Assembly (NCBI GenBank): GCA_963668315.1
Contig: OY764216.1
Span: forward strand, 2,976,001-3,040,000
From: Spirochaetia bacterium
Lineage (GTDB): Bacteria; Spirochaetota; Spirochaetia; DSM-2461
Length of the DNA stretch: 64,000 bases
Reading direction: 5' to 3'
This document shows positions 1 to 64,000 of the stretch, piece after piece. Each line of letters starts with the position of its first letter. Position 1 is the first letter of the stretch. The notes beneath the pieces were generated by a model. That model was given only the letters and a program-made list of their open reading frames with translations, was not told the DNA's origin and did no database searches. The position numbers and the translations under genes were made by a program.

Positions 1-207
1 CGCTCCAATTCGCTTAACCGGTCGGCTCACTCCGGCTCTGTCGCCGCCGCCGGGCCTCCCTGGCTTATTTCCGCTGCCATCCCTCTTTGAAAGCTAATCC
101 CAGACCATTAAGACCAAAAAGGCCAATATGTCCCATAATCTTCCCCCTTTTTCCTTTTGGATGTATTTTGTTATCGATAATTAAATATCCATAAGGAGAA
201 GGATTTT

Positions 208-1929
208 ATGAAGTTTATGATCCGTTTACTGGGTGTGCTGATGCTGGCCTCCCTCATGATCGTCAGCTGCGGCGGTAAAGCCGTTTATAATGCCGGTACC
301 TATACCGGAGAAGGAAAGGGACACGGCGGTACCATCGTCGTTTCCGTTGAGGTTGACAAGAAAGCCATCAAATCAATTACGATCGTGGAGAATCCCGAAT
401 CCGATTTCAGCCAGGGACCCATGGAAACGCTTATAGAAAGAGCCAAGAAAGCCAATCACGGTCACATCGACGGTGTTACCGGCGCTTCCGAAACCTCTGC
501 GGGGATGATCGAGGCCATCCAGGATGCCCTTTCCAAGGCTTCCACCGGCGAAGCGGCTGTGGCTTCCGATACATCCGAAGAGAAAGCCGTCCTGGAAGAC
601 GATGAAGCCGACGTAGTGATCATCGGTGCCGGCGGTGCCGGTCTCTCCGCTGCCAAAGCCGCCGCCGAAGCGGGAGCCAAGGTAATCGTTCTGGAAAAGA
701 TGGCCTTTGTGGGAGGAAACACCAACTACGCCACCGGCGGTCTGAACGCCGCCTATACGGAACAGCAGAAAGCCAAGGGTATCACAGACTCGGTTGAGCA
801 GTTCTACGAAGATACCATGAAGGGCGGCAAGAACCTGAATAATCCCGAACTGGTAAGGGTTCTGGCCAATAATTCCGCCTCCACCGTGGAGTGGCTGATC
901 TCCCTGGGCGCCGATCTGAGCGACGTGGGAAGAATGGGCGGTTCCACCAATAACAGAACCCACAGACCCACCGGAGGCGCCGGCGTCGGTGCTCACCTGG
1001 TGAGCGTTCTCGACAAAGCCGCCGAAGAAGTGGCCGATATCAGAACCAACAGCAGAGTCGTGGCTCTCTCCTATGACGATAAGGGCGTAAACGGTGTCGA
1101 CGTGGAAACCGCCGACGGAGCCTACCACATCAGCGCCAAAGCCGTGGTTATCGCCACCGGCGGTTTCGGAGCCAGCCAGGAGAAAGTCGTAACCTACAAA
1201 CCGGAACTGAAAGGTTTCGGCACGACCAACCAGCCCGGCGCCACCGGAGACGCTCTGGATCTGGTGAAGCCCCTCAATGTGGCCCTCGTCGATATCGAGC
1301 AGATCCAGACTCACCCCACGGTTGTCCCCGTGAAGAATACGATGATTACCGAAGCGGTACGCGGAAACGGCGCCATTCTGGTTAACCGTGACGGAAAGAG
1401 ATTTGTTTCCGAACTCCAGACCCGGGACGTCGTTTCCGATGCCGAGCTGGCCCAGGAAGGACAGACAGCGTTCCTCTTTTTCGATCAGGGTGTAAGAGAA
1501 TCTCTCTCCGCCATCGAGAAATACGCCAAATCCGGTCTTCTGACCCAGGCCGATACGGTTGAAGGAGTCGCTTCTGCCCTCGGATTGGACGGAGCCGCTC
1601 TGAAAGGGACGGTCGATACCTATAACGGTTATGTTGCTGCCGGAAGCGATCCCGATTTCGACCGTTCCGATCTTCCCAGAACCCTGGAAACCGGACCTTA
1701 CTACATGGTGGAAGTCGGTCCTGCCGTTCACCACTGTATGGGCGGTCTCAAAATCGATACGGAAGCCAGGGTATACAATACCGACGGCGAATGGGTTTCC
1801 GGACTCTTCGCAGCCGGAGAAGTTACCGGCGGTGTTCACGGAGCCAACCGTCTGGGCGGTAACGCCGTGTCCGATATTACGACGTTCGGCAGGATAGCCG
1901 GTACACAGGCTGCCGCCTTCGCCGAATAA
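208..1929 (+). CDS. Lipoprotein flavocytochrome-c-type (fumarate reductase-like) FAD oxidoreductase with N-terminal FMN-binding domain
   Basis: Lipobox MIVSC; flavinylation motif DGVTGAS; GAGGAG FAD motif; catalytic motifs QTHPT, TEAVRG, TRDVVS, VHHCMGG, NRLGGN; RBS AAGGAG. Confidence 0.9.
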   Translation: MKFMIRLLGVLMLASLMIVSCGGKAVYNAGTYTGEGKGHGGTIVVSVEVDKKAIKSITIVENPESDFSQGPMETLIERAKKANHGHIDGVTGASETSAGMIEAIQDALSKASTGEAAVASDTSEEKAVLEDDEADVVIIGAGGAGLSAAKAAAEAGAKVIVLEKMAFVGGNTNYATGGLNAAYTEQQKAKGITDSVEQFYEDTMKGGKNLNNPELVRVLANNSASTVEWLISLGADLSDVGRMGGSTNNRTHRPTGGAGVGAHLVSVLDKAAEEVADIRTNSRVVALSYDDKGVNGVDVETADGAYHISAKAVVIATGGFGASQEKVVTYKPELKGFGTTNQPGATGDALDLVKPLNVALVDIEQIQTHPTVVPVKNTMITEAVRGNGAILVNRDGKRFVSELQTRDVVSDAELAQEGQTAFLFFDQGVRESLSAIEKYAKSGLLTQADTVEGVASALGLDGAALKGTVDTYNGYVAAGSDPDFDRSDLPRTLETGPYYMVEVGPAVHHCMGGLKIDTEARVYNTDGEWVSGLFAAGEVTGGVHGANRLGGNAVSDITTFGRIAGTQAAAFAE

Positions 1930-1952
1930 ACATCCGCATTGGTGTGATAAAC

Positions 1953-1987
1953 AGGGGACGGTCTCAGGGCTGTCCCCCTTTTATTTC
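1953..1987 (+). terminator. Rho-independent terminator after flavocytochrome gene
   Basis: GC stem ggggacgg...ctgtcccc followed by T-rich tract. Confidence 0.7.
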
Positions 1988-2005
1988 ACCTCCACTGCGG
2001 TTATA

Positions 2006-3586
2006 ATGAAAGCCATGGAACTGAACCGGAAAATATCCCTTTCCTCGGGCCTCTTTACCACCACCATGATTCTTATCATCGGCCTGATCGTCTATATCCA
2101 GTGGATGAGTACCCTGAAAAGGCAGATGGAGCTCTCCGCCCAGGATCTGGCGGTAACCATCGCCGATATGGGAGAGGTCAAATATAACCTGACCCGTTCC
2201 AACGGGGCCATTCCCCTGCAGCGGCTCGCCGAAGAGCTCAAACTTTCCACCCGCGTGCAGTATATCCATATCCTCGATACCCGGGGCATTTACTATGCCC
2301 ATACCTTTCCCGCCCAGCTGGGAACCAGGGAGGAGGACCCCTTCCTTCTGGCTCTTCTGGAGAATACTTCGAGCCACAGTGTCGTCCGTTCCACCGAATC
2401 TTCCCGGCTGCCTTCGGTGGAGGCTGTCGTTCCCGTCTATTATCAGGGGGAGTTCGCCGGGCTTGTCATTGCCGGCATGCTGAACGGAAGGGTCTTTCAG
2501 GATATCAGGCTGAATCTCCAGTCCCTGCTGCTCTTTTTTATCCTGGCCGTGTTTATCAGCCTGTTTTCATCGGGGAAGCTGGCGGACAATATCAAGAAAT
2601 CCATGCACGGAATGGAACCCCGGGAGATCGCACGCCTTCTGGGCCAGAGGGCCATGACCCTGGAGAATCTGAAGGAAGGAATTGTCACCATAGACCAGTA
2701 CGGCAGCATTATCTATTTCAACCGGTCCGCCCGGACGTTGACTGGGCTGAATGACGGGGATCTGAACAAGCCGGTACACTCCTTTTTCTTCGGCGATGAC
2801 TATTTCACCTGCCTCCAGAAGAAAAGGACGATGATCTCCGAGATGATTACCCCGGAGGGGCTGACCCTCCAGTGCCGCATGGAGCCCATTGAGGAGAAGG
2901 ACTCCGATAGCCTTCTGGGGGTGACCATGCTTTTCGAAAATCTGACGGAAGTGAGGGCCCGCGCCGAGGAGCTTACGGGAATCAGGCAGATGAACGAAGG
3001 CCTCAGGGCGCAGAATCACGAGTTTCTGAATAAACTCCATACCATTTCGGGCATGATTGAGCTGGGAGAGCATCGGGAGGCGGTGCAGTTCATCAACGGC
3101 ATCAGCCATAACCGGCAGGAAATGACGGCGAAACTGGGCCGTTTGATAAAGGAGCCCTCCGTCGCCGGCCTTCTTCTGGGGAAATATAATAAGGCACAGG
3201 AGCTGAAAATCCGGTTCCGGCTGGATGAGGAGAGTTATCTGCCCGAGGATTCCGCCAAGGTCGACCTGATAAATCTTGTCCTGGGAAATCTGATCGAGAA
3301 TGCCCTGGATGAACTGAAAAAATCTTCCGGCGGGGCCCTCACGGTGAAGATCAGCCGGGAATCGGGGCGCTGCCTGATCGAAGTCAGTGATAACGGAAAG
3401 GGTATCGAAGATAAGGAAAAAGCCTTTGAAAAGGGGTTCAGCACCAAAGGGGCTGACCGCGGTCTCGGGCTCTATCTTATAAAGAAAAATGTACTGCGCG
3501 AGGGCGGTGAGATCCGCCTGGAAACCAAACCGGGGCATACGGTCTTTACGGTCGTCCTGCCCGGGGAAAGGAGGCAGAAGGGGTGA
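2006..3586 (+). CDS. CitA/DcuS-family sensor histidine kinase (start may be ATG 2015)
   Basis: Two TM segments, Cache-like loop, PAS, H-box LRAQNHEFLNKLH, N-box GNLIENA, G-boxes DNGKG and GLGL. Confidence 0.92.
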   Translation: MKAMELNRKISLSSGLFTTTMILIIGLIVYIQWMSTLKRQMELSAQDLAVTIADMGEVKYNLTRSNGAIPLQRLAEELKLSTRVQYIHILDTRGIYYAHTFPAQLGTREEDPFLLALLENTSSHSVVRSTESSRLPSVEAVVPVYYQGEFAGLVIAGMLNGRVFQDIRLNLQSLLLFFILAVFISLFSSGKLADNIKKSMHGMEPREIARLLGQRAMTLENLKEGIVTIDQYGSIIYFNRSARTLTGLNDGDLNKPVHSFFFGDDYFTCLQKKRTMISEMITPEGLTLQCRMEPIEEKDSDSLLGVTMLFENLTEVRARAEELTGIRQMNEGLRAQNHEFLNKLHTISGMIELGEHREAVQFINGISHNRQEMTAKLGRLIKEPSVAGLLLGKYNKAQELKIRFRLDEESYLPEDSAKVDLINLVLGNLIENALDELKKSSGGALTVKISRESGRCLIEVSDNGKGIEDKEKAFEKGFSTKGADRGLGLYLIKKNVLREGGEIRLETKPGHTVFTVVLPGERRQKG

Positions 3587-4263
3587 ACGTTCTCATCGTG
3601 GAAGACGATCCCATGGTCGGGGAGATTAATCAGAAATTCGCCCTGAAACTGTCATTTGTCAGCCGCTGTGACCGGGCGGGAAGCCTGGAAGAGGCGAAGG
3701 AGTTTCTGGTCAGGGACAGTTATGATCTGGTTCTGCTTGACGTCTATTTTCCCGAAGGACGGGGCCCGGAACTGCTGGCCTGGATCCGGAAGGAAGAGAT
3801 TCCTGTCCATGTCATATTCATAACCGCCGACGGCAGCCGCGCCACCGTGGAGAGGGCCGCCCATCTGGGGGCCCTGGACTACCTGGTCAAACCCTTTACC
3901 TTTGAGAGATTCCGATCGGCCATGGAAGAGGCGGAAAGAAAAATGATTTCCCTGTCGGGGGAGGATTTTTCCCAGGAGTCGCTGGATCAGATCTTCCGTA
4001 AGGGGGAAGCGGCCGTTTCCTCGTATAAGGGAGACCTGGATAAGGGGATGAGCTATAAGACCTATGATATCGTCCGGGAGGGAATTGCGGCTATGAACGG
4101 GGCGTTTACCGCGGATCAGCTGGCCGCCCGGCTCGGGATGGCGAGGGTGACCGTCAGGCGCTATCTGGATTTTATGGAGAAGCAGGAGCTTCTGGATGTT
4201 ACTTTGCAGTACGGGAAAATCGGCCGGCCCCAGCACTATTACCGGAGGAAAGGGCTGTTATGA
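3583..4263 (+). CDS. CitB/DcuR-family response regulator
   Basis: VEDD, LLDVY, YLVKPF receiver motifs; C-terminal RVTVRRYL...YGKIGRP HTH; GTGA overlap with kinase. Confidence 0.92.
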   Translation: MNVLIVEDDPMVGEINQKFALKLSFVSRCDRAGSLEEAKEFLVRDSYDLVLLDVYFPEGRGPELLAWIRKEEIPVHVIFITADGSRATVERAAHLGALDYLVKPFTFERFRSAMEEAERKMISLSGEDFSQESLDQIFRKGEAAVSSYKGDLDKGMSYKTYDIVREGIAAMNGAFTADQLAARLGMARVTVRRYLDFMEKQELLDVTLQYGKIGRPQHYYRRKGLL

Positions 4264-5660
4264 GGACGCTTTCGGTTTTCTTTGCCCTTATTCTCACTCT
4301 CTTTCTCCTTATCGTCCTGCCCGGCTACCTTCCCGAGAAAGCCGATGTGGTTATCATCGGGGCCGGAGCAGCCGGTATGCGGGCGGCTATCGAATCGCAC
4401 CGCCATACCGGTAAGGTGGTGCTGCTGGAAAAAATGCCCTATCCCGGAGGAAACAGCCATAAGGCCACGGCCGGGTTCAATGCGGTGACCGAAGAGAGTG
4501 ATCTGGAAGACTATATCCGGGATACCCGGGAAGCGGGGGCTTATCTGGGAAAGCCGGAGCTTATCGCCATACTGGCCGGTAAAAGCGCAGAAGCCCTTTA
4601 TGACCTGCGGGAAATGGGAGCCGACCTGGAGGATCGGGGACTCCTGGCCGGGCACAGCCGCAGCAGAACCTACCGGCCTTCCGGAGGTTCACCCGTGGGG
4701 GTGGAAGTCACGTCCGTCCTTAAGCATGCCATCGAGAGACGCGGAATCGATATACGCCTCGAAAACCGTGCCCTCCTGGTGGAGCGGAGAAAGAAGTGGC
4801 GCGTGAGAGTGGCGAACAGAACGGGCAGGGAATATACCATCCGGGCCGACGCCGTCATCATCGCCACCGGCGGATTCGGGGGAAACCCCCGGCTGGTGGC
4901 GGCCTATAATCCCCGCCTGAAAGGCTTTCATACGACCAACCAGACCAGCACGAGCGGTGACTACATCTTTCTGACCGAAAAGCTGCCTGTCCGGCTGATA
5001 GATATGGACAAAATTCAGACCCATCCCACGGTGGAGCCGGAGTTCAGCACGCTTATCACAGAAGCGCTCCGGGGTAACGGGGGAATCCTCGTCAATTACC
5101 GGGGAGAGCGGTTTACCGATGAGATGGCCTTCCGGGAGGATCTGAGCCGCCGTATACTGGAGCAGCGCTACGGGTTCGCCTGGCTGATTTTCGATCAGAA
5201 CGTGCGGGAAGGCCTCAGGGCATCGGAGTACTACATAAGGAATCAGCTGACCCTCTCGGGGAATGATCCGGAGGAGCTGGCCGAGAAATTATCACTTCCC
5301 GCTGGTACACTGGCCCCGGCCCTTGACAGGTGGAACCGTTTTGTCCGGGAGGGGGTCGATGAGGATTTCTCCCGAAGCGATCTGAAAGTGCCCTTGGATC
5401 ATGCTCCCTATTACGGCATCAGGGTCACGCCGGGGATCCATTACTGCATGGGAGGGCTTGCCATCAACGGGAAGGCCCAGGTCCTGGATAGGGAAGGAGT
5501 TCCCCTGCCCGGACTGTACGCCGCCGGGGAAGCCACCGGGGGAATTCACGGGGAAGACCGGCTGGGAGGAAACTCCCTTACCGATGCCCTTGTCTTCGGC
5601 AAAATCGCCGGTTACGAAGCGGGCCGCTATTCCCTTTACAAGGAGGAGGGAAATCCTTAA
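4260..5660 (+). CDS. Second flavocytochrome-c-type flavoprotein, N-terminal membrane anchor or signal, no FMN-binding domain
   Basis: GAGAAG, QTHPT, TEALRG, IHYCMGG, DRLGGN; paralog of 208-1929; ATGA overlap with regulator. Confidence 0.88.
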   Translation: MRTLSVFFALILTLFLLIVLPGYLPEKADVVIIGAGAAGMRAAIESHRHTGKVVLLEKMPYPGGNSHKATAGFNAVTEESDLEDYIRDTREAGAYLGKPELIAILAGKSAEALYDLREMGADLEDRGLLAGHSRSRTYRPSGGSPVGVEVTSVLKHAIERRGIDIRLENRALLVERRKKWRVRVANRTGREYTIRADAVIIATGGFGGNPRLVAAYNPRLKGFHTTNQTSTSGDYIFLTEKLPVRLIDMDKIQTHPTVEPEFSTLITEALRGNGGILVNYRGERFTDEMAFREDLSRRILEQRYGFAWLIFDQNVREGLRASEYYIRNQLTLSGNDPEELAEKLSLPAGTLAPALDRWNRFVREGVDEDFSRSDLKVPLDHAPYYGIRVTPGIHYCMGGLAINGKAQVLDREGVPLPGLYAAGEATGGIHGEDRLGGNSLTDALVFGKIAGYEAGRYSLYKEEGNP

Positions 5661-5684
5661 TATATGCCCTCATGGAGATAACAA

Positions 5685-6065
5685 TTGCGCCTTTTTAAAA
5701 GAAATTTGAAAATATTCGACTGGGTGGCTTTTTTTCTTTCCCTGTTCCTTTTCCTGGGATTTACTTTCTTCGGGTGGAACAGAGGGGAAGACACCCTCTA
5801 TTTACTGGTGGAAGACCAGGACGGCTCCGCCCTGTACCCTCTTTCCGAAGATAGAACCATCACCGTGGAGGGGCCGGTGGGAGAATCGGTCATCCAGATA
5901 TCCGAGGGAGAAGCCCGCTTTATCCATTCCGATTGTGCCGACGAACTCTGCGTTCAGTCGGGAGCCATCTCCGGACCGGGAGAGTGGGCGGCCTGTCTGC
6001 CCAATGAAGTGATTATTTCGACCCGCGGCGGAGATATCCGGGAGGTGGACGCCCATGTTTTCTGA
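5685..6065 (+). CDS. NusG domain II-containing membrane-anchored protein
   Basis: N-terminal TM; GPVG..VIQI; SDCADELCV..G.IS; ACLPN motif; TTG start after GGAG. Confidence 0.8.
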   Translation: MRLFKRNLKIFDWVAFFLSLFLFLGFTFFGWNRGEDTLYLLVEDQDGSALYPLSEDRTITVEGPVGESVIQISEGEARFIHSDCADELCVQSGAISGPGEWAACLPNEVIISTRGGDIREVDAHVF

Positions 6066-6606
6066 AAAACAGTTTAACCGTATTGCCATGCTGGGGGCGT
6101 TGAGCCTTTTCCTTTCGACCGTGGAGTACCTCTTTCCCCGGCCCATTCCCTTTATGAGACTGGGACTGGCCAATATTCCCGTCATCCTCTGCCTGGATCT
6201 TTTGCCGGACAGAAAGAACGGCGAAGAGGGGATTCTGCCCACCATGGCTTATTTTCTTCTGATCCTCATGAAAGTGCTGGGCCAGGGGATAATTAATGGA
6301 ACGATGGCTTCCTATGTCTTTCTTTTTTCCCTGACCGGCTCCTTTGCCAGCGGAATCATCATGTTTCTGGCCTGGAGATTCCTCAAGCCCCATATCTCCT
6401 TTATCGGGATAAGCATACTGGGCGCCCTGATCAGTAACATGGCTCAGATCATCCTGTCCATCTACTTTATCTTCGGAGCCACCGCCTGGCGCATCCTGCC
6501 CCTCTTTCTGGGAATTGGCCTGGTTTCCGGGGTTATCATGGGATTTTTCGCCCAGACATTTTCGGAAAAATCCCGATGGTGGGCCGGTATGAGGAGCGCT
6601 GCGTGA
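6055..6606 (+). CDS. Gx transporter family / heptaprenyl-diphosphate-synthase component I-like membrane protein (ECF S-component-like)
   Basis: E...P.PIPFMRLGLAN motif, GISILGA..SN.AQ motif, hydrophobic. Confidence 0.82.
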   Translation: MFSEKQFNRIAMLGALSLFLSTVEYLFPRPIPFMRLGLANIPVILCLDLLPDRKNGEEGILPTMAYFLLILMKVLGQGIINGTMASYVFLFSLTGSFASGIIMFLAWRFLKPHISFIGISILGALISNMAQIILSIYFIFGATAWRILPLFLGIGLVSGVIMGFFAQTFSEKSRWWAGMRSAA

Positions 6607-7232
6607 AGAAGAAAGTACGAAAAAAGAGAAAAGACCGGTTGCTGCCTCTTGTGGCCAGCGGAATTCGATTCTGGACAGGGATTCTCATCATTCCTGCCTA
6701 TCTCCTGATACAGGCGCCCCTCCTGAAGGTATTTCTCCTTATCTTTTTTACCATCACCGCTTCATTGGCGGGGAAGAAAATCCGTTATCTCTATTTTCTG
6801 ATGATGACCCTTTCCATCACGTTCTTCCATCTGCTGACGCCCCATGGAAGAATTCTCTGGGATTTCGGTTTTTTCCATATAACCGAAGGCTCTCTGGTCT
6901 CGGGATTCACCAAGGGGATTTCCCTGGCCGGATTGGTCTTCATATCCCTGTTTTCCGTTACCCCTTCGCTGAAGCTGCCCGGTAAGCTGGGCGGTCTGCT
7001 GGGAAGGATGTTTTACTATTTCGAGCTGATTCTGGATGGGAAAAAGAAGATTTCCGCCCGGAACTTTATCGAGAGTCTGGACAGGATCCTGGAGGAAATC
7101 TTTCCCCTCCACGCCATTCCCGAGCCGCGTCAGGCGGGAGAGATAAAAGGGGGAACATGGGCCGGAAATATTCTCTATCCCCTTATCTGGATCGTTCTGG
7201 CCTGGGGCCTCATGATCCTGGAACGGGTATAG
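6603..7232 (+). CDS. Membrane protein, EcfT-like
   Basis: GTG start overlapping upstream TGA; multiple TM segments; P.GRIL..G...IT.G.L..G pattern typical of ECF T components. Confidence 0.55.
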   Translation: MKKKVRKKRKDRLLPLVASGIRFWTGILIIPAYLLIQAPLLKVFLLIFFTITASLAGKKIRYLYFLMMTLSITFFHLLTPHGRILWDFGFFHITEGSLVSGFTKGISLAGLVFISLFSVTPSLKLPGKLGGLLGRMFYYFELILDGKKKISARNFIESLDRILEEIFPLHAIPEPRQAGEIKGGTWAGNILYPLIWIVLAWGLMILERV

Positions 7233-7239
7233 GGGAATA

Positions 7240-8415
7240 TCACTCCCTGTGCATGCCCTGGTAAACGTCGTTTCTGGTAAGATCCCAGTCGGCGCTTGCC
7301 TTTCCTTCATAACGGGCCGAGAGGGTCAGTTTCAGATCCGCCAGCCCGTGGGTATACTGGAATTCCCTCTCTTCCCCGGGGGGGCACTCAAAAACCATTT
7401 CCTCCCGGAAATCGTTGTATTCCAGGGTTATCAGAGCCGCAATCCCCCGGTTCTCCTCACCCGGTGACAGGGAAACGGTCAGAGCCCCGTCTACGGGACG
7501 GCCCTGTCTGTCGATGAAAGAGAAGGGGACCGGTTCTCCTGCCAGACGCGGCTCCTCCCCCTGATAAAAATCGGCGTCATCGCGAATCAGATTGTGAAGT
7601 TCCCGGAGCCAGTCGTTGAAGTGGCGGCTTTTGTCTTCCATAACCAGATTGCCCCGTGACTGGATCTCAAAGGTCTGGTGCCACTTTTCAAAGGTGATCT
7701 CCGGCTGTACCACGAAACCGAAGTTCGGTCCCAGATCCACCATGATGGTATGTTCTCCCGGGGGAAGTTCTATGACTTTGGGGACCGTCCTGTCTCCCGT
7801 TGTATAGCCGTAGAATTTATCGTCGATATAGATCCGGGCATCTATGAGGTAGGAGTAGAAGTTCAGGGTTCCCGGATCTTTGGGTATATGCTTGAGAATG
7901 GGGCTGTTCGAGCCGGAATCCCTGAAGAGTACATTTTTTCCGGTCAGCTGTCTGACGAGCTTTTCCGCCGCCAGATGAAACAGGTCTTCGCTGTCCCCCC
8001 GGGTGGAGAAAGAGGTCACCCGTCCCGTCTCCACCTCGGTCAGGCTCATATCAAGGAGAACCTCATCCCCCATGACGACGAAATTGCCGGAGCAGAGGTA
8101 ATCGCATCCCAGCAGCTTCCCAATCTCCACGGTGGTCTCCTCGTCCATGATCCCCGAAAGCTGGAGGGACTGTTCTTCCACTATCTGCTTCAGCCTGTCC
8201 CTGTCCACGAGGATGATATCATCGTTCCGGGTCAGGTCTTCCTTGATCAGCGCCATGGCCAGAGTGCCCATGTAGTCATAATCATCGGCTTCGTCCATGT
8301 TCTCAAAGTCGATAAGGGCCACGGTAATCTCTTTCGGCCGGGCCTGGCCGCAAAGGACCGTCAGAGCCGTGAGCAGAAGGGAGAAAACCAGAGACCGTTT
8401 TGTTAAATATTTCAT
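7240..8415 (-). CDS. Exported CsgG/TolB-N-like domain plus PEGA domain protein
   Basis: Signal peptide; VALIDFEN, LVDRDRL..I..EQ.LQ.SG, IGKLLG pattern; ARIYIDD..YG.T PEGA pattern. Confidence 0.7.
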   Translation of the reverse strand: MKYLTKRSLVFSLLLTALTVLCGQARPKEITVALIDFENMDEADDYDYMGTLAMALIKEDLTRNDDIILVDRDRLKQIVEEQSLQLSGIMDEETTVEIGKLLGCDYLCSGNFVVMGDEVLLDMSLTEVETGRVTSFSTRGDSEDLFHLAAEKLVRQLTGKNVLFRDSGSNSPILKHIPKDPGTLNFYSYLIDARIYIDDKFYGYTTGDRTVPKVIELPPGEHTIMVDLGPNFGFVVQPEITFEKWHQTFEIQSRGNLVMEDKSRHFNDWLRELHNLIRDDADFYQGEEPRLAGEPVPFSFIDRQGRPVDGALTVSLSPGEENRGIAALITLEYNDFREEMVFECPPGEEREFQYTHGLADLKLTLSARYEGKASADWDLTRNDVYQGMHRE

Positions 8416-8419
8416 AATG

Positions 8420-9094
8420 TTACCTGCCTTGCCGGTTCTCGTCCAGCAGCCATTTCCCCCATTCCTCCAGGGAAGAAAAATACCAGTCCGCCTCTTCCTG
8501 CATCGTTTTTCTTATGGAGGGTACACTATGGCCCCAGCCGGCGCCTGCCACGGCGACTCCCGAGGCCCGTCCCATCTCCACGGCGGGGTAGAGGTCGTCC
8601 AGAATAAGCGCCTCCCTGCTTTCCAAACCGAACTCTTCGAGAATCTGCTCAACCGGCCAGGGATGGGGCTTTCTTCTCTCCCCGTCACTGTGCCAGCCGT
8701 AGATCCGGCTTATCAGATGACCGGCTCCGGCTTCCCGGTAGTCCCGTTCAATCATGGGAACCTCCGAGTGGGACACCACCGTGACGATTCCGCCCCGGGA
8801 GACGAAATCCCCAATGATCGACAGGAACCCGTCAAAAAAGGGGGGAATCCGGGTGGACGTGAATTCCCGCCAGATGGCCAGTTCCCCTTCCAGCTCCTCT
8901 TCGCTGAATCCCAGCTCCCCCTGGACATATTCCATGAACCCGGGACGGAAATTTTTCTCCAGCCAGGTTTCCAGGGAAACGGACAGCCCCGGCCTGTAGG
9001 TGGCCAGGGTCTTCTGAAAAGCGGGATAGTGAATCGTCGGAGTGCTGTTGACCGCCGTATCGTCATGGTCAAGAATCAGGCATTTGAATCGCAC
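8420..9094 (-). CDS. HAD-family hydrolase
   Basis: Motif I LDHDDT, KPHP, LDD motif IV. Confidence 0.85.
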   Translation of the reverse strand: MRFKCLILDHDDTAVNSTPTIHYPAFQKTLATYRPGLSVSLETWLEKNFRPGFMEYVQGELGFSEEELEGELAIWREFTSTRIPPFFDGFLSIIGDFVSRGGIVTVVSHSEVPMIERDYREAGAGHLISRIYGWHSDGERRKPHPWPVEQILEEFGLESREALILDDLYPAVEMGRASGVAVAGAGWGHSVPSIRKTMQEEADWYFSSLEEWGKWLLDENRQGR

Positions 9095-9101
9095 GGCCCG
9101 T

Positions 9102-10250
9102 CTATTCCTCGCCCCGGCCGTAAAGCTCGGTGATCTTTTTCAGATGTTCCATGATGGGAAGACCCTGGGGGCATTGGGATTCGCACTGGCCGCACTCGAC
9201 GCAGTTATAGGCCCGGGCCTCCGGTTTGATGAATTTCGTGGTCCAATACTGACCTTTGTCAAAATCATCGAACATCCCGTCGTGGTTGTAGCCCCAGAAG
9301 AGTTCCGGAATATTCACCCCCGAGGGGCAGGGCATACAGTACTGGCAGTTTGTACAGCCTATGCGGATTCGGCTGCGGTAAAACTCCTTGGCTTCGCCGA
9401 TTATCATCTTCTCCTCTTGCCCGAGCGAACCGGACAGGGCCGTTTCCGCCGTTGCCAGATTGTCCTCAACCTGCTCCATGGTCGACATGCCGCTCAGAAC
9501 AAGGCTGACTTCGGGAAAATCCCAGATATAGCGGAGGGCCCACTGGGCGGGTGAACGCTTCGTCGGCGATTTATCCCAGATACGGGTAAGGTCATCGGGA
9601 ATATCCTCTTTGGCCAGCATCCCGCCTCTCAGGGGTTCCATGATCACAACGCCGATGTTCCTTTGGGCGGCATATTTCATCCCCTCCAGTCCGGCCTGGT
9701 AATTCTCGTCCAGATAGTTCATCTGGATCTGGCAGAAGTCCCAGTCGAAGTCGTCAATGACTTCCTTGAAAAGATCAATCCCGTCATGGAAGGAGAAACC
9801 CATGTAGCGGATTTTCCCTTCATCCCGGGCTTTGAGGAGGAACTTTTTATAATCGACTTTCCGGTAGGTGTCCCATCTGTCCCGGGTCATGGCATGGAGA
9901 AGGTAAAAATCGATATGGTCCGTATCCAGCTTTGCCAGCTGCTCATCAAGAAGCCGTTCCATGTCATCGTAGGTTTTCACTTCCCAGCTGGGGAGCTTCG
10001 TGGCTATGTTGATTTTTTCCCGGTAGCCGTCCTTCATGGCTTTGGCACAGAGCAATTCACTATTCCCGCCGTGATAGGGGTACGCCGTATCCAGGTAATT
10101 CACACCCCGGTCAATGCTGGCGCGAATCATCCGGATCGCTTCTTTTTCGTCAATTTCGCCCTCCGATCCTTCGAGCAGAGGCAAGCGCATCGCGCCGAAA
10201 CCCAGACCACTGACTTTGACACCCGTTTTTCCCATTGTTCTGTAATGCAT
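9102..10250 (-). CDS. Aldo/keto reductase with C-terminal 4Fe-4S domain
   Basis: LGFGAMRLP, DTAYPY, ATKLP, YLLH; CTNCQYCMPCP and CVECGQCESQCP. Confidence 0.92.
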   Translation of the reverse strand: MHYRTMGKTGVKVSGLGFGAMRLPLLEGSEGEIDEKEAIRMIRASIDRGVNYLDTAYPYHGGNSELLCAKAMKDGYREKINIATKLPSWEVKTYDDMERLLDEQLAKLDTDHIDFYLLHAMTRDRWDTYRKVDYKKFLLKARDEGKIRYMGFSFHDGIDLFKEVIDDFDWDFCQIQMNYLDENYQAGLEGMKYAAQRNIGVVIMEPLRGGMLAKEDIPDDLTRIWDKSPTKRSPAQWALRYIWDFPEVSLVLSGMSTMEQVEDNLATAETALSGSLGQEEKMIIGEAKEFYRSRIRIGCTNCQYCMPCPSGVNIPELFWGYNHDGMFDDFDKGQYWTTKFIKPEARAYNCVECGQCESQCPQGLPIMEHLKKITELYGRGEE

Positions 10251-10299
10251 AGGACACTCCTTTTCTTCACTTAATCATGAAAAACAACTTTCCACAAGT

Positions 10300-10330
10300 A
10301 AAAAAGGTCCTGTCCGATGGACAGAACCTT
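10300..10330 (-). terminator. Terminator after ABC substrate-binding gene
   Basis: aaggtcctgtcc-gat-ggacagaacctt hairpin with A tract on + strand. Confidence 0.7.
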
Positions 10331-10374
10331 ATTAATTCCCCTGGATCAAACGGCAGAACGGCCGGTTGGTCTGT

Positions 10375-11358
10375 TTATTCAGTAATCAGTATGTCCGCCT
10401 GATCCCTGACGGAAGAGGGGATATCCATGCCGATCTCTTCGGCCACTTTGAGGTTCAGCAGCATCTCCATGTAATTCGGATCGCTTATGACGGCGGTGGG
10501 CATATCTTCCGGTTTTTCACCCTTGAGGATTCTGTCCATCACGCGGGCCGTTTCCTGCCCGATATAGTACCAGTCAAATCCCCAGGCGATCAGGACCGGG
10601 TTCTCCTTGGCCGAGGAGGTGTCGGCGGAGATAACGGGAACCTTGTGGCGGTTGGCCGTCTCGGTCAGTCCCCCCAGGGCGGAAACAACCGTGTTGTCGT
10701 TGGTCACGTAAAGGGCGTCCACCCGGTCAATCAGGGTCTCCGTGGCCGATTTGACTTCCGCCGAGGAGATAATGGACGTGCCCACGTATTCGATGCCCAG
10801 CTCTTCGCAGGCTTTCTGAACCTGTTTGGCCTGGAACATGGCGTTATCTTCGTTTCCCGTATAAACCTGGCCCAGGGCTTTCACCTCATGGAGGGAGGTG
10901 AGGAACTCAATCTGCTCCTTGAAGGGGTTTTTATAGGAGGTTCCGTTCATTCCGGGATCACCCTTGTCAAGGCTTTCCACAAGACCGGCGGAAACGGGGT
11001 CTGTGATGGCGGAATATACCACCGGCGCGTTGGTTACGGCCATTTTAAGGGCCTGGGCGTTGGGAGTCGCGATGCCCACGACCATATCCATTTTCTTCGA
11101 TTGGAAGAGCGTGGCGATCTGACGGGCTGTGTTCACATCCCCGTTGGAATTCTGGTAGTCGTATTTTACATTTTCATAACCGAGGGATTCCATTTCATCC
11201 ACGATTCCCTGATAGACGGCATCAAGCGCGGGGTGCTGGACAAACTGGGACACTCCGATGGAAAGACCCTTTTCTGCCGAAGATCCGTTTTCACTCTGGC
11301 CGTTCGCCGAAAGAAAAGCGCAGGTCAGTAACAGGGCTGTAAGAAACTTGATTTTCAT
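10375..11358 (-). CDS. ABC transporter substrate-binding protein (ABC_sub_bind type), no permease or ATPase gene adjacent
   Basis: Spirochaete-type signal (FLSANGQSE); QFVQHPALD, IATPNAQ, AITDPV, DNTVVSA motifs. Confidence 0.88.
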   Translation of the reverse strand: MKIKFLTALLLTCAFLSANGQSENGSSAEKGLSIGVSQFVQHPALDAVYQGIVDEMESLGYENVKYDYQNSNGDVNTARQIATLFQSKKMDMVVGIATPNAQALKMAVTNAPVVYSAITDPVSAGLVESLDKGDPGMNGTSYKNPFKEQIEFLTSLHEVKALGQVYTGNEDNAMFQAKQVQKACEELGIEYVGTSIISSAEVKSATETLIDRVDALYVTNDNTVVSALGGLTETANRHKVPVISADTSSAKENPVLIAWGFDWYYIGQETARVMDRILKGEKPEDMPTAVISDPNYMEMLLNLKVAEEIGMDIPSSVRDQADILITE

Positions 11359-11385
11359 ATATTATCCTCCAAATGTATCTTCTCG

Positions 11386-11431
11386 AAGAAACGTTTCTTT
11401 GGATAGTAACGTCGCTTTCACTTCTTGTCAA
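11386..11431 (-). promoter_or_regulatory. Sigma70 promoter of SBP gene with palindromic operator
   Basis: TTGACA-N17-TACTAT on minus strand (11431-11403); perfect palindrome AAGAAACGTTTCTT at 11386-11399. Confidence 0.65.
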
Positions 11432-11448
11432 TAGTTGTTTCGGGAAAA

Positions 11449-11477
11449 TTGACATAATCTTTGTTCCCACCTAGAAT
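11449..11477 (+). promoter_or_regulatory. Sigma70 promoter of larA (leaderless)
   Basis: TTGACA-N17-TAGAAT, ATG follows after 6 nt. Confidence 0.7.
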
Positions 11478-11483
11478 GGGGGC

Positions 11484-12785
11484 ATGATCAAGCATACCCT
11501 TCAATACGGCAGAGATATACAGGAAGGAATCATCCCCGATCAGTGGAGGGGGGATTCCATAGAATGTTCCGGCGGCAAGGCCGGGACGACCCTCGTGGAG
11601 ATGGTCAGGACGGCCATGGCCGAACCCGTTGAATCTCCCCTTCTGCGTGAGATCGTCCATGGCGGAGAGAAGGTATGTATCGTTTTTTCCGACATCACCC
11701 GCTCGTGGCAGCGGACCGACCTTTATCTCCCCGTCATCATCGGGGAACTGGAACAGGGGGGCGTTCTGCCCGGGGACATTACCCTGCTCTGCGCCATGGG
11801 TACGCACAGACCCCACAGCGAAGAGGAGAAGATGCGGCTTCTCGGGCCGCTTTATGGAAAATACACCCTGGTGGAGCACAACTGCGATGACCGGGAGAAT
11901 ATGATTAAAGTGGGAGAAACCACCCGCGGGACGGAGGTGGAACTGAACCGTCTGGCCGTTGAAGCGGACAGGCTGGTTATCACCGGGGGAATCGTCTTTC
12001 ACCTGATGGCCGGCTATGCGGGAGGGCGGAAATCCCTTCTTCCCGGAATCAGCAGCCGCAAAACCATTTCCCAGAATCATTCCCTGAGCCTCCATCCGGA
12101 AAAAGGAAAAGGCTCCCATCCGCTTATCGGCTGTGATAAGCTTACGAACAATCCCCTCCATGAGGATCTGATGGAAGCACTGGAGATGGTGAAACCCGAT
12201 TTTCTCGTCAACATCGTTCCCGGAGTCGACGGACCGGGTGCCGCCGTCGCCGGTCATTACGACAAGGCCCATAAAGAGGGCTGCCGTCTTCTTCGGGAAT
12301 TCTTCCGCATACCCATTCCCGGCACCAGGGAGCTGGTCATCGCCTCGGCGGGCGGATTTCCCGGGGACATCAACTTTTACCAGTCCGTCAAATCTCTGAT
12401 AAATGTCTGTCAGGCGCTGACTCCGGGGGGCACGCTGATTCTCCTGACCCAGTCTCCCGAAGGGCTGGGCAATCCTCTCATGGAAGAGCTCATCACAAAG
12501 TTCAATTCCATTGAGGAACGGGAAGCCTTTCTGAGGGACAACTACACCATAGGGCGCTTCATTGCCTATTACGGATGCGAGCTGGCGTCCCGTTACCGCA
12601 TCATCCTGGTGACTGATATGAAGGAATCTTCCCTCGTCAAGGCCGATATTGAGACATGTGAGACTTTCCAGGACGCCCTGGATCTTGTCCAGAAAGAGAC
12701 GGGGGGAAAGGAACTTTCCTACTGGCTCATACCCGACGGGTCCCATACTTTTCCGGCAATTGACAAAAATCCCGGTTCGGTCTAG
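11484..12785 (+). CDS. larA: Nickel-pincer-dependent lactate racemase family protein (LarA homolog)
   Basis: SDITR, GTHR, FHLMAGYAGGRKSLLPG, NH, FYQSVK motifs. Confidence 0.88.
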   Translation: MIKHTLQYGRDIQEGIIPDQWRGDSIECSGGKAGTTLVEMVRTAMAEPVESPLLREIVHGGEKVCIVFSDITRSWQRTDLYLPVIIGELEQGGVLPGDITLLCAMGTHRPHSEEEKMRLLGPLYGKYTLVEHNCDDRENMIKVGETTRGTEVELNRLAVEADRLVITGGIVFHLMAGYAGGRKSLLPGISSRKTISQNHSLSLHPEKGKGSHPLIGCDKLTNNPLHEDLMEALEMVKPDFLVNIVPGVDGPGAAVAGHYDKAHKEGCRLLREFFRIPIPGTRELVIASAGGFPGDINFYQSVKSLINVCQALTPGGTLILLTQSPEGLGNPLMEELITKFNSIEEREAFLRDNYTIGRFIAYYGCELASRYRIILVTDMKESSLVKADIETCETFQDALDLVQKETGGKELSYWLIPDGSHTFPAIDKNPGSV

Positions 12786-12788
12786 ATT
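12760..12788 (+). promoter_or_regulatory. Sigma70 promoter of leader-tyrS transcript
   Basis: TTGACA (12760-12765)-N17-TAGATT (12783-12788). Confidence 0.75.
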
Positions 12789-12799
12789 TAAGACCTATT

Positions 12800-12871
12800 A
12801 TGAAGATTATCAACGTCAACAGCTATTACTATTATTATTCCTCAACCAACCAGGGGCTGTCGGCACGGTAA
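12800..12871 (+). CDS. Tyrosine-rich leader peptide MKIINVNSYYYYYSSTNQGLSAR
   Basis: ATG..TAA ORF of 23 codons with TAT TAC TAT TAT TAT at 12824-12838, between promoter and attenuator of tyrS. Confidence 0.85.
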   Translation: MKIINVNSYYYYYSSTNQGLSAR

Positions 12872-12918
12872 TCACCGTAAAAAAGAAACAACAGCCCCGT
12901 TTGACGGGGCTTTTTTTT
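12853..12918 (+). terminator. Attenuator: antiterminator and intrinsic terminator upstream of tyrS
   Basis: Terminator AGCCCCGT-TTG-ACGGGGCT running into a T8 tract (12893-12918); GGGGCTGT (12853-12860) is complementary to ACAGCCCC (12891-12898). Confidence 0.85.
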
Positions 12919-12999
12919 GGGATTCCGGAAAACGGGGCCAAAGCGGAGCCGGCAGGCCGTAACGCGGCTTTTCCCTTCGCCAACACAAGGAGTAGAAAC

Positions 13000-14235
13000 A
13001 TGAGAAATGCCTTAGACATCCTCAAAGAACGGGGATTCTTCAAACAGTGTACCGACGAAGAGGGGCTTCGAAAGAAGTTTGACGAAGGTCAGGTCACCTT
13101 CTATGCCGGCTTTGATCCTACCGGACCCTCCCTCCATATCGGCCATCTCGTACCGGTCTACGCCATGGCCCATCTCCAGAAAGCCGGCCATAAGCCCATC
13201 TGCCTCATGGGCGGGGGAACGGCCCGTATCGGCGACCCCTCGGGCAAAACGGAAATGAGAAAGATGATCAGCTATGAGGAAATCGGCCGGAATATCGAAG
13301 GTCAGAAGCCTCAGCTGGCCAAGCTCATAGATTTCGAAGGCTCCGATGCGATTCTGGCCAACAACGCCGACTGGCTGGCCGACCTGAACTACATCGATTT
13401 TCTCCGGGATATCGGCCGCCACTTCTCCGTCAACCGAATGCTCACCTTCGAAGCCTATAAACAGCGCCTGGAAAGGGGACTCTCCTTTATCGAGTTCAAC
13501 TACCAGCTTCTCCAGTCCTACGACTTTCTGGAGCTTAACAGACGGTTCGGCTGTACCCTCCAGATCGGCGGTGACGATCAATGGGGCAACATCGTAGCCG
13601 GTATGGAGCTTATCCGCCGGATGGAAGACGGCGTGGAAAGCTTCGGACTGACCTTTCCCCTTATCGCCCGTTCCGACGGAAAGAAGATGGGCAAGACCGA
13701 GAAGGGCGCCGTTTTCCTGAATCCCGAAATGACGTCGGTTTACGACTTCTACCAGTACTGGCGGAACGTTCCCGATGCAGATGTGGAGAAGTTCTTCCTT
13801 ACCTTTACCTTCCTTCCCGTGGAGGAGTGTAAGGAGCTGGGGGCGGCCAAGGATCAGGCGATCAACGAATCCAAGGAGAGACTGGCCTACGAAGTGACAA
13901 AGCTGCTCCACGGCGAAGAGGAAGCGGAAAAAGCCCGCGCCGCCGCCAAAGCCGCCTTCTCGGGAGGGGCCGGGGGCGATAAGGAGGGCATGCCCTCCTG
14001 CGAGATGTCCGCCGCCGATTTCGAGCAGGGCATCAATGTTCTGGACCTTTTCGCCTCTACCGAACTGTGCGCTTCCAAGAGCGAGGCAAGGCGCCTCGTC
14101 TCCCAGAACGGAGCGGCCGTCAACGGCGAAAAGTTCTCCGATGTGGACGGGCTGATCAATGCGTCCCATGTGCAGGAGGGAGAAATCATCCTGAAAGCCG
14201 GGAAAAAGCGCTTTTTCCGTATTATAGTAAAATAA
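13000..14235 (+). CDS. tyrS: Tyrosine--tRNA ligase
   Basis: GFDPT, HIGH, QIGGDDQWGN, KMGKT, C-terminal S4 domain; ATG 13000 after AAGGAG (the ORF track start at 12649 is too long). Confidence 0.97.
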   Translation: MRNALDILKERGFFKQCTDEEGLRKKFDEGQVTFYAGFDPTGPSLHIGHLVPVYAMAHLQKAGHKPICLMGGGTARIGDPSGKTEMRKMISYEEIGRNIEGQKPQLAKLIDFEGSDAILANNADWLADLNYIDFLRDIGRHFSVNRMLTFEAYKQRLERGLSFIEFNYQLLQSYDFLELNRRFGCTLQIGGDDQWGNIVAGMELIRRMEDGVESFGLTFPLIARSDGKKMGKTEKGAVFLNPEMTSVYDFYQYWRNVPDADVEKFFLTFTFLPVEECKELGAAKDQAINESKERLAYEVTKLLHGEEEAEKARAAAKAAFSGGAGGDKEGMPSCEMSAADFEQGINVLDLFASTELCASKSEARRLVSQNGAAVNGEKFSDVDGLINASHVQEGEIILKAGKKRFFRIIVK

Positions 14236-14286
14236 GAGAGCCGGCAGGGGATTTTCCCCTGCTGACCGTTTTATCGGGAGGATTCC

Positions 14287-16251
14287 ATGGAGAAGTATGT
14301 TTCCATCAGGCCGTTAAGCAAGGAGCTGGAGAATCGTATTTCCAGGAATCCCCTCCTGAATATCGACACCTTCATTATCCCCTCTCCCTATATACAGGAT
14401 AAGGATCTGACCAAGGATTACGATCATAGTTTTGTCTGGATCGAGGAAGGGGAGATCATGGGCTATATCCTGGTCTATTCCCGTCTTAAATCCCGTACAT
14501 ACCATATCTATAAAGTTGTCACCAGCCCCTTCGGCAGGGGGCGCGGGGTGGGAACATTTCTGATCGAGCACCTGGTGAGGCATCTTCCCGAAGAGGCCTA
14601 TCTCTATCTCTACATCTGGCAGAGGCAGCCCGATACGGTGGAATTCTTCGAAAAAAAAGGATTTGTTCAGGGGGAACCCCTGGTCTACCGGAATCTCGTC
14701 TATATCCATCTTTCCGCCCGGAAAGACGACGTGCTTATCGATTCCCGCAAGGGGGAAGGGGAGAGCAGCCGCCCCGCCGAGGAGATCGGCCGGACCCGTC
14801 ACGACGCCCGCAAGACCCTGAGGCTTCTCTCGAGCATGGTGGATATGCTCTCCGTGGATAACGGGAGCCGCATCATCGAGGATATCAACAGGGAGACCAC
14901 CTCCCTCATCAATACGCTGAATTCCTACCGCCACAGCATGGACGTGGTGCATAAGGTCAATATCAAGGACCTGATCACCGAGAGGATCATCCCCTATATC
15001 GAAGCCTCCGAACTCAAGTGCGAATTCCAGCTGATCCTGAAGATCAAGAAGCCCGTCGTTCTCGGCTCCCACGTGTATATAGGAAGGGCCCTGATAAACC
15101 TCATAGCCAACTCTCTCGAAGCCATAGGGGAGGCGGAGAGGAAAGGGCGGATTGTCATAACCCTCGACAAGACGGACGGCAAAGTCCTTTTTATCCTCGA
15201 GGATAACGGCATCGGCATCGCCCCGGAGAAAATGAAGAAGGATCACGAGGGTATACCCGCTTTCGTAGGCCGGACAACCAAGGGGAAACACCGGGGCGAA
15301 GGTCTGGGCACTACCCAGATCTATACCACCTTCGGCCCGGATAATATCTCCGTGGAGAGCGAACAGGGGGTGGGCACCACCTGGAAGATAGAGCTGGACA
15401 AATTCTCCTATGAGCAGGATCGATGGTTTATTCAGATCGAGCGGCGCTATAACGAGTTTGAGATGCTGATGGACGATCTGGTCTTCTCAGGCGAGGAGGA
15501 GAGGCAGAAGGTCATCACCTACATCTGGCAGCTCCGGAAGATGGAAATATTCCTCTTCGACGTGATCTGCCAGTTTAGTAAATATAACAATATCCGCGAT
15601 ATCTACCGCACTTTTCTCTCCTACCGAATGGACAGTCTCGACAGGGAGGGATTCGTGAGAGCTTCCGCCGAATGGAAGAACGACTATCCCGTGCTCAGGG
15701 AATGGATCGTCACCATGGCCGATGAAGTGAAAAAGCGGAGGGACTACCTGAACCATGGGGTGGATGTCAGAAAATTCCGGGGTTCCCTCATCAAGAGCTG
15801 GGGACAGGCCCTGGGGAATGTCATCATCTTCACCCTGAACCCGTCGACGGGGAATTTCCTGGCCACCGACCGAAGGCTGGCGGAGCATCTGGATTTCGCC
15901 CCCCATCTGGGAGGGGATAAGGAGAAGCTTCTCCGCGGCGAGTTCGTGGGCGACATCAACCATCTTTCCCAGCCGCTGTTCCTCGGCGTCTGGGAAGTAC
16001 GGGACGAGGACGATCTGCTCTATAAGCTGCGTCTTATCAGGGAAGGGGCCCGGGTGCTGCTCGAGATGGGGCTCAACCCGGAGAAAAAGCTCGCCTTCTA
16101 TCAGACCACTTATGTCAGGCATTCCCGGGATATCAATGCGGATATGTCCACCACTCTGGGAGCCTTTGCCCGGATTCCCGACGGAGAGCTTCGCATCTAT
16201 GCCCGGGAAACCGAAGACGACCTGCAGGGATTTGTCATGATACAGGACTGA
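14287..16251 (+). CDS. Cytoplasmic GNAT acetyltransferase-histidine kinase fusion with unknown C-terminal domain
   Basis: GNAT motif A RGRGVGT and FFEKKGF; H-box RHDARK; N-box NLIANSLEA; DNGIG; TTK..GEGLG. Confidence 0.75.
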   Translation: MEKYVSIRPLSKELENRISRNPLLNIDTFIIPSPYIQDKDLTKDYDHSFVWIEEGEIMGYILVYSRLKSRTYHIYKVVTSPFGRGRGVGTFLIEHLVRHLPEEAYLYLYIWQRQPDTVEFFEKKGFVQGEPLVYRNLVYIHLSARKDDVLIDSRKGEGESSRPAEEIGRTRHDARKTLRLLSSMVDMLSVDNGSRIIEDINRETTSLINTLNSYRHSMDVVHKVNIKDLITERIIPYIEASELKCEFQLILKIKKPVVLGSHVYIGRALINLIANSLEAIGEAERKGRIVITLDKTDGKVLFILEDNGIGIAPEKMKKDHEGIPAFVGRTTKGKHRGEGLGTTQIYTTFGPDNISVESEQGVGTTWKIELDKFSYEQDRWFIQIERRYNEFEMLMDDLVFSGEEERQKVITYIWQLRKMEIFLFDVICQFSKYNNIRDIYRTFLSYRMDSLDREGFVRASAEWKNDYPVLREWIVTMADEVKKRRDYLNHGVDVRKFRGSLIKSWGQALGNVIIFTLNPSTGNFLATDRRLAEHLDFAPHLGGDKEKLLRGEFVGDINHLSQPLFLGVWEVRDEDDLLYKLRLIREGARVLLEMGLNPEKKLAFYQTTYVRHSRDINADMSTTLGAFARIPDGELRIYARETEDDLQGFVMIQD

Positions 16252-16327
16252 AAAGATAAATCGTATTGACATAATATATAATAAATAGTATATATTTCGG
16301 AAATTATTTAATACCAAGGAATATACT

Positions 16328-16846
16328 TTGAAAAAACGCAATATCCTCTCCTGGTCCTGGATACTGTTTGTTCTCTTTATGGGACTCTCTCTGGTGGATA
16401 TCCGCTTCGGCCTGCTCGGCTTTATCTGCATGATGTCACCCGTCCTTTTCGCCCTTGCGGGCAAAAAAAAGAAACACTGCAGCAGCCTCTGTCCCCGGGC
16501 TTCCCTCCTGAAAAATCTCCTGGGCCGTGTCTCCCTGAAGAATACCCTTCCCAGACCCCTTCGGTCGGATAAATTCCGCTGGGCCCTCTTTGCCTTTATG
16601 ATGGGGATGTTCGCCTTCTCCCTCTCCCGTTCCGGGGGAGAGCTTGATAAGATCGCCTTTGCCATGTTCCGTATGATAGCCGTCAGTTCTGTCATCAGCG
16701 TTTTGATGGGCTTTTTCTACAAGGAAAGAAGCTGGTGTACCGTCTGCCCCATGGGATTTTCCGCCAAACTTATCGGCAACGGCATCGTTCCGTCCCGGGG
16801 AAAAAAGAGAGGGTCCGAGGGGGAAAACCGTAAGAAGGCATCCTGA
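16328..16846 (+). CDS. Membrane 4Fe-4S-binding protein (CxxxCP type)
   Basis: HCSSLCPRAS and RSWCTVCPMG, 4 TM segments; TTG start after AAGGA. Confidence 0.75.
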   Translation: MKKRNILSWSWILFVLFMGLSLVDIRFGLLGFICMMSPVLFALAGKKKKHCSSLCPRASLLKNLLGRVSLKNTLPRPLRSDKFRWALFAFMMGMFAFSLSRSGGELDKIAFAMFRMIAVSSVISVLMGFFYKERSWCTVCPMGFSAKLIGNGIVPSRGKKRGSEGENRKKAS

Positions 16847-16890
16847 TACCCCTCCGGAATATTCAGGCGCCGTCCCCCGATTCCATTCTG

Positions 16891-17661
16891 CTAAAGGGAG
16901 CTGAGAATCTCCCTGAAAACCGCCGCATCCTTGAGAAAATTCTCCCTGTCATCATGGCGGCAGAACTCGAGAAAAGCGTAGGTATCCCCTTTCCTCCCGA
17001 GGAAGGGGCGCAGAAAGGAGATCCATCTGTTCCGGCCTTCTTCGAGCATCCTCCGATCTATGCTGCCGTCCTGCTTGAGAAGCCAGTGGAAAACATGCAC
17101 ATTGGTCACCCGGTCTATGAGAGCTGAGATGCCTTTCAGGTTCTCCCCATCGCTGTTATGGTGGGGCGGCTGCCAATAGAAACGGACGCTTTCCCGGTCA
17201 ATCTCCTTTCCCAGCAGCTGTGCGTTGGCATCGGTATTGGTGAAGGTGTTCATATGGTACTCGTAGGAGAGGGTCATGCCCTCCGCTTCGGCCCTGTCGG
17301 CGCAGCGGCTGATGTCTTCAAGTACTTTGCGGACCAGAGCTTCATCGGCCTTCTCCCTGTCGCAGGGGCCGGCCCATATGCGAATCGTCTCGGCTCCCAG
17401 TGCCCGGGCCGTGGCCGCCACGTCCTCAAAGGGAGGATTCCCTTCCCCCCCGGTGTTGTAATAAGAGCCGTAGCTGTTGATCTTCAGCCCCGCTTCCAGG
17501 GTTTTCTTCCGGACTTCCCGGGCCAGTTCAACTTCGCCGTGTGGAACATGGACGTCCCCGCCCCATTCAACCGCTTCCAGGCCGGCTTCCACGGCCAGGG
17601 AGATAATTTCATCCACCGATTTGTCTCTGAAACTGATGGAACAGAGTCCGCTTACAATCAT
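16891..17661 (-). CDS. Sugar phosphate isomerase/epimerase (xylose-isomerase-like TIM barrel)
   Basis: GLCSISFR, EWGGDVH, SYGSYY, IRIWAG, YEYH, HVFHW, LEF; start ATG 17661 just after upstream stop. Confidence 0.82.
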   Translation of the reverse strand: MIVSGLCSISFRDKSVDEIISLAVEAGLEAVEWGGDVHVPHGEVELAREVRKKTLEAGLKINSYGSYYNTGGEGNPPFEDVAATARALGAETIRIWAGPCDREKADEALVRKVLEDISRCADRAEAEGMTLSYEYHMNTFTNTDANAQLLGKEIDRESVRFYWQPPHHNSDGENLKGISALIDRVTNVHVFHWLLKQDGSIDRRMLEEGRNRWISFLRPFLGRKGDTYAFLEFCRHDDRENFLKDAAVFREILSSL

Positions 17662-17662
17662 C

Positions 17663-18667
17663 TCAGGCCATCCTCTCAAAGGTTTTTTTGTCAATGCCGT
17701 AGGCAAGGGGTTTTCCCGCCAGATAACGGCGGCAGTCGTCAATGGCATACTGGCCCATACGGCGGCACTCCCTTTCCAGAGAACCGGCGATATGGGGCGT
17801 CAGGAAGACATTGGGAAGGGTGTACAGGGGCGAACCGTCCGCCGGGGGTTCCGGATCGGTGACATCCAGCATGGCCGTCAGATCGGGTCTCTCCTTCAGT
17901 ACGTCAATCATCCTCTCCTCCTCGATGACCGCCCCCCGGGAGGTGTTGATCAGGACGGCATGGGGTTTCATGGACCCGATCAATTCCCCCCTTATCATGC
18001 CCCTGGTCTCGGGCAGGTTGGCCGTATGGATGGAAATGGCGTCGGAACGGCGGAAGAGCTCTTCCAGCGAAACCGATTCAACCCCCTCTTCACGGGCCCG
18101 CTCTGCCGTCATGCTCTGGCTGTAGACGAGGATGTTCACATCGTAGTTCTTCATCAGCTTAAGGACATGTTTCCCTATCATCCCCAGGGAGACCAGTCCC
18201 ACCGTGGAACCGTAAGCCCCGTGTATGGTCGTCCCTCCCTGGCTGAAATCTTCCCGGCATCCTCCGGCCAGGCGGGACATGAAGAATGGCGCCTGTTTAA
18301 GACCAAGGATCAGGCCGGCGGCACAGAACTCCGCCACCGGGACGGCATTGGCCGCATAGGAACTGGTTATGGTTATCCCTCTCTCCCAGAAAGCCTCGGT
18401 CATGAAGCCCCTCAGGGAGCCGGCGCCGTAGAATACCGCTTCAAGCCGGGGGGCGTGGGAAAGGAACTCCTCATCCATGGTGACCATGCCCCAGCCGGAG
18501 AAGATGATTTCCGTCTCTTCGAGAAGGGGGTAATTCCTTTTAATGGAATCGGAAGTCTGCGGTTCTCCGATAATTTCAACCATATCTTCAATCTGTTTCC
18601 ATTCTTCGGGGCCGTAGATTTTTTCTAAGGCCGAATCGTCTAAAAGGAACAGGGATTTTTTCTTCAT
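17663..18667 (-). CDS. D-isomer-specific 2-hydroxyacid dehydrogenase
   Basis: SLGMIG, INTSRG, LDVTDPEP, LTPHIAG. Confidence 0.9.
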   Translation of the reverse strand: MKKKSLFLLDDSALEKIYGPEEWKQIEDMVEIIGEPQTSDSIKRNYPLLEETEIIFSGWGMVTMDEEFLSHAPRLEAVFYGAGSLRGFMTEAFWERGITITSSYAANAVPVAEFCAAGLILGLKQAPFFMSRLAGGCREDFSQGGTTIHGAYGSTVGLVSLGMIGKHVLKLMKNYDVNILVYSQSMTAERAREEGVESVSLEELFRRSDAISIHTANLPETRGMIRGELIGSMKPHAVLINTSRGAVIEEERMIDVLKERPDLTAMLDVTDPEPPADGSPLYTLPNVFLTPHIAGSLERECRRMGQYAIDDCRRYLAGKPLAYGIDKKTFERMA

Positions 18668-18679
18668 AATGCCTCCCGA

Positions 18680-18724
18680 CTCTTACGTAAGAGATAGGAT
18701 ATCATAGGTCCGGTTATCTGTCAA
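18680..18724 (-). promoter_or_regulatory. Promoter of dehydrogenase operon with palindromic operator
   Basis: TTGACA-N17-TATCCT (extended TG) on minus strand; perfect 14-bp palindrome CTCTTACGTAAGAG at 18680-18693. Confidence 0.65.
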
Positions 18725-18733
18725 AACAAACAC

Positions 18734-19965
18734 TTAATGTTCCTATTCTTTGACATCAATGCGTTCCTAGACCGCTTTTTTATTTATCGGATTCAGAAGA
18801 GTTCTCTTCCAGTGAGCTTTCTGAAAATCCGTAAGATGCTCTATAAAATCCTCTTCTCTTTTTCTACATCCATGGAAAACCTCGTTAATTATCGCCCTGT
18901 TTTTTTCCGGTGTAAAACCGGCAGCATGACTATGTGTAAGATATTTTCTGTTCCTTTTATTTATTCGAAAAGGTTTAAGGAAATTATGCCAGAAGCAGTA
19001 GCAGGAAAATCTGTCCATACTGTTATTCATATTTCTTCCAAACTGAACCGTCTCCCGTATATATTCGGCTAAATCCTTTCTTATCTGTCTGTCTATATAG
19101 TTGCAGGGGAATAATTTGTTTTGATAATTCCGTTCTATTCGGGAGTTCGTCCTTCTGTGGCGTATTTTGGCTGAAAGAAATTCGTATTGTTCAAACTGAT
19201 AACGATAGATAGGATGTTCATCCGTATCAAGAATAACAGAGGGCAAGGAAGATTTTTCTGATTTTTCCGAAAGAAAGCGAAGTATCTCCCTGAAACTCCG
19301 GGAGGCAGCTCCCTTCTCAAACAAGGCTGACTCATAGAGTTCTGATTTCCTTTTTTTCTGTTCTTCTGTGCAGGCTCCCTTACGCTTAAAGTGGTAGGCA
19401 TTGAAGGTGTAGATAAATTGGGATCGTTGACCAGCCAGGATATTTACATTGGTCGGGAAATACTGGGAGAGGATGAAATTTTCCAACCCGTCGGCGGCCA
19501 CCGATTCACTGAGCTCCAAATCATGGATTTCCTTAGGACATACAGAAATTATTCTTTTCGACAGACGTTGAATGCGGTTCGTGATGATACTGGGTGAGGA
19601 ATGCATGGCCCGTGCCATATCTCTGATGCCTGAACCGCTGACAAGATGGTTCAGAAGGGTGGGGTAAGAAAGCTTCTTGTGAACATAATGGTCTATTGTG
19701 AAATAAGATAGAGAGAATGTGGATAAACAGTCCTTGCATTGATAACGTTGAACCATGCCATCCCTCTTTGTTTTTACAAAGCCCTTCTTACGTATCCAGG
19801 AATTGCTTTCAGTTGTATGAGGATGATTAACGCACTTCGGATTAGGGCAGTATATCTGATTGGACAATGTGAACCTCCTTCTTTCAAGTCACTAATAGAA
19901 GGGAGGATTTTTTGAGTAGAAAACCCGATATTTCAGAAAATTATGTCAAATCTTTGTGACATTAA
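18734..19965 (-). mobile_element. Putative insertion sequence, IS1-like transposase, imperfect 23-bp terminal inverted repeats
   Basis: TTAATGTTCCTATTCTTTGACAT (18734-18756) versus reverse complement of 19943-19965 TTAATGTCACAAAGATTTGACAT, 17/23 identical; encloses one transposase-like ORF; AT-richer than flanks. Confidence 0.7.
18767..19867 (-). CDS. IS1-like transposase (zinc ribbon, HTH, RNase H-like catalytic domain)
   Basis: CPNPKC...QRYQCKDC; GIRDMAR HTH; acidic motifs ADGLE, DTDEH, YIDRQIR; C-terminal RETVQF..HNFLKP; TTG start after AAGGAGG. Confidence 0.72.
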   Translation of the reverse strand: MSNQIYCPNPKCVNHPHTTESNSWIRKKGFVKTKRDGMVQRYQCKDCLSTFSLSYFTIDHYVHKKLSYPTLLNHLVSGSGIRDMARAMHSSPSIITNRIQRLSKRIISVCPKEIHDLELSESVAADGLENFILSQYFPTNVNILAGQRSQFIYTFNAYHFKRKGACTEEQKKRKSELYESALFEKGAASRSFREILRFLSEKSEKSSLPSVILDTDEHPIYRYQFEQYEFLSAKIRHRRTNSRIERNYQNKLFPCNYIDRQIRKDLAEYIRETVQFGRNMNNSMDRFSCYCFWHNFLKPFRINKRNRKYLTHSHAAGFTPEKNRAIINEVFHGCRKREEDFIEHLTDFQKAHWKRTLLNPINKKAV

Positions 19966-20011
19966 CAAAATTGTTCGTGCCGGAAAAAACTTATTGTGAT
20001 TTAATAGTAAT

Positions 20012-21049
20012 ATGTCGCGGAAGTACCGATATCGAATCCTTGAAGAGGATCTCTCTGAAAAAATCCGGAAGAAGGAGCTGGCTCCCCACGATTCTCTCCC
20101 TTCCTATGCAGAGCTCAGGGACAGATACGGTTATTCTATCGCCACAGTCACCAGGGCCTTTGATTCCATGGAAAAGCAGGGACTGATCTATTCGGTTCAC
20201 GGAAAGGGAACCTTCGTCTCTCCCCCCGTACGAAGCCGGAAGATTCTCATCCTTTATCCCGGAGACGGTTTTTACCGCGAATCGGCTCTCTTCCTCGACG
20301 GGGCCCAGAAGTATCTCTTTCAGAACAACCGCTCCTATCTGCCGGTGCTGCTGCCCCTTTCCCTTTTTATGGAGGATCCGGACAGTCTGACAATTTCCTA
20401 TCCCGATATAAAGGGAATTATCATATTCAGGGATTTCCCTTCCTATCTCCGCCTGAAGGAGATGCTTGGCGGGCGGGATATATCCCTCCTTTTCTACGGT
20501 TCCTCCTCCTACCGTCCCCCGCGGGAAGGGAATACCTGGCTGTATGATGAACAGGAAATCGCCTCTCTGGCGGCGGATTATCTTTACAAACGGGGGTACC
20601 GGGAAGCGGGCGGTGTGATATACAACGGGGAGGGCCTGGGAAAATACCGCTTTGAAGCTTTCCGTCGGGAAGCGGGCAAAAGGGGCGTGATCGTCCGGGA
20701 TGACTATGTGTATGAAGGGCCCGACAAGCCTCTGCTGATTGCCCGATGGCTGGGAGAAAGGCATTGGGACGGTCTTCCCCTTTATGTTCCCATGGGGAGG
20801 GACCTTTTCTCCTTCTATCATCACATCCTCCGCTTTCCCCTGGCCATGCCGTCTGAAACGGGTCTCCTGGGCGTTGACAGGACGGAACTGGCCGACCTTT
20901 CCCGGGGGGCTCCGGCCTATCTCGATCTTCCCACCTCCCGGGACGGCCGCGGCTGCGCCGGGTCTCTGATCGATCTGATAGAAAAGAACATTGATTCAAT
21001 CCGGGGAACCAGTCCGGTTCAGGTCATTCCCGGCGATACGCTCAGATAA
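20012..21049 (+). CDS. GntR-family regulator with LacI-type effector domain (AraR-like)
   Basis: LPS..EL...YG.S..TV.RA...GKGTFV wHTH; C-terminal periplasmic-binding-protein-like region. Confidence 0.82.
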   Translation: MSRKYRYRILEEDLSEKIRKKELAPHDSLPSYAELRDRYGYSIATVTRAFDSMEKQGLIYSVHGKGTFVSPPVRSRKILILYPGDGFYRESALFLDGAQKYLFQNNRSYLPVLLPLSLFMEDPDSLTISYPDIKGIIIFRDFPSYLRLKEMLGGRDISLLFYGSSSYRPPREGNTWLYDEQEIASLAADYLYKRGYREAGGVIYNGEGLGKYRFEAFRREAGKRGVIVRDDYVYEGPDKPLLIARWLGERHWDGLPLYVPMGRDLFSFYHHILRFPLAMPSETGLLGVDRTELADLSRGAPAYLDLPTSRDGRGCAGSLIDLIEKNIDSIRGTSPVQVIPGDTLR

Positions 21050-21168
21050 AGGCACCTTTCTCCGGGGAAGTTCATCGATTCTTAACGGTTTTACTTGCTA
21101 TTTTATCGTAATTTCTATACTTTTTTCTCTTATACAAGCCTATGTTTAAACGAATAAGGAGTGAAACC

Positions 21169-22578
21169 ATGGAAATGCATTTGTACAACACGGACGGCCG
21201 TGAGTCTCAAGTTTTTAAACCGATTCAGGAAGGAAAGGCCGGTCTGTACTGCTGCGGACCCACGGTATACAACTACGCCCATATCGGCAATATGCGCCCC
21301 TATACGATTCAAGACGTTCTCAAGAGAGCTCTGACCTATTTCGGTTATGATGTGACCCATGTCATGAACATCACCGATGTGGGCCACCTGACCGACGACG
21401 GAGACGAAGGGGAAGACAAGATGATTAAGGCGGCCCGTGAAAAGGGCATGTCCGTATGGGATATCGCCCGCTTCTTCGAGGACGCCTTCTGGAAAGATCT
21501 GGAACGGCTCAATATTTCCCGCCCTACCGTCAGCTGCCGGGCCACCGACCATATCGAGGATATGATAGGAATGGTCAAAACCCTGGAAGAGAAGGGCTAC
21601 ACCTATATTTCGGGGGGCAATGTCTATTTCGATACGTCAAAGTTTCCCGAATACGGAAAAATGGCCCTTCTGGACAGACAGGAACTGAAGGAGGGAGCCC
21701 GGGTCGGCGTGGACGACAACAAAAGGAACTACTCCGACTTTGTCCTCTGGTTTACCAACAGCAAGTTCGAGAATCAGGCTATGGTCTGGGACTCCCCCTG
21801 GGGCAAGGGGTATCCGGGGTGGCACATCGAGTGTTCCGCCATGAGTACCAAATATCTGGGCAAGCAGTTCGATATCCACTGCGGCGGTATCGACCATGTT
21901 CCGATCCATCATACCAACGAGATCGCCCAGAGCGAGGCGGCCAACGGCTGCCGATGGGTCAATTACTGGGTACACAACGAATTCCTTCTCATGAAAACAG
22001 GCAAAATGTCCAAGAGTAAGGGGAACTTCCTCACCGTACAGAGTCTGGTCGATGAGGGTTATGACGCCCTGGATTACCGTTATCTCCTTCTGGGGGGCCA
22101 CTACCGCTCCCAGCTCGTTTTCTCCTGGGAATCCCTGGATGCGGCCCGTTCCGCCAGGGAGTCGCTGGTTCGAAAGGTAAAGGCCCTTCTTCAGGAGGGC
22201 GAAGCGGACAGGGAACTGGGGGATAAGGCACAGGCTTATATGAACGCCTTTGAAGAGCACCTGGCCGATGATCTCAATACACCCCGTTGTCTGGCGGATA
22301 TGTGGAGCCTTCTTAAGGATAAGGAGCTGAGCTCCTCCCAGAAGCTGGCTCTCCTTTTCCGAATGGACAGTCTGCTGGGATTGAATCTGGAAGAGTCGGC
22401 CGGGGCCGAAGAAGAGACAGCGGAACTGGACGGCGATGTGGAAGCTCTGATTGATGAGAGAAATCAGGCCCGGAAGGAGAAAAACTTTGCCCGTTCCGAT
22501 GAGATCCGCGATGAACTCCTGGCCCGGGGAATCCGGATTGTCGATACACCTCAGGGAACAACCTGGGAAAAAGTGTAA
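21169..22578 (+). CDS. cysS: Cysteine--tRNA ligase
   Basis: CGPTVY, HIGN, PGWHIEC, HHTNE, KMSKS; ATG 21169 after AAGGAG. Confidence 0.97.
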   Translation: MEMHLYNTDGRESQVFKPIQEGKAGLYCCGPTVYNYAHIGNMRPYTIQDVLKRALTYFGYDVTHVMNITDVGHLTDDGDEGEDKMIKAAREKGMSVWDIARFFEDAFWKDLERLNISRPTVSCRATDHIEDMIGMVKTLEEKGYTYISGGNVYFDTSKFPEYGKMALLDRQELKEGARVGVDDNKRNYSDFVLWFTNSKFENQAMVWDSPWGKGYPGWHIECSAMSTKYLGKQFDIHCGGIDHVPIHHTNEIAQSEAANGCRWVNYWVHNEFLLMKTGKMSKSKGNFLTVQSLVDEGYDALDYRYLLLGGHYRSQLVFSWESLDAARSARESLVRKVKALLQEGEADRELGDKAQAYMNAFEEHLADDLNTPRCLADMWSLLKDKELSSSQKLALLFRMDSLLGLNLEESAGAEEETAELDGDVEALIDERNQARKEKNFARSDEIRDELLARGIRIVDTPQGTTWEKV

Positions 22579-22606
22579 CCATATTTCTCGGAGATTGTTT
22601 ACTTAA

Positions 22607-23140
22607 ATGAGAGGAAAAAAAGACAGGCAGACTATTTTCCGCGAGGTCTATGATGAGAATATTACTCTTCTAATAAGAATCGCCTCGCGAATCACCGGCT
22701 CCGTTGAAGCCGGGGAAGATGTCTGCCAGGAAGCTTTTTTTCGTTATTATGAGAGAATCGGCTCCGTCCCCGAAGGAACGGAAGCCCGTTACTGGCTTAT
22801 AAGGGTGGTGAAAAATCTCTCTCTGAATTACGGAAAGCGTAAGGAAAGGGAGCGCAACGCCTATTGGAAGCTGGGGCGGGAGCCTGAAGTGGAGCAGACC
22901 AATGAAGGGGAGGAGAAAATCCTCCTTGAGGAGAGCCGCGATGCGGTGCGAGCTGCCCTGGACAGACTGCCGGCGAAATACCGGATTGTTCTGATTCTGA
23001 AGGAATATGAGAAAATGAGTTATAAGGAGATTGGAGAATCTTTGAAATTGTCCGAATCCAACGTAAAAGTCCGGGTTTTTCGGGCCCGGGAACAGCTTTC
23101 CAAAATATTGACCAAAGGAGATTATCATGTGCCCCGATAA
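22607..23140 (+). CDS. ECF RNA polymerase sigma factor
   Basis: EDVCQEAF, WLIRVVKN, SYKEI..NVKVRVFRAR. Confidence 0.92.
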   Translation: MRGKKDRQTIFREVYDENITLLIRIASRITGSVEAGEDVCQEAFFRYYERIGSVPEGTEARYWLIRVVKNLSLNYGKRKERERNAYWKLGREPEVEQTNEGEEKILLEESRDAVRAALDRLPAKYRIVLILKEYEKMSYKEIGESLKLSESNVKVRVFRAREQLSKILTKGDYHVPR

Positions 23141-23609
23141 AGCTCTTCTGTCAGCCTGGTATGACGGTGAGGTGGAATCCCCCTGGAATGAGGAATTGGA
23201 TAAGCATGTAGAACAGTGCGAACACTGCTCCGCCCTTGTTGATGAACTGGAGAATCTCTCTCTGTTTCTGCAAAATGACGATATCGTGCTTTCCCGTTAC
23301 AAAAAAAGGGAGATTTACCGGCAGGTCATGCATCAGCACCGGAGAAAAAGCATACTGCCCGTCTGGCAGAAATCGGTTCCCTGGCCGGCCGCTGCCGCCG
23401 CGGCGGTGATCCTGGGAATCGCTCTGGTATTTCCCTCTTTTTCCCATACGGGAAGGCCTGTCAGCGAACAGATCGCCCTTTCCGAGGAATCGGACCTGAC
23501 CGCCATGGAGGAACTGATACCGATCATGCTTCCCCCCGAGCAGTCCCTTTCCTATTACGGCGATTCTCAGCTTCTGAAAACCGCCAGTTTTGAAAGGATC
23601 GCCCAATGA
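23127..23609 (+). CDS. Zinc-finger anti-sigma factor
   Basis: LSAWYDGE, HVEQCEHC (HxxxCxxC), single TM; overlaps sigma gene. Confidence 0.85.
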   Translation: MCPDKALLSAWYDGEVESPWNEELDKHVEQCEHCSALVDELENLSLFLQNDDIVLSRYKKREIYRQVMHQHRRKSILPVWQKSVPWPAAAAAAVILGIALVFPSFSHTGRPVSEQIALSEESDLTAMEELIPIMLPPEQSLSYYGDSQLLKTASFERIAQ

Positions 23610-24043
23610 GAAGGGGGGCGGTTCTGGCAGGGGCGTTCCTCATCTTCCTTATACCCCTGTACGGAGAGGATTATATCCTGGAAGTGAAAGTCAATACGCT
23701 CAACGGACTGGGTCAGCCCGTATGGAGCAATACCTTTGAGAGAACCCTCTCCGCCGATGAAAGTGAATCCTTTCTGTTCTCCGCATCCAACGGTTCCCTG
23801 AAGGTCACACTTTCCCTCCATCCCATAGGGGACGATGAGCTTCTGCTCGTAGCGGGAAGCAGCTTTCAGCTGAACGGCGGCGATTCTTCTCCCTCCGTTT
23901 CTGCCAATTTGAAATCCATTTCCTTGAAAAAAGGTGAAAAAGTAGTATACTATCCCCTCGGAAAGAATGACGAAAACAAGGAAGGGGGGACCCTCTTTTC
24001 CATGGAGTTGACTGTAAATCCCCTGGAAGAAGAGAATATCTGA
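23606..24043 (+). CDS. Hypothetical exported protein
   Basis: Signal peptide, ATGA coupling within sigma operon. Confidence 0.65.
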   Translation: MRRGAVLAGAFLIFLIPLYGEDYILEVKVNTLNGLGQPVWSNTFERTLSADESESFLFSASNGSLKVTLSLHPIGDDELLLVAGSSFQLNGGDSSPSVSANLKSISLKKGEKVVYYPLGKNDENKEGGTLFSMELTVNPLEEENI

Positions 24044-24048
24044 AATTT

Positions 24049-25704
24049 ATGCCCAAACGAAATCTTCTCATAATGTCTCTGCTTTTACTGCTGTCGGTGG
24101 CGGCATTTTTTATATTTTCCATGATGAACCGCCGGCCGCCCCGGCTTGATGAACTGAGCAAGCTGCTCTCCGAGCCGGGTGACCGCATTGAAATCACCGG
24201 ACGTCGTTTCGGCAATGACCGGGCCCTCTCCGAAGTGTATTTTGACGACCGGCAGCTGAATCTCTCCCATATCGAGACCTGGAGCGACGGGACCGTGACA
24301 ATTCTGGTACCCCCCTTCAGTAATTCAGCTCTGGTGACAGTCGAGACCGAACACGGCAGAAGCAACCCCCTTGTTCTGTATAATGTCAACGATTTCCCCA
24401 GCTTCTCACTGGAACCCTTTCTCCCCGAACTGCCCTATATCGAGTTTATCGATCCCAGCGAAGGAGGGAGCGGAACCCTTGTTACCATCGAGGGATCGAA
24501 TTTCGGCGATAACCGGCGGAACAGCACCATTATGATCAACGGAAAGAAGGATAACCATCTGGCATTTTTCGATACCCCCCGGCCGAAGGATTTCATCACC
24601 CTTTCGTCAGAGGACTACGTCAGCTGGAACATGAACCGTATCGCCTTCTATGTTCCCGAAGGAGTGGAATCGGGGTTTTTGTATATTAATACCGACCGCG
24701 GATACAGTAATCCCATCTATTTCGACGTCGTCGAGCGGGGAGGAGTCGCCGGGCGAGAGAATCCCGTGCGTTACCAGTTTCTCCAGTCTGTGGAGATAGA
24801 CCGGGTGGGCGCGTGGGAGGACAATACTCTCTTTCTCTGGATGCCCCAGCCTCCCGAGGACGGCCATCAGAGGAATATTTCCCTCCTCTCCGAGTCGGCC
24901 GATCCCTTTCTGACACGGGAGAATCAGACACTTTACCGATTTGACGAGCTATTTTCGGGCCAGTCCCTGAAACTGTCCCGCCAGTTTGTTGCCGATCTTT
25001 ACGACAGAAGAATTGTCTGTGATCCCCCGTCAATCCCCCTTGAATATGACCGGAACCGCGTCCTCTACGGGGAATATACGGCGGATAAACCCGAGTATGG
25101 CCTTGCCGACCGGACCCTCAGGAATAGGGCGGCCTACGCAGCCGGCGGTTATAGAAATCCTTACAGCAAGGCAAAGGCCATCTACGATTTCCTGGTCAGC
25201 CGTATCAGCTGGCAGGAGGAGAGCACCGGTGGAACGGCCCTCGATGTTGTTGACGGAAGGGTGGGGAACGCGGCCGATTACGCCCGGGCCCTGACGGCCC
25301 TATTCCGGTCCCAGGGACTGCCCGCCCGGGAAGTCAGGGGCGTTCTCATTGATCGGGAGAGCGGAGCTGTCCGTTCCCACGCCTGGGTCGAGATCTATTT
25401 TGAAAGGACAGGATGGTTCCCCTGTGACCCCGCCCTGGCCGACGGAGCCTGGGAGATGGAAGGCTACGACAGTGATTACTACTGGGGCGGGGTGACAAAC
25501 GGGCACCTGGCATTTTCCCGGGGAGAAGTGGACTGCGGGGAACTTGACGACAGAACTGTCAGAAAAAAGTGGAATGATCACTACAGCAACCAGACGGTAC
25601 ACGAAGAGAAGCTGGGGAACATCGCCTACTACCGCAGCCGCTGGCCCCTTCCCGAAATCGTTGACATCACCGTCCTGGGGGAAGAAAAAAAATCTTCCGA
25701 TTGA
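24049..25704 (+). CDS. IPT/TIG-domain and transglutaminase-like domain protein
   Basis: Two I.G..FG / W...I...VP TIG repeats; GNAADYA, GLPAR, HAWVE, DP. Confidence 0.8.
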   Translation: MPKRNLLIMSLLLLLSVAAFFIFSMMNRRPPRLDELSKLLSEPGDRIEITGRRFGNDRALSEVYFDDRQLNLSHIETWSDGTVTILVPPFSNSALVTVETEHGRSNPLVLYNVNDFPSFSLEPFLPELPYIEFIDPSEGGSGTLVTIEGSNFGDNRRNSTIMINGKKDNHLAFFDTPRPKDFITLSSEDYVSWNMNRIAFYVPEGVESGFLYINTDRGYSNPIYFDVVERGGVAGRENPVRYQFLQSVEIDRVGAWEDNTLFLWMPQPPEDGHQRNISLLSESADPFLTRENQTLYRFDELFSGQSLKLSRQFVADLYDRRIVCDPPSIPLEYDRNRVLYGEYTADKPEYGLADRTLRNRAAYAAGGYRNPYSKAKAIYDFLVSRISWQEESTGGTALDVVDGRVGNAADYARALTALFRSQGLPAREVRGVLIDRESGAVRSHAWVEIYFERTGWFPCDPALADGAWEMEGYDSDYYWGGVTNGHLAFSRGEVDCGELDDRTVRKKWNDHYSNQTVHEEKLGNIAYYRSRWPLPEIVDITVLGEEKKSSD

Positions 25705-25729
25705 CAGAGGGCAAGTCAAAAAATATAAT
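25701..25729 (+). promoter_or_regulatory. Consensus sigma70 promoter
   Basis: TTGACA-N17-TATAAT. Confidence 0.75.
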
Positions 25730-25757
25730 AGGTATATAAGCCTGGAGGAGTCACACT

Positions 25758-26966
25758 TTGCAGCTCATGAAATTCAACAAGGGTGCCTATATCGTTGTTG
25801 AAGGAAAGATGGCAGATAATCTTTATATTCTCAGGTCCGGAACTGTAGAACTTCAAAGGGATATTGCGGTAGGCGATGGAGAGTCGGATCGTTCCGTTCT
25901 TAAACCGGGAGATCTGTTCGGGGTCGTCTCGGCTCTTTCCGAGCATTTTCATATCGATACAGCCGTAGCGGTGACCGATTGCGAGATCATCGCCATCAAG
26001 GCTGCCGAGTACACGGCGATAATTCAGAAAAAGAGCGATGTGGCCTTGAAAATCATCAACGGCTTTTCCGAAAGGCTCAGGAATCTTGATGAAGCCCTGA
26101 CGCGCATCACCTTTAAAAAAACCGCAGAGATTGATAAAAACCATCTGGTCATCGTAGCCGATTACTACGCCAAGCAGAATAAGTACAACCAGGCCTATTA
26201 CGCCTACCACCGGTATATTCAGACATGTCCCGAAGGGGAGGGTGTCGCCCATGCCCGGCAGACAATGAGTAAGATAAAGCCCTATCAGAAAGCTGTTTAT
26301 CTTGATTCCAACGGAGAGGATTTTATCCGGACCTATCCCGATAACACCATGATTTTCAGCGAGGGCGAGGATGGCTCCGAGCTTTTTATCATCCAGTCGG
26401 GCAGCGTGAAAATTACGAAAATCGTCAACGATAATGAAGTTCTGCTGGCCACTCTGAAGCCCGGTGATATCTTCGGAGAAATGGCTCTTTTGAACAATGA
26501 GCCCCGGTCGGCCTCGGCCATCTCCGGCGGGGAAACTAAGATGATGGCGGTTAATAAGAAGAATTTTGTGAAAATGGTTCAGCAGGAACCTAAGATGACC
26601 ACCCGTCTGACAACTCTTCTGGCCGAGAGAATCTGGGCTCTCTATAAACAGCTGGCCAATGCCCTCATTGAGGAGCCCGCGGCGAAAATGACCGATGCCC
26701 TGTTGATTGAGCTTGAGAAAAACCGGGTGAAATTCACACCCAAACTCAGTCACACCTTTGCTTTGGGGCCGGAGGATCTCATTAAAATGGTGGGCCTTCA
26801 GAATGCGGAGGGTCGTCCGGCTCTGGAAAAGCTGATGAACGAATGTAAAATGAGTATTCTGGAAAACCGGCTTCACACCGATGACGTTATGGAAATCAAG
26901 AAGAATGCCGATTACTACCGTAAAATGGCATTACGGAAGAAACAGAGGGAAGCCTCACGACGCTGA
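25758..26966 (+). CDS. Protein with two cyclic-nucleotide-binding domains and a central TPR (Crp/Fnr-like)
   Basis: LYILRSG.V..PGDLFG and LFIIQSG.V..PGDIFGEMA..PRSASA; TTG start after GGAGG. Confidence 0.85.
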   Translation: MQLMKFNKGAYIVVEGKMADNLYILRSGTVELQRDIAVGDGESDRSVLKPGDLFGVVSALSEHFHIDTAVAVTDCEIIAIKAAEYTAIIQKKSDVALKIINGFSERLRNLDEALTRITFKKTAEIDKNHLVIVADYYAKQNKYNQAYYAYHRYIQTCPEGEGVAHARQTMSKIKPYQKAVYLDSNGEDFIRTYPDNTMIFSEGEDGSELFIIQSGSVKITKIVNDNEVLLATLKPGDIFGEMALLNNEPRSASAISGGETKMMAVNKKNFVKMVQQEPKMTTRLTTLLAERIWALYKQLANALIEEPAAKMTDALLIELEKNRVKFTPKLSHTFALGPEDLIKMVGLQNAEGRPALEKLMNECKMSILENRLHTDDVMEIKKNADYYRKMALRKKQREASRR

Positions 26967-26982
26967 CAGGGAGCTCCGGCTT

Positions 26983-27615
26983 TCAGTAACGCGGGAAAGC
27001 CGATGCGGTTCCCATCATCTTTAAAATAAAATCTTCTCCCCTGCTTTCGGCGCTGAACCAGCACTGGGTAAGATCATCCGCTGCCAGGGGGGTAACCAGA
27101 ATTCCTCTTCCCGACAACTGCCTGAGAAGCTGATTGGGCACTTCCTCCCTGGGGTTAAGGCAGAGAATGAAATCAAAGGGGGCCATGGATATCCAGCTGT
27201 TCAGGTTGTTCAATTCCTTTTTCAGACTGTAAGCCGAAGAAGTTCTGCCGTTCGGATCAATAAGGAACACTTCCATTCCAGCCCTTGAGAGAGCCGTGGC
27301 GCAATAGGAGCCTTCTTCACCCACGATTAATACCCGGAAATCCTCCTGAAGTCCCGCCTTGGAAAGAAGGGTTATCAGAGTGGAGGGTGACAGGGCGGAC
27401 ACACCCTTGCGGAGGGGAATGTCCACGGGAATATCAGCCATATCCTTGAACCGTTCGGGGAGAAATGGCGATCTGTCCGTCAGAGAGAAGCCCTGGATGA
27501 GAAAATTATCCCTGTCCAGCCCGGTGATTTCTTCCATTTTTTCAGCGAAATCATCCGTCTGTCCGTAGAGGGCCGATAGGGATAATGCCAGAAACAGGAT
27601 AAGAAAGGATCTCAT
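26983..27615 (-). CDS. Degenerate protein-L-isoaspartate O-methyltransferase-like exported protein
   Basis: DRSPFLP, SPS, RVLIVG, APFD.I, VP..LL.QL...G.LV.P match the Pcm layout; signal peptide. Confidence 0.6.
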   Translation of the reverse strand: MRSFLILFLALSLSALYGQTDDFAEKMEEITGLDRDNFLIQGFSLTDRSPFLPERFKDMADIPVDIPLRKGVSALSPSTLITLLSKAGLQEDFRVLIVGEEGSYCATALSRAGMEVFLIDPNGRTSSAYSLKKELNNLNSWISMAPFDFILCLNPREEVPNQLLRQLSGRGILVTPLAADDLTQCWFSAESRGEDFILKMMGTASAFPRY

Positions 27616-27617
27616 TT

Positions 27618-28463
27618 CTATTCCAGGGTAAAAAGAAAGGCGTCTTCCCCGTCATAACGGGAGGTGGCCTTAAGTTCATTATAATCGTTCTGAAGGGTGG
27701 AGTATCCTTCGAAAACATATCCTCCGATGGAACCGGTAAGAGATACGGTGAGTCCCAGATCGGCCTGGCTTTCGGGGAGCCGTGAGGGAAGGGCGCCGGA
27801 ATAATACTCCCTGGTATAGGGGAGTTCATTGGCTTTTATGTCGATCCAAAGATCCACGGGAGGGACGATGGAATCCCATGCCTCATTATAAGTATCCCGG
27901 CATATGGTCAGAAAAAATGTTTTTCCCCGTATGGTAAAGGGTACGGCGTTGTCTATGTCGCCCCGGTCAAGGCCGACGGCATTTATCTCTATATCACCCA
28001 GAAAAACTTTGTCCTGCGTATGGTAAAGGGCGCCTTCGGGACCGTAAATCAGGGCCCTGTTGTAGATTTTATCCCCTTCCACGGCGTAGTAGGTGCCTGC
28101 CAGGATGTACTTCCCGTATTTCCTGGCCAGACGGCCCCATTCCCTGTCAAGGAACTCCCGCACTTTGGGTTCGGTCCGGGTTATCTCTTCCCTGCTGAGG
28201 CTGTTGATAAAAAGATAGCCTGCATAAACAGAGGTGTATTCGGGAAAGATGATGAAATCCGCCTCATCGAGGCGGATGATCTTATCCTCAATGGCCTGGC
28301 GGAACGCTTCACCCGACGAGTATATCTGGGGAGAAACCTCAAATTGGACCGCTCCGATAACCAGGGGATCCTTTTCCAGATCCCCCGTAGCCATGGAGAA
28401 AAGGGAAGTCAGCCGGAAGAGCAGCACTCCCCCTATGAAGAACACGTACCTAGGAAAGGGCAA
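27618..28463 (-). CDS. Carbon-nitrogen hydrolase (nitrilase superfamily); start uncertain
   Basis: Triad motifs FPEY, QDKVF, ICRD; IYNRA. Confidence 0.8.
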   Translation of the reverse strand: MPFPRYVFFIGGVLLFRLTSLFSMATGDLEKDPLVIGAVQFEVSPQIYSSGEAFRQAIEDKIIRLDEADFIIFPEYTSVYAGYLFINSLSREEITRTEPKVREFLDREWGRLARKYGKYILAGTYYAVEGDKIYNRALIYGPEGALYHTQDKVFLGDIEINAVGLDRGDIDNAVPFTIRGKTFFLTICRDTYNEAWDSIVPPVDLWIDIKANELPYTREYYSGALPSRLPESQADLGLTVSLTGSIGGYVFEGYSTLQNDYNELKATSRYDGEDAFLFTLE

Positions 28464-29676
28464 GTTTGATTTTCTCCATAGCCTTGATGACCTTATCACG
28501 GTCGTTGAAGGCGCTTATGCGAAAGTAACCTTCCCCGCATTTTCCGAAACCGCTGCCCGGAGTAATGACAACGCCGGCCTTGCTGAGCAGAAGATCAAAG
28601 GCTTCCCAGGAGTCCATGCCGCTGTTGACCCAGATATAGGGAGAGTTGATTCCTCCCACGCAGCTGTAACCCAGGGATTCCATTCCTTCCCGGATAATCT
28701 TGGCATTTTCCAGGTAGTAATCGGTCAGTTCCTTAACCTGGGCTTTTCCCTCTTCGGAATAAACGGCGGCGGCCGCTTTCTGAACGGGATAGGAGGTTCC
28801 GTTGAATTTCGTTGTATGCCGTCTGTTCCACAGGGGTTTCAGAGCACGGGCATTACCTTTTTTATCGTAAACGGTACAGTCATCGGTGAGAACGATGTAG
28901 CCGCAGCGGGTACCGGTAAAACCGGCGTTCTTGGAAAAGCTCCGGAATTCCACGGCACATTTGCGGGCGCCTTCGATCTCAAAGATGGAATGGGGCAGAG
29001 AGTCGTCCCGGATAAAGGAAACATAGGCGGCATCGAAAAGGATGAGAGCCTTGTTGGCCAGGGCCCAGTCCACCCAGCTTTTCAACTGTTCCTTCGTCGC
29101 GTTGGCTCCGGTGGGGTTATTGGGGAAGCAGAGGTAGACAAGATCGGCTTTCAGATCGTCGGAAGGAAGGGGAACAAAACCGTTCTCTTCGGTGCTTTCC
29201 AGGTAAACGAGGCCTTCGTACCGGCCGTCCTCCGATTGACCTGTTCTTCCCGCCATGACATTGGTGTCCACGTATACGGGATATACCGGATCGGGAACGG
29301 CAACGACGGCATCGGCGGCAAAGAGCTCCTGGAAATTACCCGTATCGCATTTGGCGCCGTCGCTTACGAAAACGTCTCCGGCAGCAATATCGCAGCCGCG
29401 GCTGGCAAAATCCCCTTCGGCAATAGCTTTTCTCAGGAATTCGTACCCCTGTTCAGGACCGTAACCCTTGAATGTGTCGCTTTTAGCCATATCGTCCACG
29501 CCTTCATGGAACGCTTTAATGACGGCGGCAGGAAGGGGGCGCGTTACATCACCGATTCCCAGTTTGATCAGCTCCCGTTCCGGATTCTCTTCCTGGAACT
29601 GGGCTACCTTCTTGGCAATATTGCTGAACAGGTAGGATGCCTGCAGCTTGTCGTAATTTTCGTTAACTCTAATCAT
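28450..29676 (-). CDS. dapL: LL-diaminopimelate aminotransferase
   Basis: SYLF, LGIGDVT, GYGPEQG, SDGAKCD, PNNPTG, SFSKNAGFTGTRC. Confidence 0.95.
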   Translation of the reverse strand: MIRVNENYDKLQASYLFSNIAKKVAQFQEENPERELIKLGIGDVTRPLPAAVIKAFHEGVDDMAKSDTFKGYGPEQGYEFLRKAIAEGDFASRGCDIAAGDVFVSDGAKCDTGNFQELFAADAVVAVPDPVYPVYVDTNVMAGRTGQSEDGRYEGLVYLESTEENGFVPLPSDDLKADLVYLCFPNNPTGANATKEQLKSWVDWALANKALILFDAAYVSFIRDDSLPHSIFEIEGARKCAVEFRSFSKNAGFTGTRCGYIVLTDDCTVYDKKGNARALKPLWNRRHTTKFNGTSYPVQKAAAAVYSEEGKAQVKELTDYYLENAKIIREGMESLGYSCVGGINSPYIWVNSGMDSWEAFDLLLSKAGVVITPGSGFGKCGEGYFRISAFNDRDKVIKAMEKIKLALS

Positions 29677-29919
29677 AGTAAGGGTATTTTAGTGAAATAT
29701 AAAAATCCTGACAAGTAGTTGATTCCAGTCCATTACAAAACTGTAACTTCACAAGATTTTCAATCTTTGTTATTCTGAAAAACCGAAAATAACATACAGA
29801 AAAGCCGGTATATTTTTATTCCGCCTATGGAAAAATTCAGGGGCTTTTACATGGATGCCTGACGTTTCAGGAATGGCATCGGAAAGCTCCGGCCGGCCGC
29901 TAACTGCTGAGAGGTCAAT

Positions 29920-30903
29920 ATGGAACGCTTGAATGAGACCGAACTGTCAAGGCACAGCGAAATTCTCGGAAAAATCAAAAGTGAAATGGAGAAAGTTATT
30001 GTCGGTCAGGAAGAGCTGATCGAACGGCTTCTCATTTCCCTCGTCTGTAATCAGCATGTGCTGATTGAAGGGGTGCCGGGGCTGGCCAAGACTCTAACCG
30101 TCAATACTCTGGCCGGTGTGATTTCCGGTGATTTCAAAAGGGTGCAGTTCACTCCCGATCTGCTGCCGGCCGATCTGCTCGGAACGCTGATCTTTAATCC
30201 CCGGGAAGGAGACTTCACCACAAAGAAGGGCCCCCTTTTCGCCAATATTATCCTGGCCGATGAGATCAACCGTGCTCCCGCCAAGGTACAGAGCGCTCTG
30301 CTTGAAGCCATGCAGGAGAGGCAGATCACCATCGGGGACAGTACTTTCCCTCTGCCCGATCCCTTCATGGTCATGGCCACTCAGAACCCGATAGAGCAGG
30401 AGGGGACCTATCCCCTGCCCGAAGCCCAGGTTGACCGGTTCATGATGAAAGTGAAAGTCGGGTATCCCAAAAGGGATGAGGAACTGGCCATCCTCAGAGC
30501 CCAGGGGAAGAACCGGGTGGACAACTCGGTGAATGCGATTATCAGGCCGGAGGATATTCTGATCCTGAGAGATGCCCTCGACCGTGTCTATCTCGACAGC
30601 CGTGTGGAGGAGTATATCGTCGACCTGGTACAGGCCACGCGGGATCCCGCCTCCTACGGCATGGAGGAGCTGACCGATCTTATCCGCTGCGGCGCCTCTC
30701 CCCGTGCCGCCATCTATCTGACTCTGGCCGCCCGGGGATATGCCCTTGTGAACGGCCGCTCCTACGTGACCCCTCAGGATGTGAAATCCATCGGTATGGA
30801 TGTTCTCCGTCACAGGGTCATCATCAGCTACGAGGCCGAGGCGGAAGAGAAGTCCTCCGAGGAGATCGTCGCCTCTATTTTTGACCATCTGGAGGTTCCT
30901 TAA
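29920..30903 (+). CDS. moxR: MoxR AAA+ ATPase
   Basis: EGVPGLAKT, QFTPDLLP, ADEINRAPAKVQSALL, YPLPEAQVDRF. Confidence 0.95.
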   Translation: MERLNETELSRHSEILGKIKSEMEKVIVGQEELIERLLISLVCNQHVLIEGVPGLAKTLTVNTLAGVISGDFKRVQFTPDLLPADLLGTLIFNPREGDFTTKKGPLFANIILADEINRAPAKVQSALLEAMQERQITIGDSTFPLPDPFMVMATQNPIEQEGTYPLPEAQVDRFMMKVKVGYPKRDEELAILRAQGKNRVDNSVNAIIRPEDILILRDALDRVYLDSRVEEYIVDLVQATRDPASYGMEELTDLIRCGASPRAAIYLTLAARGYALVNGRSYVTPQDVKSIGMDVLRHRVIISYEAEAEEKSSEEIVASIFDHLEVP

Positions 30904-30918
30904 GGGGGGGAGTCCGGA

Positions 30919-31797
30919 ATGGAACGAGAACTAATCAAAAAACTCCGCCGCATTGAGATCGTTACCGGACGGCGGGTAAACTCCACCTTCGCCGGAGAGT
31001 ATCAGAGCGCCTTCAAGGGAAAGGGAATGGAGTTCGAAGAGGTGCGCCTCTACCAGCCGGGGGACGATATCCGCGACATAGACTGGAACGTGACCGCCCG
31101 ATCGGGCGAGCCCCATATAAAGCGCTTCCGCGAGGAGAGGGAACTGACCGTTTACCTCCTGGTGGACTTTTCCGAATCGGGCCTGTTCGGTTCGACGGGA
31201 AAGGCGAAAAGGGAGACCGCCGCCGAACTGGCCGCCGTACTCGCCTTTTCCGCCATAAGAAATAATGACAGGGTGGGGCTTATCGGCTATACCGACAGAG
31301 TCGAGCTTTTCGTTCCCGCCGCCAAAGGCTCCCGCCATGCCCTGCGAATCATCAGGGATGTTCTGGGGCATAAGCCCGAAGGACGGGGTACCTCCCTTAA
31401 CTGCGCTCTGGAATATCTGGGCAAGGTCCAGCAGAAAACGGCTGTGGTCTTCATGATTTCCGACTTCTACGACAGTCATTACGAAAAGAGGCTCTCCCCC
31501 CTGGCTCTGAAGCATGACATGACCGCCATGGTTCTGACGGACAGGAGAGAACGGGAACTGCCCCGGGCGGGTCTGATCTCCCTTATCGAGAGAGAGACCG
31601 GGCGCCGCCGCATCGTGGACAGCGGGTCGGAAAAGGTTCGGCGCCAGTGGGCCGCTCAAAGCAGGGAGCGTCTGGATAAACTGACCCGTACCATGGCCGG
31701 CAAGGGGATCCCTCTGGTCGATCTGGATAGCTCGGGAGACTGGATAAAGGACCTGAGCCTCTATTTCCTGAAAAAACAAAACGGAGCTGTGGAATGA
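30919..31797 (+). CDS. DUF58 family protein
   Basis: GMEFEEVR.YQPGDD.R.IDWNVTAR, EEREL, ISDF. Confidence 0.92.
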   Translation: MERELIKKLRRIEIVTGRRVNSTFAGEYQSAFKGKGMEFEEVRLYQPGDDIRDIDWNVTARSGEPHIKRFREERELTVYLLVDFSESGLFGSTGKAKRETAAELAAVLAFSAIRNNDRVGLIGYTDRVELFVPAAKGSRHALRIIRDVLGHKPEGRGTSLNCALEYLGKVQQKTAVVFMISDFYDSHYEKRLSPLALKHDMTAMVLTDRRERELPRAGLISLIERETGRRRIVDSGSEKVRRQWAAQSRERLDKLTRTMAGKGIPLVDLDSSGDWIKDLSLYFLKKQNGAVE

Positions 31798-32720
31798 GAA
31801 AAATATTCCTTGTTTTGACCGTTCTCTCCCTTTTCTCCTGTTCCGGGCATGATACTTCTCTGAATCAGAAAATACGGGGAGAGGGGAACAGAAGTCTTTC
31901 CCTGAGCGCCGGGCCGGAAGAAGTCTGGGTGGGTGTTCCCTTCACCGTGGAACTGCGCATGAAAGGCGAGAAGGACGATGATGTACTTTTCCCCGCAATA
32001 GAACAGGATTTTCTCCCCGAAGGACTCCAGCTGCGGGAGTGCCGGGTCGACGATAATCTGCTTACCCTGACTGTCGCCGCGGAAAAATCCGGCGCCTATG
32101 CCATCCCCCCCCTGAATGTTCTGTTTGACAACGGCAGCGGCGGGGTGGAACTGCTCACCCGTCCCGTGGAATTCGAAGTGGTTTCCCTGGCCGGAGAGGG
32201 TCAGGAGGAGATGGCCGATATAACCCCGGCTCTTTCTATCGGATTTCTGACACGGGGACAGATCGCCCTTGCCGCGGGACTGATTATCCTGATGGGCCTG
32301 TTTCTGTTCTGGCTTCTCTACTGGCGCAGGAGGGTGAAAGTTATCCCCCCCGAACCAGTCTGGACTATCCTGGAGAGAGAGATCGGCCTGTTGCAGAGTG
32401 ACGCTTCCCTTCTTGAAGGGGAGGGGGACGAGTTCTATGACCGTTCCGTTTCTCTGGTGAAGAAAGCCCTGGACGGGGTTTACGGAGAAAAAACCGGGGA
32501 GAGAACCCGGGAGGAGTTTATGGCAGATCTGCTCCATTCCTCCCGTTACGAGGGAGATCTCAAAGCCTGGTTTGTCGCCTTTTTTGAAAGGGCCGATATG
32601 GTCCGATTCGCCAGAACGGGCTTTTCCCGCGATACGGCGCTGAGAGATCTGGACGAAGCAGTCCGCTTTGCGCACCGGGCCGCCGAACAGGCCCGAGGCG
32701 AAGGGGAGGGGAAATCATGA
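31794..32720 (+). CDS. Bat-operon membrane/lipoprotein (BatD-like domain)
   Basis: Lipobox LFSC, Ig-like region, TM, ERTREE and ADMVRFA motifs; position in operon. Confidence 0.65.
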   Translation: MRKIFLVLTVLSLFSCSGHDTSLNQKIRGEGNRSLSLSAGPEEVWVGVPFTVELRMKGEKDDDVLFPAIEQDFLPEGLQLRECRVDDNLLTLTVAAEKSGAYAIPPLNVLFDNGSGGVELLTRPVEFEVVSLAGEGQEEMADITPALSIGFLTRGQIALAAGLIILMGLFLFWLLYWRRRVKVIPPEPVWTILEREIGLLQSDASLLEGEGDEFYDRSVSLVKKALDGVYGEKTGERTREEFMADLLHSSRYEGDLKAWFVAFFERADMVRFARTGFSRDTALRDLDEAVRFAHRAAEQARGEGEGKS

Positions 32721-33697
32721 TTTTCCATTCACCCCAGGCCTTCCTTTTGCTTCTGCTGATTCCCCTCCTTGTCTATCTCAAACTGAAAAGTTCCGGAAGG
32801 GGATATGCCTTTCCCTCCTTTGACATGCTGTCGGGAGAAAGAAAAACGTGGCGCGAAAGATTGGTTTACCTTCCCGAGGTTTTCCTGCTTCTCGCCCTGT
32901 TTTTCTTCATCATAGCCCTGGCCCGTCCCCAGAGGGGATTTTCCGAAGAGAGGCAGGTCACGAACGGAATCGCCGTCGAAATGGTGGTTGACCGTTCGGG
33001 CAGTATGGGGGCCCAGGTGGATAACAGCCGGAACCGGCTGGACGTGGTCAAGGATATCTTCAAGGAGTTCGTGGGCGGCCGGCCCGACGATATGATCGGC
33101 CTGATCTCCTTCGCCCGTTATGCCGATACCCATGCTCCCCTGACTCTGGCCCACGATGTCCTGCCGAAATTCATCGATACCATTTCCCTTGTTACCGAGG
33201 AGTCGGAAGACGGGACGGCTATCGGTGACGCCCTGGCCCTCGGTGCGGCCCGGCTTCATACGGCGCGCGAGGAGGAGGGGTACGATATCAAGAGCCGCAT
33301 CATCATCCTGCTGACGGACGGAGTGAACAATACAGGGCGGAGGACGCCGGAGGAAGCGGCGGAACTGGCCGCCGGATGGGGCATCAAGGTGTATACCATC
33401 GGATTCAGCCAGCCCACCGTGATCGGTCAGCTGCTGGGAACGGGGCGGTTTAATGTGGATGAGGCGTCCTTGAAGAATATCGCTGAGAAGACGGGGGGGC
33501 AATACTTCCGCGCCGGCGATGAAAAAAGTCTGGGAGACGTTATCGGCGAGATAGACAAACTGGAAAAATCAGAAGTGGAAGCCTATTCCTACCGGCAGTA
33601 TCGGGAAGTTTTTCTTCCTTTTGCTCTGACCGGTCTGATCTTTCTCATTCTTTACGGCGTTCTTTCCGCCACACTGTTCAGGAGACTGGAAGTATGA
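32717..33697 (+). CDS. batA: VWA domain protein BatA
   Basis: IALARPQ, MIDAS DRSGSM, GTAIGDAL, LTDG.NN. Confidence 0.88.
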   Translation: MIFHSPQAFLLLLLIPLLVYLKLKSSGRGYAFPSFDMLSGERKTWRERLVYLPEVFLLLALFFFIIALARPQRGFSEERQVTNGIAVEMVVDRSGSMGAQVDNSRNRLDVVKDIFKEFVGGRPDDMIGLISFARYADTHAPLTLAHDVLPKFIDTISLVTEESEDGTAIGDALALGAARLHTAREEEGYDIKSRIIILLTDGVNNTGRRTPEEAAELAAGWGIKVYTIGFSQPTVIGQLLGTGRFNVDEASLKNIAEKTGGQYFRAGDEKSLGDVIGEIDKLEKSEVEAYSYRQYREVFLPFALTGLIFLILYGVLSATLFRRLEV

Positions 33698-35541
33698 TTT
33701 TTTTAAAAAACCAGTCCCTCATGCCCCTTATCTGGCTGCTTTTGGGACTTATCCCCCTTCTGGTGGGAGAATATTATCTGCGACGGAGACAGGAGCGGCA
33801 GTTCCTGGAGGGCCGATCGGACAATGTACTTCTGAGAAGGGACCAGATCAAGCGTTCCCTCTATCTTTTTCTGGCCTGTCTTTTCGCTCTGGCCGCCATA
33901 CTCAGGCCTTCCTGGAATCCCACTGTGAGAATTGTGGAGAGTAAAGGGCGCGATGTCGTATTCCTTCTGGATGTGAGCCGGAGCATGACGGCTTCGGATG
34001 TGGCTCCTTCCCGTCTGGAGAGGGCCAAGCTGGAGATTTCCGAGACGGCTCAGGCCATCGAGGGCGACCGGGTGGCTCTGGTGGCCTTTGCCGGAAACAG
34101 CGTGGTGAAATGTCCCCTCACAACGGATTACGGATTTTTCTCCCTAGCTTTGGAGGATATCTCCGTTAACAGCGTTTCCCGGGGCGGTTCGCAGCTGGGC
34201 GATGCCCTGCGCATGGTGGACAGTCAGGTTTTTGACGACCAGACCAGGGAAGAGAGGGATATTATCCTTATCACCGACGGGGAAGATCAGGAATCCTTTC
34301 CCGTGGAAGCGGCCCGAAGTCTGGGAGAGCAGGGCATCAGGCTGATTATTATCGGCCTGGGTGATGATGTCCAGGGTGCCCGTGTTGTTGACGGGGAAGG
34401 GCAGTACCTGACCTATGAGGGACAGGAAGTCTGGTCCCGCATGGACGGGGAAATCCTCAGGCAGATGGCCGCCGCCACGCCGGGGGGGACCTATGTTCCG
34501 GCGGGAGTGGCGAACTTTTCCCTTCCCCGCATCTACCGCAGCCTGGTCGGGAACAGCGCCAAAGAGAGTACCGGAGAGGAAGAGAGCCTCGTTTATGAGG
34601 AAAAGTATCAGTTTTTTCTGGCCCTGGCCGTTATTTTCCTCCTTTTGGAGGCTCTGCGAATTATCGGTCCTGTGGATTGGCGCAGGGACATTTTCGGTAA
34701 ACTGGCCCGGAAGAGTACGGCCCTTTCTCCTTCTCTCCTGTTTTTTATTCCCCTCCTGGGTTTGATGTTCTCCTTTCCTCTTCACGGAGAGGGACGGGCC
34801 GATCTTTTCAGCCGGGGGGAAGAGGCATTCAGTACGGGAGACTGGGACTCCTTCAACAGTGTCTATGACAAATTGAAGGAGAAGGGGGCTTCGGAAGGGA
34901 AAATCGCCTATAATCAGGGGCGGTCTCTCTACCGGCAGGGCGATTACACCGGGGCGGCCGGTGCCTTCGGGGACGCCGCCTCCCGGCTTGACAGGAAAAA
35001 GGCTTCCCGGGCCTTGTTCAACCGGGGAAATGCCCTGATGAAAGGAGCCGAAGCCGATCCTTCCGGGGCGGCGCAGATGACATCCCAGGCCCGTGAGGCC
35101 TATGAGCGGGCCCTGGAACTGGATCCGGGATTCGAGGATGCCGCCCGGAATCTGGAGCTGCTTCTGAAAAACCAGGAGAACAACCCCCCGAATCAGCAGG
35201 GTGATTCGGATCAATCCGATGGCAAGGGAAATGATCAGAGCGGTGACGGTCAGCAGGGGGATCAGGGCAATCCGCAGGATCAGAGTGCTTCACAGAATCC
35301 CTCCGGTTCCCAGGACCCGCAGAATGCTTCTTCCTCCCGTGATAACGGGAATAGCAGTGACGATCAGACTCAGGGAAGCCCATCCCCCGATCAGCAGGCC
35401 GGCGGGGACAAGGGGGGCGGACAGGACTCCGAGGACGATCTGGCCCAGCAGATTCTTGATCAGGAGCAGGAGGACAGGGATGACCGCGATTCTACCCTCA
35501 CCGTATCGGGAGGGATATATGATGTTGATAAGGACTGGTAA
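33694..35541 (+). CDS. BatB-BatC fusion (VWA, TPR, low-complexity tail ending KDW)
   Basis: DVSRSM, PSRLERAK, PLTTDY, ITDGED; TPR YNQG, FNRGN, DAARNLE; Q/D/S-rich tail; terminal DKDW. Confidence 0.82.
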   Translation: MIFLKNQSLMPLIWLLLGLIPLLVGEYYLRRRQERQFLEGRSDNVLLRRDQIKRSLYLFLACLFALAAILRPSWNPTVRIVESKGRDVVFLLDVSRSMTASDVAPSRLERAKLEISETAQAIEGDRVALVAFAGNSVVKCPLTTDYGFFSLALEDISVNSVSRGGSQLGDALRMVDSQVFDDQTREERDIILITDGEDQESFPVEAARSLGEQGIRLIIIGLGDDVQGARVVDGEGQYLTYEGQEVWSRMDGEILRQMAAATPGGTYVPAGVANFSLPRIYRSLVGNSAKESTGEEESLVYEEKYQFFLALAVIFLLLEALRIIGPVDWRRDIFGKLARKSTALSPSLLFFIPLLGLMFSFPLHGEGRADLFSRGEEAFSTGDWDSFNSVYDKLKEKGASEGKIAYNQGRSLYRQGDYTGAAGAFGDAASRLDRKKASRALFNRGNALMKGAEADPSGAAQMTSQAREAYERALELDPGFEDAARNLELLLKNQENNPPNQQGDSDQSDGKGNDQSGDGQQGDQGNPQDQSASQNPSGSQDPQNASSSRDNGNSSDDQTQGSPSPDQQAGGDKGGGQDSEDDLAQQILDQEQEDRDDRDSTLTVSGGIYDVDKDW

Positions 35542-37281
35542 ATGAGACGTTTTCATAAAAAAGCATATCTGCCTGCTCTCCTGTGGGTTGTACTGACCTT
35601 TCTCCTCTCGGCGCAGGACGTCAGAGTATCCATCAGCAGCAAGGAAGGATATGTCGGTCTTCCCCTTGATTATACTATTACCATCACCGACACGAAAAAA
35701 GCCGATGTCCCCCAGCTTGAGGGGTTTGACGGATTTGACATCGAATTCAAGGGACAGACCCAGTCCACCCAGGCCTTCAACTTTAACGGACAGAGATCCA
35801 CCTCGATAACGGTGATGTTCAGCTGGGAACTGACGCCCCTGAGGGAAGGGACGCTGACGATACCCTCCATTCCGGTAAAACTGGAAAATCAGGTCTATCA
35901 AACCCCGGAGGGGCAAATTTCCGTTGTCCCTCCCCGGGAAGTGGAGGGGTACCGCCTGGTCCTAGAGGCGGAACAGGAGAAGGTCATCGTGGGACAGCCG
36001 GTAACGGTGAACATGGACTTTTACGTCTCTTCGGAAGTGGGAAATCTGAAATTTACCCTGCCCGGTGGGAAGCAGGGGAGCAGGGAGGGTGTGGATTTTA
36101 CCATACTGGACAGTGAAATCCCCGATCAGAACTCCCACAATATCAGACAGATTCCCGTGGGAGACCGGGTCTTCTACGGCTATGTAGGCTCCCGTATGGA
36201 AGGAGGATCCCAGTATACCGTCCTGACCGTTCCTCTGGAGATAGTCCCCCTTCGCTCGGGAGAAATCGTCCTGGATAACGCCGCTGTCGCCTTCACCTCC
36301 CAGAGAGGCTCCTGGCCCCGCACCGTTTCGGAAGATCATGTCATCCCCTCCCGGGAGTGCAGACTGGCCGTGGGGAAACTGCCGGCCGAGATTGAAAACA
36401 GCGCCAACGGCATACTTCTGTCCCGGGGTGAGCTGAAGGCGGATGTAACCTTATCATCGCAGGAAGCCCGGCCGGGTGATCCTCTCACCCTCCGGATTGT
36501 TCTTTCTCCCCTTGATCATCCTGAGCTGTGTGAAATTCCCCCCCTGGCGGAGTTTACCGGTATAGAGAGTCATTTTTCCCTGCCCAAGGACAGGAGCCGG
36601 CCGAAGGCCGAGGGGGACAGTCTGATTATAACCCAGACAGTCAGGCCCGTCAGCGTGGCGGTAAGGGAGATCCCCTCCCTGGATTTTGTCTATTATGATC
36701 TGGATGAGGAAAGGGTAAAGCATCTTCAGACCGAGCCTATCCCCCTGGTCATGAGTTCCGCCGGAGACCTGTCCATGACCGATGTGGAGAGCTTTCAGAA
36801 CTCCTCGGGCGGTGCAGCGGAACTGAGGGAGAATGACAGGGGAATACGGCAGAACAAATCCCTGGACAGGCTGTCCGCCGGAGACAGGCGGGGAACCTCA
36901 TTCATGGCATCCGTACCCTATCGTCTTACGTTCTTTATCCCTCCCTTCCTTTTTTGTCTCTATCTTATGATTCTGCTTGCCCTTCATATTTTCACAAGGA
37001 GTCGGGAGAAGGCAAACAGCAACTCCCTGAGGCAACTGAAAAAATCCCTGGCCGCGGGAGAGGATTCCCTTATCGCCTATGAACGCTATATCAGACATCG
37101 CCTTTTCGGAGGCAGATCTTTCAAAAGGGGCGAACTGAAGGAGAAAGCGGAGGCCCTGGTACTGGAGAATCTGGAAGATGTCTATCTCCGCCTTGAGCAG
37201 GGCCGTTTCGGAGGGGGGACCGATACCGTGGGACATGAAGAGATTATCGATACCGCAGAGAGACTGGAGAAGAAATTATGA
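35542..37281 (+). CDS. batD: BatD family protein
   Basis: Signal peptide, repeated Ig-like modules (G.LTIP, IPSL.F.YYD), C-terminal TM. Confidence 0.75.
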   Translation: MRRFHKKAYLPALLWVVLTFLLSAQDVRVSISSKEGYVGLPLDYTITITDTKKADVPQLEGFDGFDIEFKGQTQSTQAFNFNGQRSTSITVMFSWELTPLREGTLTIPSIPVKLENQVYQTPEGQISVVPPREVEGYRLVLEAEQEKVIVGQPVTVNMDFYVSSEVGNLKFTLPGGKQGSREGVDFTILDSEIPDQNSHNIRQIPVGDRVFYGYVGSRMEGGSQYTVLTVPLEIVPLRSGEIVLDNAAVAFTSQRGSWPRTVSEDHVIPSRECRLAVGKLPAEIENSANGILLSRGELKADVTLSSQEARPGDPLTLRIVLSPLDHPELCEIPPLAEFTGIESHFSLPKDRSRPKAEGDSLIITQTVRPVSVAVREIPSLDFVYYDLDEERVKHLQTEPIPLVMSSAGDLSMTDVESFQNSSGGAAELRENDRGIRQNKSLDRLSAGDRRGTSFMASVPYRLTFFIPPFLFCLYLMILLALHIFTRSREKANSNSLRQLKKSLAAGEDSLIAYERYIRHRLFGGRSFKRGELKEKAEALVLENLEDVYLRLEQGRFGGGTDTVGHEEIIDTAERLEKKL

Positions 37282-38042
37282 GAAAGATCGGCATCCTGCT
37301 TTTTTTCGCCGCCCGGTTTGTCCTCTTTTCGCAAACAGCCCAGGACCAGCTTCTGGCCGATGCGGATCAGGCATTCCGGGATAAAAAATACGTAGAGTCT
37401 GCCCTCCTATATCAGGAGGCGGCCGAAAGGGGAGCGGTGAATGGTGAACTTTATTACAACCAGGGGAACAGCTGGTTCATGGCGGGGGAGATACATAAGG
37501 CTCATCTCTCCTATCTGAAAGCGGAGTATCTCAAACCGGGAGACGGCGATATAAAACGGAATCTGAGCTTCATAAGAGCCCTGGGCGGAGAGGAGAAGGG
37601 GAGCAGCAGCAAGGGGGAGCTCCTCAGAGTCCTTTTTTTCTGGCATTACGACCTTTCCCTGCGTCTCAGAGCCCTGATGCTTCTTGTGGTAAACATCCTT
37701 TTCTGGCTCCTGCTGGCCTCTCTTGTCATTGTGAAAAGAAGGGGAAGGACCTTTCCTCTGTGGCCTGCCGTGGTGGCAGGACTGTTTTTATGTGCCTTGC
37801 TGATCTCCATCACGGTGAGCCGTCATAATCTGAATCACCACCCTGCCGGTGTTATCCTCGCGGAAACCGTGGCGAGAAAGGGTGACGGAGAATCCTTTGA
37901 AGAAGCATTCAACAGGCCCCTCGAAGGGGGAACGGAGTTCCGTTTGGAGGAAGACCGTTCCGGTTGGTACCGCATAGAGCTGGCAGACGGTTCGGAAGGG
38001 TGGATCGAAGAGGGCGATGCCGCCCTCGTCAGTTTTCCCTGA
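37278..38042 (+). CDS. batE: BatE family TPR plus SH3 protein
   Basis: LYYNQGN TPR, DIKRNL, GW.RIEL.DG.EGWI SH3b. Confidence 0.82.
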   Translation: MRKIGILLFFAARFVLFSQTAQDQLLADADQAFRDKKYVESALLYQEAAERGAVNGELYYNQGNSWFMAGEIHKAHLSYLKAEYLKPGDGDIKRNLSFIRALGGEEKGSSSKGELLRVLFFWHYDLSLRLRALMLLVVNILFWLLLASLVIVKRRGRTFPLWPAVVAGLFLCALLISITVSRHNLNHHPAGVILAETVARKGDGESFEEAFNRPLEGGTEFRLEEDRSGWYRIELADGSEGWIEEGDAALVSFP

Positions 38043-39690
38043 CAGCGTCTTCCAGGAGGGCTCTCGTCAGTATCTCCGGCAGAACCACCGGTTCCCCGCC
38101 GGGGGGATAGTAAACGTAGAGAGGTACACCGGCCCGATGGAATTTCTGCAGCCACTCATTAATGACCGGATCGGGCAGGGTGAAATCCCCCTTCATATAC
38201 ACAATTCCCTTCTCTTCAAAAAGGGTTCTGCGAAAGTCTCTGTCAAGAACCGCCAGATGATTAGAACGGCAGGTGGCGCACCAGTCGGCGGAAAACTCCA
38301 GAAACAGAGGTTCTCCCTTCATGCGTAACTCTTCCACCCTATCCGGCGAAAACTCAATCCAGTCTCCGCCGGATGAATAACCGGTGCTCCCGATCTCCCC
38401 GGGATCGAGATTGACAAAAAGAAGGAATCCCGCCACGGCGGACAGAAGGGCCGCTCCATAAAGAAGAAACCGGGACCTCTTTCCCCTGCGCTGTCCCAGG
38501 CCGAAGAGCCAGGCGGACAGGGCCAGTATAAGGAAGAACCAGAGAATTCCGGAAAAGTTTCCTCCCAGCTGTCTCTGAAGAACCGACAGAAGATAAACCG
38601 AAGTTCCCGCCAGAAGAAATCCCATGACCTCCCTGAAACGGTTCATCCATTCCCCCGGTCTGGGCAGTTTGTTTACAAGGCCCGGATTAAGCCCCAGGAG
38701 AATAAAGGGAAGGGCAAGGCCCAGCCCTATAAGTATAAAGAAAACCAGGATAAGCCATCCGGGCTGCATAAAGGCGAAGCCCAGGGCGGAACCGAGAAGG
38801 GGCGCCGTACAGGGAGTCGCCAGTAGAACGGCCATGACTCCTGTGAAAAAGGACCCGCCGTATCCTCCCTGGCTTCCCGCGGCAGCCTGGCCGGCTTTCT
38901 GCGGCGGATTGATGAAATAAACCTCAAACAGGCTCAGGGAAAAGAGAAAGACCAGAGATGCCAGTATGAGGACGAAAAGGGGATTTTGAAATTGAAACCC
39001 CCAACCCAGTGCCGTACCCGAGGCTTTTATTGTTATCACGATGACGGCCAGGGCGGCCATGGACGCCAGAATCCCTCCGGCGTAGGAAAGACTGTTCAAC
39101 AGGATTTTCCTGCGGCTGTCTCCGCTCTGTCCCACAAGATGGAGGGCTTTCAGGGATAGGACGGGAAGAACGCAGGGCATGATATTCAATATGATTCCGC
39201 CCAGAAAAGCAAAAAGAAGGAAAAGCCACAGAGAGCCGAACGATTCATTATCAGCCAGAAGGGAATTCTCTGATCTGACGGAGTCCAGTTCCACCGTAAC
39301 CGGCCGGAAGCAGGTTCCTGTTTCATCGCAGAGCTGGTAAGACGCTTTGAGGGAAATACTCTCGGGTAGGTTCCCTCTCGAAGGGGACGATAGGGACGCC
39401 TGAAGAACGACCGTCCTCTCATAACCGTCAAAATCCCCATATGAACGGGCGGGAGGATACTGAATCTCGCCCAGAGAAAAGGGGAATTCCCCGTTGAGTG
39501 AAAAGGTGAAGAATGTTCTGTTATCTATCTGATGCAATCCCTCGGGAATCTCATAGCTGACAAGGATGGTTCCCTTTCCCTTATTATTCATATAAAAGGA
39601 GGAGGATACTTTTGCCTCCTGCGAGATAAGGGAAAGGGGAGAAAGGAGGGTTGCCAAAATGATAGATAGAAGCGCTTTTTTATATCTCAT
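38029..39690 (-). CDS. dsbD: DsbD-family thiol:disulfide interchange protein
   Basis: CDETGTC, NIMPCVLP, ATPCTAP, ADWCATC. Confidence 0.9.
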   Translation of the reverse strand: MRYKKALLSIILATLLSPLSLISQEAKVSSSFYMNNKGKGTILVSYEIPEGLHQIDNRTFFTFSLNGEFPFSLGEIQYPPARSYGDFDGYERTVVLQASLSSPSRGNLPESISLKASYQLCDETGTCFRPVTVELDSVRSENSLLADNESFGSLWLFLLFAFLGGIILNIMPCVLPVLSLKALHLVGQSGDSRRKILLNSLSYAGGILASMAALAVIVITIKASGTALGWGFQFQNPLFVLILASLVFLFSLSLFEVYFINPPQKAGQAAAGSQGGYGGSFFTGVMAVLLATPCTAPLLGSALGFAFMQPGWLILVFFILIGLGLALPFILLGLNPGLVNKLPRPGEWMNRFREVMGFLLAGTSVYLLSVLQRQLGGNFSGILWFFLILALSAWLFGLGQRRGKRSRFLLYGAALLSAVAGFLLFVNLDPGEIGSTGYSSGGDWIEFSPDRVEELRMKGEPLFLEFSADWCATCRSNHLAVLDRDFRRTLFEEKGIVYMKGDFTLPDPVINEWLQKFHRAGVPLYVYYPPGGEPVVLPEILTRALLEDAVREN

Positions 39691-39743
39691 AAATTGAATA
39701 TAGCGTGAAAAAATATTTTTTTCAAGATTTATTTTAAGACCTA

Positions 39744-39772
39744 TTGACGAAAAATATCCCCTGTGTTATATT
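39744..39772 (+). promoter_or_regulatory. Sigma70 promoter of tRNA-Val
   Basis: TTGACG-N17-TATATT. Confidence 0.65.
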
Positions 39773-39790
39773 GCCATCAGCAATTAACAA

Positions 39791-39863
39791 GGGCGATTAG
39801 CTCAGTTGGGAGAGCGTCTGGTTTACACCCAGGATGTCGGCGGTTCGAGCCCGTCATCGCCCA
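39791..39863 (+). tRNA. tRNA-Val (TAC)
   Basis: Acceptor GGGCGAT/ATCGCCC, D-arm AGCTCAGTTGGGAGAGC, anticodon loop TTTACAC, GGTTCGAGCCC; CCA not encoded. Confidence 0.97.
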
Positions 39864-39905
39864 TACTTAATCCTTTTAATTGCAAAGGATTAGATTCAAT
39901 ATATG

Positions 39906-39940
39906 AAGACCGGTTTTCCTATGATTACCGGTCTTTTTAT
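39906..39940 (+). terminator. Terminator after tRNA-Val
   Basis: AAGACCGGT...ACCGGTCTT plus T tract. Confidence 0.65.
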
Positions 39941-40060
39941 TTATAATTATCCCCTCTCTGTCATCAGCTGTTTATTCCTCTCCTCAGATTTTTTATTTTT
40001 TTGGGGAATAAAAATGAAATCCCGTGTTTTATATCGTATAGTAGATAGATAGAGGCTCAT

Positions 40061-41383
40061 ATGAAATTCGTTAAAGATATGAATCCTTTTACCCTCTCAT
40101 TCAGGGGAAGTCGTGCTTCCCTCGAGAAGGAATATCTTAACGATACCATTGTCAAATCACTCAAAAGAATCAGGGTCGTCATAATTCTCACCACCTTTCT
40201 CTACGGCTTCTTCGGTCTGCTCGACGGCTTTATGGTTCAGAATGCCTTAGGAGTTGTCTGGATCATCCGTTATGCCGTTGTCATCCCCTGCGCCATTCTG
40301 ATGTATCTTCTGTCCTATGGTAAGAATTTTACCCACCATTCCCAGCTCCTGCTGTTTCTCATTTCATACCTGGGTGCCGTCGGCATTATTCTGATGATCA
40401 TTGCGGCTGGTCAGTCTCCCGCATCCTCTTCCTATTATGTCGGACTGATTCTGATAATCATCACCCTCACCTTCGGGTTTCAGCTGCTGTTCCCCTGGGC
40501 TTTTTTCTGTACATTCATGATCGTCCTGACCTATGAGTTCGGCATTCTGGTCTATGGGACACTATCCCCCCAGATGCAATTAAATAATCAGTTTTTCTTC
40601 CTATCATCCGTACTCGTCTGTCTGGCCGCCGGTTATCTGAACGAGATCAATCAGCGTCAGCGCTATCTTTTCAGTCATCTTCTGGATCAGGAAAAAATAA
40701 AAAGTAAAGAACAGAAGAAGAAAATGGAAATTCTGGGCTCCCTTTCCGGTGGGATCGTCCATGATTTAAACAATATGCTTACTTCCCTTCAGGGGTACAG
40801 CGAATTGTCTCTCCATGAAACGGAAAAAGATTCCCCCGCCTACTCCTACCAGGAAGAGATTTTCCGGGTGACCAACAGAGCGCAGACTATGACGAGGGAG
40901 ATATTATCCTTCTTAAGAGATGAGTCCGTTGTTCTGAAACCTGTCAATCTACGGGACGTTTTCAGCAATGTCGAGAAATATGTCACCCCCCTCCTCAAAC
41001 CTTCCATCGATTTTTCCTTTACCATTGAAACGGAGAATAAACTCTGGTCCGATGATAATCAGCTTCACCGCATACTCATGAATCTTTGCACCAATTCTCT
41101 CCAGGCCATGGAGGAGAGGGGCGGCCGATTGATTCTCGTGGGGGAAGAAACGGCATCGGGGGAGATACGAATAGGGGTCAATGATACGGGTACGGGGATT
41201 CTGGACAGCGACAGGGAGCGGATCTTTGAGCCCTGCTATACGACAAAGGGGCATGACTCGGGAACAGGTCTGGGGCTTTATGTGGTAAGGGAGCTGGTAG
41301 AGAGTCTGAAAGGGAGACTGGAAATGCGGAGTGAATCGGGAAGGGGGACGGAATTTTCCCTTTTCTTCCCCGCGGCAAGATAA
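40061..41383 (+). CDS. Membrane sensor histidine kinase
   Basis: About 6 TM; H-box GIVHDLNN; NLCTNS; DTGTG; GTGLGL. Confidence 0.9.
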   Translation: MKFVKDMNPFTLSFRGSRASLEKEYLNDTIVKSLKRIRVVIILTTFLYGFFGLLDGFMVQNALGVVWIIRYAVVIPCAILMYLLSYGKNFTHHSQLLLFLISYLGAVGIILMIIAAGQSPASSSYYVGLILIIITLTFGFQLLFPWAFFCTFMIVLTYEFGILVYGTLSPQMQLNNQFFFLSSVLVCLAAGYLNEINQRQRYLFSHLLDQEKIKSKEQKKKMEILGSLSGGIVHDLNNMLTSLQGYSELSLHETEKDSPAYSYQEEIFRVTNRAQTMTREILSFLRDESVVLKPVNLRDVFSNVEKYVTPLLKPSIDFSFTIETENKLWSDDNQLHRILMNLCTNSLQAMEERGGRLILVGEETASGEIRIGVNDTGTGILDSDRERIFEPCYTTKGHDSGTGLGLYVVRELVESLKGRLEMRSESGRGTEFSLFFPAAR

Positions 41384-41386
41384 TGA

Positions 41387-43165
41387 TCAGCTGCCGAGTT
41401 TATTGATTTCCCTGTCCAGATCTCCCGCCGTCTCGATATTTTCCTCGCTGAGTTTCTCCATGGCCCTTGATCCCTGGAGAAGCTGATTGACGGCATGAAG
41501 CATCTCTTCCGTCTCTCCTCTCACTGTTTTCTGGCTGCTGTTGATGCTGTCCATCAGAGAGGTTATCTCACCGCTCCTCCCCTTGGCCAATTCCGTTTCC
41601 CTGTGAACGGACGATGCTTCCCCTCTGACGGAGTCCACCAGGGTAAAGAAATCTGTCACCGCTTTTCCGATTCTGCTGTTTGTCGATTGAAGATCCTCCA
41701 CGGCGGATTCGGCTCTCATGTTCTCCTGGATCAGTTTTTTCAGGGAGAGCTGGTTCTCATTCTCTTCTTCTGCCATCAGGGCGAGCTTATCGTTTAGTGA
41801 GCCGAGGAGGGATGATATGGTGAGGACATTCTTACGGACCTTAACGGAAAGGTTTCCCATTTCTCCGGCCACGACGGCGAACCCCCTGCCCTGATAGCCG
41901 GATCGGGCCGCCTCAATGGAGGCATTAATCGCCAGTATATCCGTTTTGTCGGCAAGATCTTCAATGGAAAGAATGGCGTCGGCAATGGAGGAGGACTGGA
42001 GTATCATCTCTTCAATCTGTTCCTTGAGCAGATCGAGGATTCTTTTGCTGTTCAGCGACTCTTCTTTGACCTTAGTCGTCAGACTGACCTGCTGCGTTAC
42101 GGCCGTCTCCTGTGATACCAGCGATTCCCGGATTTTTTCCCCCTGCCGAGTCATCCGTGTTATCCCATCTTCCAGGGAACCGGTGTGATCTTCCAGGTTT
42201 TCCATAGCCCGGGCTATTTCACGCATCTCTCCGAGTGAACTGTCGACCTGGCCCGTGATCTCTTCCGATCTGCCGTTGACGGCACTGAGGCTCCGGTGGA
42301 GCTGCTGGGAGGCCGCCGCGTGTTCCAGAGCCAGACGGTTGAGCCTTTCTCCCATGTTCACCTGGTCCGCTGCTATCCCCTTCAAAGACTGATGCCTTCT
42401 GCTGAGGTTTTCCATAAACAGGTTGAAGTTTTTTCTGAGTTGGGTTATTTCGTCGTTGCCCCGTTCGGGCATGGAAGCATCGAGAGAGCCGCTGCCGTCG
42501 GCCAGTTCGCCCAGGAAATGTCTCGTACGGTTGATATGTTTCAGGGAACGGAGGAGAATGAGATGGCTGGCAAGGAAATACAGTATGAGGAGAGCGGCGG
42601 CAGAGGGGAGGCCGATTCTGTTGAAAAACCGTTCCTGATCAATCTGCCGGGAGAGATCGTCACTGATAATATCGTTCAGCCTTTTCTCTATGCCGTTCAT
42701 GCGGGTGTTGAGCCCGGCGAGTTCAGTATAGATCAGCCGGTCAATAATGCCCTCCCTGAGGGGGATATGGGAGTAGAGTGGCTCCATGAGTTCCGTTCGG
42801 CAAAGCTCGGAAAGATCCGCCCCCTCTCTCTGCAGAGTGAGAAAATCCTCCGAGAGGGAAGGGGCGGCGGGGATGAGTTTTCCGAGGTTCTCCACTTCTC
42901 TGGACAGATGGGTTTCGGACATACGGTAATTGATGATCCTGTCCCCGCTGATATCTCCTGTCCTGATCAGGTCGACGCTGTAGAGTATCTGAGTAATGGC
43001 CGTAACCTGATAGCTGTTCAGCTGAACAAGTGCCTGCTGGTGTTTCTGCATTTTGCGGGACAGGGCCGTACTGTTATGCAGTTGAATAAGAATAAGGAAG
43101 CCTATGGCTCCCACCGTCAGCAGGCCGAATATGCCCAGCAGAGTCGATTGTTTTCTGATTTTCAT
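41387..43165 (-). CDS. Methyl-accepting chemotaxis protein
   Basis: 2 TM, HAMP, LAINASIEAARSG..GRGFAVVA signature. Confidence 0.92.
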   Translation of the reverse strand: MKIRKQSTLLGIFGLLTVGAIGFLILIQLHNSTALSRKMQKHQQALVQLNSYQVTAITQILYSVDLIRTGDISGDRIINYRMSETHLSREVENLGKLIPAAPSLSEDFLTLQREGADLSELCRTELMEPLYSHIPLREGIIDRLIYTELAGLNTRMNGIEKRLNDIISDDLSRQIDQERFFNRIGLPSAAALLILYFLASHLILLRSLKHINRTRHFLGELADGSGSLDASMPERGNDEITQLRKNFNLFMENLSRRHQSLKGIAADQVNMGERLNRLALEHAAASQQLHRSLSAVNGRSEEITGQVDSSLGEMREIARAMENLEDHTGSLEDGITRMTRQGEKIRESLVSQETAVTQQVSLTTKVKEESLNSKRILDLLKEQIEEMILQSSSIADAILSIEDLADKTDILAINASIEAARSGYQGRGFAVVAGEMGNLSVKVRKNVLTISSLLGSLNDKLALMAEEENENQLSLKKLIQENMRAESAVEDLQSTNSRIGKAVTDFFTLVDSVRGEASSVHRETELAKGRSGEITSLMDSINSSQKTVRGETEEMLHAVNQLLQGSRAMEKLSEENIETAGDLDREINKLGS

Positions 43166-43341
43166 TTTTAAATAACTCCTGTTCTTACCATTCAGCTATA
43201 TGATTGTCAGATCTTTGTTAGGAATGGGTTAGGAACGCTGGAAAAGAAGCTCTTTTGGAAAAATCCCTCACCTTTTTTTCTGGCCCCCTTTTCTTGACAT
43301 TTGAACAGATTATGATAAAATGTCCAAATAAAGGAGATGAG

Positions 43342-45273
43342 ATGAAAGAGACTGTTGTAACAATGCTTACTCAGGCGGCGGAAAAATACGGAACCATGCC
43401 CTATGTCTGTCAGAAAACGGGACAGGGAGAGGGGGCCTGGCATGAATGGAGTTTCGCCGATGTAGACCGGGAATCGGATTATTTTGCCGCGGCCCTGATC
43501 GAAAAGGGCTTCGCCGCCGGGGATTCCATCGCTCTCCTATCCGAAGGCCGCTACAACTGGATTATTGCCGAGTTCGGTGTTCTCAAAGCCCGCTGTTACT
43601 CTGTTCCTCTTTCTTCCAAGCTGAAGGAGGGGGAGATTCCCTTCAGGCTGAATCATTCCGAGTCAAAGGCCGTTATCCTCTCCGAATATACCCTAGAAAG
43701 TGTCGCCGGTATGGCAGGTGAACTGCAGGAAAAGCCCCTGTTTCTCATATTAAGCAACGATACGGATCTGACGGAACGTCTCTGCGGGAAATACGGACTG
43801 GAAAGAGGGACGGATTTAATCGGCTATGAGGAGTTCATCGCCCTGGGCAAGAACAGCAGCGAGGAGACCAAAGGTGAACTGGCCAGGCGCAAAGAGCAGA
43901 TTGAGGAGGATGACGTTGTCACTATCTCCTATACTTCCGGCACAACGGGAAATCCCAAGGGCATCATGCTCACCCACAAAAATTACTGGGTAAACAGCCA
44001 TGATGCGGTTCAGATCGTTGATATCCCCGAAGGAGTAGGGTCTCTCATTATCCTGCCCCTTGACCACTCTTTTGCCCATACGGTGGGAATATATATCAGC
44101 CTGCTTCGGGGATTGTCCATGAGTTTCATTGACAATCGCGGAGGAGGAATGGCTTCCCTGCGAAATCTGACAGTCAACCTGAAGGAAAGAAATCCCTATT
44201 TTCTTCTTACCGTACCTGCTCTATCCGGTAATTTCATGAAGAAGATGAAAGAGGGGATCGAAAGCCAGAGCCCCTTTGTCAGAAGACTTTTTGAAAAGGG
44301 CGTCGAGTGGGGAATCAAGATCAAGGGTAATGGATATAACCGTACGCCCCTGGGGGTTAAAATCGCCGGGTTCATTCCCTATAAACTGGCTTCCCTGCTC
44401 GTATTCCCCAAGCTAAGACAGGTCTTCGGAAACAGTATTACTTTCTGCGTGGGCGGCGGCGCCCTCCTGGAGGTGAAGCAGCAGGAGTTTTACAGCGCCA
44501 TAGGGCTGCCCGTTTATCAGGGCTACGGTCTGACGGAAGCGGCCCCCATTATCTGCGCCAATTCACCCAGAAAGGTGAAATTCGGTTCATCCGGTGTCAT
44601 CATGCCCTCTGTGGAGTGCCGTATCATGGCCTCTGATGAAGACGAGGCGGCTCCCGGAGAGGCCGGTGAGATCGTCATCCGGGGCGGAAACGTTATGAAG
44701 GGCTATTTTAAAAATCCCGAAGCCACGGCGGAGGCTCTCAGGGACGGCTGGCTCTGGACGGGCGATCTGGGATATATGGACGAGGACGGTTTCCTTGTCG
44801 TCACCGGCAGGGCGAAAGCTCTCCTCATCTCGGCGGACGGGGAAAAATACTCTCCCGAAGAGATCGAAGAGGCTGTGGTAAATTCCTGTGATCTGGTGGA
44901 TCAGATCATGGTCTATAACGATATGAAAAAATACACCACCGGATTAATTACCCTGAATGACCAGAATGTGAGAAAGCTGGTGAAGGAGAAGGGAATTGGG
45001 AATGTCGACGAACTCCTCAAGGCCCTTCATGAATCCGTCTATGCCTTCAAGAAGGAGGGACGAATCTCTCCCCTGTGGATCCCCTCGACCTTCGCCATCA
45101 TAGGAGAGACCTTTTCAGAGGATCAGGGGCTTATCAACTCCACCCTCAAGCTGGTCAGACACAAAGTGGTGGAATACTATAAGGACAGGATTGAAGGCAT
45201 GTATACCGGAGAGGAAGGCACCGATTTCTTCAATGCGAAGAATGGGGAAGCGGTTAAAAAGTATCTTCCCTGA
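43342..45273 (+). CDS. Long-chain fatty acid--CoA ligase
   Basis: YTSGTTGNPKG, QGYGLTE, TGDLG; ATG 43342 after AAGGAG; upstream TTGACA-N16-TAAAAT. Confidence 0.92.
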   Translation: MKETVVTMLTQAAEKYGTMPYVCQKTGQGEGAWHEWSFADVDRESDYFAAALIEKGFAAGDSIALLSEGRYNWIIAEFGVLKARCYSVPLSSKLKEGEIPFRLNHSESKAVILSEYTLESVAGMAGELQEKPLFLILSNDTDLTERLCGKYGLERGTDLIGYEEFIALGKNSSEETKGELARRKEQIEEDDVVTISYTSGTTGNPKGIMLTHKNYWVNSHDAVQIVDIPEGVGSLIILPLDHSFAHTVGIYISLLRGLSMSFIDNRGGGMASLRNLTVNLKERNPYFLLTVPALSGNFMKKMKEGIESQSPFVRRLFEKGVEWGIKIKGNGYNRTPLGVKIAGFIPYKLASLLVFPKLRQVFGNSITFCVGGGALLEVKQQEFYSAIGLPVYQGYGLTEAAPIICANSPRKVKFGSSGVIMPSVECRIMASDEDEAAPGEAGEIVIRGGNVMKGYFKNPEATAEALRDGWLWTGDLGYMDEDGFLVVTGRAKALLISADGEKYSPEEIEEAVVNSCDLVDQIMVYNDMKKYTTGLITLNDQNVRKLVKEKGIGNVDELLKALHESVYAFKKEGRISPLWIPSTFAIIGETFSEDQGLINSTLKLVRHKVVEYYKDRIEGMYTGEEGTDFFNAKNGEAVKKYLP

Positions 45274-45283
45274 GGGGAGATTG

Positions 45284-45607
45284 CTACCGCCAGATACCTA
45301 TGATCTCACGAAGGGGTACCAGGGCCGACATATTGGCCTCCTCGGTGAAGTGAAAACCGAAGTTGACCAGAGCGGCTTCCCTTTTCACCCAGCGGATGGT
45401 ACCCCTTACGTAGAATGAGTCGATTTTCAGTGACTCCTCCGGTATTAGCCTCACGTTTACCGGATCTCCCTTGTTTATGTCCGGCTGTCCGAAAAGGGCA
45501 ATTTTCATACCCCGGGACGTAATATCCCTGACCTGGCCGGAATGGCCGTTGGCAAAAGCCCTTATAAAGCAGATATCCCTGTCGTCGGTCCTTGTTTTTT
45601 TAGTCAT
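45284..45607 (-). CDS. Stand-alone PilZ domain protein
   Basis: RTDDR (RxxxR) and DITSRG (DxxxxG), G.IRWV. Confidence 0.7.
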   Translation of the reverse strand: MTKKTRTDDRDICFIRAFANGHSGQVRDITSRGMKIALFGQPDINKGDPVNVRLIPEESLKIDSFYVRGTIRWVKREAALVNFGFHFTEEANMSALVPLREIIGIWR

Positions 45608-46124
45608 ACCAGTTAATCCCCATGGTAACGATCGTTCCTTCCGTTGTATCCCCTTCGTAACGGCTCGTGCGTTTCCCCTTGCTGTGGAACTGAAGGCTGA
45701 ACGTATCGGCCAGCTGCCGGGCCGTCAGAATCCCCATGCCGAATCTTTTATACTCATACTTCTCCCGGTAACGCTGGAAGGAGGGACTTTCCAGATCCAC
45801 TTCGGTCGGAGGGCGGTTCAGGTCGTAGGGAAGTATGGCCGGATCGAATCCTCCGCCCGAATCTTTGATCTCGATATGAAGATACTCCTCCCTGGCGGAG
45901 AACTTCAGACGTATCGGCTTATGGCTGTTTCCCCTCTCCCTCTGGGCTCTGAGCGAATTATTAATCAGCTCAATGGTGGAGTAGAGAATGTGTTCTTCCC
46001 GGTCCCGAGAAATGCCCGATTGGACGAGATTTATATATTTTAATATTGCATTGAGTGGCGCTTTGTCCGATATATTAAAAATGAGGTTCCTGTACATTTC
46101 TGTTTTATAGATCAAATGATGCAT
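45600..46124 (-). CDS. RsbW-like anti-sigma kinase / HATPase domain protein
   Basis: ELINNS, IKDSGGGFD, GMGI. Confidence 0.75.
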   Translation of the reverse strand: MHHLIYKTEMYRNLIFNISDKAPLNAILKYINLVQSGISRDREEHILYSTIELINNSLRAQRERGNSHKPIRLKFSAREEYLHIEIKDSGGGFDPAILPYDLNRPPTEVDLESPSFQRYREKYEYKRFGMGILTARQLADTFSLQFHSKGKRTSRYEGDTTEGTIVTMGINWYD

Positions 46125-46166
46125 GGCCTGTTCTTTATTATAGCTTATAAAACAAGGAATTCAATC

Positions 46167-49043
46167 ATGTTTTATCTTTACGTCAAAATCTATTCCCGCG
46201 GTCAGCTGATGCAGATGGAACCGGCGATAATGGAGGGTTTGGCCGATCGGATTACAGGAATCAACAGGAGTCAGGGAGGAAATCCCGTGCCCGGTATGGA
46301 GGGAGTATTCCGGTATGCCGCCCTTTATCGGGAAACCCTGAATAATATTATTGAAGCTGCCGGTTCCTGCCTAGACATTCTTGAGCTGAACAAAGACAGT
46401 CTGGACGGTTATAACATCATTATCACCAAATCGGATAAAAGGAACTATGAGCTTCAGAAACGCCTGGATTTCCTCGTTTTTCAGATTCTCGAAGACGGGG
46501 GAATCTGGATTGATCCCGAATGCCGGGCGGAACTGGATTCTTTTCTCTCCCTGGAAAAGGAATCCTGCCTGTACCGTATGGAGGGGCGTAAGAAACTGGA
46601 TCTTACCTCCCGCGAGCGCCTCTCCGTCCTGTGGGATGACGACGAGAAGCAGGCTGAGATCACAAAATGGCTGGAAGACGATTCCCGGCCGGTCCTTCTC
46701 ATTACGGGGCGCCATGGAAACGGCAGGAAGAGTAACCTCGATGCGGCCATGGAAGGGTATTACGGGGGCGAAAAAAACTCCGCCGTCCATCTGAGACTGC
46801 GGGGAAGCAAAGACTACATATACGATCCCTTTATGGATTGCTTATTTAAAGATGAAATGGTTGTCGACGGGATGGAACCGGATCATTTCCTTCTGGAATT
46901 GCTGGAAGGGAAGATGATGAGCCGCTGCTCCGATTTTTTTTCCGATGATTTCGAAAAGGCATTTCTCGGGTTTCTTGAGAAAAAGTACCGTAAAGCCCGG
47001 GAAAGGTCCCGCTCTCTTTTTATTATTGTGGAACAGGGAAAAAGCTTCTCTCCCATGAGCAGGAGGCTGCTGGAGAAAATCCTCTCCGACGGAAGGTATC
47101 GAACCATCCTAATCTCCGAAGGAGAAAAGCCCCCCTTTCTCAAGGACACTATGGTTTATGAAGAGATCTCCTTTCAAAAGCCTGGAAAAATCATCCTGGA
47201 ACAAAGGCTTAAGGAAGCCTATCCCTCAATGGAGTGGCCGGAAGAGATCCGCCAGCAGCTTTTGGGGGATATCGGCGTCGATCTTCGCTCTGTATTCTTT
47301 TACTCCTGGCTCCTTTTTCACGGCCTGCCGATGACGGAGGAAAAGAACGCCCTGGACCAGATGGTTGACGCCCTCTCCGCCAGGGAATTGAGGATTCTCC
47401 ACTATATTCACCTTGCCCGGGGACTGGTGGGGAAGGAGGAACTTGCCCGGTTCCTGGCCGACGATCAGGAGGATTCCTCCCTGGTCTTTGAACGGATAGA
47501 AAGGCTGAAGGCCCTTACCCTGATCGATGAGACGGAAAAGGGGGAGCTCTATTCGAATCTGCCCTCATGGGATCGTGACAGGGAAAACCATGCTGCCGTC
47601 GTCAAGGGGCTCATCGGTTTATTAAAGGGAAGAGGAGACTTGAATCCCTTCCGGTATTTCGATTTCCTGGAGGAACACGGGGAGATCGGAAAAGCGCTGG
47701 AGTACTTCAACAATATCATGAACTGGCTTATCAATAACGGATTCCGAGAGAAGGCGGACCGGAGAATCCAGACACCTCCTTTCGCCGGAAAGGATCTGGA
47801 GGAGGAGTACCTGGAAGCCCTTCAGAACATTCTATTTTCCAGCCGTCTGAGACTGGCCATGCTGGAAGGAGAGGGGCCGGCTCTGGATAATCTTGTGGCC
47901 AACGGTATCCTGTCCCAGGTTTCTGAGCGAAGACAGTTCGCCGGAGAATTCTATCTGCAGCTCGCCCGTTATTATTATTGTCAGGGAAATACGGAGCAGA
48001 CGATAAACGCCGCGAAGAACAGCCTTTTCCGTTTTCAGAAAACCGGCTATCATCTGGGTGAAAGCCTGGCGAATATAGAACTGGCCTTCGCCTTCCTCGG
48101 ACAGAGAAAAGTACAGATGGGAATGGACTATTTTGAAATAGCCCGAAGAATCAGCTATCAGATCGAGGATAACTATTCTCTTATCACGGCCCATACCTTC
48201 GGCGCCCTTACCGCCTATCTTTTCGGAAACATGTCAAAGGCAGAGGATATCATTGACCAGACCCTGGAGCTGGCCGGACAGAACGGAAGCCGGAGACGCA
48301 TCTTTTTTCTGACATTTCTCTCAGGCCGGATTCAGTTCGAATACGGTCATTACCGGGAAGGGGCGGAGCTCTTTGAGAGGTGCTACCATCTGGGCAGACA
48401 GATAGGGATGGAAGAGGGGGCCCGTACCGCAGCCCGCTGGATCGGACGCTGCCTGATATATGACGATAAACGGCGTGACGCCTTCCGATGGCTTGATTCT
48501 GAGGATAAAACCCGGGAAGGTCTTTTCTTTCTCGCCGAGGCGGATTTTATGGTTTCCCTCTACGAAGCCGCCCTGAGGAAACTGGAAAGTGCCGGGGGGT
48601 TACCGGAGGAAACTTCATTCGGCTACTCCGAAAAGGATGTCTGGCACGACGGCTATATGAGCATAGAGGGACGGCTTTCTTCTGCTGAGGTGACCGAAGA
48701 TGTTCTGACCGGTCAGATTGACGCCCTTCACGGGCATGTCCTCGCACTGGCGGGAAGACAGGATGAGGCAAAGCAGTTGTTTTCCCGTAAAGGGGGCCAG
48801 GATGATTATCCTTTCAAGCCCTATTCGTATAAATACAGCTATATCCACTTTTCCATTCTTAACGTGGGGGATGTTTCCCTGTCGGGAGATGATAAACGTC
48901 TGGCGGCTCTGAGCAGGGCGATTGAAAGACTCCAATCCCGGGCCGGACGGTTTGATAATCAGAGAAAGAAGCTGGATTTTCTTAATAAAAACTGGTGGAA
49001 CAAGAAAATAATAGAGGAAGCTCACAGAAAGAAATTCCTCTGA
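46167..49043 (+). CDS. Large hypothetical protein with degenerate P-loop and C-terminal TPR-like helices
   Basis: VLLITGRHGNGRKS; FIIVEQ Walker-B-like; helical repeats; ATG 46167 after AAGGA. Confidence 0.65.
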   Translation: MFYLYVKIYSRGQLMQMEPAIMEGLADRITGINRSQGGNPVPGMEGVFRYAALYRETLNNIIEAAGSCLDILELNKDSLDGYNIIITKSDKRNYELQKRLDFLVFQILEDGGIWIDPECRAELDSFLSLEKESCLYRMEGRKKLDLTSRERLSVLWDDDEKQAEITKWLEDDSRPVLLITGRHGNGRKSNLDAAMEGYYGGEKNSAVHLRLRGSKDYIYDPFMDCLFKDEMVVDGMEPDHFLLELLEGKMMSRCSDFFSDDFEKAFLGFLEKKYRKARERSRSLFIIVEQGKSFSPMSRRLLEKILSDGRYRTILISEGEKPPFLKDTMVYEEISFQKPGKIILEQRLKEAYPSMEWPEEIRQQLLGDIGVDLRSVFFYSWLLFHGLPMTEEKNALDQMVDALSARELRILHYIHLARGLVGKEELARFLADDQEDSSLVFERIERLKALTLIDETEKGELYSNLPSWDRDRENHAAVVKGLIGLLKGRGDLNPFRYFDFLEEHGEIGKALEYFNNIMNWLINNGFREKADRRIQTPPFAGKDLEEEYLEALQNILFSSRLRLAMLEGEGPALDNLVANGILSQVSERRQFAGEFYLQLARYYYCQGNTEQTINAAKNSLFRFQKTGYHLGESLANIELAFAFLGQRKVQMGMDYFEIARRISYQIEDNYSLITAHTFGALTAYLFGNMSKAEDIIDQTLELAGQNGSRRRIFFLTFLSGRIQFEYGHYREGAELFERCYHLGRQIGMEEGARTAARWIGRCLIYDDKRRDAFRWLDSEDKTREGLFFLAEADFMVSLYEAALRKLESAGGLPEETSFGYSEKDVWHDGYMSIEGRLSSAEVTEDVLTGQIDALHGHVLALAGRQDEAKQLFSRKGGQDDYPFKPYSYKYSYIHFSILNVGDVSLSGDDKRLAALSRAIERLQSRAGRFDNQRKKLDFLNKNWWNKKIIEEAHRKKFL

Positions 49044-49118
49044 GAAAACTAATTTCAATTTTTTTGTGAAAGATGTTGACAGAAAAGTTGATTATAGATA
49101 TATTATGGAAGCTTTTTT

Positions 49119-49191
49119 GGTGGCGTAGCTCAGTAGGTAGAGCACTCGGCTCATATCCGATCGGTCAGGGGTTCAAATCCCTTCGCCACTA
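49119..49191 (+). tRNA. tRNA with CAT anticodon, probably elongator tRNA-Met
   Basis: GGTGGCG/CGCCACT acceptor, loop CTCATAT, GGTTCAAATCC; lacks initiator C1:A72 mismatch and three G-C pairs; Ile2 not excluded. Confidence 0.9.
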
Positions 49192-49193
49192 AT

Positions 49194-49225
49194 AACCGTT
49201 CCTTGCTGAGGAACGGTTTTTTTTT
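49194..49225 (+). terminator. Terminator after tRNA
   Basis: AACCGTTCCT-TGCTG-AGGAACGGTT plus long T tract. Confidence 0.85.
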
Positions 49226-49238
49226 GTCCGGAGGAACT

Positions 49239-49853
49239 ATGGATAAAAGAGTCTTCTCCCGCAGCGGAGAGATGGAAAAACTTTTCCGCTCCCTTTCCGT
49301 TCGTTACATTCTGCGGTCTGAACAAACCGTCAGTCTCTCCCCGACCTTTCATTACGAGAAATCTTCCTATTATAAAAGGAACAGGGCCGAATTCCTGCTC
49401 TTGACGGAGAAGTATTCCGAATCTGTTCTTGAGCATCGTTTCATAGCTTCATCGGTGGGGTATCTCGATTCCTCCCTGGGCAGAGGTCTTTTCGCCGAGC
49501 AGGAGATAGGAACGGATGAGTTCATAGGGGAGTATGCCGGACTCATTCAGTTCGCTTCTCCCTGCCGTCCCGTGAAGGACAGTTCCGGTGGTTATGAAAC
49601 GGATTATTCCTGGACCTATCCGGAAAGGAAAGGATTCCGCAGCCTGGAAGTCAACGGGCGTATCAGCGGAAATGAGGCACGCTTCATCAATCACAGCTTT
49701 ACTCCCAACTGCCGGATGGAACATACCCTCGTCGAAGGCAGATGGGTGCTGTTCCTCCTGGCTGAACGTCCCATCGCCGTGGGTGAACAGCTAACCGTTG
49801 ATTACGGCGAGGAGTACTGGACCGGCGGTTTCCGCGAATTAATCATGATTTAA
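49239..49853 (+). CDS. SET domain protein (lysine methyltransferase)
   Basis: GRGLFA, IGEYAG, RFINHS..PNC, GEQLTVDYG; ATG 49239 after GGAGG. Confidence 0.9.
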   Translation: MDKRVFSRSGEMEKLFRSLSVRYILRSEQTVSLSPTFHYEKSSYYKRNRAEFLLLTEKYSESVLEHRFIASSVGYLDSSLGRGLFAEQEIGTDEFIGEYAGLIQFASPCRPVKDSSGGYETDYSWTYPERKGFRSLEVNGRISGNEARFINHSFTPNCRMEHTLVEGRWVLFLLAERPIAVGEQLTVDYGEEYWTGGFRELIMI

Positions 49854-49926
49854 AAGGATAATCTCTCATTTTCCCGCCTGGAATGACGAAGATATAACAT
49901 AGAACCGGAAAAACTCGGAGTGAATC

Positions 49927-50388
49927 ATGAAAAAAACCTCATTTTCTGCTATTTTATTCATCATTGCCTGGGCCTTGTTCGGCGAGACCGTCATGATCGA
50001 GACGGTGGATCGATTTGAATTCGGTGATCTGGAAGAGGAAACGCAGAATGTGATCATCCAGATGGAGACGGGTGTTATGGATGCGCTTTTCGACGGAGGC
50101 CATCTCTTTTTCAATATGTTTACGGTCAACGGAAGCCTGGATCCCGCCCTGGGACGCAAATCGCTGGATCAGGCGAAAAGAGCCGGTGCCGGCTGGTTCC
50201 TCCGCTTAAGACTTGCGGATACCGGAGTCGACTGGTGGTTTTATAAATTGTCCGATTTCGCCCTTCTGGGGGAAGGAGAGGTAAATCAGGATGACATAGC
50301 AGGAAGTGATGATATGACCCGGGAAGAATTTTTCTTTGAAGCCGGGAAAAGCGCCGGAATGGGAATCCTGGCCTTTATGAATCGCTAA
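49927..50388 (+). CDS. Hypothetical exported protein
   Basis: Signal peptide, RBS GGAG. Confidence 0.65.
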   Translation: MKKTSFSAILFIIAWALFGETVMIETVDRFEFGDLEEETQNVIIQMETGVMDALFDGGHLFFNMFTVNGSLDPALGRKSLDQAKRAGAGWFLRLRLADTGVDWWFYKLSDFALLGEGEVNQDDIAGSDDMTREEFFFEAGKSAGMGILAFMNR

Positions 50389-50405
50389 GAAGAGTAGGAG
50401 AGTAT

Positions 50406-51989
50406 ATGAAAAAGCTATTGCTAAGCCTTTGCCTGGTTATATTTGTATCGGCAGTCTGTTTCGCCCAGAACGCTCTTTGGGCGGGAAATGCCGCTCGGGG
50501 AAATGACGATATCTATCCGGCGTCGGTCAGGACGTCGGGAAAAGCGGCGGGTATGTCGCTGGCTCTTCCCGAAGGAACACTGGTTCAGGTTAAAAATCAG
50601 AAAAACGGCCAGACGGTCGATGTCACCATTGTGGCCGGACAGGGAAAACCGGGCATCTTCCTTTTGCTGAATTCCGCGGCTTCCGATGCTCTCGATATTC
50701 ATTCCGGCGAAGTCATCATGGTGGAAATACGGGAAAAAAGCTCCGTAAGCAATCCCTTTCTCGATTACAGCGCCGATCCGGACCGCTTTAAGAAAAGTCT
50801 GAACGACGAAATCGTTTCTCCCCGGCAGAATGACCCCGATAACACGGCAACCGTGGATGTGGAAGGGGAAATGGACAGAATGGGCTACGAAGCGATCGAA
50901 GAATCTGCCGCTGAAGAAGAGCAGCCCGCCCCGGTTGAGGATACACCCGCTGTTGCGGCAGCCGATGAACCGTCCATTCCCGATGATAAGGCCGTAGAAG
51001 CCGAACCCGCCGGGGATACTCTTCTGCTTTCCGTGGATGAAGCCGCTGAAGATACCGAAACCCTGGATGCCGCTCCTGAGAATGAAGAGACAGAGGTCGT
51101 GACCGCTGTTAGGGAAGAGGATATTCCGGAAGAAGAGATAGTTGTTCCGGAAACAGACGGATCCCGGGAGTTTGAAGATATTATTATTGCGGACAGTGAA
51201 GACACCTATGATGCGGTTCTCAACTACGGAGACTCAAAGGAAGAGAAGGCCGAAGAGGTCGCGGTAGAGGAAACAGCCGTTGAAGAGACCCCATCTCCTG
51301 CGGTTGTTGAAGAGCCCGCCGAGAGTGAAGCTGAAGCGGAGGGAACCCCCTTTCTCGCGGAGGATCTGACTCTCAACGATTTAAACGGTCAAGAGGAGAT
51401 ATCCGAGCCGGCTCAACCGGAAGCCGCGCCGGAGGAAAGGGACTCTCCTCCCGTAGATCCGGGACGTGTCATCTACTTTCTGACCCCCGCCGAGCTCAGA
51501 CCTCCAGAACCTGTGGAAGACGAGGAAGCTCCTCTTCCCGTCTGGGAAAAGGATGAGGATTCCCTCTCTCTGACCGCTTCTTCCCCCGAGGCTGGAGAAG
51601 GCGCAGCGGACCTCTCTGAGGGTGATATTCTTATTGCCGATCCCTCTGAAAAAGAGGAAGCAGCGGAAAGTCCGGTCATCGAGCCGGAAATCCACTTCGA
51701 ACCCCAGTATGTTGAGCTGGAGGAACTGGAGAAATTCATCCGGGAGACCCTGGAAGACGGTTCACGTTATGTACAGGTTGCCAGCTTTGGTAGAAAAGAC
51801 TATTCCCTGATTTACGGAAACATGGTGAATCTTCAGAAATCCTTTCCCTATCTGCCTATGATCCTGCTTCCCGTCGAGGGCGAAAGCACTTTGAAGCTTA
51901 TGGTCGGTCCGGTTTCCCGCGATGAAGTGGGCATCCTGCTGTACGCCATGAAAGCCAATGGTTTCGCCGATGCCTTCCTGAACAGGTAG
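50406..51989 (+). CDS. RlpA-like N-terminal domain, acidic linker, SPOR domain protein
   Basis: LP.GT.V.V.N..NG..V.V DPBB pattern; YVQVASF..L.VGP..GF.DAF SPOR pattern. Confidence 0.75.
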   Translation: MKKLLLSLCLVIFVSAVCFAQNALWAGNAARGNDDIYPASVRTSGKAAGMSLALPEGTLVQVKNQKNGQTVDVTIVAGQGKPGIFLLLNSAASDALDIHSGEVIMVEIREKSSVSNPFLDYSADPDRFKKSLNDEIVSPRQNDPDNTATVDVEGEMDRMGYEAIEESAAEEEQPAPVEDTPAVAAADEPSIPDDKAVEAEPAGDTLLLSVDEAAEDTETLDAAPENEETEVVTAVREEDIPEEEIVVPETDGSREFEDIIIADSEDTYDAVLNYGDSKEEKAEEVAVEETAVEETPSPAVVEEPAESEAEAEGTPFLAEDLTLNDLNGQEEISEPAQPEAAPEERDSPPVDPGRVIYFLTPAELRPPEPVEDEEAPLPVWEKDEDSLSLTASSPEAGEGAADLSEGDILIADPSEKEEAAESPVIEPEIHFEPQYVELEELEKFIRETLEDGSRYVQVASFGRKDYSLIYGNMVNLQKSFPYLPMILLPVEGESTLKLMVGPVSRDEVGILLYAMKANGFADAFLNR

Positions 51990-51994
51990 CGCCT

Positions 51995-52726
51995 ATGCTG
52001 ACCGAGGAAGAAGCCGTCTCATTTTTGCAGGCCAGAGGCTGGGGGCTTATAACGCCCCAGACTCATCTCATCGACATGGAAGACGATTTCAAGGCCATAT
52101 GGAAGGATATTTCATCCTATACGCTGATCTCCGTGGAAAGGGGATATGCCATCTGTCAGGCCCTTGAGTACCTCGAGAAGAGAGGTATCGGAGGGGACAT
52201 CGTCGAGTGCGGCGTCTGGAAAGGGGGCGCCTGTATGCTGGCGGCCCGCCTGATCCAGGAACGGGGATATATCAAGCGTAAGATCTGGCTTTACGATACC
52301 TTTGAGGGGATGACGGAACCGACCGGGGAAGATATTATTGCCGCCAGCGGCCAGCCTGTTTCCGAAAGGAATCCTAAGGGATGGTGGGCCGTCACCCGGG
52401 AAGAGGTGGCTGGGAATCTGGCCGGAACCGGATACGACGCCGGTTTGATTGAACTGGTGAAAGGGGACGTTTGCGAAACCCTGGAACAGCGTATTCCCTC
52501 TTCCCCTGTCGCTCTTCTCAGACTGGATACGGACTGGTATGAATCTACGAAGAAAGAGATGGACGTGCTTTTTCCCAGGCTGATGCAAGGGGGAGTCCTT
52601 CTCCTGGACGATTACGGTCATTTCCGGGGTGCCGCCAAGGGAGTGGACGAATACTTCCGCAGAAGGGAGATCGTTCCCCTACTGCAGCGTGTTGATTATA
52701 CCGGGAGACTTTATATCAAGGAGTAG
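51995..52726 (+). CDS. TylF/MycF/NovP-family O-methyltransferase
   Basis: DIVECGVWKGG, YDTFEG, LRLDTDWYES, DDYG. Confidence 0.9.
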   Translation: MLTEEEAVSFLQARGWGLITPQTHLIDMEDDFKAIWKDISSYTLISVERGYAICQALEYLEKRGIGGDIVECGVWKGGACMLAARLIQERGYIKRKIWLYDTFEGMTEPTGEDIIAASGQPVSERNPKGWWAVTREEVAGNLAGTGYDAGLIELVKGDVCETLEQRIPSSPVALLRLDTDWYESTKKEMDVLFPRLMQGGVLLLDDYGHFRGAAKGVDEYFRRREIVPLLQRVDYTGRLYIKE

Positions 52727-53218
52727 CTGATCTATCACCTTGAAAAAACCTTCCGATGTAAGATCGGGATAAATCCCTTCCGACGATCCTCTTAGCAGAA
52801 AATTGTGATCCGCAAGGAGTATGGTGGGGTAGTTCATCACCCCCCAGCGGTCGGCGGAACGGTTCTCCCTGTCCTTGTAATCCTCTTCGGAAGGGGACAC
52901 CGTAATGATTGCAAACGGGGCTCCGGCATAGTGTTCCGAAAGTTCTGCCAGATCCTCTTTCAAATCGTTTTCAAAGGGATCGCCCCCGGAAAGAAAGATA
53001 ATGAGCATTATCTGACGGGAAGAGCCGTTAACGGACACCGATTCTCCCGATGGCGAGATGAGCCGTCCCGGAATAAGCGGCTGGGGCTGGGGAAAATAAT
53101 GAAATCCCAGAAGCTCAAGCCGGGAGATATTATCTCTATAGGCGGGACTGTCCGCTTCTGCATAAACCATAAAAGAGGCCAGCAATAGATAAATTACGAT
53201 TAAAATAGGGCGGTTCAT
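52679..53218 (-). CDS. Exported redoxin/TlpA-fold protein lacking CxxC
   Basis: Signal peptide; G..VS...IMLIIF; WGV..YPT.LL.D; ATG 53218. Confidence 0.55.
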   Translation of the reverse strand: MNRPILIVIYLLLASFMVYAEADSPAYRDNISRLELLGFHYFPQPQPLIPGRLISPSGESVSVNGSSRQIMLIIFLSGGDPFENDLKEDLAELSEHYAGAPFAIITVSPSEEDYKDRENRSADRWGVMNYPTILLADHNFLLRGSSEGIYPDLTSEGFFKVIDQLLLDIKSPGIINTLQ

Positions 53219-53303
53219 AGAAGTAATAATACCAAAAAAAAGGATTTTTTGCAAAAAAAGTATTTTAATAATCAGTGGGTAACGGTATAATTCTCACGTT
53301 GTT

Positions 53304-54413
53304 ATGTGGATATTAATCATTCTATTGATTATGGTAACCGCCTTTTTACTGCTGAACGGTTCAACGGGAAGTGCGAAAAGCTTTCAGATCGTTCAGTTTT
53401 ATTCAAAAGGCAAAGACGCCGGCTTCAAGTGGAGCGAGATCTCTCTGCTCTGGAAAGCGGCTGTTCTCGCCGATGTTGACGTCCCGTCAAAAATTTATTT
53501 TTCCCTCGACGAACTGGATAACTGCATAGATGTTATTACGCGGAAATATGCCGTACTGGATAAGAAGAGTCCCGGCGATCCCGTGATAAAGGAACTTGTG
53601 GGGAAGCTGTTCGATTACCGGAAGAAGGTTGAGTTCAGCAAGCCGCGGTATAAAAGGGGACTGAAGACGACGAGGGACATCCCTCTGAATCAGGTCATGA
53701 AAATACGCACTTCCGAAGCGGGAATCCATACCACCACCGTCTGCGGCAACACCGATACCTACGTGGTCATCAGCTATCCGAAGGGTGAGGCGGTTCCCAT
53801 GGGGTTTACCTGGCGGGGCAGGATCCTTAATTTCTATTTCTGGCGTGATAATGACGCGGGCTACTTTTTTCAGAGCAAACTGCTTGATTCCTACCGGGAT
53901 TCGGATAACAAGTACTTTCGTCTGGCCCATTCGGATTATCTTTTGAGAAGCCAGAAAAGAAAGTCGGTCAGGGCCGATGCCCAGTTCGCAGCCCAGATGT
54001 ACAGGCTTAAATCATCCGCCTCATTCACAAATGAGATCGAGACCAATCCGGGTCTGTTCTGCGTGGTCACCGACATATCCGAAGACGGCGCCGCCGTCAG
54101 GGTAGGGGGACGGGGTAAAAAGGGGATGTCCCTCAAGCTTCAGTTCAAGATAATGAATCAGCTGATCGTTATGAACGGGGTGGTTAAAAGTGTTGATTAC
54201 GATTTTGATAAGGATCAGTCCATCCTCCATATTGAGCTGATGCCCCTGGATGAGTCCAGCCGGTTTGCCGTACTCTCCTATGTTTACGATGTCGACAGGA
54301 GCCGGAAGAGAAAACAGATGGCCCTGGAGGAAAACAAGAGGGAACGTAAGGAGAAAATCGCCGGGGATATGCTGGATATAGAGGAGATCACGGCCGAGGA
54401 AGAATTGGAATAG
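53304..54413 (+). CDS. PilZ domain (YcgR-like) protein
   Basis: RSQKRKSVR and DISEDG motifs; N-terminal TM. Confidence 0.85.
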   Translation: MWILIILLIMVTAFLLLNGSTGSAKSFQIVQFYSKGKDAGFKWSEISLLWKAAVLADVDVPSKIYFSLDELDNCIDVITRKYAVLDKKSPGDPVIKELVGKLFDYRKKVEFSKPRYKRGLKTTRDIPLNQVMKIRTSEAGIHTTTVCGNTDTYVVISYPKGEAVPMGFTWRGRILNFYFWRDNDAGYFFQSKLLDSYRDSDNKYFRLAHSDYLLRSQKRKSVRADAQFAAQMYRLKSSASFTNEIETNPGLFCVVTDISEDGAAVRVGGRGKKGMSLKLQFKIMNQLIVMNGVVKSVDYDFDKDQSILHIELMPLDESSRFAVLSYVYDVDRSRKRKQMALEENKRERKEKIAGDMLDIEEITAEEELE

Positions 54414-54471
54414 ACTGTTGTTTTTTCCGGTTTAATTCATTAAAATGTGAGAAATGACGAAAGGAGTCGAG

Positions 54472-55368
54472 ATGAACTTGATTAGGAAAATTTCACCGGT
54501 TTTCGCCGGTATGATGATTTTCGGAATGTTTTATTCCTGTGCCGGCAGTCCTGAAGAAACAGAGACGGTTCAGAAGGAAACCGGTATAGAGGTTACTGAA
54601 AAAAAAGAAACGGTTAAAGAAGCGACCTATGAATCCAGGATGGTGGATATATATAAGGTTTCCAAGGAAAGCTACTTTCTTGACGACGGTTCGGAGAACG
54701 GTTACAAGGAGTATGCTTATGACGAAAGGGGCTTTTTGATTGATATCGCCAATTACCGTGGTTCGGGAGAACTCCTTTTTGAAGAAAAATTCACTCTGAA
54801 CGAGAAAGGGCAGACCGTCAGGTCCGAACTGTATGACAGCGAGGGGCTCACTTCCTATACCGTTTATGCCTATGATGACGAGAATCAGCTCGTTTCGGAA
54901 GAGTATTATAATCACAGGGATGTTTTTCTTTCCGGTTCCCGCTATGACTACGATAACCGGGGGAGGAGGATTCTATGGGAGTCCTTCGACGATAAAAAGA
55001 CTCTCGTTCTTAAATCCGAATACATCTATAAGGGCGATGATCTCACGAAGATCGTGTTTATGACGCCCCTCAACGAAGACGACGGTTCCTATGATTATAC
55101 CTATGAACAGGGTAAGCTAATGAAAGAAGTCAGTATTAATGGAAGCGGAAAAGAGGAGCGGCGCACGGAGTATGAATATTCCGGCGATCAGATCGCCAAG
55201 GAGAAAATATTTCAGCTTGGCCGTCTTTCCCGTGTGAACGAACTGAACTATGACGGTTCGGGCAATATGGTCAATATGGTGACCTACAACCGGTCGCAGA
55301 AACTTCTCGGTCATACAGAATATGAATATATCATGTTCCAGAACGAAGAATCGGTTCTTGTAAATTAG
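54472..55368 (+). CDS. Lipoprotein with Y.YD beta-repeats
   Basis: Lipobox FYSC; repeated YxYD..G units about 24 aa apart; ATG 54472 after AAGGAG. Confidence 0.75.
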   Translation: MNLIRKISPVFAGMMIFGMFYSCAGSPEETETVQKETGIEVTEKKETVKEATYESRMVDIYKVSKESYFLDDGSENGYKEYAYDERGFLIDIANYRGSGELLFEEKFTLNEKGQTVRSELYDSEGLTSYTVYAYDDENQLVSEEYYNHRDVFLSGSRYDYDNRGRRILWESFDDKKTLVLKSEYIYKGDDLTKIVFMTPLNEDDGSYDYTYEQGKLMKEVSINGSGKEERRTEYEYSGDQIAKEKIFQLGRLSRVNELNYDGSGNMVNMVTYNRSQKLLGHTEYEYIMFQNEESVLVN

Positions 55369-55375
55369 GGGGAGA

Positions 55376-56545
55376 ATGATGAAAAAAATCTTGATAATGA
55401 TTATGGTGTCCCTCTCGGTTATTTCCCTGTCCGCAGGAGAAAGGGGAGAAATGTGGTCCCGCCTTTATGCGAGAACCACTTCTGTTGAGCAGAAGGTCAC
55501 CGCCATGGAAAAAATGGTTCAGCTTGATGATCCTTCCCTTGAACTGACTTTTACTTCCGCCCTCGATGATCTTCTGAACGGAGAAATGGTAAAATATGCA
55601 ACCGGACCGATGAGCTATACATGGGAAAAACTGGTACGCATGTCCATGAATGAACTGGCGCAGCTGAACGCCCTCGACGCCGCCTATTTACTGATGCAGG
55701 TCGTCAATGAGTATTCGGGCATTATCAAAGCCGATGCCATCATGGCGCTGGGTGACATGAGAGCTCTGGATTATGCCGGCGACATAGCCATGCTCCTGAG
55801 AAATCTCAATATGAACAACGATCCCGATAAAAGCGCCGCCGAGCTGGAAGCCTATAGTTCTATTTATGCCTTGGGAAAGATGAAGGTCATAGAAGGATAT
55901 TCCCCTGTTTTCTACGCCCATGTCGGTTGGTATTCCCGTCGTACCAGAGGACTTGCCAAGGACGTTCTGGCAAGTATGCTGGAAGATCCCTCAGAGCAGA
56001 TTCTGGAAATTATGAGGGATGCGGATTACAAGAATAAGCTTGTGGCTCTGAATATGGAACTTGAATCTACGGCTCCCGTTGAAGGAAAATCCAAGGTCGT
56101 TCTTTACGCCCTGAAACAGGGAGTGGAGTTATACTCATCCGATCCCGATGATCAGGTAAATCTCTACCAGCTTAGGATTACCGCTCTGACAGCCTGCTAT
56201 CAGATGGGCATCTCCGACCCCGACTCTCTCGTGAATTTGGAAAGAGCCTATCGTGAAGCGGAAAAACTGGAGGAAAAAATCCTAATCGTTCAGGCAGTGG
56301 GAACGAATGGGAGTGATGAAGCCGTGGGGCTTATGTCGGACTGGCTGAATACGTTTCATGAGAAAATGGTAAGCGGTCTGAATCCCAATAACGATGAAAT
56401 CACCCTGATAACCCAGTTGATTTACGGACTGGAGATCTCCGGTAACGAACTGGCGGCTCCCGTATTAAGTGAAATAGAAGTTTACGGCTATTCCAATAAG
56501 ATAAACAGAGCAGCTGCGGCGGCTCTTAAGAAATTACAGCCGTAA
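55376..56545 (+). CDS. Exported HEAT-repeat protein
   Basis: Signal peptide; A..ALG helical repeats. Confidence 0.65.
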   Translation: MMKKILIMIMVSLSVISLSAGERGEMWSRLYARTTSVEQKVTAMEKMVQLDDPSLELTFTSALDDLLNGEMVKYATGPMSYTWEKLVRMSMNELAQLNALDAAYLLMQVVNEYSGIIKADAIMALGDMRALDYAGDIAMLLRNLNMNNDPDKSAAELEAYSSIYALGKMKVIEGYSPVFYAHVGWYSRRTRGLAKDVLASMLEDPSEQILEIMRDADYKNKLVALNMELESTAPVEGKSKVVLYALKQGVELYSSDPDDQVNLYQLRITALTACYQMGISDPDSLVNLERAYREAEKLEEKILIVQAVGTNGSDEAVGLMSDWLNTFHEKMVSGLNPNNDEITLITQLIYGLEISGNELAAPVLSEIEVYGYSNKINRAAAAALKKLQP

Positions 56546-56562
56546 TTTCCGGTTATTTTCAT

Positions 56563-56599
56563 AAAAAGCCTCTGCCCCAGCGGGTATGAGGCTTTTTTT
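56563..56599 (+). terminator. Hairpin/terminator overlapping comEC start
   Basis: AAAAAGCCTC...GAGGCTTTTTTT. Confidence 0.65.
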
Positions 56600-57830
56600 C
56601 GTTATTATCCTGACTCAATTCCTTCTCCCCCTTTCGGGACACTCTTCCTATATTCCCTTTGCCCTGTATGACCGGGGAGAAGCCGTCCTGACAGAGGATA
56701 TCTTCCCCGGAAGCCGGAAAACACGGATCCGCTGTTTTGCATTGGGGAAGGGGGAGGATATTCGCGGCGGAGCTGATTTTGTCTCCGAAATTTTTCTCCC
56801 CGAAATTAATGAACCCCATTATCGGGGTGAGATTATTAGCTTCCGTACGGAGGAGGGCGGAGGAAGGCGAAGACATATCCTCCTGTTCAGAAAAGGGGAG
56901 TATATGAATGGCCTGAACCGTATCCGGGGAGTGATACTGGAGAGGCTTGAAGAGACGTTTCTTTCCCTGGGATCTCCGGGAATGCTTCTTGAGGCACTTA
57001 TTCTGGGAAAGAAGTACGGAGCGGAATATATGAATGATCTTTTCCGGAACGCCGGTGTCAGCCATCTTCTCGCCCTGTCGGGACTTCATGTCGGACTCGT
57101 CGCCGGTGTTATCTATACCATTTTGAGGCTGTTCGTTCCCTCCCGTTACCGAAATTACGTGACCCTGCTTTTCCTCTCTTTCTATGCGTGGCTTGTGGGG
57201 TTGAATTACTCTTTTCTGCGAGCTGTGGTCATGTTCGGCCTTGTCTCCCTTCTGAAACCGTGGGGAATCAAGCTGTCCCCGCTGAAGCTGCTTCTTTCTT
57301 CCGCGGTACTACAGTCCGTGCTATGGAGCGATTGTCTGACCTCCTGGTCTTTCTGGCTTTCCTATGGGGCCATGGGAGGGATCGTCCTTTTCAGCTCCTT
57401 CTGGCTGCCCCTGTGCAAAAGGATCCTTCCCGATCTGTGCGCCTATCCCCTGGGAGTTTCCCTGGCCGCCCAGACAGCTCTGGTCCCCCTGATTCTCCTG
57501 GGATTCGGAACATTCCGCCCGGCCGGTATTGCGGCAGGTCTTGTCATGACTCCCCTGATTACCTTCTATCTTACCGGCGGGATTGTTCTGCTTCCTCTTC
57601 TCCTGGCGTTCCCGGCCTTTGCCGGGATCTGTTACATACCCTTCCAGGCCGTATACGGAGTGTTGGAAGAAATCAGTCTCATATTCGGACGGTTTCCCTG
57701 CTTTGAATTGTCAAGGCCGTCGGGAAAGATCTTATTATTCCTGTCGATATCTGCTATACTAGGTCTATTAAGTCTATTAATTATAAAGGAAATACAATTT
57801 GTCAGAAAGAATTCTCAAGCTGAATTATGA
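56586..57830 (+). CDS. comEC: ComEC/Rec2 competence membrane domain protein
   Basis: ALILG, FR.AG.SHLLALSGLH, S.LRA..M, SFWLS. Confidence 0.85.
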   Translation: MRLFFVIILTQFLLPLSGHSSYIPFALYDRGEAVLTEDIFPGSRKTRIRCFALGKGEDIRGGADFVSEIFLPEINEPHYRGEIISFRTEEGGGRRRHILLFRKGEYMNGLNRIRGVILERLEETFLSLGSPGMLLEALILGKKYGAEYMNDLFRNAGVSHLLALSGLHVGLVAGVIYTILRLFVPSRYRNYVTLLFLSFYAWLVGLNYSFLRAVVMFGLVSLLKPWGIKLSPLKLLLSSAVLQSVLWSDCLTSWSFWLSYGAMGGIVLFSSFWLPLCKRILPDLCAYPLGVSLAAQTALVPLILLGFGTFRPAGIAAGLVMTPLITFYLTGGIVLLPLLLAFPAFAGICYIPFQAVYGVLEEISLIFGRFPCFELSRPSGKILLFLSISAILGLLSLLIIKEIQFVRKNSQAEL

Positions 57831-58686
57831 CTCCCCCTCGGAAATCAAAGCTCTTCTGGAAATGATGGGGCTCGGTCCCCGGAAAAGATGGGGACAGAAT
57901 TTTCTGATTAACAGCGGTGCCAGGGAAAGAATCGTAAACTGGCTCGATGTAGAGCCGGATCAGATCATCTGGGAGATAGGTCCGGGCCTGGGAGCTCTGA
58001 CATCAATTCTGGTGACGAAAACATCCCGGCTGACTCTCTTTGAAATTGACCCCGGCTACTGCGAATATCTCTCCATGGCATATAAAGAGGAGAATCCGCA
58101 GATTATTCCCGGAGATGTTATGAAAACCTGGCAGAATCAGTATGAGGTGGAGGCACCCGATCGGATTATCGGGAATCTACCTTATAACGCGGCTTCAGCC
58201 ATTATCTCTTCCTTTATAGAAAATGATAAGACGGCGGGCAAAATGGTTTTTACCGTTCAGTCGGAAATGGGCGACAGAATGAAAGCACGGGTCGGAACGA
58301 AAAATTACTCATCCTTTTCCATACTGTGTCAGTTCGGCTGCCAGATAAAAGACAGGGGAGTACTGAGTGCCGGCTCCTTCTATCCGGCTCCTCGGGTCGC
58401 CTCGAGAGTCATGGAGATGGTCCCCCTGGACAGATCGGGTCAAATCGCTGACAGGAAACTTTTTTTTACGCTGGTCAGGGCTATGTTTCAGTCAAGACGA
58501 AAGACCCTGAAGAACAATATAAATACCGCCTGTTCAGCGCGATTCAGCAACTATCCCAAGGAACAGTTGTATCAGGCATTTCTCGATGAGGGGATTCCCC
58601 TGGAAACGAGACCGGAAAGGGTGGAAGTGGAACAGTTCATTGCTGTCGCCAACAGACTCGTATCCCCCCTCTCCTCTGCGCAATAA
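57799..58686 (+). CDS. rsmA: 16S rRNA dimethyladenosine transferase
   Basis: WGQNFL, EIGPGLG, GNLPYN, FYPAP.V.S, RRKTL.N. Confidence 0.95.
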   Translation: MSERILKLNYDSPSEIKALLEMMGLGPRKRWGQNFLINSGARERIVNWLDVEPDQIIWEIGPGLGALTSILVTKTSRLTLFEIDPGYCEYLSMAYKEENPQIIPGDVMKTWQNQYEVEAPDRIIGNLPYNAASAIISSFIENDKTAGKMVFTVQSEMGDRMKARVGTKNYSSFSILCQFGCQIKDRGVLSAGSFYPAPRVASRVMEMVPLDRSGQIADRKLFFTLVRAMFQSRRKTLKNNINTACSARFSNYPKEQLYQAFLDEGIPLETRPERVEVEQFIAVANRLVSPLSSAQ

Positions 58687-58734
58687 GAGCCTGATCGGGT
58701 TGAGTAAAATCGGGAAATCGGATATTTTCTAATT

Positions 58735-59406
58735 ATGATAGTCTTCTTACTTTTTTCGGTACCCTGCTGGCTTTTATTTCTTAATTCTTTCTTTCAAAAT
58801 GAAGGGATAAGAAAAAGGGATTACTTTATTCCCCTTGGAAAGGGAGCCGTGTATTACGTGGTGGCTCTTCTTGTGTCCTGGTTTGTTTCCGATAAACTGG
58901 TTTTGGGACAGGTTACCCCGATGGGGGTATTCCTATATAATTTCCGTTATTACGGAGGTATGTCCTCCTCTCTGTGGGTCATTATCTATTTTCTCAGCGT
59001 GCTGATTTCGCGGAAAGGTTCTGACGACTATCGGTTAAGAGAGATTATCCTCATGCTGAGCGCCGGTTTTTTCGGGGAGTCCCTTTACCGTACCGTAATA
59101 AGCGAAAGCTGGTACGGGTGGTATGAACTTTTTTTCCTTCCCCTGGGGAATATAGGGATGATTATCCTGCTGGCCGTTATGCTGGTCCGTATGGATCACT
59201 TCTATCTTCCCGGAAAAATACTCCTTTTCTGTCTCTCTCTGATCACTATTTTTATTCATAATATTGTACCGGCGCTTTTTTCTTACAACAGGCCGCTTAT
59301 TGCCTCCATTATAGGTCTTGTCCTTTTTATCGGTTCTTTTTTCGTGTTTACAGCCGAACTGGGGGGGAATCTTCCGGGTGGTTCAGTAAAGTATTATAAA
59401 AAATAG
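58735..59406 (+). CDS. Hypothetical integral membrane protein
   Basis: About 7 hydrophobic segments; own promoter TTGAGT-N17-TATTTT. Confidence 0.7.
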   Translation: MIVFLLFSVPCWLLFLNSFFQNEGIRKRDYFIPLGKGAVYYVVALLVSWFVSDKLVLGQVTPMGVFLYNFRYYGGMSSSLWVIIYFLSVLISRKGSDDYRLREIILMLSAGFFGESLYRTVISESWYGWYELFFLPLGNIGMIILLAVMLVRMDHFYLPGKILLFCLSLITIFIHNIVPALFSYNRPLIASIIGLVLFIGSFFVFTAELGGNLPGGSVKYYKK

Positions 59407-59454
59407 GGCAGGGGTAAAAAAAATCCTTACGGGGGATGAATTAAAAAAAAACGT

Positions 59455-59483
59455 TTGACACTCTTACCCCTGAGAAATATAAT
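59455..59483 (+). promoter_or_regulatory. Consensus sigma70 promoter of flaA operon
   Basis: TTGACA-N17-TATAAT. Confidence 0.8.
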
Positions 59484-59533
59484 TCAACGTAAAGAGAGTA
59501 ATGTTTTCTTTTATATATGTGAAGGAGTTCAGA

Positions 59534-60364
59534 ATGAAACGACGCTATCGGCTGCTATTGGCTATGCTTTGCCTAATGATTCTGGCGACGGGATATATCT
59601 TTGCCGACGAATCCGTGTTGAATTATGAGTCGATTGTTATCGATACTTTCGATGGAGAGGGATCGGCTACCTATGCCGATGATGGAGCTCCCATCGTCTG
59701 GAAGGTTTTCGGGAGCAAGTTCTCCACGAGACCCGTACCCGATAACATTGATGATCCCGCAAACTTCCCCAGACAGACCTATGCTATGGATACCTGGCCC
59801 AACGACCTTTTCGGTGCATATCCCGAAGACAGGGAAAGCCTTGGTGTATTCGGTGTATGGACCAGGTTTGACAGAATGGGCAACAATCAGTATGAGATAG
59901 TCGCCGGAGAAGAAGTCGACGGTGAATGGGTTCAGAAACCGATTGAGCTTAACGGAAGAGTTAAAACGATAGACTGGTGGGTATGGGGCTCTAATTTCAA
60001 TTACTACATTGAGATTTATGTCATGGACCACAGAGGCTTCGAATATCAGCTGCTTCCTGTCAGAGTTGACAAGCTCACGGGAAAAAAGATCCAGTCCAAT
60101 CTGAATTATTCCGGTTGGCAGAACTTCTTCATTGACATTCCCAATTATATTGATCAGGAAGTGACCTATCAGCCCCGGAATGCCAATATGAAAATCACCA
60201 AGTTTGTTGTGTATACCGATCCCAGAGAGAAAGTTACCGATTCTTATCTTTATCTGGATCATCTTAAGATGTTGACTGACACCCACGAAAGCGTTTTCGA
60301 CGGTTATGAACTGAAGGAAGGCGCCAAAAGGGATGAAATCTGGGGAGCTCAGGATGAGGAGTAG
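59534..60364 (+). CDS. flaA: Flagellar filament outer layer (sheath) protein FlaA
   Basis: W...GSKF, FDR.G.N, WVWGSNFNY, L...GW, Y.D.LK.LTD; ATG 59534 after AAGGAG. Confidence 0.88.
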   Translation: MKRRYRLLLAMLCLMILATGYIFADESVLNYESIVIDTFDGEGSATYADDGAPIVWKVFGSKFSTRPVPDNIDDPANFPRQTYAMDTWPNDLFGAYPEDRESLGVFGVWTRFDRMGNNQYEIVAGEEVDGEWVQKPIELNGRVKTIDWWVWGSNFNYYIEIYVMDHRGFEYQLLPVRVDKLTGKKIQSNLNYSGWQNFFIDIPNYIDQEVTYQPRNANMKITKFVVYTDPREKVTDSYLYLDHLKMLTDTHESVFDGYELKEGAKRDEIWGAQDEE

Positions 60365-60368
60365 TCTG

Positions 60369-61100
60369 ATGAATAAAAAAATCCTGCTAACTGTTTCGAT
60401 TTTGGTTCTGGCCCTTTCCTTTGCTGCCGCTCAGGTAAACGGTCCGGATCCCACAAAAACCGGTGTCACTTCCGCTCAGCAGAAGCTCAAGGAAGTCTCG
60501 GTAAGCAAGTTTGAGAATGCCGGATTCTGGTATGGTCTGTTTCCCCGGGATGACGGTTTGCTTTTCCTCCGTTCTTTCCCCGGAAATCCTCTGGATAAGG
60601 AAGCGCTTCCCGAAGAGGTTGAAGCGGGAATTGTCACTCTGGATCAGGACGGCATGATCATGGAAGGTGATAATTTCGTTCTCGGCGCCAAGGTGTATTT
60701 TTTCCACCGGGGTGTCATCAATTTCTCCATTAAGCCCGTACGGCCCCTTCCCATCGAAGGAATTACAAAGACCGTGTCGCTCTGGGTTTGCGGAAGAAAT
60801 ACCAACCACAGACTTGAAATCGTCATTACCGACCATTTCGGAAACGATGCTGTTATAGATATGGGCAAGCTCAATTTCATGGGATGGAAAAAGCTTACCA
60901 TTGCTGTTCCTCCCAATATTGTTCAGAGGGATTACCACTATAATAACAAGATGGGTGTAAGCGTCAGTGCATTTAATATCAAATGTGATCTGGACGATAC
61001 CTATGGTAACTATTACCTCTATCTCGATGATCTGAGAGCCGTTACGGACCTTTTTGCTGAAGCAAACCGCGACGCCGACGACATGGTAGACAGCTGGTAG
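60369..61100 (+). CDS. flaA: Flagellar filament outer layer protein FlaA, second paralog
   Basis: QQKLKEVSV.KFE, PLPIEGITKTVS.WV.GRN, LNF.GWK, DDLRAVTDLF...RD.DDM.D.W. Confidence 0.9.
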   Translation: MNKKILLTVSILVLALSFAAAQVNGPDPTKTGVTSAQQKLKEVSVSKFENAGFWYGLFPRDDGLLFLRSFPGNPLDKEALPEEVEAGIVTLDQDGMIMEGDNFVLGAKVYFFHRGVINFSIKPVRPLPIEGITKTVSLWVCGRNTNHRLEIVITDHFGNDAVIDMGKLNFMGWKKLTIAVPPNIVQRDYHYNNKMGVSVSAFNIKCDLDDTYGNYYLYLDDLRAVTDLFAEANRDADDMVDSW

Positions 61101-61101
61101 G

Positions 61102-61133
61102 AAAGGACCCGTCTCCGGACGGGTTTTTTTTTT
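61102..61133 (+). terminator. Terminator of flaA operon
   Basis: ACCCGTC-TCCG-GACGGGT plus long T tract. Confidence 0.85.
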
Positions 61134-61150
61134 GCCCGAAACTTTATCCT

Positions 61151-62323
61151 ATGGATGATAAGCTTAAAGAATTATCAGAAATCGAGCTTTTTTCCGGTCT
61201 GTCAAAGGAAGATTTATCTTATGTTTCCGAGTTCTGCCTTACCAGAACATTCCGGAAAGGTAATGTCCTTTTTTATGAAGGCGAAGAAGCGGATTGCCTC
61301 TATGTGATTGTGGAAGGCCAGGTGGAAATATGGTCTGATTTCCGGGAAAAGGAGAGGGATCTTCTGGCAATCAGCAAGGAGAAGTGTATTGTCGGTGAGA
61401 TGGCCCTGATTGACAGTCTGCCGAGAAGCGCAACCCTGATTGCCGCCTCTGAAGTCCGGACCTATTACATAGACAGGGGCAGCTATGAGAAAATCATTCT
61501 CAATTGTCCCAGTATCGCTGTCATTCTTATGAAATCTCTATCTAAAATCGTACGGAACAGTAATCAGAGTTATGTTACGACCTTGAGAGAACAAAATAGG
61601 AAAATAGAAACCACCTATAAAGAACTGATTGCCACACAGGAGAAGCTTCATCAGGAAGAAAAGCTGGCCACCATTGGCCAGTTCTCTTCTATGATACTCC
61701 ATGATATACGAAATCCCGTTTCAGTAATAAAAAGCTATTCCGAACTTGCCCTTAAAAAATACGGGGCTGAAATGGATGATAATCTGATTAAGTACTTTTC
61801 CCATATTATAGGAGAGACCAAGAAGCTTAATTTTCTTGCCGCCGATCTGCTGGATTTTTCCAAAGGTCAGATTACCCTGAATTTTTCCATAATTGAGGTT
61901 ACTTCATTTATCAGAACAATTCTGAAAGATCAGATGCCGGCGCTAAATGCCAAGAGTATAAAAGTAAAACTTGACTGCCGCTATAAGGGCGTGGCGCTCA
62001 TCGATGGGGAAAGATTTGAAAGGGTGATTATTAATCTGATCACGAATGCCAGAAAAGCGGTTGCCCCGGGAGGTTCCATTGAGATTCAGACCTGGGAAGA
62101 TAAGGATATACTGCATATGGTCTTTCTGGATAATGGATCAGGAATGTCCCGGGAAACTCTGAACCATCTGTTTGAACCGTTCTATTCCAAAAGCGACAGG
62201 GGAACGGGACTGGGTATGATCATCATTAAAAATATCGTGGAAGTTCATGACGGTTCTGTTTCTGTCAAGAGCCGCGAGGGAGAAGGGACGAAGGTCCATC
62301 TTACTCTTCCTTTGACCCATTAG
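61151..62323 (+). CDS. Cytoplasmic cNMP-binding histidine kinase
   Basis: LYVIVEG.V, GEMALID..PRSAT; H-box HDIRNP; NLITNA; DNGSG; GTGLG. Confidence 0.9.
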   Translation: MDDKLKELSEIELFSGLSKEDLSYVSEFCLTRTFRKGNVLFYEGEEADCLYVIVEGQVEIWSDFREKERDLLAISKEKCIVGEMALIDSLPRSATLIAASEVRTYYIDRGSYEKIILNCPSIAVILMKSLSKIVRNSNQSYVTTLREQNRKIETTYKELIATQEKLHQEEKLATIGQFSSMILHDIRNPVSVIKSYSELALKKYGAEMDDNLIKYFSHIIGETKKLNFLAADLLDFSKGQITLNFSIIEVTSFIRTILKDQMPALNAKSIKVKLDCRYKGVALIDGERFERVIINLITNARKAVAPGGSIEIQTWEDKDILHMVFLDNGSGMSRETLNHLFEPFYSKSDRGTGLGMIIIKNIVEVHDGSVSVKSREGEGTKVHLTLPLTH

Positions 62324-63135
62324 TTTTTCATGGCTTCGAGAAAAAGCTTCTGAAAATTTATCCGGGTATTGTCCGTTAGTTCTTCCGGTGTTTCCTGTCG
62401 CAATTCTGCAAGGAAATCTAAGGTATAACCGATCTGTCCCGTATGGTTCGTTCTCCCTCTTCGCTGTTGTGGAGAAAGATAGGGGGCATCCGTTTCAACG
62501 AGAATACGGTCTTTCGGTGTATATTGGGCCGCTTCCTGAATATTGAGGGCGCTTTTGTATGTGACATTACCGGCAAAGGAGAGGTAAAAACCCCTATCCA
62601 GTATTTTTCCGGCATAGGATCGGTCTGAGGAAAAACAGTGCATTACTCCGCCTTTTGGCAGGGAATAGCAGTTTAACATATCCAGACAGTCGCGGTCCGC
62701 CTCCCTATTGTGGATGATGACGGGGAGGTTTTCTTCACAAGCCAGTTCCAGCATGGCGGCGAAAAAATCCTTCTGCACTGCCGGTTCGATATCCTTCCAG
62801 TAATAATCCAGTCCGATTTCTCCGACGGCTATGACTTTCTCATGGCGGCACTGATTTCTGAGAATCTCCCGTCGGTCGGTAAGATTTCCCCCCGCATCTT
62901 CAGGATGTATACCTGCTGAGAAATAGAGTCCCTCATAAAGTGATGAGAGGGCAAGCCTTTCGCTGAAATCAGTCTCTTTTACGCCGGCATCCAGAATCCA
63001 GGAAAAGTCGCGGGAAGATAAATATTCAAAAAGCTCATTCAGATCGATACCTTTCTCTTTCATATGAAGAAGGTGGGTATGGGAATCGGTAAGACCCTGA
63101 TAGACGTGATAGGGAGGGTATTTTTTTTTGCTCAT
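62320..63135 (-). CDS. tatD: TatD family hydrolase
   Basis: DSHTH, GIHP, GEIGLDY, IIHNR, MHCFS, VETDAPYL. Confidence 0.93.
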   Translation of the reverse strand: MSKKKYPPYHVYQGLTDSHTHLLHMKEKGIDLNELFEYLSSRDFSWILDAGVKETDFSERLALSSLYEGLYFSAGIHPEDAGGNLTDRREILRNQCRHEKVIAVGEIGLDYYWKDIEPAVQKDFFAAMLELACEENLPVIIHNREADRDCLDMLNCYSLPKGGVMHCFSSDRSYAGKILDRGFYLSFAGNVTYKSALNIQEAAQYTPKDRILVETDAPYLSPQQRRGRTNHTGQIGYTLDFLAELRQETPEELTDNTRINFQKLFLEAMKN

Positions 63136-63149
63136 AAAACCTCTGCGGT

Positions 63150-63182
63150 AAAAAAAAGGATCTGCCGGAGCAGACCCTTTTT
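63150..63182 (-). terminator. Terminator after fba
   Basis: AAAAAAAAGGATCTGC-CGGA-GCAGACCCTTTTT hairpin. Confidence 0.75.
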
Positions 63183-63197
63183 CTTATAGAAAAACGA

Positions 63198-64000
63198 TTA
63201 GGCTTTTCCTGCGGAACCAAGAACGTTTTTGTTCTTTTCCATATAAAGTTCTTTCAGAAGATCCCTGGCAGGACCGAGGTACTTACGGGGATCGAATTCA
63301 TCGGGTTTCTCTGCGAATACTTTTCTGATGGCAGCAGTCATGGCGATACGTCCGTCAGAGTCGATATTGATTTTACAGACTGCGGAGGAAGCAGCCTTTC
63401 TGAGCTGTTCTTCGGGGATACCGACGGAATCCTTCATAGCGCCGCCGAACTTATTGATGGTGGCAACATGTTCCTGGGGAACGGAAGAGGAACCGTGGAG
63501 AACGATGGGGAATCCGGGGATTCTTTTTTCGATCTCTTCGAGGATGTCAAAACGAAGGGGAGGGGGAATAAGGATACCGTCAGCGTTTCTGGTACACTGG
63601 GCGGGGGTGAACTTATTGGCTCCGTGGCTGGTTCCAATGGAGATAGCCAGAGAATCAACTCCGGTCTTCTTTACGAAGTCTTCCACTTCTTCGGGGCGGG
63701 TATAGGTGGATTTATCGGCGACAACGTCGTCTTCAACACCGGCCAGAACTCCCAGCTCGCCTTCAACGGTTACGCCGTGGGCATGGGCATAGTCACAGAC
63801 TTTTTTCGTCAGGGCTACATTTTCTTCGTAGGAGTGATGGGAACCGTCGATCATAACGGAGGAAAAACCGTTGTCGATACAATCTTTACAGAGCTCGAAG
63901 GTATCACCGTGGTCCAGGTGAAGAACGATGGGAATTTCGTAACCCAGTTCTTTCACATACTCTACAGCACCTTTTGCCATGTTTCTCAGCAGGGTTGCAT
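63198..64000 (-). CDS. fba: Class II fructose-bisphosphate aldolase, 5' end outside window
   Basis: LHLDHG, SVMIDGS, EGELG, GTSHG, VLHGSS, KINIDSD, DPRKYL. Confidence 0.95.
   Translation of the reverse strand, partial: ATLLRNMAKGAVEYVKELGYEIPIVLHLDHGDTFELCKDCIDNGFSSVMIDGSHHSYEENVALTKKVCDYAHAHGVTVEGELGVLAGVEDDVVADKSTYTRPEEVEDFVKKTGVDSLAISIGTSHGANKFTPAQCTRNADGILIPPPLRFDILEEIEKRIPGFPIVLHGSSSVPQEHVATINKFGGAMKDSVGIPEEQLRKAASSAVCKINIDSDGRIAMTAAIRKVFAEKPDEFDPRKYLGPARDLLKELYMEKNKNVLGSAGKA

Follow-up and report, generated by a model that had tools for sequence, protein, structure and literature searches.

How does a spirochaete match the expression of its tyrS gene to the supply of charged tRNA? In Firmicutes, tyrS is preceded by a T-box (RF00230), which senses uncharged tRNA-Tyr and has terminator read-through as its output. 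For a Spirochaetia bacterium, a preliminary description of a 64,000-nucleotide stretch of DNA (the window, whose positions are used throughout) proposed instead the geometry of the trp, his, and pheST ribosome-mediated attenuators. We found the open reading frame (ORF) with its codon run, the terminator, and a mutually exclusive antiterminator in place, and the computed folds are consistent with such a geometry. We give a probability of about 0.88 to the leader being a ribosome-mediated transcription attenuator that senses the supply of Tyr-tRNA(Tyr) and sets tyrS expression. Most likely, when charged Tyr-tRNA is scarce, the spirochaete makes more tyrosyl-tRNA synthetase through this switch.

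Anatomy of the leader and predicted switch

All features lie on the + strand. The tyrS gene (13000..14235) encodes a tyrosine--tRNA ligase of 411 aa (TIGR00234, 435 bits vs. a cut-off of 113.8) and, as previously placed, starts at ATG 13000 behind its own ribosome-binding site AAGGAG (12987..12992). It is single-copy, being the sole tyrosine--tRNA ligase match in the window genome, and a promoter pattern scan found no promoter-like site between the terminator and tyrS; thus, its expression needs read-through.

The leader ORF (12800..12871) has 23 codons, from ATG12800 to TAA12871, and encodes MKIINVNSYYYYYSSTNQGLSAR. It contains five consecutive Tyr codons, TAT TAC TAT TAT TAT (12824..12838), the proposed sensor. 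Both were confirmed base for base, and so was the reported lack of a Shine-Dalgarno (SD) sequence, the anti-SD duplex reaching just -0.4 kcal/mol.

Segment 2, the 5' strand of the antiterminator (GGGGCTGT, 12853..12860), begins 14 nt past the last Tyr codon (14, 14, and 17 nt in the relatives). As claimed, it is exactly complementary to segment 3 (12891..12898), the antiterminator 3' strand, which overlaps the terminator 5' arm. The small hairpin described between these strands (12865..12878) is indeed nested there, around the leader stop codon. The intrinsic terminator (12893..12918), recognized by its sequence pattern, has an 8-bp stem (12893-12911), a 3-nt loop, and a U tract; the T8 into which it was said to run is present and includes the last stem base. 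Segment 1 (12798..12824) is the 5' strand of a protector helix, predicted to pair with 12855-12880 in the untranslated RNA. This helix between the leader start and segment 2 is an addition to the anatomy first described. An equivalent one forms in the folds of all four full naked leaders of the genus; when nascent naked RNA is folded, the antiterminator outcompetes the protector in three of the four genomes.

Folding of alternative structures, which had been suggested as a check, gave the classic switch in 4/4 genomes. With the ribosome stalled on the first or last Tyr codon, the constrained folds contain the antiterminator (-18.0 to -20.7 kcal/mol), and with it placed on the stop codon they contain none. 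The models thus reproduce the earlier proposal that a Tyr-stalled ribosome frees the antiterminator and one at the stop allows termination.

Our findings are the parts of the leader and how they are conserved, the association of Tyr runs with Tyr genes, and the folds that we computed; the transcription start, leader translation, termination, and a response to Tyr we infer. RNA polymerase would start at about 12795, some 5 nt 5' of the leader AUG, where a ribosome would initiate without an SD. With plentiful charged tRNA, the ribosome would reach the stop and cover segment 2, so the terminator would fold and transcription would end near 12918. With scarce charged tRNA, it would stall on the Tyr run, blocking segment 1 and freeing segment 2. 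Polymerase would then proceed into tyrS, since the free segment 2 would capture the terminator 5' arm while enclosing the inner hairpin.

Conservation within the genus

Aligning the upstream regions of relatives, another suggested check, recovered the Tyr run in every genome of the genus. The promoter, the Tyr5 frame, the antiterminator pairing, and the terminator precede tyrS in 4/4 genus genomes, whose TyrRS proteins are 77-96% identical, and in 0/36 other relatives examined. The Tyr codons are nucleotide-identical in all four, with no synonymous change, which is more than a purely coding role requires. The in-frame ATG and stop of the leader ORF are preserved despite indels, and the leader peptide's other residues and the spacers drift.

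Covarying stems had been anticipated, and the alignment of four sequences supports this only in part. In the inner hairpin, around an invariant loop, bases change in a compensatory way: one pair turns from C-G to G-C in a single genome, and another occurs as G-C, G-U, and A-U. The antiterminator helix, with 8/8 pairs in 4/4 genomes, never varies, and therefore has no covariation support. The covariation signal of the whole structure is modest in this four-sequence alignment, 23 of 500 shuffles scoring as high.

In a fifth related contig, 42 of 901 bases are not those of the window. Among the differences listed, none falls in the promoter, the Tyr run, or 12851-12962; of the five listed within the ORF, three are synonymous, two of which preserve protector pairs as G-U.

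In a TyrRS tree, the two TyrRS types split apart and the genus nests within its own family. We used this quick tree of 39 rows solely for these two points; it excludes 19 loci lost at the motif filter (including the Alistipes locus and other type-1 Bacteroidota rows) and G003, a fragment.

Other amino acid leaders

Different Tyr leaders with terminators precede type-2 tyrS at six loci: in 3/3 family genomes with a second tyrS copy, on two metagenome contigs, and in genome G701. These type-2 leaders have weaker antiterminators (-8 to -15), with clear sequestration of the terminator arm in just 3/5. Tyr leaders with terminators also precede DAHP synthase in four genomes and tyrS in 2/2 genomes of an Alistipes-labelled genus (Bacteroidota).

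A genome scan gave eight matches, two of them unrelated. The window genome also holds seven further predicted SD-less leader attenuators, for Phe, Val, Thr, Ile/Leu, Trp, Lys, and Ala, in which the encoded amino acid fits the gene downstream and the predicted folds resemble that of the tyrS leader. The preliminary description mentioned neither these sister leaders nor the unrelated ones, also for Tyr, before type-2 tyrS and DAHP synthase.

The wider searches bound this distribution. The strict pattern of the tyrS leader had no match in the metagenomes; a relaxed pattern had 27, two before tyrS and one before phenylalanine hydroxylase, and the other 24 are not Tyr leaders. Across the phylum, none of the 30 type-2 tyrS loci inspected (out of 159 matches) had a Tyr leader; nor had any of 29 other Bacteroidota (30 of 60 matches inspected) or of 28 other members of the Alistipes family. 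We do not claim that the leader of the genus and the Alistipes-type one are homologous, because their common terminator motif belonged to the search pattern.

The best-surviving alternative, itself unlikely, is an RNA switch that TyrRS itself or another RNA-binding protein would throw in place of a translating ribosome; the invariant TAT-rich stretch or the inner hairpin would be the binding site and the ORF incidental. The identical 15-nt Tyr run, the invariant hairpin loop, and the missing SD would all suit such a protein. However, the in-frame ATG and the stop persist despite indels, other Tyr leaders use TAT and TAC interchangeably, the sister leaders exchange the codon to fit the downstream gene, and inspection of the alignment showed no conserved tRNA-like anticodon loop. 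A tRNA mimic was rejected as well.

Promoter and start of the leader

The predicted sigma-70-type promoter TTGACA-17-TAGATT lies where it had been placed (12760..12788) and has 10/12 consensus matches; between 12300 and 13300 we counted three promoter-like sites vs. 0.5 expected. Both hexamers are unchanged in 4/4 genus genomes and the spacer sequence varies. The leader ATG follows the -10 box by 11 nt in the window genome and by 9 nt in the three relatives. Leaderless starts are common in the window genome: 68 of 194 strong promoters with a long ORF have an ATG 5-12 nt past the -10 box. Together with the preserved frame and the synonymous differences, such starts lend indirect support to the predicted translation of the leader. 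These distances peak at 6 nt, and those of 9-11 nt form the tail (6+2+3 of 194); therefore, initiation at the leader may be weak.

The upstream neighbour is a larA-like gene of the LarA-family nickel-pincer racemases (11484..12785; best profile NF052525, with a score under the profile's cut-off), and it is the neighbour in all four genus genomes. Its stop codon coincides with the TAG within the -10 hexamer. In the window genome, this same-strand gene stops 14 nt short of the leader ATG, a distance of the kind at which re-initiation is proposed in the accessible text of PMC4833913. Hence a variant, slightly less probable than the protein-thrown switch, in which a true attenuator would be fed mainly by re-initiation after the larA-like gene, or would sense the general translation rate over Tyr. 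However, the larA-like stop moves by 20-30 nt between genomes, whereas the promoter-to-ATG distance stays at 9-11 nt and the hexamers do not change. Likewise, five Tyr codons in a row against a Tyr usage of 3.5% argue for a specific sensor.

Chance controls

It seems very improbable that the element is no more than a leaky terminator serving the larA-like gene, with the Tyr run and the pairing as chance products of an AT-rich spacer. In favour of that reading, the terminator sits about 110 nt past a same-strand gene, and a loose Tyr4-plus-T-run pattern matches 53 of 401 genomes. The backwards control of this pattern also matched many genomes, so the class-wide matches are no evidence by themselves; we inspected 48 of these loci and retained only those with an ORF, a terminator, and an identified gene. 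The specific controls stand against chance. The 5.62-Mb genome has just two runs of at least five Tyr codons, both strands counted, and a Tyr5 run appeared in none of 200,000 Markov resamples made from the intergenic region. Among 471 strong terminators of the genome, an upstream complement that is perfect over 8 nt occurs at three, and the only one with five Tyr codons within 100 nt is that of the tyrS leader. Besides, the conservation and the inner-hairpin covariation would be unexplained, and a plain terminator would leave the sole tyrS without a promoter.

A degenerate T-box binding uncharged tRNA(Tyr) directly is the weakest reading and is largely refuted: tyrS is a classic T-box gene (25/32 in the accessible part of PMC2965389) and the window genome has a T-box-like element, but this sole match (71 bits vs. 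a threshold of 93) lies before thrS, the leader matches neither at the gathering score nor at E up to 10, and its approximately 120 nt are too short for stem I plus antiterminator.

Comparison with known systems

With the Firmicute tyrS T-box, the attenuator that we propose would share gene, signal, and output, but the leader has no T-box motif or stem I, and sensing would be by the ribosome rather than by tRNA-leader pairing. Its closest counterparts are the Escherichia coli pheST, trp, pheA, his, thr, and leu attenuators, which likewise combine a short ORF with a cognate codon run, a protector, an antiterminator, and an intrinsic terminator (mechanism as summarized in the accessible text of PMC2659441 and PMC11802643). 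The tyrS leader would differ in sensing Tyr and controlling tyrS, and differs in residing in a spirochaete and lacking an SD. The Rfam models Thr_leader (21.9/55 bits), Phe_leader (16.8/55), and Trp_leader (16.2/41) score under gathering, and no sequence kinship emerges.

Predicted leaders that are likewise lineage-specific, found by comparison, and located before synthetase or DAHP synthase genes appear in the available portions of two papers: uORFC-8-2 before cysS of Rhodobacterales and uORFC-13-1 before aroF of Acholeplasma (PMC8632094), and the His leaders that precede hisS paralogues in Bacillus (PMC2965389). The latter sit on duplicated synthetase genes, as do the type-2 tyrS leaders. 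As far as described there, they sense Cys, Phe, or His, not Tyr, and belong to other phyla, and the Acholeplasma leader has an RBS.

The aroR-aroF attenuator of Corynebacterium glutamicum also has a Tyr codon in a leader (Phe-Tyr-Phe) before an aromatic-pathway gene, according to the accessible text of PMC4046766 and PMC11802643. It has one Tyr codon and a non-synthetase gene, vs. Tyr5 before tyrS, and despite that codon it reportedly responds to Phe and not to Tyr (PMC11802643, same part). The ilvBNC leader of this species is made without an RBS, to judge by the title of a cited reference. Finally, the mycobacterial poly-Cys short ORFs (several loci per genome; bioRxiv 10.1101/834739, accessible part) resemble the tyrS leader in their homopolymer codon run as sensor. 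They are leaderless, and the tyrS leader, with a predicted 5' extension of 3-5 nt, would be nearly so; they gate access to a downstream RBS, whereas the tyrS leader has a conserved intrinsic terminator.

Significance

Attenuation itself is textbook; the amino acid and the bacterial group may be the new aspect. In the open literature (subscription papers lay outside the scope), we found neither a Tyr leader on tyrS nor any spirochaete attenuator, in line with the preliminary description, which knew of no such leader in spirochaetes. If our reading is right, the Tyr-tRNA sensor that stands on tyrS is built on the ribosome and not on a T-box, and it belongs to a phylum without any attenuator in the literature that we searched. 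It would be a compact natural tyrosine sensor of about 125 nt, including its own promoter, and a clean test of whether a ribosome that initiates without an SD, within a few bases of the 5' end, engages fast enough to steer RNA polymerase. Moreover, the genus that would have gained the leader is precisely the one in which tyrS has parted from glyS, a datable origin of a regulator after a gene move.

On balance, we lean towards a broader view: free-living Spirochaetia may run a set of SD-less, (nearly) leaderless attenuators –one genome having them for Tyr, Phe, Val, Thr, Ile/Leu, Trp, Lys, and Ala alongside a T-box-like element– and readily build new ones. Tyr sensors would have separate origins: on type-1 tyrS, in one genus, following its departure from the glyS operon; on the spare type-2 tyrS copies; and on DAHP synthase. 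If true, the record of attenuators would gain a phylum, a Tyr sensor, and an Ala sensor, and such sensors would be seen to originate through initiation at a promoter-proximal AUG.

The tyrS leader and its conservation

Our main reading is that the tyrS leader is real and conserved and very probably (at about 0.88) works as a Tyr-sensing leader-peptide transcription attenuator. All the parts claimed in the preliminary description were found on re-reading the forward strand: a promoter-like TTGACA-17-TAGATT (12760-12788), a leader ORF of 23 codons (12800-12871) with five consecutive Tyr codons (12824-12838), the antiterminator 5' strand GGGGCTGT (12853-12860), complementary to 12891-12898, an inner hairpin (12865-12878), a terminator pattern (12893-12918), and tyrS itself (13000-14235), which matched TIGR00234 and is the genome's sole tyrS match. 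A LarA-family racemase gene lies upstream, and its stop codon overlaps the -10 box.

Chance hardly produces this arrangement: resampling gave a Tyr5-type run in 0/200,000 resamples, and the whole genome holds two Tyr runs of at least five codons. Among its 471 strong terminators, three have a perfect 8-nt upstream complement and a single one, that of the tyrS leader, has five Tyr codons nearby.

The Tyr codons are nucleotide-identical in four genomes and TAT in 4/5, unlike the nearly even use in the genome (12,984 TAT vs. 12,331 TAC). Just 3' of the terminator, 12932-12938 is a second copy of its 3' arm, also present in two other genomes (G002 and G003), there within a hairpin; in read-through RNA, this copy may pair with the terminator 5' arm. 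In the gene after tyrS (14287-16251), weak NCBIfam matches point to a GNAT-like region at the N-terminus, fused to one that resembles a histidine-kinase ATPase.

TyrRS was matched in 41/41 genomes searched, and upstream DNA was obtained for 40. The leader was present in 4/4 genomes of the genus and in 0/36 outside it with upstream DNA examined. The conservation check suggested in the preliminary description came out positive within the genus, where the Tyr run, hexamers, and antiterminator 5' strand were kept in 4/4 genomes and the inner hairpin covaries (C-G to G-C at one pair; a G-C, G-U, A-U series at another). The covariation score was matched or exceeded by 23/500 shuffles. The four aligned sequences show little or no change in the two hexamers, the Tyr run, the antiterminator 5' strand, or the terminator arms; they differ in the spacer, at the 5' end, and in the remainder of the peptide, and the indels are in frame. 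The antiterminator helix has 8/8 pairs in all four genomes and never varies. A contig of a related organism showed 42 differences over 901 bases; those listed spare the promoter, the Tyr run, and positions 12851-12962, and five of them lie in the leader ORF, three being synonymous.

Of 29 upstream regions shown, 21 end in a glyS-like gene (presumably glyS) directly before tyrS, five have a separate upstream region, and three have the tyrS leader. In the window genome, glyS is found at another locus, with a terminator behind it. In a quick tree, the TyrRS of the genus nested among those of its family, which is most simply explained if the genus acquired the leader at the point where tyrS departed from the glyS operon.

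Switch mechanism and leader translation

Constrained folding, in which RNA as far as 10 nt beyond the A-site codon was kept unpaired to mimic the ribosome, agreed with the alternative structures put forward earlier in 4/4 genus genomes: with the ribosome halted at either the first or the last Tyr codon, the predicted antiterminator formed (-18.0 to -20.7 kcal/mol), and with the ribosome at the leader stop, the terminator arm was unpaired. For the full untranslated leader, the fold combined the terminator with a long protector helix in 4/4, and in the nascent untranslated RNA the antiterminator won in 3/4. A sequence scan found no promoter-like site between the terminator and tyrS, which therefore depends on read-through. 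Leader translation, termination, and Tyr dependence are what we infer from these predictions.

The leader indeed lacks an SD, as had been claimed. The genome seems rich in leaderless starts: behind 194 of its 368 strong promoter matches, a long ORF begins at an ATG no more than 60 nt away, with the ATG 5-12 nt after the promoter in 68/194 (peak of 30 at 6 nt) and 13-20 nt after it in 17. In the Tyr leaders of the genus, the ATG lies at 9-11 nt, with a predicted 5' extension of 3-5 nt. Many housekeeping genes, including those that we take to be metG, leuS, asnS, serS, and proS, lack an SD and have their ATG 6-9 nt downstream of the -10 box; leaderless mRNAs appear common.

Sister leaders in the same genome

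In seven further units of the window genome, each made up of a promoter, an ORF, and a terminator, the codon run fits the gene that follows: Phe before pheST, Val before valS, Thr before asd, Ile/Leu before leuA, Trp-Trp before trpS, Lys-rich before a class II lysS-like gene (G000:C1:3906515-3907680), and an Ala run before a PLP aminotransferase (G000:C1:255819, minus strand, L304; also L307). In the folds of all seven, a stalled ribosome leaves the terminator arm base-paired, and one at the stop leaves it mostly unpaired. The gene behind the Lys leader, which we take from PF00152 to be class II lysS, is broken: it is shortened, and its reading frame is disrupted close to the 3' end. The Ala leader suggests that the aminotransferase acts on alanine and is controlled by an Ala attenuator.

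Of 30 pheS loci, 15 have the Phe leader; these come from four families, and in every one the leader starts 8-12 nt past the -10 box. The terminator rule caught 7/15, and the rest are bulged hairpins with T runs, seen by eye. The Val leader was found in 4/30 loci, the Thr leader in 3/3 with upstream DNA, the Trp leader in 2/2, and the Ala leader in 2/4 genomes. Upstream of valS in G001 (L256), a promoter is followed at once by a terminator, and the Val leader ORF of three genus relatives is missing.

Among 19 synthetase-family genes read (alaS and class I lysS aside), two have leaders (valS, lysS), one a T-box-like element (thrS), and 16 neither. The thrS element (G000:C1:2656507-2656778; L305:208-479) scored 71 bits (E 4.7e-15), below the gathering threshold of 93, with a Thr codon at the specifier position when the alignment was inspected by eye. 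It sits in a spirochaete genome otherwise using leader peptides.

Tyr leaders at other genes and in other groups

A second TyrRS, 28-31% identical and also TIGR00234, occurs in 3/41 genomes, and a different Tyr-run leader plus terminator precedes it in 3/3. This type-2 group is joined by 2/27 metagenome matches, and in G701, which belongs to another family, type-2 tyrS is preceded by a leader of a third design. Antiterminators were weaker in the five type-2 leaders folded. Across the phylum, 0/30 type-2 tyrS loci read (of 159 matches) had a leader plus terminator.

A class-wide pattern matched 53/401 genomes, and 48 loci were read. These included Tyr leaders before DAHP synthase in four genomes of one family (f18), where folding showed a clear switch in one leader, an ambiguous one in another, and none that could be seen in two near-identical leaders, and a Tyr5 leader plus terminator before a sodium/solute symporter (L203, G438), which hints at a tyrosine transporter. 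A metagenome contig (L075) has a Tyr3 leader, terminator, and antiterminator before phenylalanine 4-monooxygenase. Four loci (L069, L079, L076, L220) have terminators with ATT/ATC-rich stretches upstream, followed by genes resembling those for citramalate/isopropylmalate synthase or branched-chain aminotransferase; the stretches are probably Ile/Val leaders seen in a different reading frame.

In Bacteroidota, a seven-Tyr leader precedes tyrS in 2/2 genomes of an Alistipes-labelled genus, in 0/28 other members of its family, and in 0/29 other Bacteroidota among the loci read (30 of 60 matches). Such patchy spread would be expected for repeated gains.

Relation to known systems

The tyrS leader shows the three sequence-testable features of classical leader-peptide attenuators and would work like those of pheST, trp, and his. 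An Rfam search returned no matching family, and membership of an Rfam leader family or of the T-box class was rejected on that result. Both tyrS and spirochaetes are reportedly absent from the listing of Lopatovskaya 2010.

The PMC2965389 supplement gives tyrS as a T-box in 25/32; the first 30 of 76 places hold 28 sequence rows, 25 labelled T-box and three unlabelled, the latter without a Tyr run. One PMC8632094 supplement file has no tyrS entry. PMC1262725 reports classical attenuators on trpS and leuS in Actinobacteria and no tyrosine element there. For aroF, the C. glutamicum leader is treated in PMC4046766, PMC11802643, and PMC3890552; a table in PMC2659441 lists an 'attenuator sensing tyr-tRNA', with a 1980 E. 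coli paper as its source, and PMC8632094 terms that proposal a hypothesis. Actinobacteria offer a precedent for an SD-less start as in the tyrS leader; mycobacterial leaderless poly-Cys short ORFs are described in bioRxiv 10.1101/834739, and PMC4833913 proposes re-initiation after an upstream gene at short distances.

In the literature searched, with most subscription papers outside its reach, we found no published Tyr leader on tyrS and no published amino-acid attenuator in spirochaetes. As far as these searches reach, both the pairing of amino acid and gene (Tyr and tyrS) and the phylum are new.
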